64,000 nucleotides of DNA from Bacteroidales bacterium. GTDB lineage: Bacteria > Bacteroidota > Bacteroidia > Bacteroidales > UBA10428. The notes under the pieces were generated by a model. The model searched no databases, was not told where the DNA came from, and was given only the letters and a program-made list of their open reading frames with translations. The stretch lies in the NCBI GenBank assembly GCA_016931575.1, contig JAFGEO010000146.1, forward strand, positions 55,728 through 119,727, in the 5' to 3' direction. Position numbers and translations under genes: made by a program. Of the stretch, positions 1-64,000 are shown piece by piece; position 1 is the stretch's first letter, and each line of letters begins with the position of its first letter.

Positions 1-1
1 C

Positions 2-904
2 CTGATCGATGAATTCGGGCACCAGCTAAGCTTTGTCAGGGACCCGACAGAAAAACAGCTGCAGGAAGCAGATATCGTAATCCTGAGCGTGGGTACACGC
101 GATAAGGAAGCGGTCGACCGTCCTTTCGACTTGCCGGAAGATCAGGAAAAGCAGCTGCAGTTCTGTACTCAGAACAATGCGAATACCATCGTACTGGTGA
201 CCTCGGGCGGAGGCATCAACATGAGCCGGTGGGAAAAGGCCGGCACCATAATTTACACCTGGTATATGGGGCAGAATGGTGCTATCGCCGCTGCTGAAAT
301 ACTTAGCGGGAAAACCAACCCCTCCGGTAAGCTCCCCATCACGATTGAAAAGCAGTTTGAGGATTCACCTGCCTATGGGTATATTCCTGAAGGAGAGAAG
401 CTGTATGCCAATTTTAAGATGAGCGTCGAAAATAAAAGGCTTGTATATGATTTGCGGTACAGGGAAGGGATTTTTGTCGGCTACCGCTGGTACGAGTTTA
501 AGGATATTAAACCTTTATTTTGTTTCGGGCATGGTTTGAGTTATACTTCCTTTGAATATACGGGTCTCCGGCTTTCCAAAACACAGCTGTCAAAAGATGA
601 GCCCCTGGAAGTGAAATTCATGCTTCACAATAGTGGAGAGAGAGACGGAGCCGAGATCGTTCAGCTTTACATCACTGATAAGAAATGCTCATTGCAACGA
701 CCGGTCAAAGAGCTCAAAGGTTTTGAGCGGGTATTTCTGAAGCAGGGTGAGTCGAAGGAAGTGACCCTGCAGCTTGATCCGCAGGAATTTGCCTTCTGGG
801 ATCCTCAAACGAAAGGCTGGAAAGTTGAGAGCGGCAGCTTTGAGATCCGGGTCGGTGCCTCCAGCGAGGATATCCGGCTTCAGGAAACTGTGGAAGTGGA
901 GTAG
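2..904 (+). CDS. Glycoside hydrolase family 3 (beta-glucosidase-like), C-terminal part; 5' end lies outside the window
   Basis: Frame is open from base 2 (LIDEFGHQLSFVRDPT...). GH3_C motifs WYMGQNG and NPSGKLPIT, then YREGIFVGYRWY, FGHGLSYT and the Fn3-like tail RPVKELKGFERV. Confidence 0.93.
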   Translation: MIDEFGHQLSFVRDPTEKQLQEADIVILSVGTRDKEAVDRPFDLPEDQEKQLQFCTQNNANTIVLVTSGGGINMSRWEKAGTIIYTWYMGQNGAIAAAEILSGKTNPSGKLPITIEKQFEDSPAYGYIPEGEKLYANFKMSVENKRLVYDLRYREGIFVGYRWYEFKDIKPLFCFGHGLSYTSFEYTGLRLSKTQLSKDEPLEVKFMLHNSGERDGAEIVQLYITDKKCSLQRPVKELKGFERVFLKQGESKEVTLQLDPQEFAFWDPQTKGWKVESGSFEIRVGASSEDIRLQETVEVE

Positions 905-1011
905 GTTCCATAGGATCAATCGGGCCCACTGACAGTAGGGGCGAAACGAACTAATCCCGCTCTTCCATATTTCTCCGGATTTGCAGCTGCTGATGGCTGG
1001 GAGCCAGTTAA

Positions 1012-1950
1012 TTACTCCGAAAGTATAAATCCCAGGGTTATTTCCCCGATAAAGGTAAGTTTATAATCAGGAAGAAACCCTGCAATTCCGGGACCGAAAT
1101 AGATATTCCAATACCCCTTTCTCCCCAGGGTACGCTGAAAGCCTGTAACAAAGCCCAGAGACGTGTAAAGGTAGCCAACATAAATTGCACTGGCAGGCAC
1201 TCCAAGATAAAATCCGGAATAGTAATCAACCCGTTTCCCGAGGTCTGCACGCCTCTCCAGGTTCCTGTAGAAGCGTGGACATAGTGAAACCCCCGGTTGC
1301 AGGTATAAGGTGGAGCCGCTATAATTTGACCACTGATAGGAGAAACCCATCCAGGCACTTGCAACCATCACAGTGTTTTCTTTTAGCCTGGCTTCCCACT
1401 GAAAACCTGGTGGTAAAGCAGCAAACCGAAAAACGTATTTTGGTTGGCCGTCTGTATGAAGGGAATAATAGGGTTTCTTCCAGTCCGTTTGTTCAGTATT
1501 ATGATATATCCTGCTGTCATAGGTTGATCCGGTTATTTTTCTGACGGGTTTCGTTGCAAGCTCAATCTGATCAGGATCCGGGGACACACCTTCATCATTC
1601 GTCTTTATTACCGTAGTATCTGCCTTCCGGGTAAGCGGCAGTTCATCAGGCTCCACCTCCATTTCTTCCGGCACCTGAACTTCCTCCCCGACAAGCTCCC
1701 CTAGGATCACTTCTCTGCCTTTGTAGGTGTAAGAAGCAATTTTATCCCTTCCAACATAGGTTTCTACTTCCCGGTCAAAAGAGTAGACGGCTATTTCAAA
1801 TCTTGTGTTGTCAAAACTCAGTATCCGGCAATTAATTTCTTTGCCAGTTGTTTGTATAATAACATCCGGATAGTAGAGATTACTTTGTGCTTCGAGTGAA
1901 TAAAACAGGGAACTGGTTAACAGGAAGAGAAGGATGGGTAAATATTTCAT
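1012..1950 (-). CDS. Exported hypothetical protein with a probable C-terminal beta-barrel
   Basis: 312-aa ORF with an N-terminal signal peptide; amphipathic beta-strand-like C-terminus ending GEITLGFIL. Confidence 0.6.
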   Translation of the reverse strand: MKYLPILLFLLTSSLFYSLEAQSNLYYPDVIIQTTGKEINCRILSFDNTRFEIAVYSFDREVETYVGRDKIASYTYKGREVILGELVGEEVQVPEEMEVEPDELPLTRKADTTVIKTNDEGVSPDPDQIELATKPVRKITGSTYDSRIYHNTEQTDWKKPYYSLHTDGQPKYVFRFAALPPGFQWEARLKENTVMVASAWMGFSYQWSNYSGSTLYLQPGVSLCPRFYRNLERRADLGKRVDYYSGFYLGVPASAIYVGYLYTSLGFVTGFQRTLGRKGYWNIYFGPGIAGFLPDYKLTFIGEITLGFILSE

Positions 1951-2174
1951 ACAGACTGGGATTGATTTTGGCTACAAGTATACCCCACAAAGAATTGAAA
2001 GGTTACAGCGCAAAGCCAAAAAAGCAGGGGCAGGGTAAGCGTAATCCATAAGCTCTATTGCCAGGATTTTGAAAAGAAAGAGAGACACATGCCAGAAACC
2101 ACGGATCTCACAAAACTTTTTTCTTGAAGAATTGTTCTTCCTCTGAACCCAATTTTGTATTTTTCTGTTTAACC

Positions 2175-2753
2175 ATGACACTAACAGTAAGCCTCATCTA
2201 CGGATCCGTACGAAAGAACCGTCTGGGAATACAGGTGGCAAAATACCTGGAAGGAAAACTCAGCGAGCGGAATATCCGGGTACATTTTATTGATCCCCTG
2301 GAGTATCCCCTTCCGCTGCTTGATAAGATGTACAAGGATTATGAACCGGGAACGGCTCCGGCGTTGCTTGAAAGGCTGGCAAAACGTCTGGTATCGTCCG
2401 ATGGATTTCTGCTCGTCACCGGGGAGTACAACCATACCCTCCCCCCGGCACTGACCAATCTGCTTGATCATTTTCATGCCGAGTACCAGTATAAACCATC
2501 GGCTATCGCCTCCTATTCTGATGGTTCATTTGGGGGTGTAAGGGCTGCCGACCACCTCAGAATGCTGGCCGGGCAGTTGGGGATGCCGGCCATACCCTTC
2601 ATTCAGCCATTTCCTGAAATTGAAAGCCTGTTCGATGATAAGTTGAACCTGCAAAGTCAACGTATTGAAGCATCTACGCAAAAGTTCCTGGACCAATTCA
2701 TCTGGTACCTTGAGGCTTTCCGCAATCAACGCGAGCAGGGAACCCGCTCATAA
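2175..2753 (+). CDS. NAD(P)H-dependent FMN reductase (flavodoxin-like fold)
   Basis: GSVRKNRLG FMN loop, TGEYNHTLPPALTNLLD and YSDGSFGGVRA motifs. ATG at 2175 preferred over the upstream TTG. Confidence 0.9.
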   Translation: MTLTVSLIYGSVRKNRLGIQVAKYLEGKLSERNIRVHFIDPLEYPLPLLDKMYKDYEPGTAPALLERLAKRLVSSDGFLLVTGEYNHTLPPALTNLLDHFHAEYQYKPSAIASYSDGSFGGVRAADHLRMLAGQLGMPAIPFIQPFPEIESLFDDKLNLQSQRIEASTQKFLDQFIWYLEAFRNQREQGTRS

Positions 2754-2792
2754 AACCACCTTTCCCAATACGAATACTGAATGGTTCCGGTC

Positions 2793-4430
2793 CTATTCAA
2801 CCAGGAGCCGGGTGGTGTACGCCCCGTCCCGATTGATAACCCGCAGGAGGTAAAGCCCGGTGTCCAGCACCCCGGGAAACTGGTATATCTCGTTAACCTT
2901 TAGGAGATCCTGGCATACCAGTTGTCCCTTTGCAGTATAGATTGCCAGTTGTCCCCCTGCATACTTTTCTCCCGGATCGATAGAGAAGCTCCCGTTTGAA
3001 GGATTGGGGTATACCCTGATTCCCTGGTCGTCATGCAGGATTCCGGCATCCTCAATCACCAGGGGTGCCTTGATATACCATTGCTGGGTAAAATGCTCAT
3101 TGAAAGGCCACTGCTGGGCATTGGCGCCATCGTAGGTATAGGCATTGACAATTTCCAGTGCCTGGTAACTATTTCGGTTCATGATGCGGGAATAAGCCCC
3201 CATCCTGCCGATATACCATTGCTGGCCCGGTGCACCGGTATAGGATGAAACCTGAACATTCGCTCCATTGCTGACAGATCCTCCAGCCACCTCCAGGGCT
3301 TTCTCCGGATCATGCACCGGGGAGATCCTGTAGTAGTGGTTATCGAGGTATTCGAAGGTCCATTGCTGGTGATCGAGTCCGGCTTCTGAAGCCAGCGCTA
3401 CATTGGCTCCCTCATCCGTCCCGGCACCTTCCACCTCGATGATCTTGTTGCTGTGCCGGTTTTTCATGACGTAGGGGCCCTGTTCAATCTTACCGGTGGG
3501 CTCGTATTCTGCAACAGGCCAGCCATCGACCCACCTGAGTTTTGAGACTTTCAGGTAGGATGCCCCTCCGGCAGCACCATGATAGTAATGATAGCTCAGA
3601 AGGGTGTCCAGCAGGCCAAAATGTCCGGGGCCCAGGTAATTTCCATCCGAGTGTAAAAAAGAAGTTCCGCCACCCAGGTTGCAATCGATGCTGTCTTTAT
3701 CATAAAAGGGACCTGTTGGATTGGCCGAGCGGCCCATAAATATCTGGTACGTGGAATTGATCCCGCTGCAACAGCTTCCCCGGTTAAAAAAGAGGTAATA
3801 CAAGCCATCGTGTTCAGCCAGGTGACCGGCCTCGCACCGATTGTTGGCAACATGGGTAATGTTGGTGGCTTCAAGGGGTTTTCCGGTTAACGAATCGAGC
3901 TCCGTCATCACGATCCCATCCCACCAGGAACCATAGAGCATCCATACTTTCCCGTCGTTATCCTTGAAAATATCTGCATCAATGGCATTTACCGGCCAGG
4001 TATCATCTGAATAAGTGACCATTCCCTGGTCCTCCCAGTTTCCACTGCCCAGGGAATCGGTTGTAGCCAGGCCAATGGCCGAGTTTTGCGACCCGAAGCT
4101 TGAGCAGGAATAGTAGATATGCCATTTCCCGTTCATATAGGCAATCGCCGGGGCCCAGAAATTGCCCCCGAAACCGTCAACATAGGTATTGATCCACGCA
4201 GGCCAGGTGCCAACCGGAAAAACGGGATCTTCCTCCCTCCAATTGCTGAAACCGGCATTTGTCGCCGACATGACCCAGATACCATTCCCGGTGTTGAACG
4301 ACCAGTACCTGTCTCCTTCCTTCACCAACTCTGTCGGGTCGTGGGAAGGCTGGGCTTTTAGTTGAAACCAGATGACTTGCAGCGAAATCATCATGAGGGT
4401 GATAATGCCAATCAGTTGTATACGCTTCAT
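2793..4430 (-). CDS. GH43 endo-arabinanase-like enzyme with ricin-type CBM13 and T9SS C-terminal sorting domain
   Basis: HDPT, WAP, NAIDA, YGSWWDGI and GPGH GH43 motifs; QQW ricin repeats; VYPNPS...GLYLLRV T9SS tail; signal peptide. Confidence 0.9.
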   Translation of the reverse strand: MKRIQLIGIITLMMISLQVIWFQLKAQPSHDPTELVKEGDRYWSFNTGNGIWVMSATNAGFSNWREEDPVFPVGTWPAWINTYVDGFGGNFWAPAIAYMNGKWHIYYSCSSFGSQNSAIGLATTDSLGSGNWEDQGMVTYSDDTWPVNAIDADIFKDNDGKVWMLYGSWWDGIVMTELDSLTGKPLEATNITHVANNRCEAGHLAEHDGLYYLFFNRGSCCSGINSTYQIFMGRSANPTGPFYDKDSIDCNLGGGTSFLHSDGNYLGPGHFGLLDTLLSYHYYHGAAGGASYLKVSKLRWVDGWPVAEYEPTGKIEQGPYVMKNRHSNKIIEVEGAGTDEGANVALASEAGLDHQQWTFEYLDNHYYRISPVHDPEKALEVAGGSVSNGANVQVSSYTGAPGQQWYIGRMGAYSRIMNRNSYQALEIVNAYTYDGANAQQWPFNEHFTQQWYIKAPLVIEDAGILHDDQGIRVYPNPSNGSFSIDPGEKYAGGQLAIYTAKGQLVCQDLLKVNEIYQFPGVLDTGLYLLRVINRDGAYTTRLLVE

Positions 4431-4568
4431 ATCAATCACAATTTACGATAAACTGCCGACAAGATAGCTAAACCCTGCTTCCTGCATGTGCAGCATTGTG
4501 TCAGGATGGTGGAGCGATGTGTAATTTTGCCATCTCCTTTCGGATAGCTTTGGAACCCGGGAATTCAT

Positions 4569-4612
4569 AAAAAAGCCGGAGGACATTCAGCAGATCATGA
4601 AGGTTCTCCGGC
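4569..4612 (-). terminator. Probable intrinsic terminator downstream of the ferredoxin gene
   Basis: GCCGGAGG...TTCTCCGGC stem next to an A6 run (U-tract on the minus strand). Confidence 0.55.
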
Positions 4613-4676
4613 AATTCTCTACCCTACGGGAAATGCAAGGCTGAGCCATAAAAAACCACTAAGTTACCTATTTCTA

Positions 4677-4868
4677 TTACTCCTCGTATTTAATAATTTC
4701 GACCGGGCAGCTATCCGCAGCTTCGCGGATATCCTCCTCGTTGGCTTCAAGGTCCGCATCATTTTTTACCATTGCCTCATCGGGCATTTCAAATACATTC
4801 GGACAAATCTCTTCACACATTCCGCATGAAGTACATCCCTCTTCGATCCATACTTTTTTTATTGCCAT
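4677..4868 (-). CDS. Small single-cluster [4Fe-4S]/[3Fe-4S] ferredoxin
   Basis: CTSCGMCEEICP...AADSCPVEII cysteine pattern; 63 aa; directly downstream of hcp. Confidence 0.93.
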   Translation of the reverse strand: MAIKKVWIEEGCTSCGMCEEICPNVFEMPDEAMVKNDADLEANEEDIREAADSCPVEIIKYEE

Positions 4869-4987
4869 CGTTCTACTTTAATATCTATTCACTGTGAGTC
4901 TTTCAGCGAAGACCAGAATACGGGCAGTCACCACGGTGAAAAGACGTGGTGACTGCCACCTGCCCTTAAGCAGGGCAGTAGTAAGTT

Positions 4988-6634
4988 CTATGCCACATGA
5001 AGGGCCACATCTTCTTCGACCTTACCAATGCCTGCAATCCCGAAGTTCTCGACCAGCACCCTGGCTACATTGGGCGATAAAAAGGCTGGCAGCGTTGGCC
5101 CGAGATGGATATTCTTCACCCCCAGGTATAGCAGGGCCAGTAAAACGATCACCGCCTTCTGTTCATACCATGCGATATTGTAGGCAATGGGTAACTCATT
5201 GATATCGTTAAGTTCAAACACTTCCTTTAGCTTCAGGGCGATCACAGCCAGGGAATAGGAATCGTTACACTGACCGGCATCCAGCACACGGGGTATCCCC
5301 CCGATATCGCCGAGTGGCAGTTTGTTGTACCTGTACTTGGCGCATCCTGCGGTAAGAATTACCGTATCCTGCGGGAGTTTTTCGGCGAACTCAGTATAGT
5401 ATTCACGACCCTTCATGCGCCCGTCGCATCCGGCCATTACCAGGAATTTCTTAATAGCGCCTGATTTGACTGCATCGACCACCTTATCTGCCAGCTGAAG
5501 CACCTGGTTGTGAGCAAAGCCGCCAATGATCTCTCCGGTTTCGATTTCCGTTGGGGCCGGCAAACGTTTTGCATGTTCAATAATCTCTGAGAAATCTTTT
5601 GGTTTACCATCTGTTCGGTCGGGTATGTGCGTGCATCCCTCAAAACCGGATGCCCCGGTGGTATATACCCTGTCTTTATAGCTTTCCCTTGGCGGAACGA
5701 TACAATTGGTGGTAAAAAGGACCGGACCGTTGAAGCTCTCAAACTCCTCCTTCTGCTTCCACCATGCATTGCCGTAGTTGCCGACAAAGTGCTCATATTT
5801 CTTAAAAGCAGGGTAATAGTGTGCCGGCAGCATCTCACTATGGGTGTAGACGTCTACCCCGGTACCATCCGTTTGCTTCAGCAGCTCTTCCATATCCTTA
5901 AGATCGTGTCCGCTGATCAGGATCGCAGGATTGCTCCGAACACCGATATTCACTTTTGTCATTTCAGGATGTCCGTAAGAATCAGTATTTGCCTTGTCCA
6001 GCAGTGCCATCACGTTCACCCCGTACTCTCCACACTCCAGGGTCAGACTAACAAGCTCATCCACACTGATATCGGTACGTGTGGTGGCAACCAGGGCCTT
6101 GTGCATGAAAGCATATACCTTCTTATCGGTATATCCCAGGTTAAAGGCATGCTCAGCATAGGCAGCCATCCCTTTCACGCCGTAGGTCAGCAGCTCTTTC
6201 AGGGAGCGGATATCTTCATTGGACTCGTTCAGGATACTCACCAGCAGACTTTTATTGGTGATTGCCTGCTGGTCGGATGCTGACCATATTGCCGGATCCG
6301 GGGCACCCTCTGGTATGGCAATTCCGTTATCAACCAACGCAGATCTCAGGTTTTCCCTAACCGCAATCCCCTCCCTGATCTTGTTTGAGATCTTTTTATC
6401 ATCAAAGTTGGCGTTGGTAATGGTCATAAACAGTGCTTCAAAGACAAATTGGTCAGCCGCTGCTGCGGGGATTGAGTGCTTTTCAGCCAAAACAGCCTAC
6501 CAGGAAACTCCTTTGGAAACATAAACCAGCAGGTCCTGCAGGTTTGAAGTAGTATCCTGCTTTCCACATACTCCGATTTTTGTACATCCGGTACCCTTAG
6601 CAGCCTCCTGGCATTGAAAACAAAACATGCTCAT
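4988..6634 (-). CDS. hcp: Hybrid cluster protein / hydroxylamine reductase, 548 codons, with one in-frame TAG at codon 46 (6497-6499); possible pseudogene
   Basis: N-terminus [25 protein letters not shown] (Hcp cubane cysteines) is in frame with the 500-aa ORF containing [33 protein letters not shown] and WYEQKA. Confidence 0.93.
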
Positions 6635-6701
6635 AATTTTGTGTTATTAAATTAACATTAGAATTCAGTACTGCAAAGGAAGTTTAAAAAGCAAGTATTT
6701 T

Positions 6702-6719
6702 TTGTAACATATGTTACAA
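6702..6719. promoter_or_regulatory. Perfect palindrome TTGTAACATATGTTACAA upstream of hcp; likely HcpR (CRP/FNR-family) site
   Basis: 18-bp perfect inverted repeat about 70 bp upstream of the hcp ATG and about 20 bp upstream of a TTCCTTTG (-7-like) element on the minus strand. Confidence 0.75.
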
Positions 6720-6912
6720 TGGATGTAGTTTTCCGATATTTTTTCCTTGGGATAATGCAGAAGGGGATTTACATGCTTTCGGGAGGCTTAGCCATTGGCA
6801 CGAGATCATACTGCATCAGGAAATGATCACGACTATGCATAAGAGAACAACTGCCTGATCCTTAAGGTATTTTAAGCCAGACAGGCTTATTGGGACCATC
6901 CTCCGCCAGAAA

Positions 6913-7554
6913 CTACAGCTTATAACCCAGCATCAAATGAACCCCTGAAAACGCATAATAGGCATAAAAATTGGTGCTAAGGCCTGGGACTTCGTAGTCA
7001 AGGTCCAGGTAAAGATCATTCATGAGTGAGGCATTGTACTGAACACCAACAGAAAAGTCAGAAAATTCCCAGCTGCATCCGGCATGAAAATCAAGGTTTG
7101 CCTCGGAGATATCCTCATCTCCATCTGAGTAATCGGAATACATGGGGATGCTGCTGACAAAATTTTCGATATGCATTTCATCATTTAGCATGATATCTAC
7201 TCCCACTCCGGCATAGACCCTGAGTCCTGAAAAAAAGATCCTGCCGAATGATAGCGGAAGTATGATTCTATGAATGGCACTAGCCTCCTGTTCAGTTGAA
7301 GAATTGTACACCACCAGGTTCCCCTTGTTCAGGTATGAAGGGGTAAACTGTACATAGTACTTTGAGAAATCGTACCGGACAAACAGACCTCCAGTATAAC
7401 CTGCTTTTGATTTAACATCAAACTCAACAATCCTCTCGGAATCAAGCCTAACAAATCCAGGTCCTGCTCCAACATTGAGTCCTGCAGAAATCTGTGAGTA
7501 GCAAGTACTTGAAAAAGTCAGTACGAGGATGAGCAAAATGGCTGTTTTTTTCAT
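6913..7554 (-). CDS. Outer-membrane beta-barrel protein (PorT/OMP_b-brl-like)
   Basis: Signal peptide MKKTAILL; Gly/aromatic beta-strand pattern; C-terminal LGYKL. Confidence 0.75.
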   Translation of the reverse strand: MKKTAILLILVLTFSSTCYSQISAGLNVGAGPGFVRLDSERIVEFDVKSKAGYTGGLFVRYDFSKYYVQFTPSYLNKGNLVVYNSSTEQEASAIHRIILPLSFGRIFFSGLRVYAGVGVDIMLNDEMHIENFVSSIPMYSDYSDGDEDISEANLDFHAGCSWEFSDFSVGVQYNASLMNDLYLDLDYEVPGLSTNFYAYYAFSGVHLMLGYKL

Positions 7555-7753
7555 CGTGCAGGTATAGGTTGTTAAAATTTTTCGAATAGGCTGAACTTCT
7601 CTAAAAATACAAAAAAACTCGTTCCCGGACAAGCATCTGCCCTAACATATTGGTGAAGCAGAATGTCGGATCCCGGTAATAGCTTCTGATTTTGTTGAGA
7701 ATTGCCCCGATCAGCCAGCAGGAATAATCCTATCCTTGCATAAAAACCATTTC

Positions 7754-8116
7754 ATGCAAAAAGTCCTCCTCTCCTTACTCTTCCTTTTCATCGGGCTAAG
7801 CAGTAAATTTTCACAGTACACCTTTGAAAAGGGTTATATCATCACACTTGAACAGGATACCGTACATGGCCTGGCCGGGTCAGGAAATACCAAAACCAAT
7901 GCACAGATCTGCATCTTCAAAACAGAAGAGAAGGCACAGCCCGAAAAGTATACTCCGGGTGAAATCCTGGCTTACAACATAAACGACAGGAAGCATTATG
8001 TCAGTAAGCTTGTGAAGGAAGGGAAAGATGAATCAGAAATGTTCCTGGAGTACCTGATGGACGGAAGCATTGACCTCTACTTTTACACCAACGACCTGAA
8101 CTGCAAGTCAGAATAG
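7754..8116 (+). pseudogene. N-terminal fragment of a Bacteroidota exported/outer-membrane protein
   Basis: Signal peptide and a GYIITLEQDTVHG...FLEYLMDGSIDLYFY N-domain of a type that usually precedes a barrel domain; the ORF stops after about 120 aa. Confidence 0.5.
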
Positions 8117-8151
8117 GCAAAAGAAATAAGGTGATAATATTGTATGCCAGG

Positions 8152-8673
8152 TTATTTACCGGCAGGATTCCTTCTGCCGAATTGCCAGTGTAACCTGACC
8201 GGCAGATCGAAGTAGGTGTATAAGTTACTGTATTCCCGGTAGGATGGCTGGACTGTACATCGCAGTCCTATTGAGATTTTAAGCCTTGGCATGCTATCCC
8301 CGAAAAGAGTGTAGGTATAATAAACTCCCCCCCCGGTAACATATCCGTTTTGCTGCTCATAGAGAGCCGGTCCGTTGACCAGTTCCAGTTCCATCTGGTG
8401 TTTCTCTCCAAACCTGACACCCAGCGGCAACAGGATCTGATTTCCCCATCCTGTGTAACCGAATTCAAATCCTCCCCTGGCCTTAAGTTTAGGAGAAAAA
8501 ACATGCAGGTAATCCACCTCCAGACCCAAACCATTCCCTCCGAAATCAAATCCGGCGCTATGAGCCAGTCCGACCGGTACATTCAGCCCGGCTTCAACAA
8601 ACTGTCCACGGACGGGAAAAAGGGCAAAGGTCCCAAGAATAAAAAGCAATATTAACGGTTTATTGCAGCTCAT
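8152..8673 (-). CDS. Small exported beta-barrel-like hypothetical protein
   Basis: Signal peptide, amphipathic strands, C-terminal LHWQF; its start overlaps the stop of the upstream hydrolase gene. Confidence 0.6.
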   Translation of the reverse strand: MSCNKPLILLFILGTFALFPVRGQFVEAGLNVPVGLAHSAGFDFGGNGLGLEVDYLHVFSPKLKARGGFEFGYTGWGNQILLPLGVRFGEKHQMELELVNGPALYEQQNGYVTGGGVYYTYTLFGDSMPRLKISIGLRCTVQPSYREYSNLYTYFDLPVRLHWQFGRRNPAGK

Positions 8674-9370
8674 TCTGAATGAAAAAGTTTTGCATAAGAT
8701 CTACTAACTGTGACTCCTGTTCTTCCTGGCTGATGGTTGCAGTCCCGTCTCCCTCTTGGGGGCCGTATTTGCCAAAGCCGGCATGGTTTCCACCTGCGAT
8801 GGTCGTATAGATGGTTTCCTGTGGAAGGCGGGGCTTTCCTGCTTCAAAATTTTCCCAATCCAGCACCTGGTCTTCCGAAGCGGTTATCGACAGTACCGGT
8901 TGCTCCCAGGTGCTCAAATCGACGGATTCTGCAGGGTAGGCAGCAAACAATATCATCCCCCTGAACAGGTTAACATCCTCAGCAACCATAGAGCAGCCCA
9001 TAGCACCGCCAAGGCTGTGCCCGGCAATTACCCAGTCTCGTTCGTCCTGATCCGCCAAAACTCTTTGTGCAGCTTTTAGATCCAACACCGCCAGGTTAGC
9101 CGGCATTTTAAGAATAAGAACCCTGTGGCCGTTACCACTCGCGGCAAAAGCAGCACAAAGGCTGATATAAGCGTGAGGATCGACGAGTCCCCCGGGATAA
9201 TATAATAATCCTGCTGAAGCCGGATCAGATCCTCCCACAGGATCGATGGAGATAAATTCCCTGGTTTCAGTAATCTCAACACCCACAGGCTCCTCAGACG
9301 ATTCAGGGAGGTAGGTGCACCCCATCGGGAGCACGCAACAGAGAAGAAGTTTGAGTATCTTCTTTTGCAT
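8660..9370 (-). CDS. Alpha/beta-hydrolase lipoprotein (Abhydrolase_5-like)
   Basis: YPGGLVDPHAY, GHSLGG nucleophile elbow, GGNHAGFGKYGPQEGD; lipobox-like LPMGC. Confidence 0.88.
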   Translation of the reverse strand: MQKKILKLLLCCVLPMGCTYLPESSEEPVGVEITETREFISIDPVGGSDPASAGLLYYPGGLVDPHAYISLCAAFAASGNGHRVLILKMPANLAVLDLKAAQRVLADQDERDWVIAGHSLGGAMGCSMVAEDVNLFRGMILFAAYPAESVDLSTWEQPVLSITASEDQVLDWENFEAGKPRLPQETIYTTIAGGNHAGFGKYGPQEGDGTATISQEEQESQLVDLMQNFFIQNELQ

Positions 9371-9542
9371 AAGTTAAAAAAGGCAATGTTTTAAATGGTC
9401 AAACAAAGTTAATCATTCCCGAAAATGTAAAAGGTAATATAATGAAGTTATAAGTCGTTAAAACCTGCGTATTCTTATGACATGATTATGCCCTGAAGTA
9501 TTTTTTATTTACTTTTAGCCTTCAAAAATAGCGCTGGTTCGC

Positions 9543-10817
9543 ATGCTGAAAAAAATACTTACAACATTTTCAATCATAGTTATTTACCTTTTCTCCCTGG
9601 CGATGTTTGGCTGGATGGTAAGTCATGTGGTAAAAGGAGATAAAAACTTTGGCATTTTAAACAAGCCCATTGAATTCATGTTTTCTTTCCCCGACACCTT
9701 TGCCCAGGCAGTAAAAGAGGTAAATACGAATCCCCCTACTTTCCTTCCCACCCCCGAAGGTTTTACCCCCATCAATAGGCTGGAAGAAGATTTCATCGTA
9801 TTAACAACGTATACCAATGAGGAGGATAACCGCACCGTTGCGCTGGTAAACCTCAAAAATGATGAAGAGCTTTATACCTGGAACATTGAGAATCCCTATG
9901 AGGAACATGACAGGATCATGAATCCACTTCTGTTTCCTGACAAGAGTCTGATATACTCCTTTGAAGGAAAAGAACTTGTCAAAATAGATGCAAAGGGCAA
10001 GGTGCTCTGGAAGCAGGATAGTATCTGGACTCACCATTCAAAAAATATCGATGCTGACGGAAATATCTGGATCTGCTCTTTCGCCCCGACATGGGCAGCA
10101 ACAGCGATGTATAAGCTTAATGGAATACCCGTCTACTATAATGACAACTACATTACAAAGCTCGATCCGGAAACGGGGAGGATACTGTATCACAAATCTG
10201 TTACCGAGATACTTACCGAGAACGGGCTTATACAAAATCTTTTAAAGTCGCCGAATTACCTCGATCCAATACACCTGAACGATGTGGAACCGGCAATGAA
10301 AAACACGAAATATTATAAGAAAGGGGATGTTTTCCTGAGTTCGAGATGTGCCTCCTTTTTTCTACAGTTCAGGCCTTCTACGGATAAAGTTATTCGCATG
10401 ATTGAAGGGCCTTTTGCTAATCAGCATGACGTGGACTTTTTGGATGACAACAGCCTGGTGTTTTTCAACAATAACTACTATACTATCTGGTCTTTTGAGT
10501 CAATGAAAACGCCAATGTCACCAACAGGTGTTGCTATAGCAGGCGATCTGTACTCAAATATCGGACATTATGATTTTGAAACCGGAGAGATCTCATTTAT
10601 TGGAGATTCTGTTTTCAGAGCTAACCAAATCCTGACTCAGACTGAAGGCCTGGTACAATTCGTTGATCCTTCAACCTACCTGGTCGAAGAGCAGAATACC
10701 GGTTTGATATGGGTGATCCGGGATGACGAAGTAATCTATAAAAACGTATTTGATTCGCCGCTTAAGGGCTATCATCATTTACCTAACTGGACAAGAGTAA
10801 TTACGAATTATGATTGA
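9543..10817 (+). CDS. Arylsulfotransferase (ASST / Arylsulfotran_2-like), N-terminally membrane-anchored
   Basis: HHS..D, DPIHLNDVEP, FLSSR and GPFANQHDVDF..FNNN motifs typical of ASST beta-propellers; one N-terminal TM helix. Confidence 0.8.
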   Translation: MLKKILTTFSIIVIYLFSLAMFGWMVSHVVKGDKNFGILNKPIEFMFSFPDTFAQAVKEVNTNPPTFLPTPEGFTPINRLEEDFIVLTTYTNEEDNRTVALVNLKNDEELYTWNIENPYEEHDRIMNPLLFPDKSLIYSFEGKELVKIDAKGKVLWKQDSIWTHHSKNIDADGNIWICSFAPTWAATAMYKLNGIPVYYNDNYITKLDPETGRILYHKSVTEILTENGLIQNLLKSPNYLDPIHLNDVEPAMKNTKYYKKGDVFLSSRCASFFLQFRPSTDKVIRMIEGPFANQHDVDFLDDNSLVFFNNNYYTIWSFESMKTPMSPTGVAIAGDLYSNIGHYDFETGEISFIGDSVFRANQILTQTEGLVQFVDPSTYLVEEQNTGLIWVIRDDEVIYKNVFDSPLKGYHHLPNWTRVITNYD

Positions 10818-10953
10818 GCTATACATAGGACCCGGAATGGGTATCGGGACGATCATCCTGATGTTTTTAATCGGGGGGATTGTCTTATTTGCATTCGGAT
10901 ACATTTTCTGGCTTAAGATCAGAAAGCTATTCAGGAAGAAGAATAAATCATGA
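10810..10953 (+). CDS. 47-aa single-pass membrane peptide with a YIGPG motif (not in the ORF track)
   Basis: MIELYIGPGMGIGTIILMFLIGGIVLFAFGYIFWLKIRKLFRKKNKS. Its start overlaps the ASST stop, and its stop overlaps the sulfotransferase ATG (ATGA). Confidence 0.8.
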   Translation: MIELYIGPGMGIGTIILMFLIGGIVLFAFGYIFWLKIRKLFRKKNKS

Positions 10954-12326
10954 TCTTTTATTCAGTACTCTTCCTCAGTTTCCTGCTGCTTGCCATGATT
11001 ATCAAAGCCTTAAAGTCAGTATTCTTTGATATTTCCGAAAGCAGTGTCGCAGTTGTGAATGACATGCTGGCTGATCTGGATGAGGATGAGAAGATCAGGC
11101 GAATTCAGAAGAGCACCAACCACCTGGTTGGATCCATGCTGAAAACCCTGCTGGTATTTGTTCTGGCTTTTGCTGCAGCAAGTGTACCCATTGTTATTTA
11201 CTGTCTGATTGAGGATTGCAGTCCGGGAAGCCTGGTATTCACCTCCTTTTATTCCATCCTTGCCATTTCGCTTGGAGCAACAGTTCCCTTTCTCATCCCC
11301 TCCGGAAAAAAAAATCCATCAGCCTATTCTCCGCTTTCCCAGCTCCTTCACCGCATGGCCCTGAATAATTATTATATTGCCGATAGGCTGTTCAGACAAG
11401 AGACCAAAAAGATAACACGCAAAAAGCTTGACCGCCAGGAAGATTTTGTCATTATTTCAGGGCTGGCAAGGGCCGGAACGACCAGCCTGATGAACAGCCT
11501 CTCTGAATTTGATCGCTTCGTATCACTGAGTTATGCCAACATGCCTTTTCTGCTATATCCAAATATCTGGGCCAGGTTCTACAAACCGAAAAATACAAAG
11601 CTGAAAGAGCGAAGCCATAAAGACGGGATCATGATCGGGCTGAACTCCAACGAGGCACTGGAAGAGTATTTCTTTAAAGTGAAGGCAAACGATGCCTATA
11701 TTCAGGATGATCAGCTCTCGGAATACAGGCTGCCGGAAGAAGATTACCTCGATTACCTCGATTACCAGAGCATCATCAAGCTGGATAACCGGAAAACTTA
11801 CCTGGCAAAGAATAACAACTTCATCCTGCGCTATCGTTCCGTCAGAGAGTACAACGAAAATTTTATTATGGTGATCCTTTTCCGGGATCCCCTGACCCAT
11901 GCTGCGTCCCTGATGGACAAGCACCGCGACTATTCAAAGCTGCAGCAGGAGGACCCCTTTGTTCTGGAGTACATGAACTGGCTGGGCCACCATGAGTTTG
12001 GTAACAACCATAAACCTTTTGTCTTTGAAGGTTCCGAAAAGGGTACGCTAGAGGATATAGAAACACTGGATTACTGGCTGGAAATCTGGATCAACTACTA
12101 TCGAAATGTACTGAGCATTGAGCATCCCAATACCCTCTTTATCCATTACGATGCTTACTGTCAGAATCCGGCCGGCACCCTGCGGACCATCCTACAGAAA
12201 GCTGGTGTAGAAGCAGAAATCCCGGAGCAAAAGACATTCGTAAACAGCAGAAAGACCAGTGGAAAATACACTGAAAAGCTTTTTAAAACAGCGGAAGATA
12301 TTTACCGTCAACTCCTGGCGAAATAA
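10950..12326 (+). CDS. Membrane-anchored PAPS-dependent sulfotransferase
   Basis: About 3 N-terminal TM segments; 5'-PSB loop GLARAGTT; KNN; 3'-PB motif RDPLTHAASL. Confidence 0.85.
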   Translation: MIFYSVLFLSFLLLAMIIKALKSVFFDISESSVAVVNDMLADLDEDEKIRRIQKSTNHLVGSMLKTLLVFVLAFAAASVPIVIYCLIEDCSPGSLVFTSFYSILAISLGATVPFLIPSGKKNPSAYSPLSQLLHRMALNNYYIADRLFRQETKKITRKKLDRQEDFVIISGLARAGTTSLMNSLSEFDRFVSLSYANMPFLLYPNIWARFYKPKNTKLKERSHKDGIMIGLNSNEALEEYFFKVKANDAYIQDDQLSEYRLPEEDYLDYLDYQSIIKLDNRKTYLAKNNNFILRYRSVREYNENFIMVILFRDPLTHAASLMDKHRDYSKLQQEDPFVLEYMNWLGHHEFGNNHKPFVFEGSEKGTLEDIETLDYWLEIWINYYRNVLSIEHPNTLFIHYDAYCQNPAGTLRTILQKAGVEAEIPEQKTFVNSRKTSGKYTEKLFKTAEDIYRQLLAK

Positions 12327-13986
12327 ATCCTGCTAATTCAGCATTTCCTTTATGAATCTGCAACAGGTAGTTCTTTTCCAGGGTTGAACTTCTCTTCTTA
12401 TAAATCAGGAATCCGGGGGACAGCTTTGTGATATTAAAGTAATCAAAATGCTTTACGATCTTAAACTCCACTTCCCGGGATTTTAATTCATCCACATATT
12501 CCCCGGTGGTCAAAAGAAGCATCTCAGAATTACTTTCTTGCAGTAGCTCATAAATGGAAAGTTTCATGTGTAGCTCATTGTCCAGGTAATAGTGAAACAG
12601 GTGCGGATCGATACCGTAAACCGCGGTGTATTCTCCCTGGTAATGATCGTTGATATATTTTGCCGCCTTATACCCTGATTGGTAGGACAGCAGCGCAGGA
12701 TAAAAGATAAGGTTCAGGAACAGTCCGACAAAAACCATGAGTATTGCCAGATTGTAGGTCAGGTCACTGATAAGATCATAGCCCCGTTTTCGGATGATCC
12801 ACAGCGTGGCTCCAGACAGCAGCACCATGGGCACAATCCACCAACCACTGGTGGGCCTGAACAGGATGCCAAATCCGATAACAAACAATGCAATCAGACC
12901 TCCAAGGATGTACGGGACATTTTTAAGTTTTTCCCAGAGTGCCCTATTAGCCGCTGCCAGAAGGAGGCGTGCCACAATGATGGCCATAAAAGGAAAGAGG
13001 ATATTCGTATAATGTGCCATCTGGAATCGGGAGAGGGAAAATACCAACAACATGCTCGCTGCAGCAAAAAAAGTATGGTACTCCTTCAGGTTCCTGAAGA
13101 TCCGGGGAACACCAATATATAGAAAGACAGACCAGGGAAAAAATGCCCATATCAGGTTGTATATATAAAAGAATGGATTCCCGGTTCCCTTTATGGGGCC
13201 CGTATTAAAAAAACGGCCGAACTGCGAATCCCAGAAAAAGAATTTCAGGGGCGAAATGTTTTTCTAACCGAAGATAACCTTGTCAGGATGATCAGTGAAC
13301 TGCACCTTGAGGCAATAAAGCTCGGGCAGAATAAAAACGAAGACCAGGAGCGCAGTCCACAGCCACCTGAGCTGCAGGAGTTTTTTATACTCCTTCCTGA
13401 CGATTGCATGCCCTGCAACAGCACTGAAAACCGGAATTAGTAAAAAGACCCCTTTAGTCATTACCGCGCATGCGGTAAGCAGACTGCCAAACAGAATGTC
13501 ACGAAATGTTGGTTTCCGGTATACATGGTAAAAGTGATAAACGGCACCGATGAGCATGCCCATCAGAAAAGGTTCCGCCCTGACATCGTTATTGGAAATG
13601 ATAACATGCATGGCGGTTGACAGCATCAGAACAGCGATGAGCGCGGTTTTTTTGTCATACCATTCTTTTGTAAACAGATAGGTATAGATCAAACTTATAA
13701 AGTAGAATACCAGGGCAGGCATCTTAAAGGCAAAAGAATTGGTTCCGAAAACTTTTATACTCAAAGCCCAAAGCCAGAACGGAAAGTGGGGCTTATCCAA
13801 CCAATCTCCCCGGTTAATGGTAAATAACTCCAGGAAATTATTCTTCTCCGCCATGATCTTCGCAATGGAGGCATATAAGGCTGAGTCTCCATTGAGTATA
13901 TTGGTCAATCCGATAAGATTAACAAGGATTGCTATTGCCAGCAGCCTGTTGTCAGACTTATTAAACAAGTCTCTGAAATTTAACAT
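12283..13986 (-). pseudogene. ArnT/PMT-like GT-C glycosyltransferase, 567 codons, interrupted by one in-frame TAG at codon 241 (13264-13266)
   Basis: ORFs 13264..13986 and 12283..13053 share a frame, joined by VIFG*KNISPLKFFFWDSQFGRFFNTGPIKG; motifs DSALYASIAK, WLDKPH, MTKG. Confidence 0.8.
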
Positions 13987-14326
13987 CCTAAATTCTTTTC
14001 TGGTATAAAAATAAGCTTCCAGGCAATCTCTAACGGACTGTTTCCTAAAATACTCTTTCCCGTAGGTTCATATGCTATTTATAGCTAACTGCTGAAAGAT
14101 AAAATATCTGTTCCCGAATATAGAAAATTATTTTAAAAGTGGGGGGAGGTAGAAACCTCATAATAGTAAGGAGTTACTCCGGAGTGACTTTCCTTCTCTT
14201 AGATGATAAAACCAACGCAACAAGGGTCATGGAAGCTTCATTTTTTAATCACTGCTAATTGTGCGGTGGAGGGTGAAGGCTCTGCTACTGTAGAATGCCG
14301 TAATTCATCGAGTTCCTGCAGCTCAC

Positions 14327-14369
14327 GCCCCGCAGGGGCAGCTGGCAATAGCCAGGGCAACGCCCCAGC
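14327..14369. repeat. REP-like double-hairpin element
   Basis: GCCCCGCAGGGGC followed by AGCCAGGGCAACGCCCCAGC; related to the element at 41767-41817. Confidence 0.5.
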
Positions 14370-14391
14370 ACTCATTATCTATCCTGCATGC

Positions 14392-14601
14392 CTACCCCGG
14401 CCAGTTAACCACAGTCAGCCAGATCCCGAATCCCAGGGCTATGATCCCCCAGACGACAAAGAATATCACGGTCCCCAGGTTACCAAGGATCTTAACGAAG
14501 CCTTGAATTTTCGGCATGTTCCAGATTTTCGCCGGCTTCATTCCGGCAATCAGGAAAACAGCCACGGCATAAATAATCAAAATTATTCCCAGGTAAAACA
14601 T
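14392..14601 (-). CDS. Small 2-TM membrane protein, last gene of the TetR-ABC operon
   Basis: 69 aa; two hydrophobic helices flanking KPAKIWNMPKIQGFVKILG. Confidence 0.7.
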   Translation of the reverse strand: MFYLGIILIIYAVAVFLIAGMKPAKIWNMPKIQGFVKILGNLGTVIFFVVWGIIALGFGIWLTVVNWPG

Positions 14602-14627
14602 CGTGGTAAAGTTTTATGTTACGAATT

Positions 14628-15674
14628 TTAAGATAATCCTTTAATGATTTTCTTTCTGAGTAAAAAGAAGAATATAGCCGTCAAAACCAGCGTTACCGCC
14701 GACTTCCACATCAGATCGCCCCACTCAGCAGAATTAGTGAAGATGCTCTCCATCATGTTGTAGACCCAATAAAAAGGAGCCCACCAGACGACCCATTGCC
14801 ACTTGTCGGGCAGGAGCGTACCACCAAGAATGGCCATCATGACCAGCCATGACAAAAGCTTACCCACTCCGATGGCCTCATTTTCATTATTCGCCAAAGC
14901 TCCCAGGAACAAGCCAAAAAGAAGCACAACAGGCAACGAAACGAAAGCTATCACATACATCTGTCCGATGTTTACATCCAGCAATCCCAGTACTACCAGC
15001 GTAATGATGGCATAAACAAGGAACAGGATGACCGGAAATATGCTTTTCCCAACAAAATATTCCGCTTTGGTAACCGGGGAGACCCGGATCGCCCGGTCGG
15101 TGCCATCTTCCTTGTCGTTTACCACGCCCAGCCCGATCATAAAGGCGGCTATTATGATCATGAAGACAAAGAATATTGACCCTCCCATCGACGCTACCGG
15201 AGAAATAACCGACCGGCCCGATAATTCGTAAGGCACTCCGGCCCGGAAACTTACCACTGCATCTTCTTCCCCATGCCCTTTCTGGTAGTAGTGTTGCCTG
15301 ATCACCCGGACGGCAACAGATGCTGCAGCATTACCTTCTGGCAATTTCTCAAGTACACTTACAAACTTTTGATTTCCAGGATTCCAATAAAGTCCTTCAA
15401 CAACACCGATCCCTTTCAGCTTTTTCTCCATAGATTCAATATCGGGGTACTCCCTGATCCTTGCATAGGGATCCAACAACTCAACAATCTCCCGGGGGAC
15501 TGCATTTTTGCCTTCCGTAACGATCGCCAGGGTAGACCTGGTACTTTCCATGCCTGGGATGAAAAACCGCAAAATAAACAAGATGGCTATGGGGACGAGG
15601 ATCATGTAGGCTCCCATCCAGTGTTTCAGGTTCATCCGGAAATCGGTTATAAAAACTTGTATGAGCTGTTTCAT
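14628..15674 (-). CDS. ABC-2 type exporter permease (fluoroquinolone-export-permease-like)
   Basis: Multiple TM helices; DKEDGTDRAIRVSPV motif. Confidence 0.85.
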   Translation of the reverse strand: MKQLIQVFITDFRMNLKHWMGAYMILVPIAILFILRFFIPGMESTRSTLAIVTEGKNAVPREIVELLDPYARIREYPDIESMEKKLKGIGVVEGLYWNPGNQKFVSVLEKLPEGNAAASVAVRVIRQHYYQKGHGEEDAVVSFRAGVPYELSGRSVISPVASMGGSIFFVFMIIIAAFMIGLGVVNDKEDGTDRAIRVSPVTKAEYFVGKSIFPVILFLVYAIITLVVLGLLDVNIGQMYVIAFVSLPVVLLFGLFLGALANNENEAIGVGKLLSWLVMMAILGGTLLPDKWQWVVWWAPFYWVYNMMESIFTNSAEWGDLMWKSAVTLVLTAIFFFLLRKKIIKGLS

Positions 15675-15675
15675 G

Positions 15676-16746
15676 TCAGACCTCCCTTCTGATTTTGCGG
15701 GTAAATATCCATGATGAAAGAAACACCAGTATGGCCGCCACAGCGCTCAGAATTCCCACTGAGACCCATAGTGTGTTGCTGTATCCGTCGGGGAAGATGG
15801 CTGCATCCAGTCCGAATATGGTGTAATAGGAAGGGATGAACCGCAGCCAGTCAGGTGAAAATACCGGGGCAAACAGAGACACCCCGGGAAGCCCGAAGAC
15901 CACCAGGAAGAGGAATACCCAGCCAATAGCAGACATCGGGTTATCAAAAAAAGCTCCAAGAGCCACTCCAAGGGCAGATCCGATCAGAATAGTTGGCAGC
16001 ATGACCAACAGCGCTGAAGGGTAGCCGGAAAAGCCGGTAACCGGTATAAACACTATGCTAAAGGTAATAAACCCAACCGTTAATAACATCAGGTGCTTGC
16101 TAAGTATGAGGGTTGGGAGACTGGCAGGTGATACCTTAAAAGCACGGAGGGTCTGATCGATCCGCTCCTGTCCGATCACCGATACCATGGTGAACATTCC
16201 CATAAACCCAACAATAAACATCAGGATCAACGGGACCAATCTTTTGTTAAAAGGTATCTCTTCCGCAATCCGGTTATCCAATGCCCTGACTTCAACCTTT
16301 TGAAGCACTTCAGGGGAATAGCCTGCATTGGGGCCTGCCATCAGCGTAAAGACATCCTTCATCTGCACCTCAAAGAAACCGACCATGGCATCGCTTGAAT
16401 AAGGCTGGGTCAGCATATCAATCTGAAATTTCCCGCTATCCCGGGGATTGATGATCATGCCAAAAGCGGTCCTGTTTTTCTTCATTCCCTCCACCACATC
16501 TCTTCGCGATTTAACAAATACTTCCCCTTCTTTCCCGCTTTTATCGTCCTGCAGGTTTTCTGTCAGAGATTTAAAGATCCCGGTTTGATCCAGGATAAAG
16601 ATTGTTGATTCCCGTTCAATCTCCCTGGGGATTACAAATAGCAGTAAGGCAGAAATGAAGACAGAAACCACGAGTTCAAGAATGATCCATACATCCTTGA
16701 AGCCGAGGATCATATCCTTTTTGTATAAACTGGCTAACTTTTTCAT
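15676..16746 (-). CDS. ABC-2 type exporter permease
   Basis: Multiple TM helices; ERIDQTLRAFKVSP motif; FIPSY. Confidence 0.85.
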   Translation of the reverse strand: MKKLASLYKKDMILGFKDVWIILELVVSVFISALLLFVIPREIERESTIFILDQTGIFKSLTENLQDDKSGKEGEVFVKSRRDVVEGMKKNRTAFGMIINPRDSGKFQIDMLTQPYSSDAMVGFFEVQMKDVFTLMAGPNAGYSPEVLQKVEVRALDNRIAEEIPFNKRLVPLILMFIVGFMGMFTMVSVIGQERIDQTLRAFKVSPASLPTLILSKHLMLLTVGFITFSIVFIPVTGFSGYPSALLVMLPTILIGSALGVALGAFFDNPMSAIGWVFLFLVVFGLPGVSLFAPVFSPDWLRFIPSYYTIFGLDAAIFPDGYSNTLWVSVGILSAVAAILVFLSSWIFTRKIRREV

Positions 16747-16754
16747 AGTACCCC

Positions 16755-17609
16755 CTATTCCAGGACTCTGCCGGTCAGTTTAACAAAGATCTCTTCCAGA
16801 CTAGGTTCACCGGAATGAATCGTTTTTACATCGTGTTTACCGATGAAATCCTGCAGTTTCGCCTTATCATCTCCGGCCATACCGAAAGTTTCCGCCTTCA
16901 GCACCCCGTCAACCAGGTGTTCCACCGTCACGGAGGGCTGCCCATATTTCAGCTTCAGGTTCTTGGGTGTATCCAGCGCTTCAATTTTACCATCGACAAT
17001 AAAACCAACTCTGTCGCATAGCTCATCCGCCACAAACATGTTGTGGGTGGTGAGAAAGATCGTGGTTCCTTCGGCCTGCTTCCTTTTCACCAGCTTTTTG
17101 ATGCTGTTGGCGGTGTTTGGGTCAAGCCCCATCGTAGGTTCATCAAGAAACCAGATATCCGGTTTGTTCAGCATGGACCGGGCAAATCCCAGGCGCTGCT
17201 TCATTCCCTTGGAATAAGAACCGGCCTTGATCTTTGCACTATCCGCAAGGCCCACCCAATCCAGGATCTTCATCGGATCTTCAGTTTCCCTGTCGTAAAG
17301 CCTGGCATGAAATTTCAGGTTATCCAGACCCGTCAGCTTTTTATAGACATTTGGGATTTCAAAGCCTACCCCAATCCGGTTAAAAAAAGCCTTGTCGGGC
17401 ATACCTTTCCGGGATTGCCCGTCAATGACAATCTCCCCTTTCTGCAGTTCAAGCAATCCGGCAAGAATTCCCTGTGTTGTTGATTTTCCTGCCCCGCTGG
17501 GGCCTAGAAATCCGAAAATTTCACCCGATTCAATGTGAAAACTCACATCCTTTACCGCATACTTATCGTCCTGGTGGTAGGCGTAGTATATGTTTTTTAC
17601 ATCAATCAT
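16755..17609 (-). CDS. ABC exporter ATP-binding protein
   Basis: Walker A GPSGAGKS, signature YSKGMKQR, Walker B FLDEP, TTHNM. Confidence 0.95.
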   Translation of the reverse strand: MIDVKNIYYAYHQDDKYAVKDVSFHIESGEIFGFLGPSGAGKSTTQGILAGLLELQKGEIVIDGQSRKGMPDKAFFNRIGVGFEIPNVYKKLTGLDNLKFHARLYDRETEDPMKILDWVGLADSAKIKAGSYSKGMKQRLGFARSMLNKPDIWFLDEPTMGLDPNTANSIKKLVKRKQAEGTTIFLTTHNMFVADELCDRVGFIVDGKIEALDTPKNLKLKYGQPSVTVEHLVDGVLKAETFGMAGDDKAKLQDFIGKHDVKTIHSGEPSLEEIFVKLTGRVLE

Positions 17610-18279
17610 GATTTCCGGCCTCCTTTCCGGGTAGGTTGTTTGAACTTAATCCGTATCGTAATATATGGATCATATCATCCAGTATGTGATCTCCGGCATG
17701 TACGTCATGATATTCTGCCAAATGATGCCAGTACAGCTCGCCCATGCTTTCCATAATTTTACCCGTATAGGCCAGGATGGTCTCCACAGAAAACCGGGAA
17801 TCTATCTCCCCCCTACCCAGTGAATTTTGAATTGCCGCAAGATAAATGCTTTCCTCGGTGATATGATTTCTTTGATAGATCTCCTTCTTATACTCATTCA
17901 GGAAAGCAACCATATCCAGGGTTTTGCTGGAGCTAAGCCCTTTGGCAACCTGGAATGCAATGGGATCACACATGCCAAATTCCACTCCTGCTTTAACCAG
18001 TTCTTTCATAAGCTCAAACAACCCATATTCCGCATCCCTGTCTATTACCGGTCTGATGTAAACCATTTTTCGGCGGGTAATCTCCACCATCACTTCCCCG
18101 AACAAATCGGCCTTATTCTCAAAATACTGATAGAAACTACCCCTGGGGATATCCGAAGCTTTGATGATCTTTTGAATACTGGACAGGTCATACCCCGCAG
18201 AGGCAAACTCCTCCATGGCAGCCCTCATGATGGTCTGTCTCTTTTCCTCCGGCAGGTTAAAAAATGTTTGTTTTGGCAT
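17602..18279 (-). CDS. TetR/AcrR-family transcriptional regulator
   Basis: MPKQTFFNLPEEKRQTI...IPRGSFYQYFENKADL N-terminal HTH; ATG at 18279. Confidence 0.92.
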   Translation of the reverse strand: MPKQTFFNLPEEKRQTIMRAAMEEFASAGYDLSSIQKIIKASDIPRGSFYQYFENKADLFGEVMVEITRRKMVYIRPVIDRDAEYGLFELMKELVKAGVEFGMCDPIAFQVAKGLSSSKTLDMVAFLNEYKKEIYQRNHITEESIYLAAIQNSLGRGEIDSRFSVETILAYTGKIMESMGELYWHHLAEYHDVHAGDHILDDMIHILRYGLSSNNLPGKEAGNHD

Positions 18280-18292
18280 GTCTTCCAGGTTT

Positions 18293-18335
18293 ATGACATA
18301 CTTGTCATATGACAGTAGTGTCATATGCAAATATA
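18293..18335 (-). promoter_or_regulatory. Two tandem ATGACA-N4-TGTCAT operators plus a Bacteroidota -7 box (TATATTTG)
   Basis: Palindromes at 18293-18308 and 18309-18324; TAnnTTTG on the minus strand at 18328-18335. Confidence 0.8.
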
Positions 18336-18523
18336 CACGCTGAAATAGGGGAAGTCAAGAAAATCACAATTTAAATTAGAAATAAATAAGGTTAGGCATT
18401 CCAGGAATTCTGCCTCAGAGCGTAATAAAAAAGTGCCTTGTCTATCGGGTTTTCATTTTAAGAAAAATTTCTATATTGTGCTTCAAATTTTTATTCACCT
18501 GAACACTACCCTATCTTAATCCC

Positions 18524-19273
18524 ATGCAAAATTTTTTCAATCCCACGCGAAGCACTGAGGTCGAGGTACCTATGTTTGGTTCGCTGCACCTGATCACCAT
18601 GGCGATCATGCCTGCACTGGTTCTCCTGGTACTATGGAAGAAGGAAGCTGTAAAGCGCATCCTTGCCAACCGGAAAGTTGTCACCTGGTTCGTTGCCTTA
18701 TTCCTGGGCCTCGAAGTGCTAAACCTGATCCTGCTGTGGAGCTTCAAATTTGAGCCCTTTTTCGAGCGTTTTCCCTTGCACCTCTGTTATACGCTTTCCT
18801 TATTAATTCCGGTACTAATGCTGAAAGAAAGGTATGACCTGCTGCAGATCTTTTGTTACTGGTCCCTCGGCTCAGGATTCATTTCCTTCGTCAATCCCAG
18901 CTATCTTCATACCTATCCGATGAGCTTTGAGTTCATCCACTATTGCATCCGCCACTATTTTCTCTTTATCATTCCCATCATGCTTCAGGTTGGTATCGGG
19001 TTCAGGCACAGCTACCGGATTTTCCGGATCTCCATGTTTACGCTTGCCAGCTATGCTTTTTTTATATTCCTGCTCAACTGGGCAACGGGAGCCAATTACA
19101 TGCACCTGGGACAGAATAATCCCGTACATATTACCTTTCTGCCCGACCAGCTGAACAAATGGCCCTGGACGTATCCAAGTTTTGTAGTAACCGGAATATT
19201 GTTACTGCATATCGGCTATTTCAGTCTGCTGCGCATGGAGCGACAGAGTGCTGTTGTGAACGTAAGCCGGTAG
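18524..19273 (+). CDS. YwaF/TIGR02206-like (TMEM164 family) integral membrane protein
   Basis: FGSLHL, FPLHLC, YCIRH, NWATGANYMHL and WPWTY motifs; multiple TM helices. Confidence 0.8.
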   Translation: MQNFFNPTRSTEVEVPMFGSLHLITMAIMPALVLLVLWKKEAVKRILANRKVVTWFVALFLGLEVLNLILLWSFKFEPFFERFPLHLCYTLSLLIPVLMLKERYDLLQIFCYWSLGSGFISFVNPSYLHTYPMSFEFIHYCIRHYFLFIIPIMLQVGIGFRHSYRIFRISMFTLASYAFFIFLLNWATGANYMHLGQNNPVHITFLPDQLNKWPWTYPSFVVTGILLLHIGYFSLLRMERQSAVVNVSR

Positions 19274-19390
19274 ATCAACCTGCGAATGCTTATTGCCATA
19301 CGATTGTTAATGGATTTCAGCCAATCGGGACTGATTTGCGATTATCTTTAGCACAGGCATGTAAAACAGCTATCGTACACCAGATCTCAA

Positions 19391-20203
19391 ATGATTTTTA
19401 AGCAACAAGAGGCCTCCGGGGAGCTCAAGCATCTTATCGAAAAATATACGCTTATCCAGTCAGAAGAGGATGATCAACCCCTGTTCCGGGATCGCTTTAT
19501 TCCGAATGGATATGCAGGACTGGTTTTTAATTTTCAAATACATCATGCCAGGTATTCCGATTTGCCCGGGGAGAACCTTCCCGAAAGCTTTATCGTGCTT
19601 CCGAAACTTAATTCGACCCTTATTGAGATAGGATTACCCATAGAATCCCTGATTGTGCTTTTTAAGACAGCTGTCCTTACCAGGAGCCTGGGACTGAGTT
19701 TGGATCAATCCTCTTCCCGGCCACACATCGGAGCTGATATTTTCGGTGGATATCCCATGTATGATAAACTAAAGGAATTCGACCGGATGGAGGACCGGAT
19801 AGCCTTCTTTGAGTCGTACCTGAAAAAACACTACCCGGTAGCAGGCTATGTGCCGGATGAGATCGATAAAATCTACCATGAAATTATGAGCCTGGCCTGG
19901 AAGCTACCCATTCAGTCCATTGTTTCTGAACATAAAATAAGTTCCCGGACCTTCCGTCGCAATTTTGTCCGGCGAACAGGGATCAGTGCCAAATCCCTGG
20001 CACGTATCGTCAGGGTGAACTACCTCTGGCAAAAAATCAGTTCAGGAGAGTTCACCGACTTCCAGACTTCTGTTTACTTTGGAAATTTTCACGACCAGTC
20101 ACATTTTATTCGTGACTTTAAAATGATCGTAGGTGAAACTCCGAGAGCTTTCTTCTCCCGGAACCTTGAGCAGGTCAGGATAATCAGCGGAACAGATCCG
20201 TGA
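19391..20203 (+). CDS. AraC-family transcriptional regulator (DUF6597-type N-terminus)
   Basis: SSRTFRRNFVRRTGISAK and FHDQSHFIRDFKMIVGETP HTH motifs. Confidence 0.9.
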   Translation: MIFKQQEASGELKHLIEKYTLIQSEEDDQPLFRDRFIPNGYAGLVFNFQIHHARYSDLPGENLPESFIVLPKLNSTLIEIGLPIESLIVLFKTAVLTRSLGLSLDQSSSRPHIGADIFGGYPMYDKLKEFDRMEDRIAFFESYLKKHYPVAGYVPDEIDKIYHEIMSLAWKLPIQSIVSEHKISSRTFRRNFVRRTGISAKSLARIVRVNYLWQKISSGEFTDFQTSVYFGNFHDQSHFIRDFKMIVGETPRAFFSRNLEQVRIISGTDP

Positions 20204-20501
20204 TCTGCCATGGATAGTAAGTTTACAGAAAGAAAATCCATTCCCCCTGTTTTCATGAATCACTGATCCCATCATTCCTGCTTTTCAAAAGACCTGCTGA
20301 CTGGTGGACATCAAGGTGGAAAGATGATCACCACAAGTGATGATGAAGGGAAATCAGAGAAAATTATTCTTTGTTTAGAGGTATTGAACTCCGAACCATC
20401 TGCGGAGCATCTCTAAACATCTTAACAAATAAACAGCTAAACAAATGTTCAGGACTAATGGCAGGCAGCATTTCCTCCCTTCCCAACTTCAAACATTGAT
20501 C

Positions 20502-22784
20502 CTACTTCACAAAGACCTTCCTTAGCTGGATCCCCTCATCGCTTTTCACCCTTACCAGGTAGGTGCCTGCATTCAGCATGCTCATATCCACGATCCGGCT
20601 ATTTGCCCCGGTCTGTTGCACAAGGACACCGGTGATGCCGTATACCTCGATGCCCTGAATAGCTGCATCGGTTGCTATGTGCAGGTAATCGGACACCGGA
20701 TTCGGGTACAGGGTCAGATCAGACCATTCAACAACAGGTACCGGAGTGGTATCATCGGGGCTAGCGTAGGCAATGCTCATATAGTAGAGGTTTGCCACAT
20801 CGCCCTTGGTGATTTCGTAATACCCGGCGGGTATCGTCAGGGTGAGTATGCCGTCAGTTATGTAATGGTCTGTGCCATTTATCTTTATCACTCCGGAAAA
20901 ACCTTCGTTGAACACCAGCGTGAGTACTGCTTCCTCCTGGGTAGTACATGCAATAAGGGTAGCCGACTCGATCTTCAGGCACTGAGTGAGTGTCAGTCCG
21001 GCATAGCTAACCGTTCCCTTGGAATCGGACAGGTTGCCTGAAATGCTGAAGAAGGTATTTGATGTGCCCGACAGGGTGAAATTGTGAACCATATCGGCAG
21101 AATCAACCACAGTGGCAGTGTCCGAAGGATCCCCCGGATCCACGCTTCCATTTCCGGTACTGTCGCCCTGGACCGAAACCAGGCTGGTCTGGTAAGCTAC
21201 CAGGGCCGCCTTCAGGCTGGCATCCACATCGTAGGAAGGATCATCCACAGCATTGTTAAAGGTCCAGTGGAAGTCACCTCCATAAACACGTCCGGCATAG
21301 GCCATCACTTTGTCTCTTGCCTCCAGGGGACTGTCAGCCATATAGCTGTACATGATCCCTTCATTTGTATCGAAATTATTATAAGTATTGCTACCCTGGA
21401 AGGATAATACAGTATCCCCTATCAGCTCGTCTCGGCCCGAAACCACATAGGCATCAAAATCAATTTTGGAATCCGGGAATCCGTTGGCACCATAGGCGAC
21501 AAAGCGCTGCTGCCCGGTCATGAAATTATTGCAGGCCTTGATGATCCCCCCATCCTCTTTGGAGAAAGTCGGCAGGTTGACATAATCATTCACCTGGAGG
21601 TCCTCATCGAACACATCTGAGCCCTGCATCGAAATCAGCATAGGGTATTTACAGTTCCGGAAGTAGTTCCCTTCGACAAAAACGGAGGATGCATTCGTAG
21701 AACCCACGCCATACTTGGAGTTCCCGTCGTAGTAGTTATTGTAAACATGCACACTATGGCTCCGCACGCGGGGATGGCGGCTGTCCGAATGATCGTACCA
21801 GTTATGGTGGTAGGTAAGGTACTCCGGATCCTCGATGCCATTACCCAGGAGGTTCGACTTCCCGGAATCCCAGAAATGGTTGTAGGAGATGGTCACATAG
21901 CCCGATGTTTTCGCATCGAGCGCCCCGTCGCCTTTCAGCTGGTCGGCATCGCTGCCGGCATGGCCATAAAAGAAATCGCAGTGGTGGACCCAGATATACT
22001 CATTATTTTGCTGCAGACCGATGTTATCGCCTTCTTCACTGTCGCAGTTCATGAGCCCGATATTCCGGATCTCGATAGTTGAGGCATTCTTCACGCGGAT
22101 CCCCCATCCGTCAGCTACCGCATCATCGCCGATACCTTCGAAGGTGATAAAACCCGAAGCATTGTTGCTGTTTTCAATAACAATATCGCCTTTATCCATG
22201 TAATCCAGGTCGGTAACCTGGCCCACGAGTCGAACAATCAGGGGGCGGTTGTCATCCCCCTTTTTAAAGCCTTCGAGGATGGTTTGTAATCCCACACAGG
22301 GATTTGCATTGGCCCCGGTCACTTCCAGGGATATGGTATTCTTTGAATTTTCAGTGATGTATAAAATTACGGCGCCGCTTTTTGGTGTGCCATCGGCCTT
22401 GTAGGCCCCGGGAACCCTGCTGTTCGAAAAGGCAAAACCTGAACGATCGTGGGCCTCCACAGTGATAGCACCAGTCTGGCTGCCCTCCCCTTCAACCCCT
22501 TCTGTAAGGGGTACTACGGTCATGGTATACGAGCCTGCCTTCAGCCCCGGGATATCGGCACGGAAATAACTTCCGTACCCGCGGATCAGCTGGTCATCGA
22601 TGAGTTGATCGGTGATCCCTTCCCCGCTATAATAAACGTGATAGCTGTCGGCAGTTTCCACCGGCTCCCACTTTACAAATGCACTTTCCAGCCATCCGCC
22701 AGATTCCGTTATGACAACAGCCTGTGCCCGGCCATACATCGGGACTACCGTCAGGAGAAGAATTATCAGTGTCTTTTTCATCAT
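20502..22784 (-). CDS. PL1 pectate lyase with probable CBM77 and T9SS sorting domain
   Basis: WVHHCDF, DGALD, TYHHNWY, SRHPRVR and HVYNNYY PL1 motifs; LYPNPV...GTYLVRV tail; signal peptide. Confidence 0.9.
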   Translation of the reverse strand: MMKKTLIILLLTVVPMYGRAQAVVITESGGWLESAFVKWEPVETADSYHVYYSGEGITDQLIDDQLIRGYGSYFRADIPGLKAGSYTMTVVPLTEGVEGEGSQTGAITVEAHDRSGFAFSNSRVPGAYKADGTPKSGAVILYITENSKNTISLEVTGANANPCVGLQTILEGFKKGDDNRPLIVRLVGQVTDLDYMDKGDIVIENSNNASGFITFEGIGDDAVADGWGIRVKNASTIEIRNIGLMNCDSEEGDNIGLQQNNEYIWVHHCDFFYGHAGSDADQLKGDGALDAKTSGYVTISYNHFWDSGKSNLLGNGIEDPEYLTYHHNWYDHSDSRHPRVRSHSVHVYNNYYDGNSKYGVGSTNASSVFVEGNYFRNCKYPMLISMQGSDVFDEDLQVNDYVNLPTFSKEDGGIIKACNNFMTGQQRFVAYGANGFPDSKIDFDAYVVSGRDELIGDTVLSFQGSNTYNNFDTNEGIMYSYMADSPLEARDKVMAYAGRVYGGDFHWTFNNAVDDPSYDVDASLKAALVAYQTSLVSVQGDSTGNGSVDPGDPSDTATVVDSADMVHNFTLSGTSNTFFSISGNLSDSKGTVSYAGLTLTQCLKIESATLIACTTQEEAVLTLVFNEGFSGVIKINGTDHYITDGILTLTIPAGYYEITKGDVANLYYMSIAYASPDDTTPVPVVEWSDLTLYPNPVSDYLHIATDAAIQGIEVYGITGVLVQQTGANSRIVDMSMLNAGTYLVRVKSDEGIQLRKVFVK

Positions 22785-23450
22785 GCGACTACCTGTAATT
22801 TGTTTTGTTGGAGCGGATATCAGTTATGCCAAAAATAAGAATAAATCAGCCTTTTCCATATATGAAGAATTGGCCTCCAGAGCATTTCGATTTACGCAGG
22901 TTATTGATACCATATCAGAAAATGTTCAAATCGCACAACCTATTCAACAAATAGTATGCTTTGTGCACCGTCAGCTGGGCAGCTTGTTTTTTTTATACTG
23001 ACGTTAACGGGAATTACTGTTTGCCTGGTTAGATTTGGGATTGCCGGAGGGAATTAATATGTTTTCCGGGACAATTTAAGGCTTTCCTGAGAGGGTATTC
23101 TCTTATGCCGGAGAGATGGAATACAGTGCGATAGCAGGTTCTGAGGATGAAGAATCTGAGGTCGGATCTCGGATAAGTTGTGGCTAACTCCGGGGGAAAT
23201 TTTAATTGCGGATCATGGAAAGATATCCTTCTGTAGGATGCCGGAGTGTACACCAAGAGCAGTGTGAGTTTTGAGAGCGGGTTTTCTGTGTCCAAAGATT
23301 TATCGATTCAAGCCAATTAGGGTCAATCCTTTAACTGAATAAAAAATCTTATCTTAGGGATTGATACCCGTACAATTAAAAATAAGGGGTACCATCCTGA
23401 ATCGCCATGTTGTTACAAAGTATTTAATAATCTATACCCAGACTGAGACG

Positions 23451-25121
23451 ATGCATATAAAAACTAAAAATTATCTGAAAACCAGCCTGTTGCTGTTGGT
23501 CCTGTTTGCCTTCTTTTCCTTCAATCCAGGAGATAACAAGGATAACTGTATGGATAACCAACAACTATTCATAGGAGATACCATTGCCATAGCACAAACA
23601 AAATACGGAAAAGTCCAGGGTTTTATCCTGCGCGACATCTACAATTTCAGGGGAATTCCCTATGGAGCCAGTACTGCAGGTGAGAACCGCTTTATGCCTC
23701 CAAAGGAACCCGAAGCCTGGGAAGGGGTGTTGCCCGCTCTTTGGTGGGGTAATTCTGCACCTCAAATCATGGAGGACCGTTACGCCAATGCCATATCATC
23801 CTTTACGGATCACTGGAACTACGATGATGTGAGTGAAGATTGCCTGAAGCTGAATGTCTGGACTCCGGCCCTGAACGATGGTAAGAAAAGACCTGTCCTG
23901 GTCTGGTTGCACGGTGGAGGTTATACCAATGGAAATGGAATTGAACAGGATGGATATAATGGAGAAAATTTAAGCCGTAAGGGTGATATCGTTTTTGTGT
24001 CGATCAACCATCGCCTGGGTCCCATTGGCTTTTCTGATCTCTCGGCTGTCGGCGGAAAAAAATATGCTAACTCCGGCAATGTCGGGGCACTCGATATGGT
24101 TGCCGCACTTCAATGGGTAAATGAAAATATAGCCCATTTCGGTGGCGACCCGAATAATGTCACCATCATGGGGCAGAGTGGAGGTGGCGCAAAAGTATGT
24201 GTACTTGCTGCTATGCCTGCCGCTAAAGGATTGTTCCATAAAGCGGTACCCTTGAGCGGCTCAGGCACCAGTGCTAAAAATCAGGTTGATTCGCGTAAGG
24301 TGGGGGAGTATATCCTTGAAGAGGCCGGGCTGGAACCTTCTGAAATCGATAAGCTGCAGGAAATGCCCTGGGGAGAGTATATCGCCATCGCCAATAAAGC
24401 CTCGCAACGCTATATACAGGAAAAAGGAATTACGAATTTCTTCCGAGCCGGCTTCGGCCCTGTTGCCGATGGCATTAACCTTCCCGAGGGAGATTTCTAT
24501 ACCGATGAATTGTCATCGGATATTCCCATGTTGCTGAGTACAACCTTTCATGAATGGTCTGTTTCGCGCTTCATGCCGGAACAGGAGAATATCAACAAAG
24601 AAAAAGCCATTGAAAGCCTGAGCCAGCGTGCCGGTTTTGGTGGCGGCCTGGGCGATAAGGCCCCTGAGGTCTATGAGGCCTATGCCAAAGCATTCCCTGA
24701 TGCCAAACCGGTAGAGATCATGACGCTTATCAGCAGCAACCGCCAGGGGGTAATTGCGACTGCCAATGCAAAGGCACTGCAGGATGCCCCGGTGTATTTA
24801 GCCTGGTTTGGCTGGGAGCCGCCCCTGTTTGATAACCGGATGCGTGCCTTTCACTGCCTGGATATCAGCTTTTGGTTTTACAACACCGACCTGATGCTGA
24901 GCCATACCGGTGGCGGAGCACGTCCGCGCGCACTATCCGAAAAAATGTCAGATGCACTGCTTCAATTCATGAAAACCGGCAATCCCAGTGTGCCGGGCAT
25001 CCTGGAATGGCCTGAATATACCATTGAAAAGGGCGAAACCATGATCCTGAATGACGAATGTGAAGTTAAGAATGACCCTGACAGAGAAGCCAGGAGATCA
25101 TTAGAATCAGTGGAGCTATAG
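23451..25121 (+). CDS. Type-B carboxylesterase (COesterase / pNB-esterase family)
   Basis: FRGIPYG, SEDCLKLNVWTP, HGGG oxyanion hole, GQSGG nucleophile, AFH; signal peptide. Confidence 0.93.
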   Translation: MHIKTKNYLKTSLLLLVLFAFFSFNPGDNKDNCMDNQQLFIGDTIAIAQTKYGKVQGFILRDIYNFRGIPYGASTAGENRFMPPKEPEAWEGVLPALWWGNSAPQIMEDRYANAISSFTDHWNYDDVSEDCLKLNVWTPALNDGKKRPVLVWLHGGGYTNGNGIEQDGYNGENLSRKGDIVFVSINHRLGPIGFSDLSAVGGKKYANSGNVGALDMVAALQWVNENIAHFGGDPNNVTIMGQSGGGAKVCVLAAMPAAKGLFHKAVPLSGSGTSAKNQVDSRKVGEYILEEAGLEPSEIDKLQEMPWGEYIAIANKASQRYIQEKGITNFFRAGFGPVADGINLPEGDFYTDELSSDIPMLLSTTFHEWSVSRFMPEQENINKEKAIESLSQRAGFGGGLGDKAPEVYEAYAKAFPDAKPVEIMTLISSNRQGVIATANAKALQDAPVYLAWFGWEPPLFDNRMRAFHCLDISFWFYNTDLMLSHTGGGARPRALSEKMSDALLQFMKTGNPSVPGILEWPEYTIEKGETMILNDECEVKNDPDREARRSLESVEL

Positions 25122-25307
25122 GCAAAGCTTTGCTAATACATTCCGGGTGGCTTATCAGGTAGGGAGCCTGATAGCTTAAACAGCCATTCGGGATTTGATC
25201 TGATCAAGCATTTACCCTATTCTTTGGGGCCAGGAATCAGGCATAAAAAGGAAAATATCCCCAAAATCATTTAAATAGTAACTTTAGAATACAAAAATCA
25301 ATTTAAC

Positions 25308-26891
25308 ATGAACAAGATAAAATACATGGCATGCTTAATGGTGGCTTTTACACTTTTTGCCTGTGCCCCTGAAGTAAAAACCTTTGATGACATAGTAAAT
25401 ACTGCTGAAGGAAAGGTGAAAGGCACCCGGAACAAGGATAATGGGATTGCGGTATTTAAGGGAATCCCCTATGCTGCCCCTCCGGTGGGTGATTTGCGGT
25501 GGAAAGCTCCGCAGGCCCATGATGCCTGGGAGGGCGAACTGAACTGCACCAACTTCGGACCAGCAGCCATGCAAGCCGATCCTCAACCATTCTACATGTG
25601 GACCGAGGAATTTATAGCACCTGCCAGGCGAATGAGTGAAGACTGCCTGTACCTGAACATTTGGACAAAGGCAACTTCTCAGGTTGAAAAACTGCCGGTG
25701 ATCGTTTACATACATGGCGGGGCATTTACAAGTGGTTCAGGTGCAGTTCCTGTTTATGATGGTGAGGCCATGGCCAAAAAAGGGATCGTCTTTGTAACCA
25801 TCAACTACCGGCTCGGAATATTTGGTTTCCTGGCGCATCCCGAACTGACGGCGGAATCACCTCACCATGCCTCCGGAAATTACGGTCTGCTCGACCAGGT
25901 GGCTGCTTTAAGGTGGATCAGGAAGAATATAACGGCTTTCGGCGGCAATCCTGATAATGTGACCATTGCCGGGCAGTCGGCAGGAGCCTTCAGCGTAAAC
26001 TTTCTCGTGGCTTCACCCCTTGCCAAAGGGCTGTTTCACCGGGCTATTGCAGAAAGTGGAGGTGCTGTTTTGCCAACCGATACCTGGGCAAGAACGAACA
26101 CCCTGGAACAAGCTGAGAAATCAGGTGCAGAATTTACCGCTCATCTGAATGCAGCCAGTATTAAAGAGCTCCGGGCAATGCCTTCCAAAGACCTGATCAA
26201 GGAGCAGTATGCCTCCGGAGCCATCATTGACGGCTATTTTCTGCCCGAACCGATGCAGGAGATCTTCGCACAGGGCAAACAAAATGATGTACCTGTATTA
26301 CTGGGCTGGAATGAGGATGAGGGGCTTTTCGGCGGACCATTTTTTGATGCACGAACCTTTAAAAGTAAGGTGCAGGATAAGTATGGTGACCGGACCCGGG
26401 AATTTCTGGAGGTTTTCCCGGCAACGACAGACGAGGAAGCTAAAAGATCCCAGGTAAAACTGGGAGTTCAGACTACATTCGGACTGCAGGGCTTTGCCTG
26501 GATGGTCCTGCAGAATGAAACCGGAAATCAACCTGTATATCAGTACCTTTTCACCCAAAAAGTCCCCTATGGCAGTGGGCAGGAGGATTTCGGCGCCTTT
26601 CATTCCGGGGAGATCGCATATGCCTATGGCAACCTTGACAAGTCGGCAGTCCGCCCCTGGACAGAAGCAGATTACCAGCTGGAGAAGACCATGTCTGCGT
26701 ACTGGGCACAATTTGCCCGGACGGGAAACCCAAACTTTAAAGGGGCCCCGGAATGGTATCCCTGCAAGGCCCCGGAATACCAAACGATGATTTTGAAGGA
26801 GGATCCGCATCAGTTAACTCTACCGGATTTGGAACAACTTGACTTTTTATTTGATTTCTATTCGGAAAAGCTGGCACAACCGAAAAAGTAA
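25308..26891 (+). CDS. Type-B carboxylesterase lipoprotein
   Basis: FKGIPYAAPPVGDLRW, SEDCLYLNIW, HGGAF, GQSAG, GAFHSGE; lipobox LFAC. Confidence 0.93.
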   Translation: MNKIKYMACLMVAFTLFACAPEVKTFDDIVNTAEGKVKGTRNKDNGIAVFKGIPYAAPPVGDLRWKAPQAHDAWEGELNCTNFGPAAMQADPQPFYMWTEEFIAPARRMSEDCLYLNIWTKATSQVEKLPVIVYIHGGAFTSGSGAVPVYDGEAMAKKGIVFVTINYRLGIFGFLAHPELTAESPHHASGNYGLLDQVAALRWIRKNITAFGGNPDNVTIAGQSAGAFSVNFLVASPLAKGLFHRAIAESGGAVLPTDTWARTNTLEQAEKSGAEFTAHLNAASIKELRAMPSKDLIKEQYASGAIIDGYFLPEPMQEIFAQGKQNDVPVLLGWNEDEGLFGGPFFDARTFKSKVQDKYGDRTREFLEVFPATTDEEAKRSQVKLGVQTTFGLQGFAWMVLQNETGNQPVYQYLFTQKVPYGSGQEDFGAFHSGEIAYAYGNLDKSAVRPWTEADYQLEKTMSAYWAQFARTGNPNFKGAPEWYPCKAPEYQTMILKEDPHQLTLPDLEQLDFLFDFYSEKLAQPKK

Positions 26892-26963
26892 TTGCCACAA
26901 GCTTCATTACTAAGGAATTACGACTGACAGAATATTCTCAGGACCTCTGGAAGACTGAACAAA

Positions 26964-26999
26964 AATATAGCCCGGCTACCGAAGTAGCGGGCCATATTT
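26964..26999. terminator. Hairpin between convergent esterase and susD genes
   Basis: AATATAGCCCGGCTAC-CGAA-GTAGCGGGCCATATT inverted repeat. Confidence 0.5.
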
Positions 27000-27060
27000 C
27001 CATTAATCCTAATCTATAATTTTTCTAAACTCTGCCTGGGATAAAGCAGGTAATTACCTG

Positions 27061-28605
27061 CTAGTATCCTTCATTCTGGGGTACTCCACAGAGATCTACG
27101 GTACTCTGCGGAATAGGCCAGCGAACATGATGTGGCAGCATATTTGCACCCACTTCAGGACTTCCCATTTGAACCCGTTCACGGAGAATACCCAGACGTT
27201 TCAGCATAGGATATCTTCTACCCTCATGCCCCAGTTCACGGGCATGTTCTTCCAGCAGGTTTTCTTCGTTCAGGGCAATAGGATCCTGACCAGCCCGGGC
27301 ACGAATAGCATCAAGCAGCTCCTGACCCCGGGTCAGATTAGTTCCTGAACGCAAATATCCTTCAGCAGCAATGAGGTAAGCCTCTGAATACCGGTACTGT
27401 ATAACATTTTTCCAGCCTATGGCATCGTCTGTCACCCTGCCAAGTCCATCACCTTCCCAGTACTTTTTTGTAGTTGGTGCAATGACGAGCGCCCCGAAGC
27501 CACCCACTTCCACCATATTTTCAACGGTAACGGTATCACCAATCTGAACGCCTTCAGGCAGGGGATCGTCCGGAATATCAACATCGTATATCCAGTAACG
27601 TTTATGCCAGGCCTCAAGCCGAAGATCGTCTTCATTGAACAGGGACCAGTAATATTCCGTTGGCAGCATGCGACCATAGGGGCGGCCACCCTGATCAAAG
27701 CTTCTGGCAACACCATTACAGCGGTCGTACATGGGTGTCAGGCATGGAGCCAATTGCTGTCCGTAGGTATCGCTACCCTTGGAAAACTGCCATGAGAAGA
27801 TAATCTCCCGGTTGTCCTGGTAGCTCTCAGAAAAAATCTGGTCGAGTGCTGCAAAACCATACGCTCCGTCACCAATTACATCCTCGGCAAGTTCTGCAGC
27901 CCCGGTCCAGTTTTCGAGATCCAGGTATACCAGCGATAATAGATGACGGGCAACTCCCTTGGATACTTTCCCCCTGCTGACAACATCGTTTGATTCGGGA
28001 AGCAGGTCAATTGCCGAACTCAAATCGGAGACAATAAGATCATAAACATCCTCTCTTGACGCAAGGGTGTAGGTTTGTTCGGGATCATTGTACACTTTGT
28101 CGGCCAGAATAATATTATCCCAGTAGGTAATGAGGGTATGGTGAAAATAGGCTCTGAAAAACAGGGCTTCGCCCAGCACGGTATTTTTCCGTTTAACCTC
28201 AGGGGCACTCTGCTCGTTTATTTCAACAGCATCGATACCCTCAATGATGGTATTAGCACGATTCAAACCGGCATAATAGATATTCCAGATTCTCCTGATG
28301 CCGGAATTGCTGGCATCAAACGAAGTGAAGTATGACATTCCTTCCCATACAGCATCGCGTATAGATCCTTCCCTGATAATGTCGGTATCGAAAATTTTGA
28401 AGAAAGAGATATCAAAATCATTATATGTAGATCTGCCTCTTTCATAAACGCCCAGAATTGCCCCTTCCAAACCATCGAGTGAAGTGATCGCTTTGCTAAA
28501 GGTCAGTTTATCCCGGGGTTCGGTATCCAGAAAATCGTCAGAGCAGGCAATGAGCAGTGACAATACGATGAATGTCTTTAAGATATGTTGAGTTATTCTT
28601 TTCAT
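27061..28605 (-). CDS. susD: SusD/RagB-family glycan-binding lipoprotein
   Basis: Lipobox LIAC-SDDFLD; GEALFFRAY, YRYSEAYL, ERELGHEG-like and PIP...QNEGY motifs. Confidence 0.93.
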   Translation of the reverse strand: MKRITQHILKTFIVLSLLIACSDDFLDTEPRDKLTFSKAITSLDGLEGAILGVYERGRSTYNDFDISFFKIFDTDIIREGSIRDAVWEGMSYFTSFDASNSGIRRIWNIYYAGLNRANTIIEGIDAVEINEQSAPEVKRKNTVLGEALFFRAYFHHTLITYWDNIILADKVYNDPEQTYTLASREDVYDLIVSDLSSAIDLLPESNDVVSRGKVSKGVARHLLSLVYLDLENWTGAAELAEDVIGDGAYGFAALDQIFSESYQDNREIIFSWQFSKGSDTYGQQLAPCLTPMYDRCNGVARSFDQGGRPYGRMLPTEYYWSLFNEDDLRLEAWHKRYWIYDVDIPDDPLPEGVQIGDTVTVENMVEVGGFGALVIAPTTKKYWEGDGLGRVTDDAIGWKNVIQYRYSEAYLIAAEGYLRSGTNLTRGQELLDAIRARAGQDPIALNEENLLEEHARELGHEGRRYPMLKRLGILRERVQMGSPEVGANMLPHHVRWPIPQSTVDLCGVPQNEGY

Positions 28606-28629
28606 TTTACCAGTTTTTTGATGATCCGT

Positions 28630-31600
28630 CTAGAATGTAATATGGGTACCGATTGTCCAGTTTCTGGTGATTGGGTAAGGTCCCGAGCCCATCTCCGGAC
28701 TGTAAGCATCCATGTAATCGGTGAAGTACCTGAGGTTATTCCCCCGCAGATAAAGCTGCATGGCAGATATTTTGGCCCTGTCAGCAAGTTTCCCGGGAAT
28801 AGCATAACTCAGTGATACATTCCTTAAAGCAATGTACGATGCATCGCGGACCCTGACTGCATCAGGATAATCATACCCGCGACCAGCCCGCGGTTGCGGA
28901 AAAACATTGGTTGGATTATCGGGAGTCCAGTAATCCACCACAACGGAATTGCTTCGTCCATCAAGGTTCCCATAGAAGGTATTGATTTTGGTTACACCCT
29001 GAACCGCTTCGAACAGTATGGTCAGATCAATTCCTTTATAGCTGAAAGTATTTCTCAGACCTCCATACCAATCGGGAGTCGGATTGCCAAGGAAGGTACG
29101 GTCGTCCATGGTAATTAGACCATCGCCATCCACATCCCTGATTTTTGGGAATCCCGCAGAGTAATAGGCTTTATCAGGATGCATTGTTGCAGCGAGCTCT
29201 TCCTCACCAATCTGGTAAACTCCTACATAATCCAAATTATAAATCTCATCAATATCCTGGCCGATAAACCATCCGTTGGCTACATCATCCACCAGGTTAC
29301 CATCGGCATCAACCGCATCATTCAGGCGGATAATCTTATTTCGGTCACGGGCCCAGTTTGCACTGATTTCCCATTTGAACACGCTGTTAATGACCAGGTA
29401 ATTCAGGTTGATCTCAATTCCCTTGTTTTCCGTCTCACCAATGTTACTGACCATATCAGAGAATCCGGTTACCGGAGGGATCAACCGATCCAGGATCAGC
29501 CCGATGGTATTGGTCTTGTAGACATCGACTGAACCGGTAAGCCTGTAGTTCAGGATCGCAAAATCGATACCTGTATTAAACTGCTGGCTGGTTTCCCAGT
29601 GCAGGTATTCGCTGGGCAGGTTACCGGATGTCAAGCCTGAATATACCTCTTCGCTAAAGGGATAGGAAACATTATCTGTTGTAGCTATATACCCGTAGGT
29701 AGCAATCCGATCGTTTCCCATCCGTCCCCAGCTGACCCTGTATTTCAACGAATTGATAAAGTCAACATTCTGCATGAAGGACTCATTGTTAACATTCCAG
29801 GCAAATGATACCGATGGAAACATCCCCCATCTGTATTCCGGCCCAAAAACACTGGAGCCATCATAGCGGACAGTTCCGGTAAATACATACCTTCTGTCAT
29901 AACTATACCCCAGCCGGCCTACATAATAAATATTCCGCCATTCATCGGTAGTATAAATGATTCGGCGGTAATCCAGTTCAGAAGTATTAATTGAATTATA
30001 CGATAGAAGATCGGTTGCCGTAGCTGCACCACTAACTTCCATCCTGTCGGTTTCGTAGGCCTGAATTCCATATACCAGGGTCAGGTCCAGCTTATGTTTC
30101 TTAAAATCCTTTATATAGCTAAGAATATTGTCTAACAGATAGGTTATGGGCTGACTGTGCCACATAATCATGCTATTATTTCCAGGTTCATCGCTTAGGG
30201 TTGAAGAGTTATAGATCGAAGAGGTAAAACGATAGTAACGTTCATGCCTTTCTTCGGCAGAGGCATTAAGTCTGTAGGTAAATCCCTCAAAGGGAGTGAT
30301 CTCTATATAAGGATTGAAGAGTACCCGGCTTGTGATGCGATCGGTCTCTGATTCCCTGTACTTATACAAGGGGTTGTAATCAAACTGATCGCCACGTACG
30401 GTCGGAACCAGCTCATTATTTTCATTGTATAATCGTCCGAGCGGTGTATTGTGCAGAAAATCGGTAAAGTCCGGATCTCCCTGTGGAGATTCTACTGCCC
30501 GGTTTCCGGTTTCATCAGCGATTGACCTGGACATTTGGGCGCGTGCCCCGATCTTTATAAACTTATAGGGTTGATAATCTGCATTTAACCTGAACGAATA
30601 ACGATCATAGGAAGAATACTGCACGATACCATCTTCAAGATAGGCATCCCCGTTAAGGTAAAAAGAGATCTTATCCGTACCCCCTGAGAGAGAAACGCCG
30701 GCATTGGTTACCTGTCCGGTTCTGAGAATGACATCGTGCCAGTCAATTTGCTGTACGCCATCCGGATTGGTATAGTTGGCATATTCGATGGCATCCGTCA
30801 AAACCGCTTCCAGGTTATTGTTCAATCCCATACCTGCAGCAGCATCCATTTTGAGCTGGACATATTGGTCGGCATCCATCAGGTTCAATTCATGGATGAG
30901 GTTGGTATATCCTTTTGAGATAGATACATCCAGCATAGGTTTACCTTTATTTCCTGATTTAGTGTTAACCAGGATAACTCCATTGGCACCCCTTGCTCCG
31001 TATATTGATGCCGCAGCGGCATCTTTCAGGATATTTATTGATTCAATATCGCTGTTGCTTAATTCCGCCAGGTTTCCACCGGTAGACGGAACACCATCAA
31101 TAACAATCAGTGGTTCGTTGCTGCTATTCAGGGAATTTTTTCCTCTTATCAGAAACTCAACTCCAGAACCGGGCGCACCGCTGGAGCGTGTCATCCGTAA
31201 GCCGGGCACCTGGCCACGCATGGCCTCGATCATATTCGGAACCGGCGCTTTATTGAGCTCATCAGTCTTAAGGGATGAAATGGCACCCGTGACATTTGTT
31301 TTATCCATGGTCCCATATCCTATTACCACAACCTCCTCGAGACTTTCAATATCGGGAACCAGGAGAATCTCAATGCTTGTCAGTCCGGTAATACTCACCT
31401 CTTCCTGGATATACCCGATATAAGAAACCAGAATCGCAGCTTCTCCATCAGGAACGTTCAGGTTGAAATTCCCGTTGATATCGGTGATCGTACCCAGAGA
31501 GGTACCTTTAATCATAACGTTGGCACCAATAATGGTTTCGCCCGTCTCAGCATCTTTGACAGTTCCGGAGACAGGATGTTGTTGCTGAGAAGTATTCGCG

Positions 31601-31983
31601 GATCCATTGCTTGTTTTCGGAGCATAAATGTAAATGGTCTTATCATTAATCTCGTAGCTAAGATTTTTACCTTCCAGGGCTATATCCAGGATCTTATCTA
31701 CCGTCTCGCCATGGGCATCAATACTGATAGGCTGATTGTCATTTATTTCATTATTGTTATACCAGAATGAAAATTCACTCTGCTTCCCAATTTCTGTTAA
31801 TAACTCCTTCAGAGTAGCATCTTCCATTTTCAGGTTCAGCTTTGTAGCCTGAGAATAGCTAACAGCCGCAGTAATATTAATGGTTAGCAGCACACTAAAT
31901 AGAAACGAAAGTTTCATAACCTTTAGCAGTTTGGAATGAACAGGAAAGAGCATACTAAGCCCTTCCATAGATTTTTTTTTCAT
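28630..31983 (-). CDS. susC: SusC/RagA TonB-dependent transporter with N-terminal STN signalling domain
   Basis: STN extension; EEVVVIGYG, PLIVIDG, DIESINILKDAAAASIYGARGANGVILV; C-terminal F. Confidence 0.96.
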   Translation of the reverse strand: MKKKSMEGLSMLFPVHSKLLKVMKLSFLFSVLLTINITAAVSYSQATKLNLKMEDATLKELLTEIGKQSEFSFWYNNNEINDNQPISIDAHGETVDKILDIALEGKNLSYEINDKTIYIYAPKTSNGSANTSQQQHPVSGTVKDAETGETIIGANVMIKGTSLGTITDINGNFNLNVPDGEAAILVSYIGYIQEEVSITGLTSIEILLVPDIESLEEVVVIGYGTMDKTNVTGAISSLKTDELNKAPVPNMIEAMRGQVPGLRMTRSSGAPGSGVEFLIRGKNSLNSSNEPLIVIDGVPSTGGNLAELSNSDIESINILKDAAAASIYGARGANGVILVNTKSGNKGKPMLDVSISKGYTNLIHELNLMDADQYVQLKMDAAAGMGLNNNLEAVLTDAIEYANYTNPDGVQQIDWHDVILRTGQVTNAGVSLSGGTDKISFYLNGDAYLEDGIVQYSSYDRYSFRLNADYQPYKFIKIGARAQMSRSIADETGNRAVESPQGDPDFTDFLHNTPLGRLYNENNELVPTVRGDQFDYNPLYKYRESETDRITSRVLFNPYIEITPFEGFTYRLNASAEERHERYYRFTSSIYNSSTLSDEPGNNSMIMWHSQPITYLLDNILSYIKDFKKHKLDLTLVYGIQAYETDRMEVSGAATATDLLSYNSINTSELDYRRIIYTTDEWRNIYYVGRLGYSYDRRYVFTGTVRYDGSSVFGPEYRWGMFPSVSFAWNVNNESFMQNVDFINSLKYRVSWGRMGNDRIATYGYIATTDNVSYPFSEEVYSGLTSGNLPSEYLHWETSQQFNTGIDFAILNYRLTGSVDVYKTNTIGLILDRLIPPVTGFSDMVSNIGETENKGIEINLNYLVINSVFKWEISANWARDRNKIIRLNDAVDADGNLVDDVANGWFIGQDIDEIYNLDYVGVYQIGEEELAATMHPDKAYYSAGFPKIRDVDGDGLITMDDRTFLGNPTPDWYGGLRNTFSYKGIDLTILFEAVQGVTKINTFYGNLDGRSNSVVVDYWTPDNPTNVFPQPRAGRGYDYPDAVRVRDASYIALRNVSLSYAIPGKLADRAKISAMQLYLRGNNLRYFTDYMDAYSPEMGSGPYPITRNWTIGTHITF

Positions 31984-31996
31984 ACTTTTGATATGT

Positions 31997-32081
31997 TTAG
32001 GTACTTAAAGAAAATGAGTTAGGTAACTTAAACGAATTCGAAATCGGGAGGTGTTGCCGCACTTTCCGATTTCATTTTTTT
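31997..32081 (+). ncRNA. Putative cis-antisense sRNA (DonS-like) opposite the susC leader; ends approximate
   Basis: TACTTTTG (-7 box) on the + strand at 31983-31990 overlapping the susC start codon; hairpin 32040-32073 that pairs fully (with G:U) only on the + strand and is followed by T7. Confidence 0.6.
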
Positions 32082-32131
32082 CAGGAGGTATTTACATTTT
32101 TCATAGCAGTTAATAAGTATTAGGTTAGGGG

Positions 32132-33124
32132 TTATTTGCTTTGTATTACTATCGTATCGTTTTCCAGCCTGTAGTCAAATTGGTTGTACCGTTTCATGAT
32201 ATCCAGTGCCTGAAAAATGCTTTTGTTCTTATCGATCAGCCCGGAGAAGACTTTATCATTCAATTCATCCGACAGCACCACGATTTCAATATTGAAGTTT
32301 CTTTCCAGCTGCTTAATGATCGATCTGAACTGCTCCTTCTCAAACAGGTATTTTCCATCCATCCAGATGGTGGCCAGGTCGGAATCGATGGGTAATTTTA
32401 CCAGCTTTCCTGAAGTCTTATCATACTTTGCCTGCTGATCGGGCCGGAGATAGAATGGATCCCGGTAATTTTTATCATTAGCATGATAAATGCCTATTGA
32501 ACCTTCAAGAAGGGTCGTTTTTATTTCATTGTTATCGGGATAGTTTCTGACATTAAACCGGGTACCAAAAACCCTGATGTTTATAGCACCGCTCTGTACA
32601 ATAAACGGATGATCCGAATCATGTGCCACTTCAAAATAACCTTCTCCCTCAAGCCTAACCTGCCGGTACTTTCCTTTAAACTCATCGGGGTATGAAAGGG
32701 ATGAACCTGAATTCAGAAATGCAAGGGTACCATCGGGCAACACGATTTTTGATTTGTTCCCAAATGAGCAAAAAACCTCAACCCTATTCCCGGAATCCAG
32801 CCTGACTACTTTATTCATAAACAAAAAGATTCCCGATGCGATAAAAAGCAGGATAGAAGCAGCGGCAGCAAATTTCCATACCCTCAATTTACGATTGTAG
32901 CGGCTTGTTATGATTGCACCCTGAACCCTTGAGCTCACCCGGTCCCTGAGCACTTCCGGAAACTCCTTCTTTGTCATTCCTACACTTTTCAGCGTTTCGA
33001 ATGTTTTCCGGTTCGCTTCAGATTCTTCAATCCATGAGTTAACGATTTCTTTTTCCTGCTCGCTGGCAGAATCATCCAAAAGCTTTGCGATTAAATTCCA
33101 AATTGTTGTGTCCTTGTCTTGCAT
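32132..33124 (-). CDS. fecR: FecR-family anti-sigma factor
   Basis: One TM; LPDGTLAFLNSGSSLSYP, LEGEGYFEV, VFGTRFNV; normal FecR C-terminal domain. Confidence 0.93.
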   Translation of the reverse strand: MQDKDTTIWNLIAKLLDDSASEQEKEIVNSWIEESEANRKTFETLKSVGMTKKEFPEVLRDRVSSRVQGAIITSRYNRKLRVWKFAAAASILLFIASGIFLFMNKVVRLDSGNRVEVFCSFGNKSKIVLPDGTLAFLNSGSSLSYPDEFKGKYRQVRLEGEGYFEVAHDSDHPFIVQSGAINIRVFGTRFNVRNYPDNNEIKTTLLEGSIGIYHANDKNYRDPFYLRPDQQAKYDKTSGKLVKLPIDSDLATIWMDGKYLFEKEQFRSIIKQLERNFNIEIVVLSDELNDKVFSGLIDKNKSIFQALDIMKRYNQFDYRLENDTIVIQSK

Positions 33125-33223
33125 GGGGTGAACGTTGTATGGTTATAGACGGAAAATATTGCTGGTATATCTATAAGGATAAGAAAAAAAATGCTCCGGC
33201 GTTATGTTTTATTTATCAGCAGG

Positions 33224-33784
33224 TTACTGGGAAGAGGCAAAGTAGACTTTTATAGCCTCAGCCATTCTTTTCAGGGCAGTAACCATTTGGGCATTTACCG
33301 TTTTAACAGAAATAGAGAGGGCAGATGCGATCTCTGAATAGCTTAGTCCCTCTTCACGGGCCAGTAAAAATACAGCCTGACACCGGGGAGGCAATGCGCT
33401 AACTGCATCCTTGATAACTAAACCAAGTTCTTCGGCAAGAAGCTGGTTCTCGGGATTATCGTCCTCGTAATGAATTTCAAATGGTAGCTGGGATATAAAA
33501 TCCGGAAGGCGCGATATTTTGTCAAGATAATCAAATGCTTTATTTTTGGTGATGGTAAAAATGTAGCCATCCAGGCTATTCACCTGGGTAAGTTTTTTGC
33601 GATTGTTCCAGATCTTTAAAAATACATCCGACGCAATTTCCTCGACAGATTCATTTGATTTAACAAAATAACGGGAGTACTGAAGAACTTTAGGATAATA
33701 CATATTAAACAAGCTGCTAAAGGCTTCTGCATCATCCCTGGCTATTCTTAGAAGTAATTCGTGAACTAGCTGCTCGTTCGCCAT
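33224..33784 (-). CDS. ECF RNA polymerase sigma-70 factor (Bacteroidota FecI-like)
   Basis: DVFLKIWNNR (region 2) and LPPRCQAVFLLAREEGLSYSEIA (region 4); start could be up to 21 nt further upstream. Confidence 0.93.
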   Translation of the reverse strand: MANEQLVHELLLRIARDDAEAFSSLFNMYYPKVLQYSRYFVKSNESVEEIASDVFLKIWNNRKKLTQVNSLDGYIFTITKNKAFDYLDKISRLPDFISQLPFEIHYEDDNPENQLLAEELGLVIKDAVSALPPRCQAVFLLAREEGLSYSEIASALSISVKTVNAQMVTALKRMAEAIKVYFASSQ

Positions 33785-34138
33785 GTTTTTAAGCATTCTG
33801 AACAAACATAGTAAAACTTATTTTATCCTGTATCGGAACAGTCATCCTGAACGGATCAGTGTGCGCACCTCCATCAGCTGCCCCACCCGCTGCAGCCTGA
33901 GCTTTTTTCACGTCCTGCCGAAAAACATACTCCCAGCATCAGGCACGCTCCACTTTTCAGGTAGTTGATTTGTTAACAATCACTGACAGGACGATAAAAC
34001 TCCCATATCTCTTTTTACTTTTGTAAAGCTCCCGGTCAAAAGGAGTCATTGGTTTGAACAGCCGGAATCTGATCAGACAGGTTAAGAGCATGTTCATTAA
34101 ACTTTAATACTACATAACAAAACAAGCCAATCAGTACC

Positions 34139-36445
34139 ATGAAAAGAATCTACCTGATTTTGATAATTACCGCCCTGGCTATATCAAGCTGCTCAACCCA
34201 TTTTACCAGGGAGGATAAAGGCGACTATATTCTTGTTCGTCAGGAAGGAGGCAGCACCCTGGGATATGCAAAAGCCTCCGGAGAAATGATCATCGGCCAG
34301 GATGGAAAAGCCTTTAAGGACCTGAACCGGAATGGAAAGCTCGACCCCTATGAAGACTGGCGACTGCCGGCCGACAAACGGGCAAGGGACCTCGCTTCAA
34401 AAATGAGCATCGAACAGATCGCCGGTTTGATGCTGTACAGCAGTCACCAGGCAATTCCTTCCGAGAATGAAGGCTGGGTTACCGGGCATTACGGAGGAAT
34501 GTTGTTCAATGAAAGCGGGGCATCCCCGAGCGACCTGACCGATGAGCAACAGAAATTTCTTTCTGAGGATAACCTGCGACACGTGCTGATCATCCAGGTG
34601 GAGAGTCCCGCTGTTGCGGCTCAGTGGAACAACAACATACAGGCATCTGCCGAAAAAACAGGGCTGGGGATCCCGGTTAATATCAGCTCTGATCCACGTC
34701 ACGAAACCAGGGCCCTCACAGAGTACAATGCCGGTGCCGGCGGAGATATTTCACTGTGGCCTACCACCCTGGGCCTGGCAGCCACTTTTGACCCTGCTAT
34801 TATGAAGCAGTTTGGAGAAATCGCCTCACAGGAATACCGCGGACTGGGCATTACCACTGCCCTGTCGCCACAGATCGACCTGGCAACGGAGCCCCGCTGG
34901 AGCCGCTTCGACGGGACCCTGGGCGAGGATCCTGATCTGACGACCGACATGGCCAGGGCTTACGTGGATGGCTTTCAGACATCGTATGGAGACAAAGAGA
35001 TTGCTGATGGCTGGGGATACAGCAGTGTCAACGCCATGGTAAAACACTGGCCGGGAGGCGGCCCCGAAGAAGGGGGACGCGATGCCCATTTTGGCTATGG
35101 CGCCTATGCCGTTTACCCGGGTGAAAACCTGGAGGACCACCTGCAAGCCTTTACCGAAGGGGCGTTTAAGCTGGAAGGAAAAACCAGTATGGCCTCTGCG
35201 GTAATGCCCTACTATACCATTTCCTACAACATTGATCCCAATGGAGAAAATGTAGGCAACTCATTTAACCGCTACATCATTACTGATCTGCTACGCGAGA
35301 AATATGGCTTTGACGGTGTGGTCTGTACTGACTGGGGCATCACCCATGATGTTATATCGGTGGGCGAATTTTCAGGGAAATGCTGGGGAGTTGAATTGCT
35401 CACCGAGGTTGAGCGCCACTATAAAGCCCTGGAAGCCGGCGTCGACCAGTTCGGGGGAAATAATGAGATGCAGCCGGTAATCGATGCTTATAACATGGGG
35501 ATTGCCACGCATGGAGAAGCATACATGAGGCAACGCTTTGAAGCCTCTGCTGTGAGGTTGTTGCGAAATATGTTCCGGGTAGGACTGTTTGAGAATCCCT
35601 ACCTGGATATCGAACATACCAAAGCGACCGTCGGGAAACCGGAATTTATGGAAGCAGGCTACCAGGCACAACTGAAATCGATCGTCATGCTGAAGAACAG
35701 GGACCAGGTATTGCCGGTTCAGAAAAAGCTGAAAGTCTACATCCCCAAACGGCATACCGCTGCCGGGAAAGACTGGATAGGCTGGCCGGTTGAGGAGAGC
35801 TGGGACGATTGCTTCAGGCTGGATATTGCCGGAAGGTATTTTGAAGTGGTTACAGATCCGAAAGAAGCTGATTTTGCCATGGTGAGCATCAGGAATCCGC
35901 GTGGCGGACAAGGATATGACGAAGCAGACCTGAAATCAGGAGGCAATGGCTACCTACCCATCAGTCTTCAGTACCGGGAGTATACGGCCGGGTATGCCCG
36001 GGAGCAAAGTATTGCCGGGGGCAGTCCCTATGAGAATTCCACGAACAGGAGCTATAAAAACAAATCGGTAAAATCTGCCAACAAATCCGATATGGAGCTG
36101 GTGGCGGACACACGCAAAAAGATGGGGGATAAACCCGTAATCGTAGTAGTAAACGTAAGCAAACCGATGATATTTAGCGAGATAGAACCCTATGCATCGG
36201 CCATCCTGGTACATATGGGGGTGCAGGACCAGGCCATCCTGGATATGGTGAGCGGCGCTGTTGAGCCCTCGGCCCTCCTGCCCTTTCAGATGCCGGCCAA
36301 CATGAAAACCGTTGAGCTGCAGCTGGAAGATGTTCCCCGGGATATGGAGCCTTATAGGGATTCGGAAGGTAACCGGTACGACTTTGCTTTTGGGATGAAC
36401 TGGAGCGGGGTGATCCGGGATGAGCGGGTGGAAAAATATAAATAA
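34139..36445 (+). CDS. Glycoside hydrolase family 3 lipoprotein (beta-glucosidase/xylosidase-like)
   Basis: SSDPRH, PQIDLATEPRWSR, KHWPG, MPYY and VCTDW nucleophile motif; lipobox ISSC. Confidence 0.93.
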   Translation: MKRIYLILIITALAISSCSTHFTREDKGDYILVRQEGGSTLGYAKASGEMIIGQDGKAFKDLNRNGKLDPYEDWRLPADKRARDLASKMSIEQIAGLMLYSSHQAIPSENEGWVTGHYGGMLFNESGASPSDLTDEQQKFLSEDNLRHVLIIQVESPAVAAQWNNNIQASAEKTGLGIPVNISSDPRHETRALTEYNAGAGGDISLWPTTLGLAATFDPAIMKQFGEIASQEYRGLGITTALSPQIDLATEPRWSRFDGTLGEDPDLTTDMARAYVDGFQTSYGDKEIADGWGYSSVNAMVKHWPGGGPEEGGRDAHFGYGAYAVYPGENLEDHLQAFTEGAFKLEGKTSMASAVMPYYTISYNIDPNGENVGNSFNRYIITDLLREKYGFDGVVCTDWGITHDVISVGEFSGKCWGVELLTEVERHYKALEAGVDQFGGNNEMQPVIDAYNMGIATHGEAYMRQRFEASAVRLLRNMFRVGLFENPYLDIEHTKATVGKPEFMEAGYQAQLKSIVMLKNRDQVLPVQKKLKVYIPKRHTAAGKDWIGWPVEESWDDCFRLDIAGRYFEVVTDPKEADFAMVSIRNPRGGQGYDEADLKSGGNGYLPISLQYREYTAGYAREQSIAGGSPYENSTNRSYKNKSVKSANKSDMELVADTRKKMGDKPVIVVVNVSKPMIFSEIEPYASAILVHMGVQDQAILDMVSGAVEPSALLPFQMPANMKTVELQLEDVPRDMEPYRDSEGNRYDFAFGMNWSGVIRDERVEKYK

Positions 36446-36504
36446 TCTATAGCCAACAATAATTAGGGAGACTAAACCGGATAACTAAAAGAAATGGGCG
36501 TCAT

Positions 36505-36534
36505 CGGGGGTGCGACTCCAAGTCGTACTCCCGA
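36505..36534. repeat. REP-like/terminator hairpin between convergent genes
   Basis: CGGGGGTGCGACT-CCA-AGTCGTACTCCCG inverted repeat. Confidence 0.5.
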
Positions 36535-36585
36535 TAACTCCGCCTCCGCCGCATTGTCATTCATTCTGTTTTAACCCCAGCCCTG

Positions 36586-37920
36586 TCAATTTCCTTCCCC
36601 CTCAAAGAACAATTCTTCTTCAATCTCCCTGATTCGCTTTTCGGCAACATCATAATACGAGAGCACAATACCTTCCGGTGTGGGATCTTTTGGCAAGGGT
36701 TTTCTGTTCTTCGGACGGGTAGCCATAAAAATTCTGTAGTACTCCAGCGCCTTCTTTTTATCCTTTATCCAGTTATCATAATGGCTGGCGATTCGATATT
36801 TCAACAGCGTATCGTTCGGCGTCAGTTCCCTGGCCTTAAAATAGGCCGCCAATGCTGCATCGTATTTGTAATACCCTGTATTTGCGGCGGCCAGATCCTG
36901 GTATACCCGCGATAAAAATTCCGGAGGCGGGGTACTTAATTCGATGGTTTTGTTCAGGTAACCGATGCCCAGTTTCTTATACACCGAATAATCGCACGAT
37001 AAGCCCAGGGCGTAGCATAGCTGGATGTTGGTGGTATCCTTCAGAAATGCCTTTTCCAGGTAATCTTTTGCCTTTTCGTACTCTTCCGCCCGGTAATAGC
37101 TGTATCCCAGATACTTAACCGTAAAGTCGGAAGTGTCTTTGAGGGAAATGCATTTTTCAAAGGATGATACCGCCCGGGGATAGGTGGCATGTAAAAAATT
37201 CAAGTAGCCGTTTAGCTGAAGCATCCGCAGGTTGGTTGAATCATGCTTTAAATACGATTCAGTGACCAGGAGGGCTCCGGCGTAATCCTCCTTAAGCTGC
37301 AGCAAACCTGCCAGATTAAAACTGGTCAGCAATTCTACCGGATTCAGGGCAATCGCTTTCCGATAATAGTATATCGCAGGATCATCCTGATGGAGGTTAT
37401 CATAGGAAAGTGCCAGTTGCTTTGAAAGGTAGTAGGTGGAATCGCCTGCATACAATCCGGAATATATTTCTATAGCACGGACGAAATCATCATCAAAATA
37501 GTATGCATCAGCAAGTTGCTGATACAAATACCTATTCTCAGGCTTAATCCTTATTGCCTTCTGAAAAAATTGTTGCGCCTGCTTATAGTCTCCGAGAGAC
37601 TGATAACAATTTGCCAGTTCTATGATTATTCTCAGATCAGTCGAGTCGGACTTATAGACCTGATCAACTACCTGAATAGCTTCCTGATACCGGTTTAATC
37701 CCTTTAAGGCGGCAGCTTTTACCCTAAGCAGGGATAGATCAACACCCGGTTTTTCTATCCTGTCAATCTGTTCGAGCACCTCCTGGTACTCATATTTTTG
37801 CATCAGAACAGTGATTGCCTCATGCTCCTGGGCCTGTGAATGAACATGGCCCATAAACAAGCCTATGACCAGTATCAAAGGCTTAATTCCAGCAGCCGGT
37901 ATAGTGTTTCTTCTTTTCAT
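36586..37920 (-). CDS. Exported tetratricopeptide-repeat protein
   Basis: Repeated LA..Y...G.Y..A...Y.KA helices; signal peptide. Confidence 0.85.
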   Translation of the reverse strand: MKRRNTIPAAGIKPLILVIGLFMGHVHSQAQEHEAITVLMQKYEYQEVLEQIDRIEKPGVDLSLLRVKAAALKGLNRYQEAIQVVDQVYKSDSTDLRIIIELANCYQSLGDYKQAQQFFQKAIRIKPENRYLYQQLADAYYFDDDFVRAIEIYSGLYAGDSTYYLSKQLALSYDNLHQDDPAIYYYRKAIALNPVELLTSFNLAGLLQLKEDYAGALLVTESYLKHDSTNLRMLQLNGYLNFLHATYPRAVSSFEKCISLKDTSDFTVKYLGYSYYRAEEYEKAKDYLEKAFLKDTTNIQLCYALGLSCDYSVYKKLGIGYLNKTIELSTPPPEFLSRVYQDLAAANTGYYKYDAALAAYFKARELTPNDTLLKYRIASHYDNWIKDKKKALEYYRIFMATRPKNRKPLPKDPTPEGIVLSYYDVAEKRIREIEEELFFEGEGN

Positions 37921-38020
37921 CAACTAAATCTTTAGTTCAAAATTACAACTAATTATTTAGTTGAACAAGTAATTTACTTGAAATGCATGGTGCGAATCAG
38001 GTATGTTTTGATGAACCCGC

Positions 38021-38776
38021 CTAGGTAATTCTCCGGATATTTCGCTTAAACATCTGAAAGGCCAGGAAATTCAGCGAAGTCCCTATCAGCAGTAAAGCAA
38101 GAACCCGTAACAAGAAATCGGTATCCGTTATTGGAAGGAGCCGCAGAAAGATATCATAGAATCCCTGGATCCCCCAATAGTTCACAGAGATTACTGCAAC
38201 ATCCTGTAAAATTTTTGGCATGAGGAAAATGGGGATCATGCTCCCCCCGATGGCACTCATCACGAGCACAACGATGGTGGAAAGGCCCTGTACCTGCTGG
38301 CGTGTCCTGGCAAAAGAAGCCAGCACAATTCCAAAACTGGAGCAGGCCCAGGCGGTCGACAAAATCATCAGCAGGAGCGGTGCCAGGTGATGCAGGATGT
38401 CCAGTCCAAAAGCCAGCCAGGCAAAGATAAACATGATGATCAGCTGAATGAGGGATATAATATTCGCAAAGATAATTTTCCCAAATAGGATCTCATTGGG
38501 ATGTATGGGTGAGCAAAGTAATTTCTTTAACATCCCATCCTGCTTTTCATCGATAAGGCTACCGCCGATCCCTGCAACAGAAAATAGTAGCATCATCACC
38601 GAGGTTCCCGCTACCACATGGACGATCGCACCTGAATTACCCTTTCCTGGCTGGCCAAGTTTCCCGAAAACAAAAGAAAACAGGGTGATAAAAATAATCG
38701 GCAACACCAAAGTCAGCAACATGTCCTGCTTGTTCCCGAAAAATAATTTCAGGTCTTTCTTTACCAGTTCTATCAT
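38021..38776 (-). CDS. ABC-2 exporter permease (short form, no large extracytoplasmic loop)
   Basis: DEKQDGMLKKLLCSP and SAIGGSMIP motifs; about 6 TM helices. Confidence 0.85.
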   Translation of the reverse strand: MIELVKKDLKLFFGNKQDMLLTLVLPIIFITLFSFVFGKLGQPGKGNSGAIVHVVAGTSVMMLLFSVAGIGGSLIDEKQDGMLKKLLCSPIHPNEILFGKIIFANIISLIQLIIMFIFAWLAFGLDILHHLAPLLLMILSTAWACSSFGIVLASFARTRQQVQGLSTIVVLVMSAIGGSMIPIFLMPKILQDVAVISVNYWGIQGFYDIFLRLLPITDTDFLLRVLALLLIGTSLNFLAFQMFKRNIRRIT

Positions 38777-39699
38777 TAGTCCCGAAGCGTTTTACCGGTT
38801 AAACTTAAAAATATGGTTTCAAGGTTTATCTTTTGGATATCGATGTGCCGGAAATCCAGTCCGCACTCATTACACGTAAGGATTATTTTCGCCAATTCCC
38901 CCTGAACATTCATCGAATAGAAATGTATGGTATCATCAAAACGCTGCAGGTCTTTCCATTTCTTTGCCAGAGTGTTATAAGCTTCATCTGTCAGATTGGT
39001 AAAAGAAATCACAACGGATTCTTTCATTGATTTCGAAGCCTTCAGTTCACTCAGAGTCCCCTGGGCTACTATTTCTCCGTCATCCAGAATTCCGATACGA
39101 TCGCACAAACGCTCAGCCTCCTCCATGTAGTGGGTGGTATAAATGATTGTCATTCCCTCCTTATGCAGTTTCTCCACCACTTCAAATATCAAATTCCGGC
39201 TCTGCGGATCAATTCCTACTGTGGGTTCATCCATAAACAGGATCCCGGGCCTGTGAAGCAAGGCTGAGGCAATGTTGATCCTTCGTTTCATTCCCCCCGA
39301 ATAGGTCTTTACCTTATCATGCTGCCTGTCAGTTAATCCGAGCATATCCACTGTTTCTTCCAGGCGCCCTGCCAGTTCCTTTTTCGGAACATGGTACATG
39401 CTTCCCCAAAACAGCAGGTTGTCGTAAGCTGAAAGCTCATTATAAAGCGCGATTTCCTGCGTCACCACACCAATGTTCTTTTTGCATTTGAGCGGATCCT
39501 TCCCCAGGTCATTCCCGGCGATACTTACTTCGCCTTCACTTGCCTTCAGGATGGTGCTCAGGATAGAAATCGTGGTGGTTTTACCGGCACCGTTCGGACC
39601 CAGCAATCCATAACATTCTCCCTGCGAAATACTAAATGAGATACCTTTCAGTGCCTCGACTGTATTGAAAGACATCTTCAGGTTTGAGACATGAATCAT
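38776..39699 (-). CDS. ABC exporter ATP-binding protein
   Basis: GPNGAGKT, YSGGMKRR, MDEPTVGIDPQSR, TTHYMEEAE. Confidence 0.95.
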   Translation of the reverse strand: MIHVSNLKMSFNTVEALKGISFSISQGECYGLLGPNGAGKTTTISILSTILKASEGEVSIAGNDLGKDPLKCKKNIGVVTQEIALYNELSAYDNLLFWGSMYHVPKKELAGRLEETVDMLGLTDRQHDKVKTYSGGMKRRINIASALLHRPGILFMDEPTVGIDPQSRNLIFEVVEKLHKEGMTIIYTTHYMEEAERLCDRIGILDDGEIVAQGTLSELKASKSMKESVVISFTNLTDEAYNTLAKKWKDLQRFDDTIHFYSMNVQGELAKIILTCNECGLDFRHIDIQKINLETIFLSLTGKTLRD

Positions 39700-39828
39700 T
39701 TACCTTGAATTTTTGATAATGGTATAAAGTTTGGGCTATAAATGTAATACTTTCTCCGATGATACAAAGGACTTCCTCGTGATCCGCCAACCAGGCCCCG
39801 TATTTTTCTTCTGACAAATTACCGGAGG

Positions 39829-40770
39829 CTACCGGCCTGCTTCGATGGGCAACATGTACCCAACCGATATCCCATAGTACATCGATACCGGATAGGCAAT
39901 GCTGACATCCTGTGTTGTTGGAATATTCAGGGTACAACTGAGCTCAATATCAAAGTCGCCGAGTGAAATGGCCAGCGGAACATTCACCTGGGTGTTCAGG
40001 AGCCCGAAAACCTCTTTTGTACCCGTGTAAGATCCTGAAGCCATGCTGCCTGTCTGGCCGGTAGTTACTGTTTCCGTCCCCAGAAAGAGGGATAGTTCCG
40101 GCGATGTGTATACTTTATTGTTCCTCTTCAGCTTAACCAGGGTAAAGCGCGAATACACCGCCATTGATAGATTTGATGCCAGTCCTTCCCCGAATAAAAA
40201 GCTTCCTGACAGCCTCGATCCAAACCATTTTTTACGGTAGCTCAGTCCCAGGCTGAGACTGTTTTTATCGGGGTAGAGTTCAGCTAACAGGGGATCAGCA
40301 TAAATAAACCTGCTGTACGAACCACGCAGGTTAAACTCCTTTTTTTTACCGATTGCCTTACCGTACCCCACCGACAGGGTCGTGTTATTGTATCCGGGAG
40401 AAAGCTGGCTGAACCACCTGCCTGATAGGCCTATAAATAATCCGGATGAGGTATAGTAATAGATATGCCCGGAGATGTTGATCATATCTTCCCCGATCTC
40501 CCGTCCGGCATACATCGTTTTGCTGTTAACAGCAGTACCTGCATAGAAAAAATGATACTTTGCAGGTTCACCCGGAATGATCAGGGGATCGCTATCGTTG
40601 TACACCAGGTCATTGAGCAGCGAATCAAGGTGGTCGGCCTGGGAAAAACCCAAAAGTCCTGTGAAGAGGAAAATGGTACTCAGAAAATATGTTGGCCACC
40701 CACTTAGCCTGAAAAGCTTCCGGATGCCGGCAGCTTTTTTCGATCGAAAAATCTTAAATACCTGGTACAT
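39829..40770 (-). CDS. Probable outer-membrane beta-barrel protein of unknown function
   Basis: Signal peptide; alternating strands; C-terminal YYGISVGYML. Confidence 0.65.
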   Translation of the reverse strand: MYQVFKIFRSKKAAGIRKLFRLSGWPTYFLSTIFLFTGLLGFSQADHLDSLLNDLVYNDSDPLIIPGEPAKYHFFYAGTAVNSKTMYAGREIGEDMINISGHIYYYTSSGLFIGLSGRWFSQLSPGYNNTTLSVGYGKAIGKKKEFNLRGSYSRFIYADPLLAELYPDKNSLSLGLSYRKKWFGSRLSGSFLFGEGLASNLSMAVYSRFTLVKLKRNNKVYTSPELSLFLGTETVTTGQTGSMASGSYTGTKEVFGLLNTQVNVPLAISLGDFDIELSCTLNIPTTQDVSIAYPVSMYYGISVGYMLPIEAGR

Positions 40771-40870
40771 GATCGTTTTCAGTTTTGCTTCTTACTAATT
40801 TTAAATACGAATAGCCCGGGCATTCTAAGAACACCCGGACCATACTGTTGTCTATGTTTCTAAGCCGGCA

Positions 40871-41380
40871 TTAGTTTTTACCGCCGTTTGTTCCACCCTG
40901 GTTATGCTGGTAGTTTTCACGTACCTGTTGCATCTGTCCTTCCTGAGTCTGCGTTCCGGTATTCTCGCGGTTTTGCTCGCGGACCTGGGTTTTCAGTTGC
41001 TCCTTATTCTGCTCTCCTGCCTGCTGACCTCCTGTCGCTTCACCTACCCGGTTTTGTTCCTGGTTCTGCACCTGGAGCATCTCGCGTTGTTCAACGGAAA
41101 GTGATTCTTCAAATGCCAGTTTCTTCTGTTCGCGGGTCATCTCCTGGTTCTCCAGAATTTCAATCTGCTCCTCGTTCAGAGAGGCTTTAAAGCGTTCCCG
41201 GTTCTGTGTCTGAACCATATTCTGGATCAACTCCTGTTCCTGGGTAGCTGTCTGGGTTTGTACCTGGTTCTGTTCCATCGTCTGAACCTGATCTTTTGTC
41301 TGTTCTTCCTGTGCGCTGACTACTCCTGATGTCAGGAATAATCCCATTGCTAAACTGAGTGTTAATGATAATGTTTTCAT
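40871..41380 (-). CDS. Secreted Gln/Glu-rich protein with SLxxEQ (LTxxQ-like) repeats
   Basis: Signal peptide MKTLSLTLSLAMGLFLTSGVVSA; FKASLNEEQ and FEESLSVEQ repeats; very Q-rich. Confidence 0.8.
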   Translation of the reverse strand: MKTLSLTLSLAMGLFLTSGVVSAQEEQTKDQVQTMEQNQVQTQTATQEQELIQNMVQTQNRERFKASLNEEQIEILENQEMTREQKKLAFEESLSVEQREMLQVQNQEQNRVGEATGGQQAGEQNKEQLKTQVREQNRENTGTQTQEGQMQQVRENYQHNQGGTNGGKN

Positions 41381-41439
41381 CTTATTTAAAATTACGTTAA
41401 ACAAAATTGTTTTTCTTCAGATCGTTCTTTATCATTAAA

Positions 41440-41465
41440 CCGAATGAAAATTTGTTTACCCTACC
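41440..41465 (-). promoter_or_regulatory. Candidate ECF-sigma promoter GGTAGGGTAAA-N9-ATTCGG upstream of the Q-rich gene
   Basis: Same motif and same spacing as at 43871-43896. Confidence 0.75.
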
Positions 41466-41766
41466 TTTTTTTTGAAAAAAAAGTTTTCTTGATTTTGCGA
41501 TAACGTAAGCCCGGATTCAGCGATAAAGGTAAGGGAAAAGAAAATAAGTAAGCATGATTATTCAGGAAGAAGCTTCTGCATGAAAATATTGTTGGTTATA
41601 CGATGCAGGGGAAAGTTATCACCCTAAGCCAAATTTATTGTTCACCCAGAGAATAATTTGCCCCTCATTAGCAGGCTACTGCCCTAATCCATTGCCCGTT
41701 GCCCCTTGGGGGCTTTTTTCCTGCATGTTTGAAAAGAAGGACAGCCCTGAATTGTAGCTCAGCATT

Positions 41767-41817
41767 CACCCTGAAAGGGTGAGATACCATAACCCAGGGC
41801 GTTGCCCCGGGCTATGG
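41767..41817. repeat. REP-like double-hairpin element
   Basis: CACCCTGAAAGGGTG plus CCATAACCCAGGGCGTTGCCCCGGGCTATGG; degenerate copies nearby (41690-41750). Confidence 0.55.
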
Positions 41818-41952
41818 GAACGGAGGTCCCCGGAGGTGCACGCACCATCCATCAATTATGTGATGACAATCCATGCACCGCACTGCCCACATTAACTCTG
41901 AGAGACTAAGGGCAGAAATAACCAGGTGAGTGCAGAGCGTGAGAGTCTATAC

Positions 41953-41988
41953 AAAAAAAAGGCCTGTGAGCATCTCCTCACAGGCCTT
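41953..41988 (-). terminator. Intrinsic terminator of the sigma/anti-sigma operon
   Basis: AAGGCCTGTGAG-N6-CTCACAGGCCTT stem with a U8 tract on the minus strand, 21 nt after the anti-sigma stop. Confidence 0.8.
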
Positions 41989-42009
41989 ATCTGTTTCCCT
42001 GGACCCGGA

Positions 42010-43335
42010 TCACATCCCCGGCCCCTTCCCGGAGCCCTGAGAGCCATTCCCGCCGGCATCCATATTCTCCTTATTTTCCTGCATCTGTTGCCGGAGGATC
42101 TCCTTATTCTGATTGCGGGCACCTTCGCGCGATTGCTCCTGCATCTGCATTTTCTGTTGGTCTTTAACTTCCCCTTCTGTTTGTGTGCCGCCAGTATTCC
42201 CCTGTGACATCCCTGCGCGTTCGGCATTCTGCTCCTGCAGCAATTCCAGCTGCCCGGGAGAAAGCGACTCCAGGAAAGCCTTCCTGATCTGCTCCCTGCT
42301 CATCTGCTTATCTTCGAGGATGCTGATTTGTTCGGGAGAAAGTGATGCCCGGAACCTGTCCTGAACCTGCCTGGTTTCTGATCCCTGCTTAGCTTCTGCA
42401 TTTTCCTTCGGTTGCTGCTCCCGGTTCCCAGACAATATTCCGGGCTGATCTTCGGTCTGCTGCCCTTGCCTGGCATTTTCCATTTCCCGTAAAGGGGTCT
42501 GTGCCGGCTCTTCCACGCTCTCTGCATCAGCTGTTCCCTGCATCACTTTTTCTTCTTCGTGCACACGGGTACTTTCCTGGTTTTTCGTTTTGATTTTTCC
42601 TGCTTCATTTTCCGGGACTTTAAGCTTTTCGACAGGCGTTGAGAGGATGTGGTCGATCTCCTCATTGATGATTTGCTCCCGGGTTTTATCCTGATTTTGC
42701 AGCTGCGGCTCAGAAGGGCGAACCACTTCGAGTTTATTATCCGACTTAAGGATGGCCTGCTGTCCTCCGGTAATTCTCACCCTGTTCCTGTGCGATGCAT
42801 CGACAACTTCCACCTTTCCGGATTCACAGGTCACATGATAATCACTTCCCCGGGAATAAACCAAAAAGCGGGTTCCCAAAACGGCGACTTCAGCTTTCTC
42901 CGAGATCACCCGGAAGTTTTTCCCATGCGTCACCTCGAACAGGCCTTCACCTTTTAAATGCACCTCCCGGAAAAACATCCATTTCAGGGGCTTGTAGGAC
43001 AGGTTTGATTCGCCATACAACTTAACCCTGGAATCATCCGGCAGCACCACCTCCTTTTCTTCCCCTGCAAGACTGACGATCTTCTTTGTATAGCTATTCA
43101 TGGCAGCAGCAAACCCGATAAACAAGACAAGTACAGCGGCGGCGGCATACCTGACCAACCGCATCGGAACGATCGCGCGGGCAGGCCGGGCACCTTTGTC
43201 CTCAATTTTTACCTCCATATCTGCCCAGATCTCTTCTTTCGTCCTGCTCCAGGCAATTCCGGAACCCGAAACCAGCTTCTCCAGATCCTGGTTCAATCCA
43301 GATAAATCTTCTCTGTTGTTTACGTCTTTTATCAT
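42010..43335 (-). CDS. FecR-family anti-sigma factor with an atypical Gln-rich C-terminal domain
   Basis: TM followed by LPDDSRVKL, LKGEGLFEV and VLGTRF FecR motifs; the C-terminal ~110 aa resemble the 40871..41380 protein. Confidence 0.88.
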   Translation of the reverse strand: MIKDVNNREDLSGLNQDLEKLVSGSGIAWSRTKEEIWADMEVKIEDKGARPARAIVPMRLVRYAAAAVLVLFIGFAAAMNSYTKKIVSLAGEEKEVVLPDDSRVKLYGESNLSYKPLKWMFFREVHLKGEGLFEVTHGKNFRVISEKAEVAVLGTRFLVYSRGSDYHVTCESGKVEVVDASHRNRVRITGGQQAILKSDNKLEVVRPSEPQLQNQDKTREQIINEEIDHILSTPVEKLKVPENEAGKIKTKNQESTRVHEEEKVMQGTADAESVEEPAQTPLREMENARQGQQTEDQPGILSGNREQQPKENAEAKQGSETRQVQDRFRASLSPEQISILEDKQMSREQIRKAFLESLSPGQLELLQEQNAERAGMSQGNTGGTQTEGEVKDQQKMQMQEQSREGARNQNKEILRQQMQENKENMDAGGNGSQGSGKGPGM

Positions 43336-43820
43336 GATTGATGCAATACTTTTTTAAAATAGCTCAAGGCGACATTCATTCGCTTTTCAACTGCTTTCAC
43401 GCTGATATTCAATCGGTCAGCAATTTCATGGTACTTCAGTCCTTCCATCCGCGAGAGTAGAAAAACGATGCGGTTTTTTTCACTTAAGCTGGCCAGGGCC
43501 TTCTTATAATTCTCATACAACTCCTTATGGCTTAACTCATCCTCCGGGGTAAGCTCAAGCTTATTGTTTTGTATGGAATTCCGATAGTTCATTTCAAGAG
43601 TCGATCTTCTGTATTTGCTGATGTACATATCTGTGGCCATTTTATACAGTAGCCTGATCGCTGTTTTCGGATCAACTTCCAGCTGCTTTTCCCATACGCG
43701 CAGAAAAACATCCTGGGCCAGATCCGAGGCTTCTTCCATCCCTGCACCCCTGTAAAACAGGTAGCTACGCACGGAATCGAAGCAGGAATCAAATAACAAC
43801 TTAAATTCTTCTCTTGTCAA
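43332..43820 (-). CDS. ECF RNA polymerase sigma-70 factor
   Basis: DLAQDVFLRVWE and VFLLSRMEGLKYHEIADRLNISVKAVEKRM; TTG start; stop overlaps the anti-sigma start. Confidence 0.93.
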   Translation of the reverse strand: MTREEFKLLFDSCFDSVRSYLFYRGAGMEEASDLAQDVFLRVWEKQLEVDPKTAIRLLYKMATDMYISKYRRSTLEMNYRNSIQNNKLELTPEDELSHKELYENYKKALASLSEKNRIVFLLSRMEGLKYHEIADRLNISVKAVEKRMNVALSYFKKVLHQS

Positions 43821-43870
43821 AGCTCAAATCACTTAAGTTAAATTCTCTTCTAAATTTAACTATTTAATAT

Positions 43871-43896
43871 CCGAATAGAAATGGTTTTACCCTACC
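43871..43896 (-). promoter_or_regulatory. Candidate autoregulatory ECF-sigma promoter GGTAGGGTAAA-N9-ATTCGG
   Basis: Second copy of the 41440-41465 motif, about 50 nt upstream of the sigma start. Confidence 0.75.
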
Positions 43897-44103
43897 TGGT
43901 GTGCAAAAAAATTACAGAAATGTTTCCAAGCCGAAAACATTGACTTAATACTTCCCATTCTGGAGGAGGAGACTGAAATCCCTCATCAGGGAACTGCCAA
44001 ATACAAGGTAGTCATGATTCATGCCTTTCCGATGAAGGTGGGATCCGGCCAGATCTCGAAGGTAATCAGAATGGAGCAATAGCTCCTTTTGGGGCATCCC
44101 CAA

Positions 44104-47100
44104 CTATTCCCTACCCGTCAACAAATATTTTGCATGGTGAATACTTCCACCCTGGCTTTCAATGCTGATAAAATAGATGCCACTCGTTAAGTGACTGATA
44201 TTGATTGGACTCCTATCTGAAGCCTCGAGGTCCTGGATATAGACCACCCGATGATTAATGTCGGTAATGCGCAGTACTCCTCCCCGGAAACTTTGACTAT
44301 ATAGAATATTCAGCAAGCCTTGACCTGGATTCGGATAGATTACCGGCTCTGTATTGCTAAGCGTGTTTAGATCGCTAAAAATGATATGAAACTCTTCTCC
44401 ATAGGCTGTACCCAGACTATTTGTCACAAAACTCCTGAAGTAGATCCCGGAACCAATTTCAATCTCCGTAGGATAAATAGTATCCTCAAAATTCCCTTCT
44501 CCGGTTCCGAGAGTGATGACATGATCACTCAGATCGGGATTCCGGTTATAATTATGGCAAAGACCTCTTACTGCATCCGGTTCGCCCCCATGCGAAATAA
44601 CCCGACCAAATACCAGGATATCATCATAGTCCAAAAGATCATAGCTCAGTGTGCTGACTTCCGGGAGAACGGGATTAACCTGCATGATCCGGCTAACCGG
44701 AACTGCTGCAAGAATGGTATCATTACCCGCCTGTTCAGCTGTGATGGTGCAGATGCCGGCCAGCTGGGGCTCAAGCATCCTATCCGGGCCGACTAGGGCA
44801 ATAGCTTCATCCGATGAAGTTAGAGCGATCTCAAGTCCAAAATTACTTTCAGTGGAGAGCGCAAAACTTTCAGATCCGTAATTCACCGGTGAAATGGAGT
44901 CGAACTGAATACTTTGCAGATGCTTCCTTACAAAAGATGACTCAACTGAAAAGTCAGAGTAGCGGCCTGAAGCATCAACAGACTGAACACCCCAGGAATA
45001 AGTACCCGGCGTCAGGGAATCGATGATAAAATAATTCAGGGCCGAACCAGTGTTATGCTGGTTGCAAAGCTTCTGGAAGCCGCTGACACCTGCCAATGGC
45101 GAGACAATGTAAGTGTCACTTCCGTCCGCCCTTATATAAACATGGTAATTTATTCCGTTCCCGGAATTGAGATCATCCGTTGCAGGTTCCCAGCTCAGGG
45201 TCATCTTTACATCCTCCTGGGTATATTCCAGACCATCCGGAACAGAAGGCGGCAGGTTCGTCTTTGTGGTTTTGTTTTCCATGATGTAGCAAACGGGGGT
45301 GTTCTGAGCGATCAAGCCCGACAGGAATACATCCTGATCCCCATCCTTATCATAGTCTGCCACTGCTGCGGAAGTCCAGTCGAGTGGCATTACCTGAACA
45401 CTTTCATCCAAGGTAAAGCTGTGATCATCGTTCTGAGCATAAAATGCTGCGGTGCGCTGATCAAATGCCTGTTCCCCGGAAAGAATAATATCCACGAGGC
45501 CATCCTGATTAAAATCGGTCCATTTGACATCCCCATTGCTGATTTCCCTATCCGTCAGATTCAGGTATTCTGAAAAATTGCCGTTACCATCATTCTGATA
45601 GATACAGGATTTCCTGACCTGGGGCTCCAGTGCAATAAGACCGGTGATTATGAGGTCGGGGTCCCCATCCTCATCCATATCTGCCCAGTCGGATTTCCCC
45701 TCCAGAAAATTATCAATCCCTGAATCAGTAATCCGTTCGAAGGATTCTCCACCCTGATTGATGTACAATTCAGTCAGCGGTACGTTATCTGTTGCCTCAC
45801 CGCTGAGGAGCAGATCGGTAAAGCCATCACTGTTTACATCGCATAAGCTGATAGTCGACTGGCTAAGCTGCGAAAAATCAACTTGCTGGTTCTCCCCAAA
45901 AACACCCCCTCCCAGGTTCCGGAACAATTTTGTTGTTCTCTCTCCCGCGGTAGTATTCATACCAGTAAGGATCACATCCATGCGCCCATCCCGGTCATAA
46001 TCCAGGATTGCGATCTCACCATACACCGTGGCCGGAATTTCAACACCTTCCAGGCGGGAGAAATTGGAAGCCCCGTCATTCAGGAAGATCTGGGCATACT
46101 CATCATCGGTCGCTCCACTGATCAGGATATCGGCATCATTGTCCCCGTCCAGGTCAGCAATTGCAAAATCGCCATCCATAAATGCAGGCAGTCCGGCATC
46201 CTCCTTCTCCGGGAATTCATTCTCCGTATTCAGATACACTGATAATCTGGTACCAAATAAAGCTTGCGAACCATAGGTCAGCAGGTCCATATCATCATCG
46301 TTATCCAGGTCAGCCCAAAGGTTTTTCCCGTTAAAGGTTGCGGGAATACTTGCGGGAACATAGGTATTAAAAAGATCTGTTTTGAATTCCAGGGAGTTTT
46401 CGGTTGACAGGCTTGTGAGGTATTTCTCCATGCCCATGCTGCCATTAACTTCCATTACAACTACTGAATAGCTCTCATTTGCAACCAGATTGCTTACTAC
46501 AACACTGTCATCCTGGCCAGCATAAACGCAATAGAAACCGGATCCGTCAATTGCTGATCCATTGCCAAAGCTGTTATCAGCTGTGTAATGAGTATCGTCC
46601 ATTGGAATTGCTGGTTCAACGGTACCTTCAGCCATGAATACGATCCGCTGTTCACCATCGCCAGTGGTAAATCTGATCAGGGTAGAGTCGGCTGAATTTG
46701 CAGCTATGGTCAGCTGACTGGTTTGAATGGTGGGTGGGTTCACCGCAATATTCAAAGTTTGAAATCCGGCAAATTCCGATCCTCTGAACCCATTGTCAAC
46801 CGTTTGTACGCTCCAGATATAGGAACCGGAAAGCGGTTTCGGAAACACAAATACCGTATCCATCCCGGCATTTCCATGTTCAACCGTTTTTAGGAATCCG
46901 GTATGGAAATCCGCGTGAGGGTGCACCATTTTTCCGGTATCACCCACAACTCCAAGAATGATATTATAGGTCAGAGAACCTTCCGGAGTAAGATCATCGG
47001 TAGCCGGAGACCAGGTAAAGGTGATGGCAGTATCGCCGAGCTCAGCATTCAAATTCAAGGGTGGCAGGGGATCCGCATTTTTTACAACAATATTATTTAC

Positions 47101-48222
47101 AAACATCCTTCCAAAGTTGGATCCGGCCACAAAAGCATCCATATCTCCGTCGTTGCTATAATCTGCCCAATCGATGCTCCCATAGATAAAATCGTTTATG
47201 AAATCGGGTTGCCGGGTAAAGGTGCCATCCTGATTATTTTTAAATACCTCGCCATGGTAGGTAAAATATTTATCCATCCCTCCGATCAGCACATCGGGAT
47301 AGCCGTCATTATCGTACTCGCCCCAGCAGATATCCCCGCGGGCAACCCCAAAGTTTGTGAAAGAATCCATTTCAAAGCTGTTATCCGTATTGATATAAAG
47401 CCAAATACCTATTGAATCGGCTTGTCCGGACTGGAGCAGATCAAAATCCCCGTCGCGGTCGTAATCGCTGAATTCAATAGAAGCATATTGCGTTTGTTTC
47501 AGCCCTGCAGACAGGGGAGTAAAACTTTTATCCCCGGCATTCAGGTAAATATCAGCCACCGGATTATTCATGCTGTAACCTGCCAGGGCAATATCAGGAA
47601 ATCCGTCCCCGTTGAGGTCGGTAAAATCGATATCCCCATAGGAAATTCCGGGCAGATTGTGCCCGGCAATCTCAGCAAACTGGTCATCTCCGAGGTTTTC
47701 ATAGATCCTGAACACCCTTCCAACCACCAGGGCATCCCCGGTAAGGAACAGGTCCAGATCGCCATCGCGGTCGATATCCGACCAACCCACCGAACCATTG
47801 GCAAAAGCGGTCAGTTCAAGCTGATCCAGCCAGGTAAATGTGCTGTCCCCGTTATTTCTGTATATCCTTGAAAACCTGTTAAGCAGGGTATCCTGTCCTG
47901 ACACTGCCAGGTCGAGGTACCCATCCCGGTTATAATCGCCCCACTTCACGGCACATTTGGACAGGCCTTTGAACTGAGCTTTCTCTTCATAGGTAAAGGT
48001 ATTCCCACCGTCGTTTCTGTAAATCCTGGTAATCGGGTAACCGCCTTGCAGGGCACCGGAGACAAGCACGTCAATTTTGCCATCGTTGTTATAATCCCCC
48101 CAGTCGGAATCGGCTTCATAAACCGCCGGATAGGATAATACATTGAAGTTATTGTTGATCTGACCTTTTACGAGAATGAAGGAGAAAGCCAAGGTGAGTA
48201 GAACTGAACCGATGTGTCGCAT
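44104..48222 (-). CDS. Large T9SS-secreted FG-GAP/VCBS-repeat protein with Fn3-like domains
   Basis: Many (W)GDYNxDGxxD repeats in two blocks, each followed by an Fn3-like segment; IYPNPG...GIYFISI tail; signal peptide. Confidence 0.88.
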   Translation of the reverse strand: MRHIGSVLLTLAFSFILVKGQINNNFNVLSYPAVYEADSDWGDYNNDGKIDVLVSGALQGGYPITRIYRNDGGNTFTYEEKAQFKGLSKCAVKWGDYNRDGYLDLAVSGQDTLLNRFSRIYRNNGDSTFTWLDQLELTAFANGSVGWSDIDRDGDLDLFLTGDALVVGRVFRIYENLGDDQFAEIAGHNLPGISYGDIDFTDLNGDGFPDIALAGYSMNNPVADIYLNAGDKSFTPLSAGLKQTQYASIEFSDYDRDGDFDLLQSGQADSIGIWLYINTDNSFEMDSFTNFGVARGDICWGEYDNDGYPDVLIGGMDKYFTYHGEVFKNNQDGTFTRQPDFINDFIYGSIDWADYSNDGDMDAFVAGSNFGRMFVNNIVVKNADPLPPLNLNAELGDTAITFTWSPATDDLTPEGSLTYNIILGVVGDTGKMVHPHADFHTGFLKTVEHGNAGMDTVFVFPKPLSGSYIWSVQTVDNGFRGSEFAGFQTLNIAVNPPTIQTSQLTIAANSADSTLIRFTTGDGEQRIVFMAEGTVEPAIPMDDTHYTADNSFGNGSAIDGSGFYCVYAGQDDSVVVSNLVANESYSVVVMEVNGSMGMEKYLTSLSTENSLEFKTDLFNTYVPASIPATFNGKNLWADLDNDDDMDLLTYGSQALFGTRLSVYLNTENEFPEKEDAGLPAFMDGDFAIADLDGDNDADILISGATDDEYAQIFLNDGASNFSRLEGVEIPATVYGEIAILDYDRDGRMDVILTGMNTTAGERTTKLFRNLGGGVFGENQQVDFSQLSQSTISLCDVNSDGFTDLLLSGEATDNVPLTELYINQGGESFERITDSGIDNFLEGKSDWADMDEDGDPDLIITGLIALEPQVRKSCIYQNDGNGNFSEYLNLTDREISNGDVKWTDFNQDGLVDIILSGEQAFDQRTAAFYAQNDDHSFTLDESVQVMPLDWTSAAVADYDKDGDQDVFLSGLIAQNTPVCYIMENKTTKTNLPPSVPDGLEYTQEDVKMTLSWEPATDDLNSGNGINYHVYIRADGSDTYIVSPLAGVSGFQKLCNQHNTGSALNYFIIDSLTPGTYSWGVQSVDASGRYSDFSVESSFVRKHLQSIQFDSISPVNYGSESFALSTESNFGLEIALTSSDEAIALVGPDRMLEPQLAGICTITAEQAGNDTILAAVPVSRIMQVNPVLPEVSTLSYDLLDYDDILVFGRVISHGGEPDAVRGLCHNYNRNPDLSDHVITLGTGEGNFEDTIYPTEIEIGSGIYFRSFVTNSLGTAYGEEFHIIFSDLNTLSNTEPVIYPNPGQGLLNILYSQSFRGGVLRITDINHRVVYIQDLEASDRSPINISHLTSGIYFISIESQGGSIHHAKYLLTGRE

Positions 48223-48294
48223 TATGAATACAGTTTTGGGGACATAAGTTCTTACTCGATATGGTTTAAAAATGTTTCATCAAACAGGGAGAAA

Positions 48295-49575
48295 TCATCG
48301 GTTTACGGCAGCCATTTTGGATTGGTCGGATTTTCTCAGCAAAGCTTTGACAATCAGAATAAACAAGCCTGTAAGCAGCAGGTTTAATGCCAGCGACAGC
48401 ATAGCCACCGTAACAATCAGCCCCCCAATCCCATACGACATGGAGATGATGAGTACCCCGGCACCCACTTCCCCTCGGGGAAACATGGCAATGGCCACCG
48501 CCAGCCGTTCACGCCAGGGTGCTTCATTCCGGTATACAAAGGCAGGTACAATCTTTCCGATGTTGCTTAACAAGGTAACGATCAGGACATGAACAAAAAC
48601 AATCCCCCATTCAAATGTTTGCCTGGCTTCCGGTACAATGCCGGCAGCATCACTGCCCTTAACGTAAGCCCCTGCCAGGTCCCTGTCTATCTGCAAGACC
48701 TTCAGGTAGTCATTGGAAACACCTTCCAATACGGGCATGGACAGTCCAACCAGCATCATAAATACTGCAGATACAATGAATGCTACGTTCTTTTCACTTT
48801 TATGCTCCAGAAGATCTTCTTCCTTCCCGTCGCTTGTTTTCATCCTGTTATGGCGTTTTGAGATCATGGTCCCCAAGACAAAAGCAGGGAGCAATACTTC
48901 AATGTGGACCCCAACCGTTTCATCCATGATCTTGCTGGTGAAATAAACCAGTTCGGCAACCCCTGCGATGAGCACAGCATATATCAGTACGTTCTTCCAA
49001 CGGACAGACATTCTGAGTTTATCCAGGTATTTCCAGGCAAGCCAGATCTGAATAAACATAATTACTGCAATGATCAACAGCTGCACCTTAAATCCTATAA
49101 CCAGCATTTGGAGGGGGATCATCAGAATTACCGTATCCAGGTCATCAAAAATTGCCAGGATCCTGGTTTTCTTAAACATCCAGGTACCTGCCAATCCTGC
49201 AGCTGCCAGCATCGAAAAGAGAACGCCAGCAGAGGTAGGGGCTGAGAAACGCGCAGCCAGTATGGATTCAACCCAGGTTTGCCCATCGCGGGAACCTGCG
49301 GGAGTTAAAACAAAAACAAAATACAGGCTGATAAATATCCAGGGTAAAGTTGCGGAAGTGAAGGCAATCAGGTAATCATAGCCATATTCCCTGAGCTTTT
49401 CTTTCCTGATCTCAAATTCATACCCCACGTGGATCATGATAAAAGCCAGGGATATCATGGTGGCAATTTTGATCACATGGTGTAACTCACCATAGTCAGG
49501 GATGATAAAAGGTAGAATTTGCGACAATCCCAGGCCGGCCACTAACAGAATGGATAAGAGGTATACTTTTTTCAT
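48295..49575 (-). CDS. Cation:proton antiporter (Na+/H+ exchanger family)
   Basis: About 12 TM helices; APTSAGV, AIFDDL and PRGEVG CPA motifs. Confidence 0.85.
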   Translation of the reverse strand: MKKVYLLSILLVAGLGLSQILPFIIPDYGELHHVIKIATMISLAFIMIHVGYEFEIRKEKLREYGYDYLIAFTSATLPWIFISLYFVFVLTPAGSRDGQTWVESILAARFSAPTSAGVLFSMLAAAGLAGTWMFKKTRILAIFDDLDTVILMIPLQMLVIGFKVQLLIIAVIMFIQIWLAWKYLDKLRMSVRWKNVLIYAVLIAGVAELVYFTSKIMDETVGVHIEVLLPAFVLGTMISKRHNRMKTSDGKEEDLLEHKSEKNVAFIVSAVFMMLVGLSMPVLEGVSNDYLKVLQIDRDLAGAYVKGSDAAGIVPEARQTFEWGIVFVHVLIVTLLSNIGKIVPAFVYRNEAPWRERLAVAIAMFPRGEVGAGVLIISMSYGIGGLIVTVAMLSLALNLLLTGLFILIVKALLRKSDQSKMAAVNR

Positions 49576-49785
49576 ACGCTTGATAGTTCAGGTTTAAAGC
49601 TTTTTGAACCGTTTTAAAATTCTTTCAGGTTATAACAAGCTCCGTTAGCCTTTGTTTAGCAAATGCGGACCATTGTTAAACAGCATTGCAGGAGTAACTG
49701 CAACTTAGTTGATATCCTTCCCCCTTCCGGGATCCGGGAGGGGTTGTGATATTTTCAGGTCTTGCCCAGACTGGAAGACAGCCGG

Positions 49786-51771
49786 TTACCGGGCAGGTTC
49801 CCAACCCCTGGATTTACAGTACTCATAATTGACTTTGTACAGGCGTGCCGGTTCATCCTGGTTTTCGCCCACCTGCTTCACCAGGGTAAACACCCCCGGG
49901 TATTTGCTGTTGATGGCCACCATATACCGTTCGATGGTATTGATTACCCGGTCCGTTTTCATATCCGGATTTACCCGTAAACTGGCATTTATGAGGTAAT
50001 GTACATGATTCCTGTAAAGATTATCCAGCAACTCGTCAGGGATCATGGATGTTGTCCGTTTCGACCCGCTGACCAGTTCGTTTTTAAACCGGCTGACCGA
50101 TCGTATGGGTTCAATGCTTAATTCACGAAGCAGGGAGTCGGCAAGCAGGGCATCCGTGCCGGGCTGGTACATGCTGTAAACATCATCCTCAAAGGAAATA
50201 ATAGCCTTCAGGTATACTTTCAGAGAGGATACCAGGGCAGCATTTTTACCTTCCAGGTCCAGGTCATTCATAAAAAATACCGGGGTATCCTGATCGATTT
50301 CTGACAGCAGCTTATTCGTATTAACAAACTGCAGTTTGTACAACGGGTAAAAGCGGTGCCCTTTACCGTAGATGAACGACATGCTGGCCTTTCGCGAACC
50401 AATGCTCACTCCTTTTGGAGTATTCTCCGCTGCCCATTCACTCAGCTCCAGAAAATTCCTGTAATCGGGTGTGTAGCCTGAGAATTTTGTCCCCTTCTGA
50501 ACCCTGTCGCGGATCTGCGACATTTCAGATGCTTTGCCCATGCTACGGACAAAATTACTGAGGAAAACCACCCCCAGCAATCCGACCAGGATAGCACGAA
50601 TGAAGGCCTTGTCCAGCAGATTGGCAGTTTCAGCCAGGGTGTAAAACAGAAGGAGCAGCAGGAGGGGCATGAAGATAATCAGCAACCTGCTCTGCCGCCA
50701 CATCGGGTTTAAGGATAACAGGGTGATAATCAATGCCGCCCCGGTATACAAAAATACCAGCTTAAAAACCTTCTGCTTCTTTCGGCAGGCAAAGATGAAT
50801 CCTGCAATAAGCAGGGCGATAATAAGTATAGAAACCAGGTAAAAACTTTTTGGATTATCGGTCTTTTGGAAACCTGATTCCTGCAGGAACACCGTAGACA
50901 GGTAATAGCCCGCATTCTCATAAAAGCGGGTGAAAAACCCTGAAAAGCTTTCATGACCAAAGGAAGGGTTATACGGGTCTTTCTGCATGAGGATCTGCAT
51001 CTGGGCACCCAGGTCGGACCCCTGCACCCCCCATGCAGCTTTCTTATAAATGGAATAGGGTATTGTAACCAGGAGGTAACCTGCAAACACTCCCAGACCC
51101 TGCAGGTATTTCTTTTCCAGGAGGAAAAATACGAGTACGGCTCCCAGAGCGGCATAGCCAATATTACGGGTGGCGGCCATCATAAAGATCACCACCCCGG
51201 CGCCAAGGTAAAATTTCCAGTATTTCTTCAGCAGGAATCCTTCCCCCCCGCTGACAACCATGGAAACGATCAGGTAGATCAATCCAGACTGCAGGAACAT
51301 GTAGAAGGTCTCGGTAAAGGTATGGCTTCCATAATACAAAAGGCCGCTGCTCACCGAAGTGATCAGCAGAACAGCTCCCAAAAGAAAGGGTGAAACGTGC
51401 CTGCGGAAACTCAGAAAAAAGAAAACCTGGTGCCCCAGCAGGAACAGGAGGGATAGCAATTTGAACACTATCAGTTGAAAGCCCGTCAGCTTGATCATCC
51501 AGCCGATCAGCAGCGTATAAAAAACTCCGTGGAACGAAGGAAAAGATTCCCCCCTGCTGAATTCCATGGCACTCTTCAGGTAATCTGAATCATCTCCGCC
51601 TATGCTGATTCTGGAATCAAATTGAAGGAGCCCGAAAAAGACCATCAGGAACAGCGAGATATAAAAAATGGAAGTAAGATATTTTGAAAAGATCAGATCC
51701 AGTTTTGGGAACTGCATGATGTCGAGTAATCCGGGTATATTCTTTTTCCCTTTTTCAGATGTTGAGGCCAT
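49786..51771 (-). CDS. GT-C fold (ArnT/PMT-like) membrane glycosyltransferase
   Basis: GGDDSDY acidic loop after TM1, many TM helices, C-terminal soluble domain. Confidence 0.65.
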   Translation of the reverse strand: MASTSEKGKKNIPGLLDIMQFPKLDLIFSKYLTSIFYISLFLMVFFGLLQFDSRISIGGDDSDYLKSAMEFSRGESFPSFHGVFYTLLIGWMIKLTGFQLIVFKLLSLLFLLGHQVFFFLSFRRHVSPFLLGAVLLITSVSSGLLYYGSHTFTETFYMFLQSGLIYLIVSMVVSGGEGFLLKKYWKFYLGAGVVIFMMAATRNIGYAALGAVLVFFLLEKKYLQGLGVFAGYLLVTIPYSIYKKAAWGVQGSDLGAQMQILMQKDPYNPSFGHESFSGFFTRFYENAGYYLSTVFLQESGFQKTDNPKSFYLVSILIIALLIAGFIFACRKKQKVFKLVFLYTGAALIITLLSLNPMWRQSRLLIIFMPLLLLLLFYTLAETANLLDKAFIRAILVGLLGVVFLSNFVRSMGKASEMSQIRDRVQKGTKFSGYTPDYRNFLELSEWAAENTPKGVSIGSRKASMSFIYGKGHRFYPLYKLQFVNTNKLLSEIDQDTPVFFMNDLDLEGKNAALVSSLKVYLKAIISFEDDVYSMYQPGTDALLADSLLRELSIEPIRSVSRFKNELVSGSKRTTSMIPDELLDNLYRNHVHYLINASLRVNPDMKTDRVINTIERYMVAINSKYPGVFTLVKQVGENQDEPARLYKVNYEYCKSRGWEPAR

Positions 51772-52515
51772 AATTTAAGCGTGTTTTAAGAATGTGAAAA
51801 TACACATTATTCAGTAATTGAGAATGTGAACCTGCCGCTTAAGTAAGCTCTTAACCAGTAAAAAGATCGCTTCCCTCTCCCCGAAACCCTATGTATGTAA
51901 AAAGAAATTAAGCCGAAAGGTCCCAATAAATTCGTGATGCCTGAGTATTACTATCTCAACTCAATCGACTACAAAAATAGTTTTAAAGAAGAGACCTTTT
52001 CAGGAAGTTATTGATTCTTTTAAAAGGGATTGGCGGGAGCCATGGCCTTCCCTGAATTACCTTGTCTGGTTTTAATCAGAATAATTCTAAATAACGGGGG
52101 GGTATAAATACTAATAAATATTTTCTACATTAGAGGCGAGGTTAATTGTGCCGTTCTGAGAAATGAGGATAGAGTTTCGCCTGAGACTTTGAGGGCAATG
52201 AAGTTTATTATAAACAAGCTTAATACTTGATTTTCGGGGGTGAATCAGGGTATTGACCATGAAAAAATGATTTTTCATTCTTTTACCATGATTTATGTGG
52301 ATAGGAAGAGAAAGTATTTAAGTGCCTGTATGTGAATTAATTATACGAAATACTATGTATTCAACCTGAAAATCTATTCTGCCTATGTGAAAAACCTTCC
52401 TGCGTAAAAAAGGCAACACAGTATCTGAAGTATTTACTCAACATTTAGTAATATAGTATACCATAAAGTTGGATATAGAAAAGCTGAATCAGCAGAATAT
52501 CCAGATAAACTATAT

Positions 52516-53013
52516 ATGGATTTTAATACCTGGTTTCGTATATCTGAGGCTCTTCTTGAAAGTAAAATTGAATTGCAGGCACGAATCATTTATGGTGATG
52601 CTACAACGATGACATCAGTCACAGAACCAAATAATCAAAATATGGGTCAGTCATCCATCTCTGAACAGTGTAACAGTTGGAAAACTTATGATTGTTACTT
52701 ATTTACATGGAATTTGAGAATAAAAGGAACAGCATATCATATTTGGTTTTTAGATTACGATCCGGGAACTACAATAACCTTTACACCATCAGGGGGTCTT
52801 AATTTTGGTGCCCTTCCGGTTGCAAACGCATTTTTACCGATTGGAGCTAATTTTTCAGCTACAGCATCATTTCAATATACAAATACCAGTGATATTATTG
52901 GACATATGCAAGTATATAATTGGTCTCCGACATATAGTGATTATTCTGAAAATGAACATATATGGTTAGATGGTTCGGGCGCTGCAAAAGCTGTTATTCA
53001 ATATAACCAGTAA
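52516..53013 (+). CDS. Hypothetical protein, possibly the 3' remnant of a longer exported protein
   Basis: 165-aa ORF; the frame stays open upstream to a TGA at 52426; no signal peptide in the remaining part. Confidence 0.5.
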   Translation: MDFNTWFRISEALLESKIELQARIIYGDATTMTSVTEPNNQNMGQSSISEQCNSWKTYDCYLFTWNLRIKGTAYHIWFLDYDPGTTITFTPSGGLNFGALPVANAFLPIGANFSATASFQYTNTSDIIGHMQVYNWSPTYSDYSENEHIWLDGSGAAKAVIQYNQ

Positions 53014-53018
53014 TAAAA

Positions 53019-53056
53019 TTAAGTTTTCAGGCAGGAATTCCTGCCTGAAAACTTAA
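53019..53056. terminator. Perfect 38-bp palindrome (hairpin) between the ORF and the TonB receptor
   Basis: TTAAGTTTTCAGGCAGGAATTCCTGCCTGAAAACTTAA is its own reverse complement. Confidence 0.65.
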
Positions 53057-53068
53057 AATATAAAAGTT

Positions 53069-55507
53069 ATGAGTTTGCTATTAAGTCTCAAAATTTTTAT
53101 TTCAGTTTATATAATTATGATAGTATTCAAGCCTATTTTGAGATCTAGATTGAGAAGATGCTTTTATCTTTTGTTTTTTATCCAGGGGATGACTATTCAA
53201 CCTCTGTGTTCCCAAAATTCTCAAATTGCTATTAGTGGATATATTGAAGATCAAAATACAGGAGAACGATTGATCGGAGCTACGCTCTATGATCCGGCTA
53301 TTGGGAATAGCGCTGTAACGAACGAATACGGATTTTTTAGCATCAAACCGGGGTTGGAAACTCAAAAGTTGGAGATATCATACCTTGGATACCATTCTGT
53401 GGAGTATCTCATCGATCGGGAAAAAAGCGAAGGCCCTGTTTTTATAAAATTATACCAGGAAGAGCAGGCTCTCGATGAAGTAGTTGTCACAGGAGAAGCA
53501 AATCCGATCCACATACGCACCATCGGGATAAATAAGATTTCGATGGCCTCAATCAAGACTCTGCCAGTAATTGCCGGTGAGAAGGATATTATGAAAGCTT
53601 ATCAACTGCTTCCCGGCGTACAATCGGGCATGGAAGGAACCGCCGGGATGGTGGTCCGGGGGAGCAGTCCGGGTGAAAACCTGGTTCTCCTTGACGGAGT
53701 GCCGGTTTATAATATCAATCACCTTTTTGGTTTTTTCTCTGTCATAAATTCTGATGCCATTAACAGCAGTACACTTATGAAAGGTTCCATGCCTGCCCGG
53801 TATGGAGGCAGAATTTCTTCTGTGCTGGATATCCGGATGAAAGAAGGGAATGCGCAAAAGATCAAAACTTCTTTAACGGCAGGAATAATCTCTGCCCGGC
53901 TTCTGGTTGAAGGCCCTCTGATCAATGACCGTACTACTTTTCTGGTTTCAGCGCGCCGTACCTACCTTGAATTATTAGGCTATCCCATTTTTAAGTGGAT
54001 AATGAAAGAAGAAGGCATGTGGTCCTATAAATTTCAGGATATCAATGTTAAGTTAAACCATCGGTTTAATAACAACAACCGACTTTATCTCAGCATGTAT
54101 ACCGGTGATGATGCATACCATTATGCCTTAAATGAAGATACTGAAACGGAAACCGAAAGGGTTCATTATGAAGAAGAAGATGGTTTTAAATGGGGCAATA
54201 TTACAGGCACGCTGCGTTGGAACCATCAGTTTGGACCGCGTATGTTCTCCAATACTACCCTTTTGTATAGCAGGTACAGCTTCGCAACAAATACCTTCAG
54301 GGAAGAAATTACCACTACAACCGACAATACAAAAACGCTCCGGTATAGTATGGGATTCAACTCGGGAATTGAGGACTATGGAACTTCCTATGATCTGGAT
54401 TTTTATCCGAATAATAATCATAAGATTCGTCTGGGAGGAACTGCTGTACGCCATCAGTTTAAACCCGGTGTGAATATATATGACTTTCAGGACTTCAGTG
54501 GATTACTTGAGGTAGATTCCATAAATACAGGGGCAATCCTAACGAATTATGAGCTGGCAGCCTATATTGAAGATGAGATAAAACTGGGATCCAAACTGAC
54601 TATTTATATTGGTTACCGTCATGTAGCTTTCTTAACGGAAGATACAGTGTATCAATCACCTGAACCGCGAGTAAGTCTGCGTTTTCAACTTACAGACAAC
54701 AGTTCCCTGGAAGCTGCCTGGGGAATTATTTCCCAAAACCTGCATTTGCTGACCAACTCCTCGGTAGGTTTTCCTACAGACCAGTGGGTTCCAATAACAG
54801 ATCGGGTAAGGCCTGCCCGTGCTCAACAGTACAACCTGGCCTATAAACAAAAGATTGGAACGCTTTTCCTGCTTTCTATTGAAGGATTTTACAAGCAAAT
54901 GGATAACCTGCTTGAATATGAGCAAAATGCTAACCTTAAGGAGTACTGGGAAGATATCGCAGTACAAGGCGTGGGCGAGGCCAAAGGATTGGAGTTTATG
55001 CTTCAGAAAGAGCATGGGAAATCCACAGGTTGGATTGCTTATACATTATCCAGGTCCGACAGGGATTTCGAAGAACTAAATAACGGAAGACCCTATCCCT
55101 ATAAATATGACCGGCGGCATGACCTGAAAATCGTTTTTATGCAACAGCTTAATGAACGTTGGGAAGCCGGCATAAACTGGGTGTTCTCAACAGGAAGTGC
55201 CGTAACCCTTCCTCTGGAAGAGGCATCTTTGCCTAATCCTTCCTGGTATCTGCACTATTATTTCCCAAATGCTTATCCTTTTTACATATCAAAAAATAAT
55301 TACAGGCTTCCGAACTATCACCGACTTGATTTTGTGATCAATTATACGGTTCAAAAGAAAAAAACAGAACATATACTGAGTATGGGACTATATAATGCTT
55401 ATATGCATCATAATGCACTGTATTATTCTTTCTATGACGGGAAATTACGTAGTCATAGTATTATCCCGATTTTCCCCTCTTTCAGTTATACTATCTCCTT
55501 TAATTAG
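53069..55507 (+). CDS. TonB-dependent receptor (CarboxypepD_reg + plug + barrel, non-SusC type); true start may be downstream
   Basis: TGERLIGA, TNEYGFFS, GEKDIMKAYQLLPGV, ENLVLLDGVPVYN, ARYGGRISSV, YHRLD; C-terminal ISFN. Confidence 0.9.
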   Translation: MSLLLSLKIFISVYIIMIVFKPILRSRLRRCFYLLFFIQGMTIQPLCSQNSQIAISGYIEDQNTGERLIGATLYDPAIGNSAVTNEYGFFSIKPGLETQKLEISYLGYHSVEYLIDREKSEGPVFIKLYQEEQALDEVVVTGEANPIHIRTIGINKISMASIKTLPVIAGEKDIMKAYQLLPGVQSGMEGTAGMVVRGSSPGENLVLLDGVPVYNINHLFGFFSVINSDAINSSTLMKGSMPARYGGRISSVLDIRMKEGNAQKIKTSLTAGIISARLLVEGPLINDRTTFLVSARRTYLELLGYPIFKWIMKEEGMWSYKFQDINVKLNHRFNNNNRLYLSMYTGDDAYHYALNEDTETETERVHYEEEDGFKWGNITGTLRWNHQFGPRMFSNTTLLYSRYSFATNTFREEITTTTDNTKTLRYSMGFNSGIEDYGTSYDLDFYPNNNHKIRLGGTAVRHQFKPGVNIYDFQDFSGLLEVDSINTGAILTNYELAAYIEDEIKLGSKLTIYIGYRHVAFLTEDTVYQSPEPRVSLRFQLTDNSSLEAAWGIISQNLHLLTNSSVGFPTDQWVPITDRVRPARAQQYNLAYKQKIGTLFLLSIEGFYKQMDNLLEYEQNANLKEYWEDIAVQGVGEAKGLEFMLQKEHGKSTGWIAYTLSRSDRDFEELNNGRPYPYKYDRRHDLKIVFMQQLNERWEAGINWVFSTGSAVTLPLEEASLPNPSWYLHYYFPNAYPFYISKNNYRLPNYHRLDFVINYTVQKKKTEHILSMGLYNAYMHHNALYYSFYDGKLRSHSIIPIFPSFSYTISFN

Positions 55508-55513
55508 ACCTAG

Positions 55514-56464
55514 ATGAAAAACTCATTTAATAAATCTTTTCTAATTCTTTTCGGTATTATATTCTGTTTTTCATGTACGACCAAAACCTATGATATTGAA
55601 TTGGATGAATATACCCCTCATTTGGCAGTGGAATGCTTTTTTACGGCAGGGGAACCTTTTTCGGTGGTAGTTACTTCGACGCACTCCAATACAGATTCAG
55701 TCATCCCTCTTGATACTATAAAAGATGCTGAAGTACGTGTTTATGAGGATGGGGGTTTTATGAATAACCTCGAATGGGCAGAAACTAACACTTACAGGCC
55801 CAATATCTTCTTTACTGAAGGAGTTGGCATATTCACTAATCCCAATGCCATTCCTGAAGTTGGGAAACGATATCGTATTGAGGTAAGTGCCCCCGGATAT
55901 GATCCGGTTTATGCCGAAAGTACAATTCCTGAAAAATCCGATCTATCCTACCTGGGACATGACCATATTACAGAAGAGGAAAATGACTTTACGTATCAGT
56001 ATTTAAGAGTCTTTTTAAGAATGCAAAATCCGGATACCCTCAGTCATTTTTTCTTTTTTATAACCATGCGTTCTTATTATTGGAATAATTCTATATATCA
56101 TCATCGATACCCTATGATAAATGATCCTATTTTAGGGATCACAACTGGACAGAATGATGGCAATGGCTATGTACTTTTCTCAAACGAGTTTATTGAAGAA
56201 GATTACTATGATTTTCATGTGAAATTTTATCAATCGGATACTACAAAACTGGAGAACAATCCAAGGGTTTTTTTTCACCTTGCAACCTTAAGTGAAGAAG
56301 CGTATCACTATTGTGAAACGCTTGAATTATACCAGGAATTGGATCCTCGTTTCTCTGAACCGGTATGGATATATTCCAATGTCGAGGGAGGGGCAGGTGT
56401 TTTTGCCGGTATAAATATAAGTACGGATTCCCTAATATTCACTGCTACTTCAAATACCTATTGA
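55514..56464 (+). CDS. DUF4249-family lipoprotein
   Basis: Lipobox CFSC; EPVWIYSNVEGGAGVFAG C-terminal signature; follows the TBDR. Confidence 0.85.
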   Translation: MKNSFNKSFLILFGIIFCFSCTTKTYDIELDEYTPHLAVECFFTAGEPFSVVVTSTHSNTDSVIPLDTIKDAEVRVYEDGGFMNNLEWAETNTYRPNIFFTEGVGIFTNPNAIPEVGKRYRIEVSAPGYDPVYAESTIPEKSDLSYLGHDHITEEENDFTYQYLRVFLRMQNPDTLSHFFFFITMRSYYWNNSIYHHRYPMINDPILGITTGQNDGNGYVLFSNEFIEEDYYDFHVKFYQSDTTKLENNPRVFFHLATLSEEAYHYCETLELYQELDPRFSEPVWIYSNVEGGAGVFAGINISTDSLIFTATSNTY

Positions 56465-56506
56465 ATAAGTTAGGTAAATTGTGTGGGACAAGAGTTGGAG
56501 ATTTGA

Positions 56507-56908
56507 GGATACTCTATTGGCATTTGTATTCTGCTTAACATACTATCCTGCAGAAAACCTGTTGAGGAGGAATACCCTTTCTTTGCTCAGGAACCAGTTG
56601 TGAATTGCATTATTGTAGCTGATAGTCTACCCATAATTCAATTGTCAAACGCTGAAATGCTGGGGAAGGATCAATTATCTGTTATCAATAATGCATCGAT
56701 TATACTACTTGAAAATGGTATTTCAGTTGATACGCTTTCTTATAATACAAATGGACTTTACAAGGGAACTAAAGCGATAAATGAAGGAAACATTTATACA
56801 GCCGTGATAGAATCAAAAGGGGAAGACTTCAGGGTTATCCTAGAAATTTTAAGGTTCTTAAGTAGAATAACTCAGAAATTGCGAAATGGAAAAGCACTAT
56901 TAGATTAA
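56507..56908 (+). pseudogene. Truncated second DUF4249-like lipoprotein
   Basis: In-frame ILLNILSC-RKPVEEEYP...EPVVNCII lipoprotein start lacks an ATG (TGA at 56504); similarity appears to end near 56820. Confidence 0.6.
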
Positions 56909-57075
56909 GACTTATGCTAACCGATAATTCCAACACAATTTGATACACATGCACTGATCCACCAAGGAAAGTCTGTCACGATCCGGAAAGCTTTAGGCCT
57001 TGCTTTTCAATCCGGCTTAGCTAAATCTGGAAATAATCCTATATTAGTGGGGAAAATAACCAAGCTACATAAAAC

Positions 57076-58494
57076 ATGCTTCCCGGAATAGTGAAAAAAG
57101 AACAGTTGCAGGAGTATTATAATGAAAAAGCGGACAGGTTCTTCAGGGCCAGGCAGCGGAATCGCTACTATCACAAACAGCTTGAAAAATATTTCGCCTT
57201 TGTCATCCCTGAAGGGTCCAGGGTGCTGGAAATAGGTTGTGGTACAGGGAACCTGCTGCATGCTGTAAAACCATCCTACGGACTGGGGATCGACTTCTCG
57301 GAAGGCATGATAAACATTGCCCGTAAGCAGTACCCCAAGCTGCATTTCCGTAGCGGGGATGCTGAAAACATCCGGTTGGAGGAGACCTTCGACTACATCA
57401 TCCTGTCCGATTTGGTCGGCATGCTCACCGACATCCAGCAGGCTTTCAGAGGTCTGAAACAATTCTGCAGCGAACATACCAAGATCGTTATTTCCTTCTA
57501 TAACCCTTTGTGGGAACCTGCCATGAAACTGGCCGAACTGCTGGGAATTAAGGTCAGGCTGCCCTTGCAGAACTGGCTTACTGTAAGCGACATTCAGAGT
57601 ATGCTGCGCCTGGAGGATATCGAAACCATCCGCATCATCCGGAAAACGCTCCTGCCGATAAATATCCCCGGGATAAGTTTTTTCTTCAATGCCTTCCTGG
57701 CAAATCTCCCGGGATTTAACCGCCTGTGTCTGACGAATATGCTCACCGTACGCCCTGAGATCAAACAAGACTGGGACTTTACAGTATCCATTGTGGTTCC
57801 GGCCCGTAATGAAGCCGGAAACATTGAAAATGCCATCCTGCGGACCCCTGAATTTGGCGCTTCTCAACAATTTGTATTTATTGAAGGTAACTCAGCTGAC
57901 AACACGTACGAGGAAATGCTGAGGGTGCAGAAAAAATATCCGGATAAAAATATTCTGGTGGCCCGGCAGACGGGAAAAGGCAAAGGAAACGCCGTTCGCG
58001 AAGGTTTTGAACTTTCAACGGGTAAGGTACTGATGATCCTTGATTCGGACCTTACCACACCTCCGGAGGACCTGCCCAAATTCTACGAGGCACTGAAAAA
58101 GAACAAAGGAGAATTCATTAATGGTTGCCGCCTCGTTTACCCGATGGAGAAGCAGGCCATGCGCCAACTCAACCTGATGGCCAATAAATTCTTCGGATGG
58201 TTTTTCACCTACCTGCTCGGACAGCATCTGAAAGATACCCTCTGCGGCACCAAGGTTATTTTCCGCAGGGATTATGAAAAAATTAAGGCCAACCGAAAAT
58301 ATTTCGGGGAATTTGACCCCTTTGGTGATTTCGACCTGCTGTTCGGTGCTGCCAAGCTGAACCTGAAGATGGTAGAGATCTTTGTACGTTACCGCGACAG
58401 GGAATACGGATCAACCCAGATTAACCGGTTCCGGCATGGCCTGCTGCTGTTCAGAATGAGCTTTTATGCTGCCCGAAAAATCAAGTTCAACTAA
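57076..58494 (+). CDS. Class I SAM methyltransferase-GT2 glycosyltransferase fusion
   Basis: VLEIGCGTG; then VVPARNEAGNI, GKGNAV, ILDSDLT and DTLCGTK (DPM-synthase-like GT2). Confidence 0.9.
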   Translation: MLPGIVKKEQLQEYYNEKADRFFRARQRNRYYHKQLEKYFAFVIPEGSRVLEIGCGTGNLLHAVKPSYGLGIDFSEGMINIARKQYPKLHFRSGDAENIRLEETFDYIILSDLVGMLTDIQQAFRGLKQFCSEHTKIVISFYNPLWEPAMKLAELLGIKVRLPLQNWLTVSDIQSMLRLEDIETIRIIRKTLLPINIPGISFFFNAFLANLPGFNRLCLTNMLTVRPEIKQDWDFTVSIVVPARNEAGNIENAILRTPEFGASQQFVFIEGNSADNTYEEMLRVQKKYPDKNILVARQTGKGKGNAVREGFELSTGKVLMILDSDLTTPPEDLPKFYEALKKNKGEFINGCRLVYPMEKQAMRQLNLMANKFFGWFFTYLLGQHLKDTLCGTKVIFRRDYEKIKANRKYFGEFDPFGDFDLLFGAAKLNLKMVEIFVRYRDREYGSTQINRFRHGLLLFRMSFYAARKIKFN

Positions 58495-58497
58495 GCC

Positions 58498-59271
58498 GTG
58501 AAAGAAGCGATATTCGATAAGGACCGGGACACTACCCTGGAAAACAGGGAGAAACTCTTTAAGAACAAGAACCTCCTTTTTTGGTATCGTAAACTGTATG
58601 ATTTAACTATCGGAGCCATCCCCGGACATCGTGAAAAGAAGATCCTGGAGATCGGAAGCGGAACCTCACCCCTGAAAATATACTATCCCTGGGTAATCAC
58701 CTCAGACATCCTTCCCCTCGATTATCTCAATCATACCTTTGACTGTCAACAAATCGATGCATTCGTGGATATCGAAGATGGAAGCCTCGATTGCATCAGC
58801 CTTACGAATGTACTGCACCATCTGCCGGCCCCGCTTGATTTCCTGGTAAAAGCACAACGCAAGCTTAAGACCGGTGGAACGATCATCCTGACCGAGCCCT
58901 ATCTCTCCCTGCTCTCCAAACCCATTTACCGATACGTGCACTACGAACGTACCGATACCCGTATCGACCGTCCACTTCTTGACGAAAGTCAGGGCCCGCT
59001 AAGCTCCTCGAACCAGGCTATCCCCTACCTGATCTTTTTCAGAAAAAAGGAATGGTTTGCGACACTTGAGTCCACTTATCAGATTGATACTATCCGCTAT
59101 TTTACTTCTTTGGCCTATTTCCTGACCGGTGGCATCCGGCACCGCCTGCCCCTTCCCGGTTTTATATACAGATTGATATTTACAGCCGATGCCGCACTAG
59201 CCAGACTGTCTCCCCGTCTTTTTGCATCGTTTTTTACGATTACGCTGAGAAAGAAGCAGAAAAGTAAGTAG
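58498..59271 (+). CDS. Class I SAM-dependent methyltransferase
   Basis: ILEIGSGT, NVLHHL, LKTGG..ILTEP, NQAIP. Confidence 0.85.
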   Translation: MKEAIFDKDRDTTLENREKLFKNKNLLFWYRKLYDLTIGAIPGHREKKILEIGSGTSPLKIYYPWVITSDILPLDYLNHTFDCQQIDAFVDIEDGSLDCISLTNVLHHLPAPLDFLVKAQRKLKTGGTIILTEPYLSLLSKPIYRYVHYERTDTRIDRPLLDESQGPLSSSNQAIPYLIFFRKKEWFATLESTYQIDTIRYFTSLAYFLTGGIRHRLPLPGFIYRLIFTADAALARLSPRLFASFFTITLRKKQKSK

Positions 59272-59277
59272 AAGATT

Positions 59278-59577
59278 TTGCTATCAATTAAGGAACTCCC
59301 TAAAAGCTTTTATATTATCGATAAAGCATACATCGATTTTATAAGGTTCTACAATCTTCATCAGCAACGAGCTTTCTTTGTAACAAGAGCAAAAGAAAAT
59401 ATGCGATTTAACCGCATGTACTCCAACACTGTCGTCAAGACAACTGGAGTAAAAAATGATCAAATCGGTAAGCTGGGATCTTACTATCCTGGTAGAGATT
59501 ATCCGGAGAAGCTGCGTAGGATCAAATAGTGTTAAACGGATCAGGAACTAATCTTCCTTACCAATAACATGGGGTAG
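59278..59577 (+). mobile_element. IS4-family (DDE_Tnp_1-like) transposase remnant
   Basis: FYIIDKAYIDF...AFFVTRAKENM...YPEKLRRIK**TDQELIFLTNN: an internal transposase segment with in-frame stops; no termini visible. Confidence 0.75.
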
Positions 59578-59759
59578 CCTTCCCTGTATCGTCAAAGAAA
59601 TCCTGTAAAAATCACAAACAGTAGTCGTGTAACCTTTTGTATATATAAAATATTCTTTGTACAATTACATTGTAGGAATTTGAAGTTATGTACTAGCAAC
59701 TGTTCAGATATGATCAGGTATTATGATTTTATACTTTTAAAACTTTCTCATTTCACAAA

Positions 59760-60044
59760 ATGTCCCTCAGGAAATATGTTATTCTATATGACAGATTACT
59801 GTCATTAATAGAAAAAAAATCAACAGGCACTCCCACTGAATTAGCTTTGAAACTAGGTGTTTCAAAACGACAAGCCAGTAACTATATACATGATTTACGT
59901 GACTTAGGATTTAAAATCGAGTTTTGTCCCCTCCTCCAAAGTTATGTCTATAAAGATATATCCTTACACAAGGATCAGGTAATCATCCATCCCGATTCAG
60001 AAATTAGAACAATCCTGCCCCGCTTGAAAAATACGATTATTTAA
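59760..60044 (+). CDS. Small HTH-domain regulator (HTH_11-like)
   Basis: STGTPTELALKLGVSKRQASNYIHDLRDLG..IEF...SYVY winged HTH. Confidence 0.8.
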   Translation: MSLRKYVILYDRLLSLIEKKSTGTPTELALKLGVSKRQASNYIHDLRDLGFKIEFCPLLQSYVYKDISLHKDQVIIHPDSEIRTILPRLKNTII

Positions 60045-60064
60045 AATCGATCTAAATATTGTCG

Positions 60065-60099
60065 ATGCAATAATATTTCATTCTGCGTGCCAACCTTTG
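60065..60099 (+). promoter_or_regulatory. Imperfect palindrome ATGCAATAATATTTCAT plus -7-like AACCTTTG
   Basis: Lies between the HTH gene and the downstream operon. Confidence 0.45.
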
Positions 60100-60173
60100 T
60101 TTTTTTGGAGCAATTAGCTCCAAAAATTTATTAAACAATTCTCTAACTCATTACATAACTAACATTTATTGAT

Positions 60174-60878
60174 ATGACAATACCACAAATCCTAAGAAAA
60201 TCGCTGCTTCTTTTAGCGCTTTCAGTGTTTTTCTGTTTATCTTATGCTCAGAGTCCTACATGGCCAAATCTTCCAAGGGAAGAACCGTTTTTATTTGATA
60301 ATGGGGGCAACTATAATGCTTATCCTCCAAGTTCAAGTACTAGGTGTCAGGTAGCATTTGGTTGGTATTCAGACCAGAAATATGCACATTGGATTGGAAC
60401 ACGTCACCACTCCGGTTCTGGTTATGAGTATAAGAATGCTTTTGATTTTTATTTATGGCAATATGGAGATGCACCTAATGAATTAGGTTCGAATCATGTT
60501 ATGTCAATCACCGGAAGAGGTTTAGCTCTGGGATCTGGCAATTATTATGTCCCCAATGGATATGTAATGGAAGCAGTAGGAAATATCCTGGTAGATGGTA
60601 ATATTGAATGTGAAAAACTAGAAATTAAAAATATTGGTGCAGATTTTGTTTTTGATGCTGACTACCACTTACCTACTCTTTGGGAATTGGAACAGTATAT
60701 TAAACAAAATAAGCATTTACCAGGAATACCAACGGCAACAGAGACAGAACAAGGAGTTGATCTCGGAAAGCTGACCCAAACTCTTTTACAAAAAGTAGAG
60801 GAACTAACTCTTTATACCATTGAACAGGAAAAAAAAATCAGGATACTTGAGCAGCAAATCAATTCAATGAAAAATTAA
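60174..60878 (+). CDS. Exported tail-fibre-like protein with a degenerate S74/ICA-type C-terminus and coiled coil
   Basis: Signal peptide; ADFVFDADYHLPTLWELEQYIKQNKHLPGIPT...LLQKVEELTLYTIEQ. Confidence 0.75.
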   Translation: MTIPQILRKSLLLLALSVFFCLSYAQSPTWPNLPREEPFLFDNGGNYNAYPPSSSTRCQVAFGWYSDQKYAHWIGTRHHSGSGYEYKNAFDFYLWQYGDAPNELGSNHVMSITGRGLALGSGNYYVPNGYVMEAVGNILVDGNIECEKLEIKNIGADFVFDADYHLPTLWELEQYIKQNKHLPGIPTATETEQGVDLGKLTQTLLQKVEELTLYTIEQEKKIRILEQQINSMKN

Positions 60879-60928
60879 GAACTTTCGGAATTCCAGATAA
60901 ATTAATTATAAATGTTAAATCAGATAAA

Positions 60929-61351
60929 ATGAAACATATTCCCCTATATAGTATCATGTTGATGCTGACCCTTTTTACTAAAGTGGCTATTGGTCAGGAA
61001 ATTGATAAATATCCAGCAGATAAGGAAAAACTAAAAATATACGAGCTTGACAAAGTAACTCAGCTCAATATTATTGAAGAAGTAGATTCTCATTTAATGA
61101 CCACAGGAACAGCTGATTCAATAAGTAGCGAACGGAGTAGTGTAAGTATCCCTGTACGTATAAAAGTACGTCTTGATCCAGAGGAATTGCATTCTTACAT
61201 TCCTGAAGTAATATATGAATATCCTGATGGGAAATTAGTAATAGACTATGAAAGCCTTATTGCTATAATATTCTCAGCATACGCTGAGGATCAAAAGAAA
61301 ATTAAAGATTTGGAGCAGGAGGTAGAAAAGCTGAAAGTTAAAATCAAATAG
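60929..61351 (+). CDS. Exported protein with S74-chaperone-like C-terminus and coiled coil
   Basis: Signal peptide; PEELHSYIPEVIYEYPDGKLVIDYESLIAII...QKKIKDLEQEVEKLK. Confidence 0.65.
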   Translation: MKHIPLYSIMLMLTLFTKVAIGQEIDKYPADKEKLKIYELDKVTQLNIIEEVDSHLMTTGTADSISSERSSVSIPVRIKVRLDPEELHSYIPEVIYEYPDGKLVIDYESLIAIIFSAYAEDQKKIKDLEQEVEKLKVKIK

Positions 61352-61363
61352 CCATCGATAAGA

Positions 61364-61849
61364 ATGATAAATAAGATGAGAATAAAAATTTTACGCTTGG
61401 TACTAGTTGGAACTGTCGGGGCCCTTCTTCTACTATCTGTATCAACGATATGCGCCCAATCCATTACATATACCTACTATTATGATGATTGTGGCAATAG
61501 ATATAGTCGAACATCGGATGAGTTAACATCAAAAATTGATAATACTAGTAATTCCTATTCAGAAAAGGCTTCAACAGAAGAAAGCCCGCACATCGAAATA
61601 ATCAAGGACATTAAGGTTTCATTCTATCCAAATCCCACTGAAGGTGCACTGTACCTGGAATTAAGCAATTTAAAAACTGAAACCACTGGTGAAATGCGCA
61701 TTACGGCTTTAGATGGTAAGATTTTAATGATTGAACCTTTAAATGAAGCTACATATATTGATCTGAAGGAATTTGCTGATGGTATATACCTCCTTCAGAT
61801 TCAAATTGACAATGAGGTGAATACTTACAGAATAATAAAACAACAGTAA
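61364..61849 (+). CDS. Small T9SS-sorted protein with a single YD-like element
   Basis: Signal peptide; YYYDDCGNRYSR; FYPNPT...GIYLLQI...YRIIKQ T9SS tail. Confidence 0.8.
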   Translation: MINKMRIKILRLVLVGTVGALLLLSVSTICAQSITYTYYYDDCGNRYSRTSDELTSKIDNTSNSYSEKASTEESPHIEIIKDIKVSFYPNPTEGALYLELSNLKTETTGEMRITALDGKILMIEPLNEATYIDLKEFADGIYLLQIQIDNEVNTYRIIKQQ

Positions 61850-61899
61850 TCTCATTGAGGCATAAAAACAGATTATCAAATCCGACGAATTCAAATCCC

Positions 61900-64000
61900 A
61901 TGAAAAAGATTGTTTGCCCATTCTTATTTTTATTTATTCAAGGTGTGACTGTGTTTTCGCAACTGCCTCCTGATAATTCCGATGTTGAAGCTAAAAGTTT
62001 TACATTCACTGGAGGTGTTTCCGGAAACAATGGAGCATACAGAGCTAGGGATTATATACTTTTTAATCCAAATTCATACACTTACGAATGGTGTGAAAAT
62101 CTAGTGTTTGAAATAGACGAGTCGTTGATTTATGGAACCGATTATCAAACCTATCTAAATCCGACAACAAGAAACCTTAATGAGGATCTCCCTGTTGGTT
62201 CAACCCTTGGTTCATTCCAGGTAACTCCAAACGGTGGAGCCAACTATTCCATACCAATACAAGTTGCTCCCGGGACGGCTGGTATACAGCCAAATATATC
62301 GATATCCTACAACAGTCATGGAGGTGATGGTTTGCTGGGTAAAAGTTGGAGTCTTTCCGGAATCTCTGCAATTACCAGAGGCGGAAAATCTCTTTATTAC
62401 GATGGAACTTCAACTTCAGTTAGCTTAACATCGAGTGACCGCTTTTGGATAGATGGTCAACGGATTGTAGAAGGCGGACCCATTACCTATGGGCGAATTG
62501 ATCAGGTGCACTATACGGAAGTTTACGACTATTCAACCATAACTCCAAAAGGTAACGCCGGCTATGGACCTGCATATTTTTTTGTGGAAAAGAGGGATGG
62601 TACTAAAATATACTACGGAAACTATGGTGGCAGCAATGCGTATTTAAAGTCCCCCGATAATGCTACAATAATTACCTGGTATATAGCCAGAATTGAAGAT
62701 CGCAGGGGTAATTATATCGCATATAATTACGAAAGAGATGATACTAATGGTGAAACCTGGCTTACATCGATTCATTATACAGGAAACGACAGCATGGGTA
62801 TCGATCCTTATAATACCATTGAATTTTATTACCAGGATAGGACTGATTATTCAGATAAGTATGTTGCCGGATGTAAAATAACAAATAAAAAAATACTGCG
62901 GAAGATACGAACTCTATGTGAAGGCCAGTTGGTCCGTTCGTATGTGCCCAAATACTACTTCAATGATTATACAAGGCTGAATGAAATTGAAGAATACAAC
63001 GCAGCTGGTGAGCGCTACAATTCCACTGTGGTTGGATGGGGTGCAAAAGTAACCTCAAATACAAGCTTTACAGGGCCATATACTCCTGAGGACAATGAAA
63101 AAGAACTATATTTTGGTTTTGCTGACTTTAATGGAGATGGATTAACTGATTTTTTAAAATGTCGTAAGACCGACGAAACTACTCAACGGAATTTTGAATG
63201 GGAAGTATGGATAGCCCAATATAATTCTTTTGTCAGAACCGATACTGGAACCTGGGAGTTTACTGATGCGGTTGGTTTCCAATTTATCCCGGGAGATTTT
63301 AATGGTGATGAATTTAATGACCTGGTGGTTTGTGTTGATCTGGATGGTGGTAACAATAGCCAGGTATATTGTTTTGAATCCTTAGGGACGACTCTAAGTT
63401 GTGATGAGAATGATTATTTTCTGGCTGGCGATGCCTATCAATTTTATCCAGCTGATTTAGATCTGGATGGTATTACGGAATTGATCAATATCCATTCCAG
63501 TTCTGTAAGCACTTACAAATTTAATAGTAGCGATCTATCAATTCCTCCTACCGAAGTGAGTATTGGGTTAAATTTAGGAGATAATATGAAATCTCTTAGC
63601 TATTTCGATGGTGACTCAAAACCTGATATTTTTTCAGTTTCTGAATCGGATATCAAAGTGTATGAATTGTCTCTTTCTGGTTATTCACAGATATTCTCAT
63701 CGACGCAAATAAATAGCCATAATGCTACACGGTTATATACTGGTGATTTCAATGGTGATCGTAACGTGGATATTTTGACATGGCACGGAGACGAAGACTG
63801 GAATTTATTTTATAATACGGGCATTGAATTATTGGCTTCTACGGCTCCCTCATTACCCAATATTGATATGGAAGCAACGCCGGTTGATAACAACATATTC
63901 CTTCATGATTTCAATGCTGATGGAAAAACAGACATTGTATATGCCTATCGTAATGTTAATAATTCCAATCTCGACTATTATTATTCGAATGGTTTCGATG
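61900..64000 (+). CDS. SpvB/TcdB-N + FG-GAP repeat protein (Tc-toxin B-like / RHS-type), 3' end outside the window; not in the ORF track
   Basis: Open for 700 codons to the window end: signal peptide MKKIVCPFLFLFIQ; GGANYSIPIQVAPGTAGIQPNISISYNS..GDGLLGKSWSLSG; IEDRRGNYIAYNY; repeated (G)DFNGDGxxD. Confidence 0.88.
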   Translation, partial: MKKIVCPFLFLFIQGVTVFSQLPPDNSDVEAKSFTFTGGVSGNNGAYRARDYILFNPNSYTYEWCENLVFEIDESLIYGTDYQTYLNPTTRNLNEDLPVGSTLGSFQVTPNGGANYSIPIQVAPGTAGIQPNISISYNSHGGDGLLGKSWSLSGISAITRGGKSLYYDGTSTSVSLTSSDRFWIDGQRIVEGGPITYGRIDQVHYTEVYDYSTITPKGNAGYGPAYFFVEKRDGTKIYYGNYGGSNAYLKSPDNATIITWYIARIEDRRGNYIAYNYERDDTNGETWLTSIHYTGNDSMGIDPYNTIEFYYQDRTDYSDKYVAGCKITNKKILRKIRTLCEGQLVRSYVPKYYFNDYTRLNEIEEYNAAGERYNSTVVGWGAKVTSNTSFTGPYTPEDNEKELYFGFADFNGDGLTDFLKCRKTDETTQRNFEWEVWIAQYNSFVRTDTGTWEFTDAVGFQFIPGDFNGDEFNDLVVCVDLDGGNNSQVYCFESLGTTLSCDENDYFLAGDAYQFYPADLDLDGITELINIHSSSVSTYKFNSSDLSIPPTEVSIGLNLGDNMKSLSYFDGDSKPDIFSVSESDIKVYELSLSGYSQIFSSTQINSHNATRLYTGDFNGDRNVDILTWHGDEDWNLFYNTGIELLASTAPSLPNIDMEATPVDNNIFLHDFNADGKTDIVYAYRNVNNSNLDYYYSNGFD

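Follow-up and report, generated by a model that had tools for sequence, protein, structure and literature searches.

The window, the 64,000-nucleotide stretch of DNA analysed here, carries three genes on the forward strand that encode an ASST-like protein (9543–10817, 424 aa), a micro-protein (10810–10953, 47 aa) and a PAPS-type sulfotransferase (ST; 10950–12326, 458 aa). A preliminary description had reported overlaps between these genes, and they are borne out by the ORF coordinates and the sequence of both junctions. The ATG of the micro-protein at 10810 lies inside the end of the ASST gene (ATGATTGA), giving an overlap of 8 nt, and the ATG of the ST at 10950 shares ATGA with the TGA of the micro-protein, giving an overlap of 4 nt. 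Because the small frame is under purifying selection and is found at the same position in dozens of other genomes, both the frame and its placement are far beyond chance. The module is free-standing and is not part of an antibiotic gene cluster. The window's genome also encodes an APS kinase.

The first ORF matches the Pfam family PF14269 (Arylsulfotran_2) with an E value of 4e-29 and 102.4 bits against a cut-off of 27. Its AF2 model (mean pLDDT of 90.2) consists of two helices (residues 2–31 and 37–61) followed by an all-beta propeller, suggesting an N-terminal membrane helix, a juxtamembrane helix and a beta-propeller of the Cpz4 or arylsulfate sulfotransferase type. In a Foldseek search of the PDB, two Cpz4 entries, 9kf4 (E = 1.6e-11) and 9kf6 (5.5e-11), took ranks 1 and 2 and E. 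coli ASST (4p04, 6.4e-10) took rank 3; as other propellers follow close behind the ASSTs in the list, it is the ranking rather than the fold class that carries weight for the identity of the protein. The family profile matches the Cpz4 sequence with an E value of 0.0015, and H-x-N and Q-H-D motifs are common to both. Residues H244, N246, Q294, H295 and D296 are invariant (n = 47 sequences), and H244 of H-x-N and H295 of Q-H-D align to the equivalent Cpz4 motifs. The membrane anchor is conserved as well, with L16, F17, L19, G23 and W24 kept at 90% or more (n = 47 sequences). By family model and fold, the protein is a putative PAPS-independent arylsulfate sulfotransferase of the Cpz4-like type.

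The third protein has a membrane base, delimited from the AF2 helices (about residues 1–117, 10950–11300), and a catalytic domain predicted to be cytoplasmic (11301–12326), which was assigned from PF13469 and fold matches. The score against PF13469 (Sulfotransfer_3) is 31.9 bits (E = 2e-7, cut-off 27), and a match to PF00685 lies under the cut-off of that family. The AF2 model (mean pLDDT of 90) contains helices at residues 2–20, 23–40, 45–88 and 100–115, followed by a sulfotransferase fold; the base is modelled, mostly at pLDDT above 90, as three transmembrane helices and a cytoplasmic helical hairpin. Y4, S107, G109, A110, F114 and P117 are conserved in the base, and no conduit-like conserved polar residues were found there in the ST alignment. 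The PDB matches found by Foldseek include Stf1 (2zq5, E = 1.9e-5), 3rnl, human TPST2 and TPST1, the CurM sulfotransferase domain, Stf9 and heparan sulfate 3-O-sulfotransferases, with the TPSTs at ranks 3–6 (E about 1e-3, TM-score 0.26–0.44). Invariant in 39 sequences are G171-L-A-R-x-G-T-T-S179 and the residues R312, P314 and S320, which we take to be the 5'-phosphosulfate and 3'-phosphate binding motifs.

The names of the two proteins reflect family resemblance, and a propeller and a P-loop-like domain might have been recruited to some other chemistry or to binding. PF14269 is little studied in the literature and the sulfotransferase scores are modest, both of which would fit such a recruitment. 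However, the H-x-N and Q-H-D motifs held in common with Cpz4 and the PAPS-binding-type motifs are invariant, sulfotransferases are the first fold matches for both proteins, and the pairing of exactly these two families, for which a relay precedent exists, is unlikely to be accidental. We therefore regard a function other than sulfation as very improbable.

The micro-protein encoded between the two enzymes is made up of a 4-residue leader, Tyr5-Ile-Gly-Pro-Gly, a Gly-rich linker, one transmembrane helix, Trp34 and a basic tail. The Tyr5 codon is read from the sequence at 10822–10824 and corresponds to the predicted periplasmic tip. The protein has no match in Pfam or NCBIfam, and its homologues, which fall into 35 clusters, are called 'hypothetical protein' in public records; it is the sole such ORF in its own genome. 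The pN/pS ratio is 0.19 (pS 0.77, pN 0.149; 1128 pairs). Of the five alternative frames over the micro-protein, two are open in 0 of 48 copies. Together with the ORF and its homologues, these values identify the micro-protein as a real gene under purifying selection.

Residues Y5, I6, G7 and P8 are invariant in two Bacteroidota alignments (A1 and A5). The tyrosine on which the preliminary description had built its proposal is kept in 35/35 sequences of A1, 46/46 of A5 and 37/37 of an alignment of signal-peptide-bearing relatives (A2), and Y-x-[GD]-P-[GSTA] is present in 82 of 87 profile matches from a search without motif constraint; Tyr and Ala(-1) are imposed by the search pattern in the metagenome set, and the results without this bias are those of the A1-pattern search (48 loci) and the 87 unconstrained matches. 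Departures from the motif include Tyr-Ile-Pro-Thr-Gly (L030) and Tyr-Ile-Gly-Val (P0072). Conservation extends into the transmembrane helix, in which L17, I21, G22, G23, I24, V25, F27, F29 and G30 are invariant or at least 90% conserved.

The A1 patterns, which omitted the Tyr motif, yielded 48 loci in species-representative genomes, and a stricter script located the peptide ORF in 47 of 49 related loci (L006–L054). Where the Bacteroidota contigs left room, the ASST was directly upstream of the peptide at 42 of 43 loci and the ST directly downstream at 41 of 43. Of the 39 Bacteroidota loci whose contigs extend far enough in both directions, 37 had both enzymes flanking the peptide; the other two are L048 and L029, the latter having an ASST and the peptide without an ST; these counts come from related genomes and are not independent samples. 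The spacing is equally constrained, from -11 to +5 nt between the ASST stop and the peptide start (41/42 loci) and from -4 to +8 nt between the peptide stop and the ST start (37/38 loci), so that overlap or near-abutment of starts and stops is kept across the module loci. The only conserved neighbours of the peptide are the ASST and the ST, in 48 and 47 of 50 sources, with the next cluster in at most 7; a third conserved enzyme or carrier-synthesis gene was not found around the peptide among these 50 sources. In a reverse test, an ST homologue was detected in 9 of 401 Bacteroidota genomes, including the window's own, and both the peptide and the ASST adjoin the ST for 6 of 7 full-length homologues in other genomes. 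One genome, G295, keeps the membrane protein and the ST, with the peptide absent and the ASST not adjacent; its sole PF14269 gene is about 1.29 Mb away. The co-occurrence on which the preliminary description relied thus holds almost without exception, and the trio is an obligate, widely conserved unit with few exceptions.

Most occurrences of the module are in Bacteroidota, and these come from marine, sediment and similar habitats. A search with the 37-sequence alignment of signal-peptide-bearing relatives confirmed distant relatives at no fewer than 521 places on metagenome contigs. In such relatives, at 22–40% identity, the two enzyme genes again enclose the peptide. At the best 79 of these loci (of at least 521), tblastn placed an ASST upstream in 40 of 49 cases with room (21–33% identity) and an ST downstream in 42 of 44 (28–45% identity). 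Seven loci with room on both sides had no tblastn match to the ASST, and in the three that were scanned (L099, L104 and L113) a PF14269 gene adjoins the peptide; an ASST gene immediately before the peptide is lacking at L055 and L065. Two distant members of the window's ASST family also score on PF05935. Some distant loci (L099, L104, L113, L120 and L138) encode a separate small membrane ORF of about 125 aa between the peptide and the ST. BLASTP found no similarity between this type of ORF and the window's ST base, and their equivalence in the distant lineages is therefore one of position only.

Natural gene fusions join the same three parts. P0052 (1010 aa) fuses the peptide, the ASST and the ST, P0081 (620 aa, from a cluster of 317 members) fuses the peptide and the ST, and P0138 (470 aa, 14 members, PF14269) fuses the peptide and the ASST. 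The peptide is at the N-terminus in all three kinds. We are confident that the module is real and acts as one functional unit in which the peptide is a subunit.

The residues before the Tyr number 3–7 and have a net charge of 0 or -1 in 47/47 micro-proteins. Distant metagenome micro-proteins carry a signal peptide, and its predicted cleavage would leave Tyr as residue 1; among 63 distinct metagenome peptides, whose Tyr and Ala(-1) were set by the search pattern, all 63 have A, V or S at position -3, and a hydrophobic upstream stretch is present in 62/62. The preliminary description had proposed an outward-facing Tyr, and the never-positive leader, the basic tail, the signal peptides of the distant relatives and the consistent helix parity in the fusions all agree with it. 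From charge distribution, signal peptides and fusion helix parity, we infer that the Tyr tip is periplasmic and that the catalytic domain of the ST is cytoplasmic, held to the membrane by the three-helix base; the same evidence predicts a periplasmic ASST propeller. Since the Tyr would be periplasmic and the PAPS domain cytoplasmic, the Tyr should be unable to enter the PAPS active site in the mature arrangement.

One reading takes the Tyr as the final acceptor, so that the peptide itself is the product, permanently sulfated and anchored in the membrane to provide surface charge, a ligand or a signal. The ASST could make the modification with aryl sulfates from the environment, or the PAPS enzyme could do so ahead of translocation of the N-terminal tail; RaxST is a case in which RaxX is sulfated before export. 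The leader, short and never positive, could allow the tail to be translocated after modification, and tyrosylprotein sulfotransferases are among the fold matches of the ST, although the ST resembles them no more closely than it does carbohydrate or lipid sulfotransferases. Aryl sulfotransferases (ASTs) are described in PMC13426309 as PAPS-independent enzymes that use aromatic donors and sulfate Tyr-containing peptides, which also favours this reading. However, one of the two enzymes would then have nothing to do, and in the signal-peptide forms the Tyr lies between two hydrophobic segments, for which co-translational insertion is expected. In the triple fusion P0052, moreover, the 'product' would be the enzyme's own N-terminus. 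We consider the peptide an improbable end product.

The best explanation overall, which we rate slightly below an even chance, is a co-translated single membrane complex that performs a two-step sulfation relay outside the cytoplasm. Translation of the three ORFs together would lead to one membrane complex, and this complex would transfer sulfate outside the cytoplasm, where PAPS, to our knowledge, is not available, to an acceptor in the envelope or the extracellular space. The relay may resemble the transfer from Cpz8 through a carrier to Cpz4, with the micro-protein supplying the phenol substrate for the ASST. Sulfo-Tyr on the flexible Gly-Pro-Gly arm could serve as a recyclable periplasmic sulfuryl station, acting in cis in the fused forms, by analogy with DltX and its acyl-Tyr arm. 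We propose tentatively, with the chances almost balanced, that the ASST either adds a sulfate to the Tyr or removes one from it. ASSTs use a sulfo-histidine covalent intermediate, and the title of the 9kf6 entry mentions a reaction intermediate; because ASSTs carry a covalent intermediate of their own, a protein Tyr station is not chemically required. As the Tyr could not reach the PAPS site in the predicted topology, the PAPS-derived sulfuryl group would have to cross the membrane on a membrane-soluble phenol (a quinol or other phenolic lipid) or through some action of the membrane base.

The preliminary description had gone further, with sulfate passing from PAPS to the peptide Tyr and then to the ASST. 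Its precedents agree with the sources, in which caprazamycin receives sulfate from PAPS via Cpz8, a pyrone and Cpz4, which hands it to the acceptor (PMC6731281, PMC4924298), and DltX acts as a Tyr shuttle whose invariant Tyr is close to the extracellular end and whose motif is fused to an enzyme in other pathways (PMC12148441). The co-occurrence, the invariant outward Tyr, these precedents and the Cpz4 fold speak for the proposal, whereas the periplasmic position of the Tyr against the cytoplasmic PAPS domain speaks against its first step, and the full relay in that form appears unlikely. We are similarly doubtful that the micro-protein is a protein-borne sulfuryl carrier whose reversibly sulfated Tyr swings PAPS-derived sulfate to the periplasmic ASST. 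For such a carrier, the uncharged hydrophobic segment of roughly 30 residues, with a conserved Gly-Gly at its centre, might enable the tip to reach either face of the membrane, and the three-helix ST base would assist in this.

Alternatively, the micro-protein may be a structural subunit that only joins the ASST anchor to the ST base, its Tyr-Gly-Pro-Gly tip serving as an interfacial cap or a propeller contact. The sulfuryl carrier would then be a membrane-soluble phenol made elsewhere, such as a quinol or a flexirubin- or resorcinol-type lipid, comparable to the alkyl-pyrone of the caprazamycin pathway. The whole peptide transmembrane helix is conserved beyond the tip, as are the anchors of both enzymes, which fits specific helix packing, and the overlapping genes and the fusions imply a 1:1:1 stoichiometry. 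A lipid carrier also solves the membrane crossing and matches the known precedent. Yet a structural role leaves unexplained why Tyr, the only phenol among the proteinogenic amino acids, varies least of all residues across subfamilies of 30–45% identity, why signal-peptide cleavage is predicted exactly before it, and why each of the three kinds of fusion keeps it at a free N-terminal tip; a carrier-synthesis gene is also absent from the conserved module. A purely structural micro-protein is thus somewhat unlikely.

The module bears on bacterial sulfation of molecules beyond the cytoplasm. According to PMC13426309, it is still poorly understood what PAPS-independent aryl sulfotransferases do physiologically in bacteria and which donors they use in nature. 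Here, conserved gene order, translational coupling and three independent fusions tie the phenol-bearing micro-protein to the PAPS enzyme and the ASST. The module is present in no fewer than 48 species-representative genomes and on over 500 metagenome contigs; our search found no description of it in print. If the carrier reading is true, it would provide the first sulfo-tyrosine 'cofactor', and the trio or its fused forms would be a self-contained trans-membrane sulfation machine. The Tyr-shuttle principle of micro-proteins would extend from acyl transfer (DltX) to sulfuryl transfer, offering a general answer to envelope sulfation outside the cytoplasm in diderm bacteria and a compact, genetically encoded means for sulfating surface molecules. 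If that reading is false, a widespread pair of sulfation enzymes would still have gained a new obligate subunit in the micro-protein.

Known systems share some of these features. AssT of E. coli and gut bacteria (PF05935) is a beta-propeller like the window's ASST and is periplasmic, PAPS-independent and active on phenols, Tyr peptides included; it is soluble and paired with DsbL/DsbI and is not known to have a partner PAPS enzyme or micro-protein, whereas the window's protein, a PF14269 member, is tethered to the membrane by a conserved helix. Human TPST1/2, like RaxST with RaxX, carry out PAPS-dependent sulfation of peptide Tyr; the TPSTs are among the fold matches of the ST, a resemblance that is generic to the sulfotransferase fold, and TPST-type systems differ in that the module Tyr is predicted to lie across the membrane from the PAPS site. 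The Cpz8/Cpz6/Cpz4 system of Streptomyces also encodes a PAPS-dependent sulfotransferase together with a PAPS-independent ASST-type enzyme. Cpz4 is the nearest solved structure to the window's first protein, with H-x-N and Q-H-D in common at an identity of only about 14%. The Cpz system has a type III PKS (Cpz6) for the carrier where the module has an invariant-Tyr micro-protein, and, unlike in the Cpz system, the two enzymes of the module are predicted to be membrane-anchored on opposite sides of the membrane.

The closest likeness for the micro-protein is DltX, also a membrane micro-protein with an invariant Tyr, placed between a cytoplasm-fed membrane enzyme and an extracytoplasmic transferase. 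The C-terminal DltX/PatA motif is described as fused to an enzyme in other lineages, a parallel to P0052, P0081 and P0138. The module has no evident membrane funnel like the MBOAT protein to bring a cytoplasmic donor to the Tyr, and the group transferred is acyl in DltX and, as proposed here, sulfuryl in the module. The motif is N-terminal Tyr-x-Gly-Pro-Gly in the module and C-terminal FXYXXF in DltX, and the partners are PF14269 and PF13469 proteins in the former and an MBOAT and an SGNH protein in the latter. Because the motif and the partners differ, the module peptide is an analogue of DltX rather than a member of its family.

The three overlapping open reading frames of the preliminary description were correctly read, and both their coordinates and their overlaps were confirmed. 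On the forward strand, an ASST-like gene encoding 424 residues (9543–10817; PF14269, Arylsulfotran_2, E 4e-29) is followed by the gene of a 47-residue peptide (10810–10953), whose ATG lies 8 nt ahead of the end of the ASST gene, and then by a sulfotransferase (ST) gene encoding 458 residues (10950–12326), whose ATG overlaps the TGA of the peptide gene (ATGA). The ST matches PF13469 (Sulfotransfer_3) just over the cut-off (E 2e-7) and PF00685 just under it in the Pfam scan, and the peptide has no match in Pfam or NCBIfam. The peptide starts with a 4-residue leader and the tip Tyr5-Ile-Gly-Pro-Gly; a stretch rich in Gly leads to its single hydrophobic helix, after which come Trp34 and a strongly basic tail. 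The genome that contains the window has three PF14269 genes, exactly one ORF of the peptide type, and an APS kinase, so that PAPS can be made. In one run of a sediment metatranscriptome, two short contigs of 236 and 244 nt, 100% identical to the window, fall inside the ASST gene (10099–10334 and 10554–10797); they derive from an RNA library, which is no proof of transcription, and they cover parts of the ASST gene only, not the peptide or the ST, the uncovered parts being uninformative.

Comparison of homologues shows the peptide to be encoded by a genuine, conserved gene. A word-indexed search gave 35 clusters of homologues of 42–73 residues (35/35 candidates), some of them annotated as 'hypothetical protein' in Draconibacterium, Schleiferiaceae, and Flavobacteriales records, and in their alignment Y5, I6, G7, P8, G11, G13, and much of the helix are invariant. 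For the 36-codon core of 48 copies (1128 pairs), pS was 0.77, which is near saturation, and pN was 0.149, giving a ratio of 0.19; of the five alternative frames, two are never open in the 48 copies, and the remaining three stay open in just 12 to 25 of them. The tyrosine on which the preliminary description had placed its proposal is retained as well. A profile in which no residue was fixed, searched against 1.8 billion representative proteins, returned 87 matches at E 0.001 or better, and 82 of them keep Tyr-x-[Gly/Asp]-Pro-[Gly/Ser/Thr/Ala]; the remaining five comprise one N-terminally truncated call, one spurious repeat protein, two unrelated N-termini, and one protein with Tyr but no Pro-Gly. 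An ESM Atlas look-up of the peptide reached a best score of 0.88 with unnamed clusters, which is under the level that counts and serves as a lead only. Two weak profile matches, P0109 and P0111, carry a signal peptide and Tyr-Ile-Asp-Pro-Gly-Thr-Gly-Ser in place of Tyr-Ile-Gly-Pro-Gly, suggesting that the family with such tips extends further still. The idea that a second conserved tyrosine, at the cytoplasmic end of the helix, serves as an inner relay station was rejected: Y31 of the Bacteroidota peptides and the tyrosine of Trp-Tyr-Pro in the distant forms fall in different alignment columns, and a third subgroup (e.g., the peptide of locus L052 and the proteins P0048 and P0068) has none.

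The co-occurrence of the small ORF with ASST and ST genes was examined with patterns taken from the helix rather than from the Tyr tip. In contigs representing one genome per species, these patterns found 48 loci, all labelled Bacteroidota except one MAG labelled Verrucomicrobia; together with the locus of a congener (L006) they make 49, which include related genomes and are not independent samples. Cultured Draconibacterium or Saccharicrinis isolates are the source of L012 and L044. A stricter script recovered the peptide ORF in 47 of the 49, missing one that runs to the contig end (L017) and one with the variant Tyr-Ile-Pro-Thr-Gly (L030). An ASST homologue lies directly upstream of the peptide in 42 of the 43 loci with room, an ST directly downstream in 41 of 43, and both are present in 37 of the 39 loci with room on both sides. 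Spacing is tight, with −11 to +5 nt between the ASST stop and the peptide start (41 of 42 loci) and −4 to +8 nt between the peptide stop and the ST start (37 of 38). When ORFs around the peptide were clustered, the only conserved neighbours were ASST and ST, in 48 and 47 of 50 sources, respectively; the next clusters reach 7, mostly within one synteny-sharing family. The trio is an obligate unit. Among 24 congeners searched, one contains it, as do 9 of 401 Bacteroidota genomes with the window's own among them, and its flanks vary by lineage; this patchy spread with differing flanks is as expected of a self-contained cassette. In the reverse direction, an ST homologue occurs in 8 other genomes of the phylum sample, one of them as a fragment, and peptide and ASST adjoin six of the seven full-length homologues, with the tip Tyr-Ile-Gly-Pro-Gly in four and Tyr-Gly-Gly-Pro-Gly in two. 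The exceptions are a locus lacking the ST (L029), a locus arranged as ASST-peptide-ASST-ST (L048), and a genome of the phylum sample (G295) with a membrane protein and ST only and its single PF14269 gene about 1.29 Mb off; they show that components of the module can occur on their own, possibly through decay. In L048 (4722–9204, Bacteroidales), the tandem ASST genes encode 428 and 425 residues, the peptide gene comes after the first, and the second ends about 130 nt short of the ST gene; the arrangement looks like a recent duplication within the module.

The same association extends to distant relatives. Many weaker profile matches are proteins of 60–120 residues in which a hydrophobic N-terminal leader ends in small-x-Ala right before Tyr-[Ile/Val/Leu]-Gly-Pro-Gly, and Trp-Tyr-Pro-x-Lys-Arg closes the helix ahead of a basic tail. 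A 37-sequence alignment of these forms has invariant Tyr, Gly, Pro, Gly, Pro, and Lys, with at least 90% conservation of the Ala that precedes Tyr. Searching metagenome contigs with this alignment gave at least 521 confirmed places, and the neighbourhoods of the best 79 of these were compared with the window's proteins by tblastn. Among these 79, an ASST relative (21–33% identity) lies upstream in 40 of the 49 with room, an ST relative (28–45%) downstream in 42 of 44, and both in 26 of the 33 with room on both sides. Seven of these 33 had no ASST match by tblastn; the three of them scanned with Pfam (L099, L104, and L113) all have a PF14269 gene near the peptide, on the opposite strand in L104 and with one ORF in between in L113. 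The tblastn values of L098 and L101 equal those of L099, and all three are probably one sequence; in L055 and L065, no ASST gene lies immediately upstream of the peptide. Two of the divergent ASSTs additionally match the classical ASST family, PF05935. The metagenome pattern contained Ala-Tyr-[Ile/Val]-Gly-Pro-Gly, which imposed the Tyr and the Ala at −1 in that set; position −3, which was not imposed, is Ala in 56, Val in 6, and Ser in 1 of 63 distinct peptides, and the hydrophobic leader, likewise not imposed, is present in 62 of 62.

In several distant loci, the membrane part of the ST is a separate ORF of about 125 residues (L099 7264–7641, L104 7234–7614, L113 3423–3800, L120 7190–7576, and L138 2424–3023, all on the − strand) with no Pfam match, and a Ser-Asp-His-Trp-Lys-Glu-Lys stretch is conserved in four of the five. 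Residues 1–130 of the window's ST had no BLASTP similarity to the ORF of L099, and the case that the N-terminal three-helix membrane base of the window's ST is the counterpart of this ORF rests on position and hydrophobicity.

Natural fusions join the same three parts. P0052 (1010 residues) contains peptide, ASST, and ST as a single chain; P0081 (620 residues) contains the peptide, extra helices, and ST, and its 90% cluster has 317 members, one labelled Schleiferiaceae; P0138 (470 residues, 14 members, PF14269) contains peptide and ASST. In all three types, the peptide is at the extreme N-terminus and the Tyr tip stays free. Such fusions speak strongly for joint action of the three proteins at 1:1:1, and they speak against the peptide being consumed.

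The AF2-modelled ASST (pLDDT 90.2) shows a propeller behind two helices. Among PDB structures, Cpz4 of caprazamycin biosynthesis matches it best (9kf4, and 9kf6, whose title names a reaction intermediate), and E. coli ASST (4p04) comes next. The family profile also matches the Cpz4 sequence (E 0.0015), with aligned motifs Asp-x-x-His-x-Asn, Ser-x-Arg-Asn, Gln-His-Asp, and Phe-x-Asn, and five residues (H244, N246, Q294, H295, and D296) do not vary, even in three distant members. A search of solved structures with the ASST sequence by itself matched only a designed Kelch protein (E 0.007), which was dismissed as not meaningful, and the corresponding search with the ST had no match. The ST model (pLDDT 90.1) confirms a predicted sulfotransferase fold, matching Stf1, an Alicyclobacillus sulfotransferase, human TPST1/2, the CurM sulfotransferase domain, Stf9, and heparan sulfate 3-O-sulfotransferases; all these matches have similar weak scores, and the acceptor class is unreadable from the modelled fold. 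Its invariant stretches, Gly-Leu-Ala-Arg-x-Gly-Thr-Thr-Ser and Arg-x-Pro...Ser, fit the PAPS-binding motifs.

An outward-facing Tyr end, as the preliminary description had predicted, agrees with several features. The leader of the peptide has a net charge of 0 or −1 in 47 of 47 copies and the tail is strongly basic, and in the distant forms, cleavage of a signal peptide at its predicted site would leave Tyr as residue 1. In P0052, the linker that joins the peptide helix to the ASST anchor contains six Arg/Lys residues, and our helix count from its sequence puts the propeller outside and the ST domain inside; by the same kind of count, the three additional helices of P0081 bring back that parity. 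From leader charge, basic tail, signal peptides, and fusion parity, we infer a periplasmic location for the Tyr tip and the ASST and a cytoplasmic one for the PAPS domain. Both anchors are conserved (L16, F17, L19, G23, and W24 in the ASST; Y4, S107, G109, A110, F114, and P117 in the membrane base of the ST), which is unusual for passive anchors and fits specific helix packing. Residues 1–5 of the ST (10950–10964), predicted to be periplasmic, have the consensus Met-x-Tyr-Tyr with Tyr4 conserved in at least 90%, a second conserved tyrosine at the outer membrane face near that of the peptide. Prediction of the three-chain complex, with alignments and the peptide as partner, gave ipSAE values of 0.01 and 0.02; no controls were folded, and the result counts neither way.

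The surroundings of the trio offer hints, no more, that the acceptor is among envelope glycoconjugates. ORF clustering of the 50 sources found no neighbour conserved across lineages that could serve as an acceptor clue, and GT-C, GT2, and LPG_synthase_TM-type genes are near only some loci: a methyltransferase and GT2 fusion recurs in 7 and an LPG_synthase_TM protein in 3 Bacteroidales-type loci, as does, in 5, a 615-residue multi-pass protein without a Pfam match. In the window, an ArnT/PMT_2-like GT-C glycosyltransferase gene (12283–13986, − strand) adjoins the trio, converging on the ST gene with a 44-nt overlap of the 3′ ends. It has a single in-frame TAG at 13264–13266; its N-terminal part (13264–13986) matches PF13231 (E 3e-15), and the frame is open again right past the TAG. 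A hybrid-cluster (Hcp-type)-like gene, with the family read from the sequence, at 4988–6634 (− strand) has an in-frame TAG at 6497–6499 that splits a Cys-rich N-terminal part of 45 residues from the 500-residue remainder, which makes two in-frame TAGs within 7 kb. Reassignment of TAG was rejected: across the genome, TAG acts as a stop in the manner of the other two, terminating 822 long frames, and frames read on past it no more often than past TAA or TGA. Nonsense changes at strain level or errors of assembly seem the likelier causes.

The precedents that had been invoked for a sulfate relay match the literature. Arylsulfotransferases (ASTs) do not use PAPS and take aromatic sulfates as donors, and they sulfate Tyr peptides among many phenols, their natural roles being unclear (PMC13426309); in the caprazamycin pathway, Cpz8 draws on PAPS to sulfate a pyrone, and Cpz4 hands the sulfate on (PMC6731281, PMC4924298); and in the membrane micro-protein DltX, an invariant Tyr near the outer end carries D-alanine between DltB and DltD, the DltX motif being fused to an enzyme in related pathways (PMC12148441). 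Because the trio combines the AST, Cpz, and DltX themes, we think by analogy that it would be a machine for sulfation outside the cytoplasm, in which the peptide Tyr may be the phenol acted on by the ASST.

The full relay of the preliminary description, from PAPS to the peptide Tyr to the ASST, stood in part: co-occurrence, the invariant outward Tyr, and the precedents speak for it, whereas a Tyr at the outer face cannot enter the active site of a cytoplasmic ST, and the weak point is the first half. The alignment of the ST membrane base contains no conserved polar path. A lipid phenol may carry the sulfate across, with the Tyr as an outer station or a mere structural cap. Schleiferiaceae-type loci (L013–L016, L018, L021, and L033 by neighbour clustering) have a gene for a FabH-like ketoacyl synthase III right after the ST on the other strand (about 7500–8600, −), and some Bacteroidota use such enzymes to make alkyl-resorcinol-like phenolic lipids. 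This gene could bear on a lipid carrier, but its synteny is shared by descent within a single group. The tip may instead visit both faces by means of the long uncharged hydrophobic segment with its conserved central Gly-Gly. The Tyr may also be sulfated before insertion, although as a catalytic cycle this is argued against by the fusions and the 1:1:1 coupling.

Mainly open-access literature on the motif, on PF14269/Arylsulfotran_2/IPR039535, and on the Cpz relay contained no description of the trio or of the micro-protein; among the papers listed for the motif, no title or abstract concerned sulfation in bacteria or a micro-protein of the membrane. We rate the trio as a putative two-step sulfation relay that is undescribed in these sources, and a sulfo-Tyr carrier, if real, would be a new kind of thing. 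Compared with the Cpz relay, the trio has a micro-protein where Cpz has a small-molecule carrier, and its predicted layout is trans-membrane. With DltX it shares a membrane micro-protein, an invariant Tyr toward the outer end, and fused forms elsewhere.

Follow-up and report, generated by a model that had tools for sequence, protein, structure and literature searches.

What does an anti-sigma factor sense when it ends in a copy of a protein that is secreted from the neighbouring gene? The question is raised by a locus in a 64,000-nt stretch of Bacteroidales DNA (the window), where an ECF sigma factor, its FecR-type anti-sigma factor, a secreted Gln-rich protein (the free protein) and an outer-membrane β-barrel protein are encoded consecutively on the minus strand.

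The sigma gene (43332..43820) encodes a 162-aa ECF factor of the FecI-like, Bacteroidetes type, with Pfam matches to Sigma70_r4_2, Sigma70_ECF and Sigma70_r2. It matches TIGR02985 (Sig70_bacteroi1) with E 2e-31, at a score of 109.3 bits that is below the curated cut-off of 126.4, and FecI models with E 4e-21. It is 60-72% identical to its orthologues at both fused and unfused loci, and 32% identical to the other ECF factor of the window. The start of the anti-sigma gene (42010..43335, 441 aa) overlaps the sigma stop (43332) by 4 nt. A terminator-like site (41959..41988), i.e. a G+C-rich hairpin of 12 bp with T8, lies 22 nt past the anti-sigma stop and parts the sigma/anti-sigma transcription unit from that of the free gene. 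The free gene (40871..41380) encodes 169 aa when read from the ATG before MKTLSL at 41380, or 177 aa from an alternative TTG start at 41404, and the barrel gene (39829..40770, an ORF of 313 aa) is the next to follow. The order of sigma, fused anti-sigma, free copy and barrel is the same in all six fused loci with readable flanks (the window, G030, L026, L027, L028 and L029).

From N- to C-terminus the anti-sigma factor consists of a cytoplasmic part, one hydrophobic span, the FecR domain, a variable linker and a conserved tail with LSxEQ motifs. The span YAAAAVLVLFIGFAAAM (residues 63-79; 43099..43149) is presumed from its sequence to be a single membrane helix; its residues Y63, A64 and A65 are invariant in 12/12 anti-sigma sequences. 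The periplasmic FecR domain (PF04773, residues 86-176; 42808..43080) is matched with E 4.7e-13 and 49.8 bits, against a gathering cut-off of 24, and it matches PDB entries 4m0n and 4m0h ('putative anti-sigma factor') with E 9e-11. It contains an invariant VLGT (L153, G154 and T155 are identical in all 12 sequences) that aligns with VLG(A/G)SF of these PDB entries. E. coli FecR cleaves itself at a Gly-Thr, G181/T182 (PMC12036975), and we infer that Gly154-Thr155 (42871..42876) is the equivalent position and a candidate site of self-cleavage. The linker (residues 206-322, about 115 residues; 42370..42720) was recognized by its poorly conserved columns and its composition. It is acidic, of low complexity and non-globular, with 12% Q, 18% E and zero aromatic residues.

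FecR is the sole Pfam domain detected in the 441-aa protein. An earlier note on this DNA had stated that the normal C-terminal domain of a FecR is missing, and this is confirmed; Pfam finds FecR_C (PF16344) neither here nor in any of 31 aligned relatives (0/31), whereas the window's other FecR protein (32132-33124) has both FecR and FecR_C. Its statement that no TonB transporter is linked is also borne out. There is no adjacent TonB-dependent gene at the locus, and an STN transducer is absent from five other fused loci as well. Searches of the fused system with Pfam, and with tblastn using two orthologous transducers as queries, gave no remnant of FecR_C or of a transducer. The input to FecR is a TonB-driven pulling on FecR_C (PMC12036975). 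With no FecR_C and no transducer, the input to the window anti-sigma factor cannot be of this kind.

The C-terminal end of the protein (residues 323-441; 42013..42369) is instead the free protein in tethered copy, as judged by BLASTP, profile matches and a tree. The paralogy of some 110 aa with the adjacent secreted protein had been proposed from a hand count, and on recounting the ungapped 50-residue stretch is exactly 29/50 identical. BLASTP of the two whole proteins with compositional adjustment aligns them with 49/106 residues identical (46%), one gap and E 5e-20. Judged by these alignments, the similarity is far beyond that expected from a Gln/Glu-rich composition. Both copies have two motifs of L-T-x-x-Q type in which S, L and Q are invariant; these are SLSPEQ and SLSPGQ in the core of the tail (42220-42369), and SLNEEQ and SLSVEQ in that of the free protein (41057-41206). 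One invariant core, S, L, E, Q, L ... A, F, S, L, Q, L, is common to both. Compared as DNA, the segments are not significantly similar (the best blastn match spans 12 nt with E 0.016), and this is therefore an old paralogy and not an assembly repeat.

An assembly chimera, or a recent accident confined to this genome, is a vanishingly improbable origin for the fusion and we reject it, given that the architecture recurs in G030, which belongs to a different genus of this family, and also in four independent MAG records and 30 proteins of several sources. Identical pieces of the linker/tail and the free gene are present in a second sample from the study that supplied this genome. The earlier note had asked whether the fusion is unique to this assembly and whether fused and free copies occur together. 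Thirty FecR proteins from other samples carry the tail, and the two copies co-occur at 6/6 fused loci.

Eleven other full-length relatives of the fused anti-sigma factor are 35-59% identical to it. Among the best 150 matches of a domain-profile search there are 19 representatives (at the 50% level) of fused size; these are included in the 31 aligned proteins, 30 of which have a FecR domain by Pfam. In the alignment of 12 sequences strong conservation is seen in two blocks, the FecR domain and, after it, the tail core, and 13 of the 54 invariant columns fall within the latter (residues 328-368, F328 to E368). The tails (n=6) form one clade (support 92/90), and a second clade (89/96) holds 6/7 of the free copies at fused-type loci. 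The single clade of tails points to one old duplication from which all of them arose. In three of the six pairs the tail branch is clearly longer than that of its free partner (0.78 vs 0.54 in G000, 1.34 vs 0.43 in G030 and 2.37 vs 1.14 in L029), which could mean that the tail is under looser constraint; in L026-L028 both branches are short, with an excess of 0.16 or less. These longer branches would fit a tail that is a neutral leftover, or simply a spacer or stabilizer, after the deletion of FecR_C and transducer, with a sigma factor that is leaky or controlled in another way. So would the low complexity of the remaining C-terminal half. We strongly doubt this, however. The 13 invariant and several nearly invariant columns of the tail core have been kept in 12 proteins with no more than 34-59% overall identity, the fusion itself is retained in 30/31 aligned proteins, and the protein core has persisted while the DNA has diverged past detection, so that purifying selection on the tail is indicated.

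The state before the fusion can be seen in unfused orthologues. These anti-sigma factors are 40-46% identical to the fused form across the first ~200 residues, and fused and unfused proteins lie in one clade (support 96). FecR_C is present at residues 219-288 in the proteins of G024, G015, G031 and G035, and in these genomes as well as in G057 and G037 the anti-sigma gene is overlapped or abutted by a next gene encoding 840-872 aa. Pfam was run on two of these next-gene proteins. That of G024 has a TonB-dependent barrel, Plug, CarbopepD_reg_2 and STN (E 2e-5, below the cut-off), and that of G015 has Plug and CarbopepD_reg_2 only. Since the unfused orthologues have FecR_C and are followed by a TonB-dependent transducer with an STN domain, the comparison indicates that the tail is a replacement for the transporter input. 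In the ancestral form, which related genomes have kept, the FecR_C of the anti-sigma factor docks on the STN domain of the transducer; in the fused lineage FecR_C and transducer have been lost, and a duplicate of the regulon product sits on a flexible linker of ~115 residues. In G024, G015 and G031 the free gene and barrel lie downstream, behind the same promoter-like motif as in the window. Of the 10 genomes in which the orthologue is unfused, 6 lack the free gene at E <= 1e-5, and so the sigma factor is not universally tied to the free protein.

The motif in question is bipartite and 25 nt long, GGTAGGGTAAA-N3-ATTT-N2-ATTCGG, and lies ~50 nt before the sigma start codon (43871..43896). A second copy, assigned to repeat family D3, lies 60 nt before the free-gene ATG (41440..41465). 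These are the only two sites in the 4.8-Mb genome, and a stricter 26-nt form has two sites in the window vs none in 100 shuffles. The pattern GTAGGGTA-N13-KCGG has exactly two matches per genome in 5/5 genomes searched whole. All 10 matches precede either the sigma gene or the free gene, and a site precedes the free gene in each of the five. The motif also precedes the sigma gene in G030, G024, G015, G031 and L026-L029. Before the free gene the regular expression GTAGGGTA-N12-14-[TG]CGG is matched in L026, L027 and L028, while the site in L029 (GTAGGGTG) is one position off the whole-genome pattern. The search pattern was derived from the very sites then found and a reversed control gave 0-3 matches per genome, so the lack of the motif elsewhere is suggestive but not decisive. 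The motif would function as a promoter, and since it occurs exactly twice per genome, before the sigma and free genes, the free protein is probably the sole target of the sigma factor outside its own operon. That the free protein is a target at all was initially a guess, and now rests on this common promoter-like motif. The ECF factor would thus drive only two promoters, those of its own sigma/anti-sigma operon and of the operon of free protein and barrel.

The free protein has a signal peptide that, read from the sequence, ends VSAQ/EE, and its mature form, with a pI of 4.7, contains 23% Q, 17% E and 10% Asn. AlphaFold2 predicts it to be all-helical, with pLDDT >90 for core residues 50-110. 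The tail and the free protein are both acidic (pI 4.7-5.1), and differ from Spy in this respect. The link to Spy and CpxP that had been drawn from the LTxxQ repeats is weakly supported. On the positive side, Pfam LTXXQ (PF07813) is matched by 17/57 homologues at E <= 0.01, with 29.5-36.2 bits for three of them (P0045, P0076 and P0089) compared with a gathering cut-off of 24.3. By contrast, neither the free protein nor the 441-aa anti-sigma factor matches LTXXQ at E <= 0.1, 2/7 core sequences are matched with a best E of 0.0053, and a genome-wide search with the model is empty at E <= 1. Nor do sequences and folds of solved structures lend support. A profile run against PDB sequences gave nothing significant, with CpxP only at E 0.53-0.95, and the best PDB match of the monomer model in Foldseek had E 0.86, with neither Spy nor CpxP among the matches, although the monomer of a probable oligomer is a poor probe. 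Given the failure of the window proteins to match LTXXQ and the lack of a solved Spy or CpxP relative, 'Spy-like chaperone' is for them a transitive label only. The product may be described as a secreted, acidic, Gln-rich and probably helical protein of LTxxQ (Spy/CpxP-like) kind.

The tail might be purely a sensor of some periplasmic cue (a metal or cationic compound, unfolded protein or pH) with no interaction or competition with the free protein, which would be the effector for the same cue. The identical invariant core suggests that both copies probably recognize the same thing, their strong acidity would suit the binding of cations, and 2/57 homologues weakly match Pfam Metal_resist. There is also a resemblance to the RsgI/SigI systems of Clostridium thermocellum, in which the extracellular sensor module of the anti-sigma factor is of the same kind as modules of the regulated proteins, and sensor and product see the same ligand. 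In CnrYXH of Cupriavidus the periplasmic helical sensor CnrX acts on a membrane anti-sigma factor. Both differ from the window system in sigma family, fold and organism, and to our knowledge both lack a FecR domain as well as a free paralogue that is the only product of the regulon. We regard a pure sensor as rather unlikely, because a common ligand would make competition and feedback almost automatic, so that this explanation merges into the feedback reading given below. Moreover, neither the tail core nor that of the free copy contains any His or Cys.

The barrel gene directly follows the free gene in 12/12 loci read (the window, L017-L020 and L024-L030), and its 12 orthologues are 31-55% identical to the window protein. 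The N-terminal periplasmic segment has a conserved sequence Q-x-D-x-x-DSLL-x-D, in which Q44, D46, D49, S50, L51, L52 and D54 are nearly invariant. In G033 the free gene and barrel are paired, and none of the ORFs read in the 11 kb covered there is a sigma gene, which indicates that free protein and barrel make up a separate module. These observations would be expected if this were cell-surface signalling with a new outer-membrane partner. The tethered copy would reach the co-regulated barrel, for example at its N-terminal segment, in place of the contact between FecR_C and STN, and the free copy would be a periplasmic partner or cargo of the barrel; a non-globular linker of ~115 residues is consistent with such a reach. 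Nevertheless we think it unlikely. There is no TonB-box or energy input to transmit a signal, and Pfam finds no family, and no STN or other known signalling domain, in the barrel protein, which belongs to an uncharacterized Bacteroidota family in the Atlas. Its structure model has a barrel fold (pLDDT 68.5), and the Foldseek matches (OmpG, FapF, KdgM and PcoB, E 2e-6 to 1e-4) are of a generic, porin-like sort.

FapF is among these matches at rank 10-11 (E 4.5e-5, TM 0.42-0.51). A fibre system might be imagined, in which the adjacent barrel would export the Gln-rich protein, much as FapF exports FapC, for polymerization outside the cell, while the tethered copy co-assembles and reports a periplasmic back-log. 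The content of 23% Gln and 10% Asn in the mature protein would be in keeping with this, as would the dedicated barrel that always adjoins. However, OmpG, KdgM, Tsx, PcoB and autotransporter barrels match as well or better, so the fold match to FapF is generic. Furthermore, the core is predicted to be helical with pLDDT >90, unlike amyloid repeats, and homologues fall into LTXXQ, a periplasmic Pfam family. A fibre system is therefore very improbable.

The reading that we prefer, to which we give an even chance, is that of a feedback homeostat resembling CpxP in its logic, with an ECF/FecR module as its chassis. If it behaves as FecR does, the anti-sigma factor would cleave itself at Gly154/Thr155, and the C-terminal fragment with its tethered copy would shield the N-terminal fragment from site-1 and site-2 proteolysis. 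In FecR itself, cleavage can go no further while the C-terminal fragment is in place (PMC12036975). The behaviour of the tethered copy would then decide whether the shield stays. It could bind the client or ligand that the free protein binds, with which it would then be pulled away or degraded; alternatively, the free protein could pair with the tethered copy, capping and stabilizing it. By either route an abundance of unoccupied free protein would turn the sigma factor off and its depletion would turn it on, as with CpxP on CpxA. It is possible, if doubtful, that the pairing is homotypic, i.e. that tether and free protein make the same dimer as two free molecules, in which case the occupancy of the tether would report the unengaged periplasmic protein and set the rate of anti-sigma proteolysis.

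The system can be compared with several that are known. Like the Fec-type systems (FecI-FecR-FecA of E. coli and Fox, Fpv and Pup of Pseudomonas), it has a sigma gene overlapping that of a single-pass anti-sigma factor with a FecR domain and Gly-Thr; the sigma factor appears to be auto-regulated, and orthologues of the window pair keep FecR_C and an STN-bearing TonB-dependent transducer. It differs in that the window anti-sigma factor has neither, its C-terminus being a copy of the regulon product. These unfused orthologues and the conserved barrel gene after the free copy go beyond the earlier note, and the two-site motif, the apparent replacement of the transporter input and the probable single old duplication of the tail are new.

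In CpxP-CpxA and ZraP-ZraS, where the LTxxQ protein damps its own two-component sensor, a periplasmic helical LTxxQ-type protein is likewise the main product of an envelope pathway and is placed to feed back on a membrane sensor. ZraP is reported to be both chaperone and repressor. A CpxP tethered to the inner membrane was reportedly engineered by Raivio et al. in 2000; there also an LTxxQ protein is held at the inner membrane beside the sensor, but the window tether is natural, conserved and within the sensor polypeptide. CpxP is Cpx-induced, inhibits CpxA, is titrated by misfolded proteins and is degraded by DegP (PMC6737893). The window system departs from these in that its chassis is an ECF sigma factor with a proteolysis-controlled anti-sigma factor and not a histidine kinase, and in that the sensor goes beyond mere binding by carrying a covalently tethered paralogue, the LTXXQ membership of which is transitive.

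The cirYZ-spy system of Phocaeicola vulgatus and BT_4647-4649 of B. thetaiotaomicron, both Bacteroidales operons of three genes (ECF sigma, anti-sigma and Spy-like), have very narrow regulons, and the promoter is de-repressed on deletion of cirZ alone or of BT_4648-49, i.e. the anti-sigma and Spy-like genes (PMC13114119; bioRxiv 10.64898/2026.08.10.744002). Like these, the window factor would be a narrow-regulon Bacteroidota ECF sigma transcribing itself and a Spy-like gene, on the window side as judged from the motif alone. Compared by description, in the available portions of those accounts the anti-sigma factors are membrane-associated with a transmembrane domain, with no mention of FecR, a fused Spy-like domain or a barrel. 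The Spy-like gene is described there as co-transcribed with the sigma gene, whereas that of the window has its own promoter-like copy behind a terminator-like site.

A regulator of a kind that normally listens to a transporter, but bears in place of the listening domain a tethered copy of the probable product of its sigma factor, has the look of an inbuilt gauge for feedback on a periplasmic helper protein. If the pairing is homotypic, the anti-sigma factor would be a self-referential 'dipstick' sensor, having evolved when a domain for docking on a transporter gave way to a duplicate of the output. In this way cell-surface signalling modules in general could be converted into homeostats.

The minus strand of the window carries four consecutive genes. 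These encode an ECF sigma factor (43820-43332, minus strand, 162 aa), a FecR-type anti-sigma factor (43335-42010, minus strand, 441 aa) whose start overlaps the sigma stop, a secreted Gln-rich protein that we call the free protein (ATG at 41380 to 40871, minus strand, 169 aa), and a 313-aa ORF (40770-39829, minus strand) for an outer-membrane beta-barrel protein, the barrel. The sigma factor matches FecI models at 4e-21, and the Bacteroidetes ECF model TIGR02985 at 2e-31 with 109.3 bits, under its curated cut-off of 126.4. FecR-type anti-sigma factors are commonly viewed as slaves of a TonB-dependent transducer. In a Pfam scan the FecR domain was the sole domain of this anti-sigma factor, while the other FecR protein of the window (32132-33124) has both FecR and FecR_C. 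A terminator-like hairpin (41988-41959, minus strand; a 12-bp stem and T8) precedes the free gene, with a 630-bp spacer. A metatranscriptome library from the same study has a 163-nt contig on 41972-42134, which matches the 3′ end of the anti-sigma gene without a difference and breaks off within the hairpin; DNA carry-over is a possible source. We also note that a 1372-aa secreted protein is encoded directly upstream of the putative sigma promoter (44104-48222, minus strand). It contains many FG-GAP/VCBS-like DxDxDGxxD repeats and, by eye, has a C-terminal part that looks like a sorting domain for type IX secretion.

The anti-sigma factor ends in a segment (residues 323-441, the tail) that is paralogous to the free protein. 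The likeness had been claimed from an ungapped comparison of 50 residues, and recounting gave exactly 29 of 50 identical. BLASTP of the whole proteins aligned 106 residues at 46% identity with a single gap (E 5e-20, corrected for composition). At the DNA level there is no significant similarity between the tail and free segments. The paralogy is therefore old, and on that alone an assembly artefact is excluded.

The earlier note had raised the possibility of a fusion unique to this assembly, and the family proves to be wider. A word-indexed search returned 11 other full-length relatives of the fused anti-sigma factor with 35-59% identity, all 424-456 aa in length except for two that are shorter; the remaining 29 hits were ordinary FecR proteins with the match confined to the FecR domain. 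The core of the tail (DKFRASLTPEQISILENQQMSREEKRKAFMxSLSPEQxQLLxEQNxERA) is the second strongly conserved block of the alignment after the FecR domain, and the ~115 residues separating the two are variable and of low complexity. That the tail is a neutral leftover seems improbable to us. A profile of the shared core was built from an alignment of five free copies and two tails (A3); of 1.84 billion representative proteins, 226 matched it at E <= 0.001. Nineteen of the best 150 have the length of the fusion (402-449 aa) and carry the domain at their C-terminal end. In an alignment of 31 long proteins (A5) the FecR domain is present in 30 and FecR_C in none. The exception is P0107, a 595-aa repeat protein in which four stretches match the LSxEQ core profile and Pfam finds no FecR domain. 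Possibly this is another kind of fusion, or the same module expanded by repetition.

The fused form occurs in two of 61 related genomes, the window's own (G000) and G030, from a second genus within the family. Four fused MAG records (L026-L029) were added when one genome per species was scanned. In all six fused loci the order is sigma factor, fused anti-sigma factor, free copy (169-299 aa) and outer-membrane-type protein (272-318 aa), so that fused and free copies occur together in every one, as the earlier note had proposed to check. Scanning of metagenomes yielded three loci, one a duplicate of L026 and the other two free copies at contig ends, both behind the promoter-like motif described below. 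The barrel gene follows the free gene in 12 of 12 loci read. In another related genome, G033 (locus L024), a pair of free and barrel genes lies at 4076-5501 on the minus strand, the free copy having three clear LTxxQ-type motifs. No sigma or anti-sigma gene was found among the ORFs of at least 110 aa in the 11 kb examined there, and the pair is therefore a module that exists apart from the ECF system. L029 has, immediately before its fused locus (2358-4234, plus strand), genes for a second ECF sigma factor (193 aa), then for a membrane protein of 188 aa and a secreted protein of 127 aa with Cys-rich DKNNDGVCDN...HQGCK repeats.

The 630-bp spacer of the window, running from the anti-sigma terminator to the motif of the free gene, contains a small dispersed repeat (41679-41882, minus strand). 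This is found in seven other places on five contigs of the genome at 71-96% identity, and it probably accounts for the difference in spacer length between the window (630 bp) and G030 (115 bp). The only Rfam match, to the Acido-Lenti-1 RNA motif, lies within the repeat at 41767-41811; it is full-length but below threshold, with 28.9 bits where the gathering score is 37 (E 0.0011), and does not belong to the sigma/anti-sigma system.

The sigma gene and the free gene share a 26-nt bipartite upstream sequence, GGTAGGGTAAA-N3-ATTT-N2-ATTCGG. Allowing up to three mismatches, it occurs twice in the window and never in 100 shuffles, and the middle-free variant GGTAGGGTAAA-N9-ATTCGG with one mismatch allowed finds the same two matches in the 4.8-Mb genome. 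The pattern GTAGGGTA-N13-KCGG has exactly two matches in each of G000, G030, G024, G015 and G031, and all ten precede a sigma gene or a free gene, the pattern having been derived from the very sites it matches; the reversed control pattern has 0-3 matches per genome. In L026-L028 the motif stands before both genes, and the free-gene site of L029 is one position off the five-genome pattern. Two boxes at a fixed spacing, 50-60 nt ahead of the start codons, are the look of an auto-regulated ECF promoter. From these patterns we infer that the sigma factor would transcribe its own operon and that of the free gene, and little else.

The shared domain has two invariant S-L-x-x-(E)-Q motifs ~26 residues apart, with a third in the copies of genomes that carry the unfused anti-sigma factor. 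Its assignment to the LTxxQ (Spy/CpxP) proteins is weakly supported: the two motifs are there and homologues match LTXXQ, but the window's own proteins do not match the Pfam model, which found nothing in the whole genome at E <= 1. Of the seven core sequences two match it, weakly. Seventeen of the 57 free homologues from the profile match at E <= 0.01, and three proteins that the profile hit strongly (E 2e-22 to 5e-11) reach 29.5-36.2 bits, above the cut-off of 24.3. By this transitive homology the domain is, as judged from sequence, a divergent branch of the LTXXQ (Spy/CpxP/ZraP) family. AlphaFold2 gave an all-helical model of the free protein with a core pLDDT > 90. A Foldseek search of the PDB with this model found no solved relative (best E 0.86), and the profiles of A3 and of a further alignment, A4, found nothing significant among the sequences of solved structures, with CpxP only at E 0.53-0.95. 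In the ESM Atlas the free protein reached 0.83 with a 'Spy/CpxP family' cluster and 0.78 with a DUF3106 cluster, both under the counting level. Since the structure searches found no solved relative, the tail and free proteins are acidic and the core is without His and Cys, we therefore use the term LTxxQ-like and do not claim the identity of a Spy-type chaperone.

The barrel belongs to an unnamed Bacteroidota family. Twelve orthologues align with 31-55% identity to the window's protein, and the N-terminal segment is nearly invariant. The model is a beta-barrel (pLDDT 68.5), and in a fold search it matched OmpG, FapF, KdgM, Tsx, PcoB and autotransporter barrels without preference; the ESM Atlas leads are unnamed Bacteroidota clusters (0.98) and a TorF-like porin cluster (0.92). 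With a barrel gene behind the free gene throughout, the tail might dock on this co-regulated protein, a reading that we regard as fairly unlikely. That the genes form a secretion or fibre system is highly improbable in our view.

Ten of the 61 genomes have an anti-sigma factor that matches the first ~210 residues of the fused protein at E 1e-40 to 1e-82, yet is only 281-304 aa long. The four that were scanned (G024, G015, G031 and G035) all have FecR together with FecR_C at residues 219-288. In these four genomes and in G057 and G037 the next gene, overlapping or abutting that of the anti-sigma factor, encodes a protein of 840-872 aa. Pfam was run on two of the six, finding TonB_dep_Rec_b-barrel, Plug, CarbopepD_reg_2 and STN (E 2e-5, below cut-off) in that of G024, and only Plug and CarbopepD_reg_2 in that of G015. 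The orthologous sigma factors are 60-72% identical to that of the window, compared with 32% for the window's other ECF sigma factor. In a tree of 50 anti-sigma sequences, omitting P0011 (N-terminally short), P0107 (no FecR domain) and G020 (no intact ORF), fused and unfused forms fall in one clade apart from other FecR proteins with a support of 96. Within this clade the tree gives no clear order of the two forms, and it speaks neither for nor against a single origin of the fusion.

In G024, G015 and G031 the free and barrel genes lie 0.1 to 7 kb downstream of the transducer gene with the same motif in front. No such pair follows the transducer gene in G035, G057 and G037, and a search with the domain profile found no free copy at E <= 1e-5 in six of the ten genomes with an unfused orthologue. 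No remnant of a transducer or FecR_C was found in the fused loci by tblastn; a single hit in locus L017 was rejected as an unrelated TonB-dependent receptor gene on the other strand. In a tree of the core, the six tails form one clade (92/90) and six of seven free copies from fused-type loci another (89/96), with the free copies of unfused genomes mostly outside both. An inserted stretch is common to the tails and the free copies of fused genomes, and absent from the copies of unfused genomes. Nothing in the core tree points to gene conversion between a tail and its free copy, and the tail branch is clearly longer than that of its free partner in three of six pairs (G000, G030 and L029). In the simplest history, a normal cell-surface signalling unit would have gained the free and barrel genes as a regulon member, the free gene would then have duplicated, and a rearrangement would have put one copy in place of FecR_C and the transducer.

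How might such a protein work? According to PMC12036975, the C-terminal fragment of FecR remains attached to the N-terminal one and prevents any more cuts until it is removed by TonB and FecA, whereupon site-1 and site-2 cleavage frees the sigma factor. The VLGT motif is invariant in the alignment of the fused relatives, and the C-terminal fragment would therefore start at T155, carrying the linker and the tethered copy. Two PDB entries with FecR-domain chains, 4m0n and 4m0h ('putative anti-sigma factor'), have Ala in one and Gly in the other at the residue aligned to Thr155 of VLGT. On aligned sequence this looks like an engineered cleavage-site variant pair, and would fit the VLGT position being the site of self-cleavage.

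Whether the C-terminal fragment goes on shielding the anti-sigma factor would depend on the tethered copy, which may stand free, be occupied by a client or ligand, or have the free paralogue as a cap. The free protein, through competition or pairing, would then close a negative feedback loop. In PMC6737893, the LTxxQ protein CpxP is the most induced member of the Cpx regulon and an inhibitor of CpxA, for which titration by misfolded proteins and degradation by DegP are proposed. We give negative feedback of the free protein on the anti-sigma factor an even chance. The tail could also be a pure ligand sensor with no feedback, which we consider unlikely. Complex prediction with the tail (316-441, A5) and the free protein (25-169, A4) gave an ipSAE of 0.00 in both runs, without controls, and carries no weight either way on binding.

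The components are all of known kinds, namely an ECF sigma factor, a FecR domain and an LTxxQ-like protein. For Bacteroidales, Spy-like genes driven by ECF sigma factors are already published; two accounts of 2026 on gut members of the order (PMC13114119; bioRxiv 10.64898/2026.08.10.744002) describe ECF/anti-sigma pairs that have very narrow regulons and are co-transcribed with a Spy-like gene. No FecR-LTxxQ fusion turned up in full-text searches, as judged from titles, abstract openings and text passages, nor did a FecR-type anti-sigma factor in which a paralogue of its own regulon product replaces the transporter-docking domain, or a transporter-linked ancestor of the fused arrangement.

The finding means that the FecR proteolytic chassis can accept a wholly different periplasmic input. 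Transporter-linked and fused forms of one sigma/anti-sigma pair are kept in related genomes, and the states before and after can therefore be compared. We know of no Cpx system described in the Bacteroidota. If the tethered copy senses its free paralogue or a shared client, the circuit would be nature's equivalent, in this phylum, of the loop by which CpxP damps CpxA, and with two promoters and four genes it is compact enough to be rebuilt as a reporter. It also offers a first handle on an uncharacterised Bacteroidota gene pair, that of an acidic Gln-rich LTxxQ-like protein and an outer-membrane barrel.
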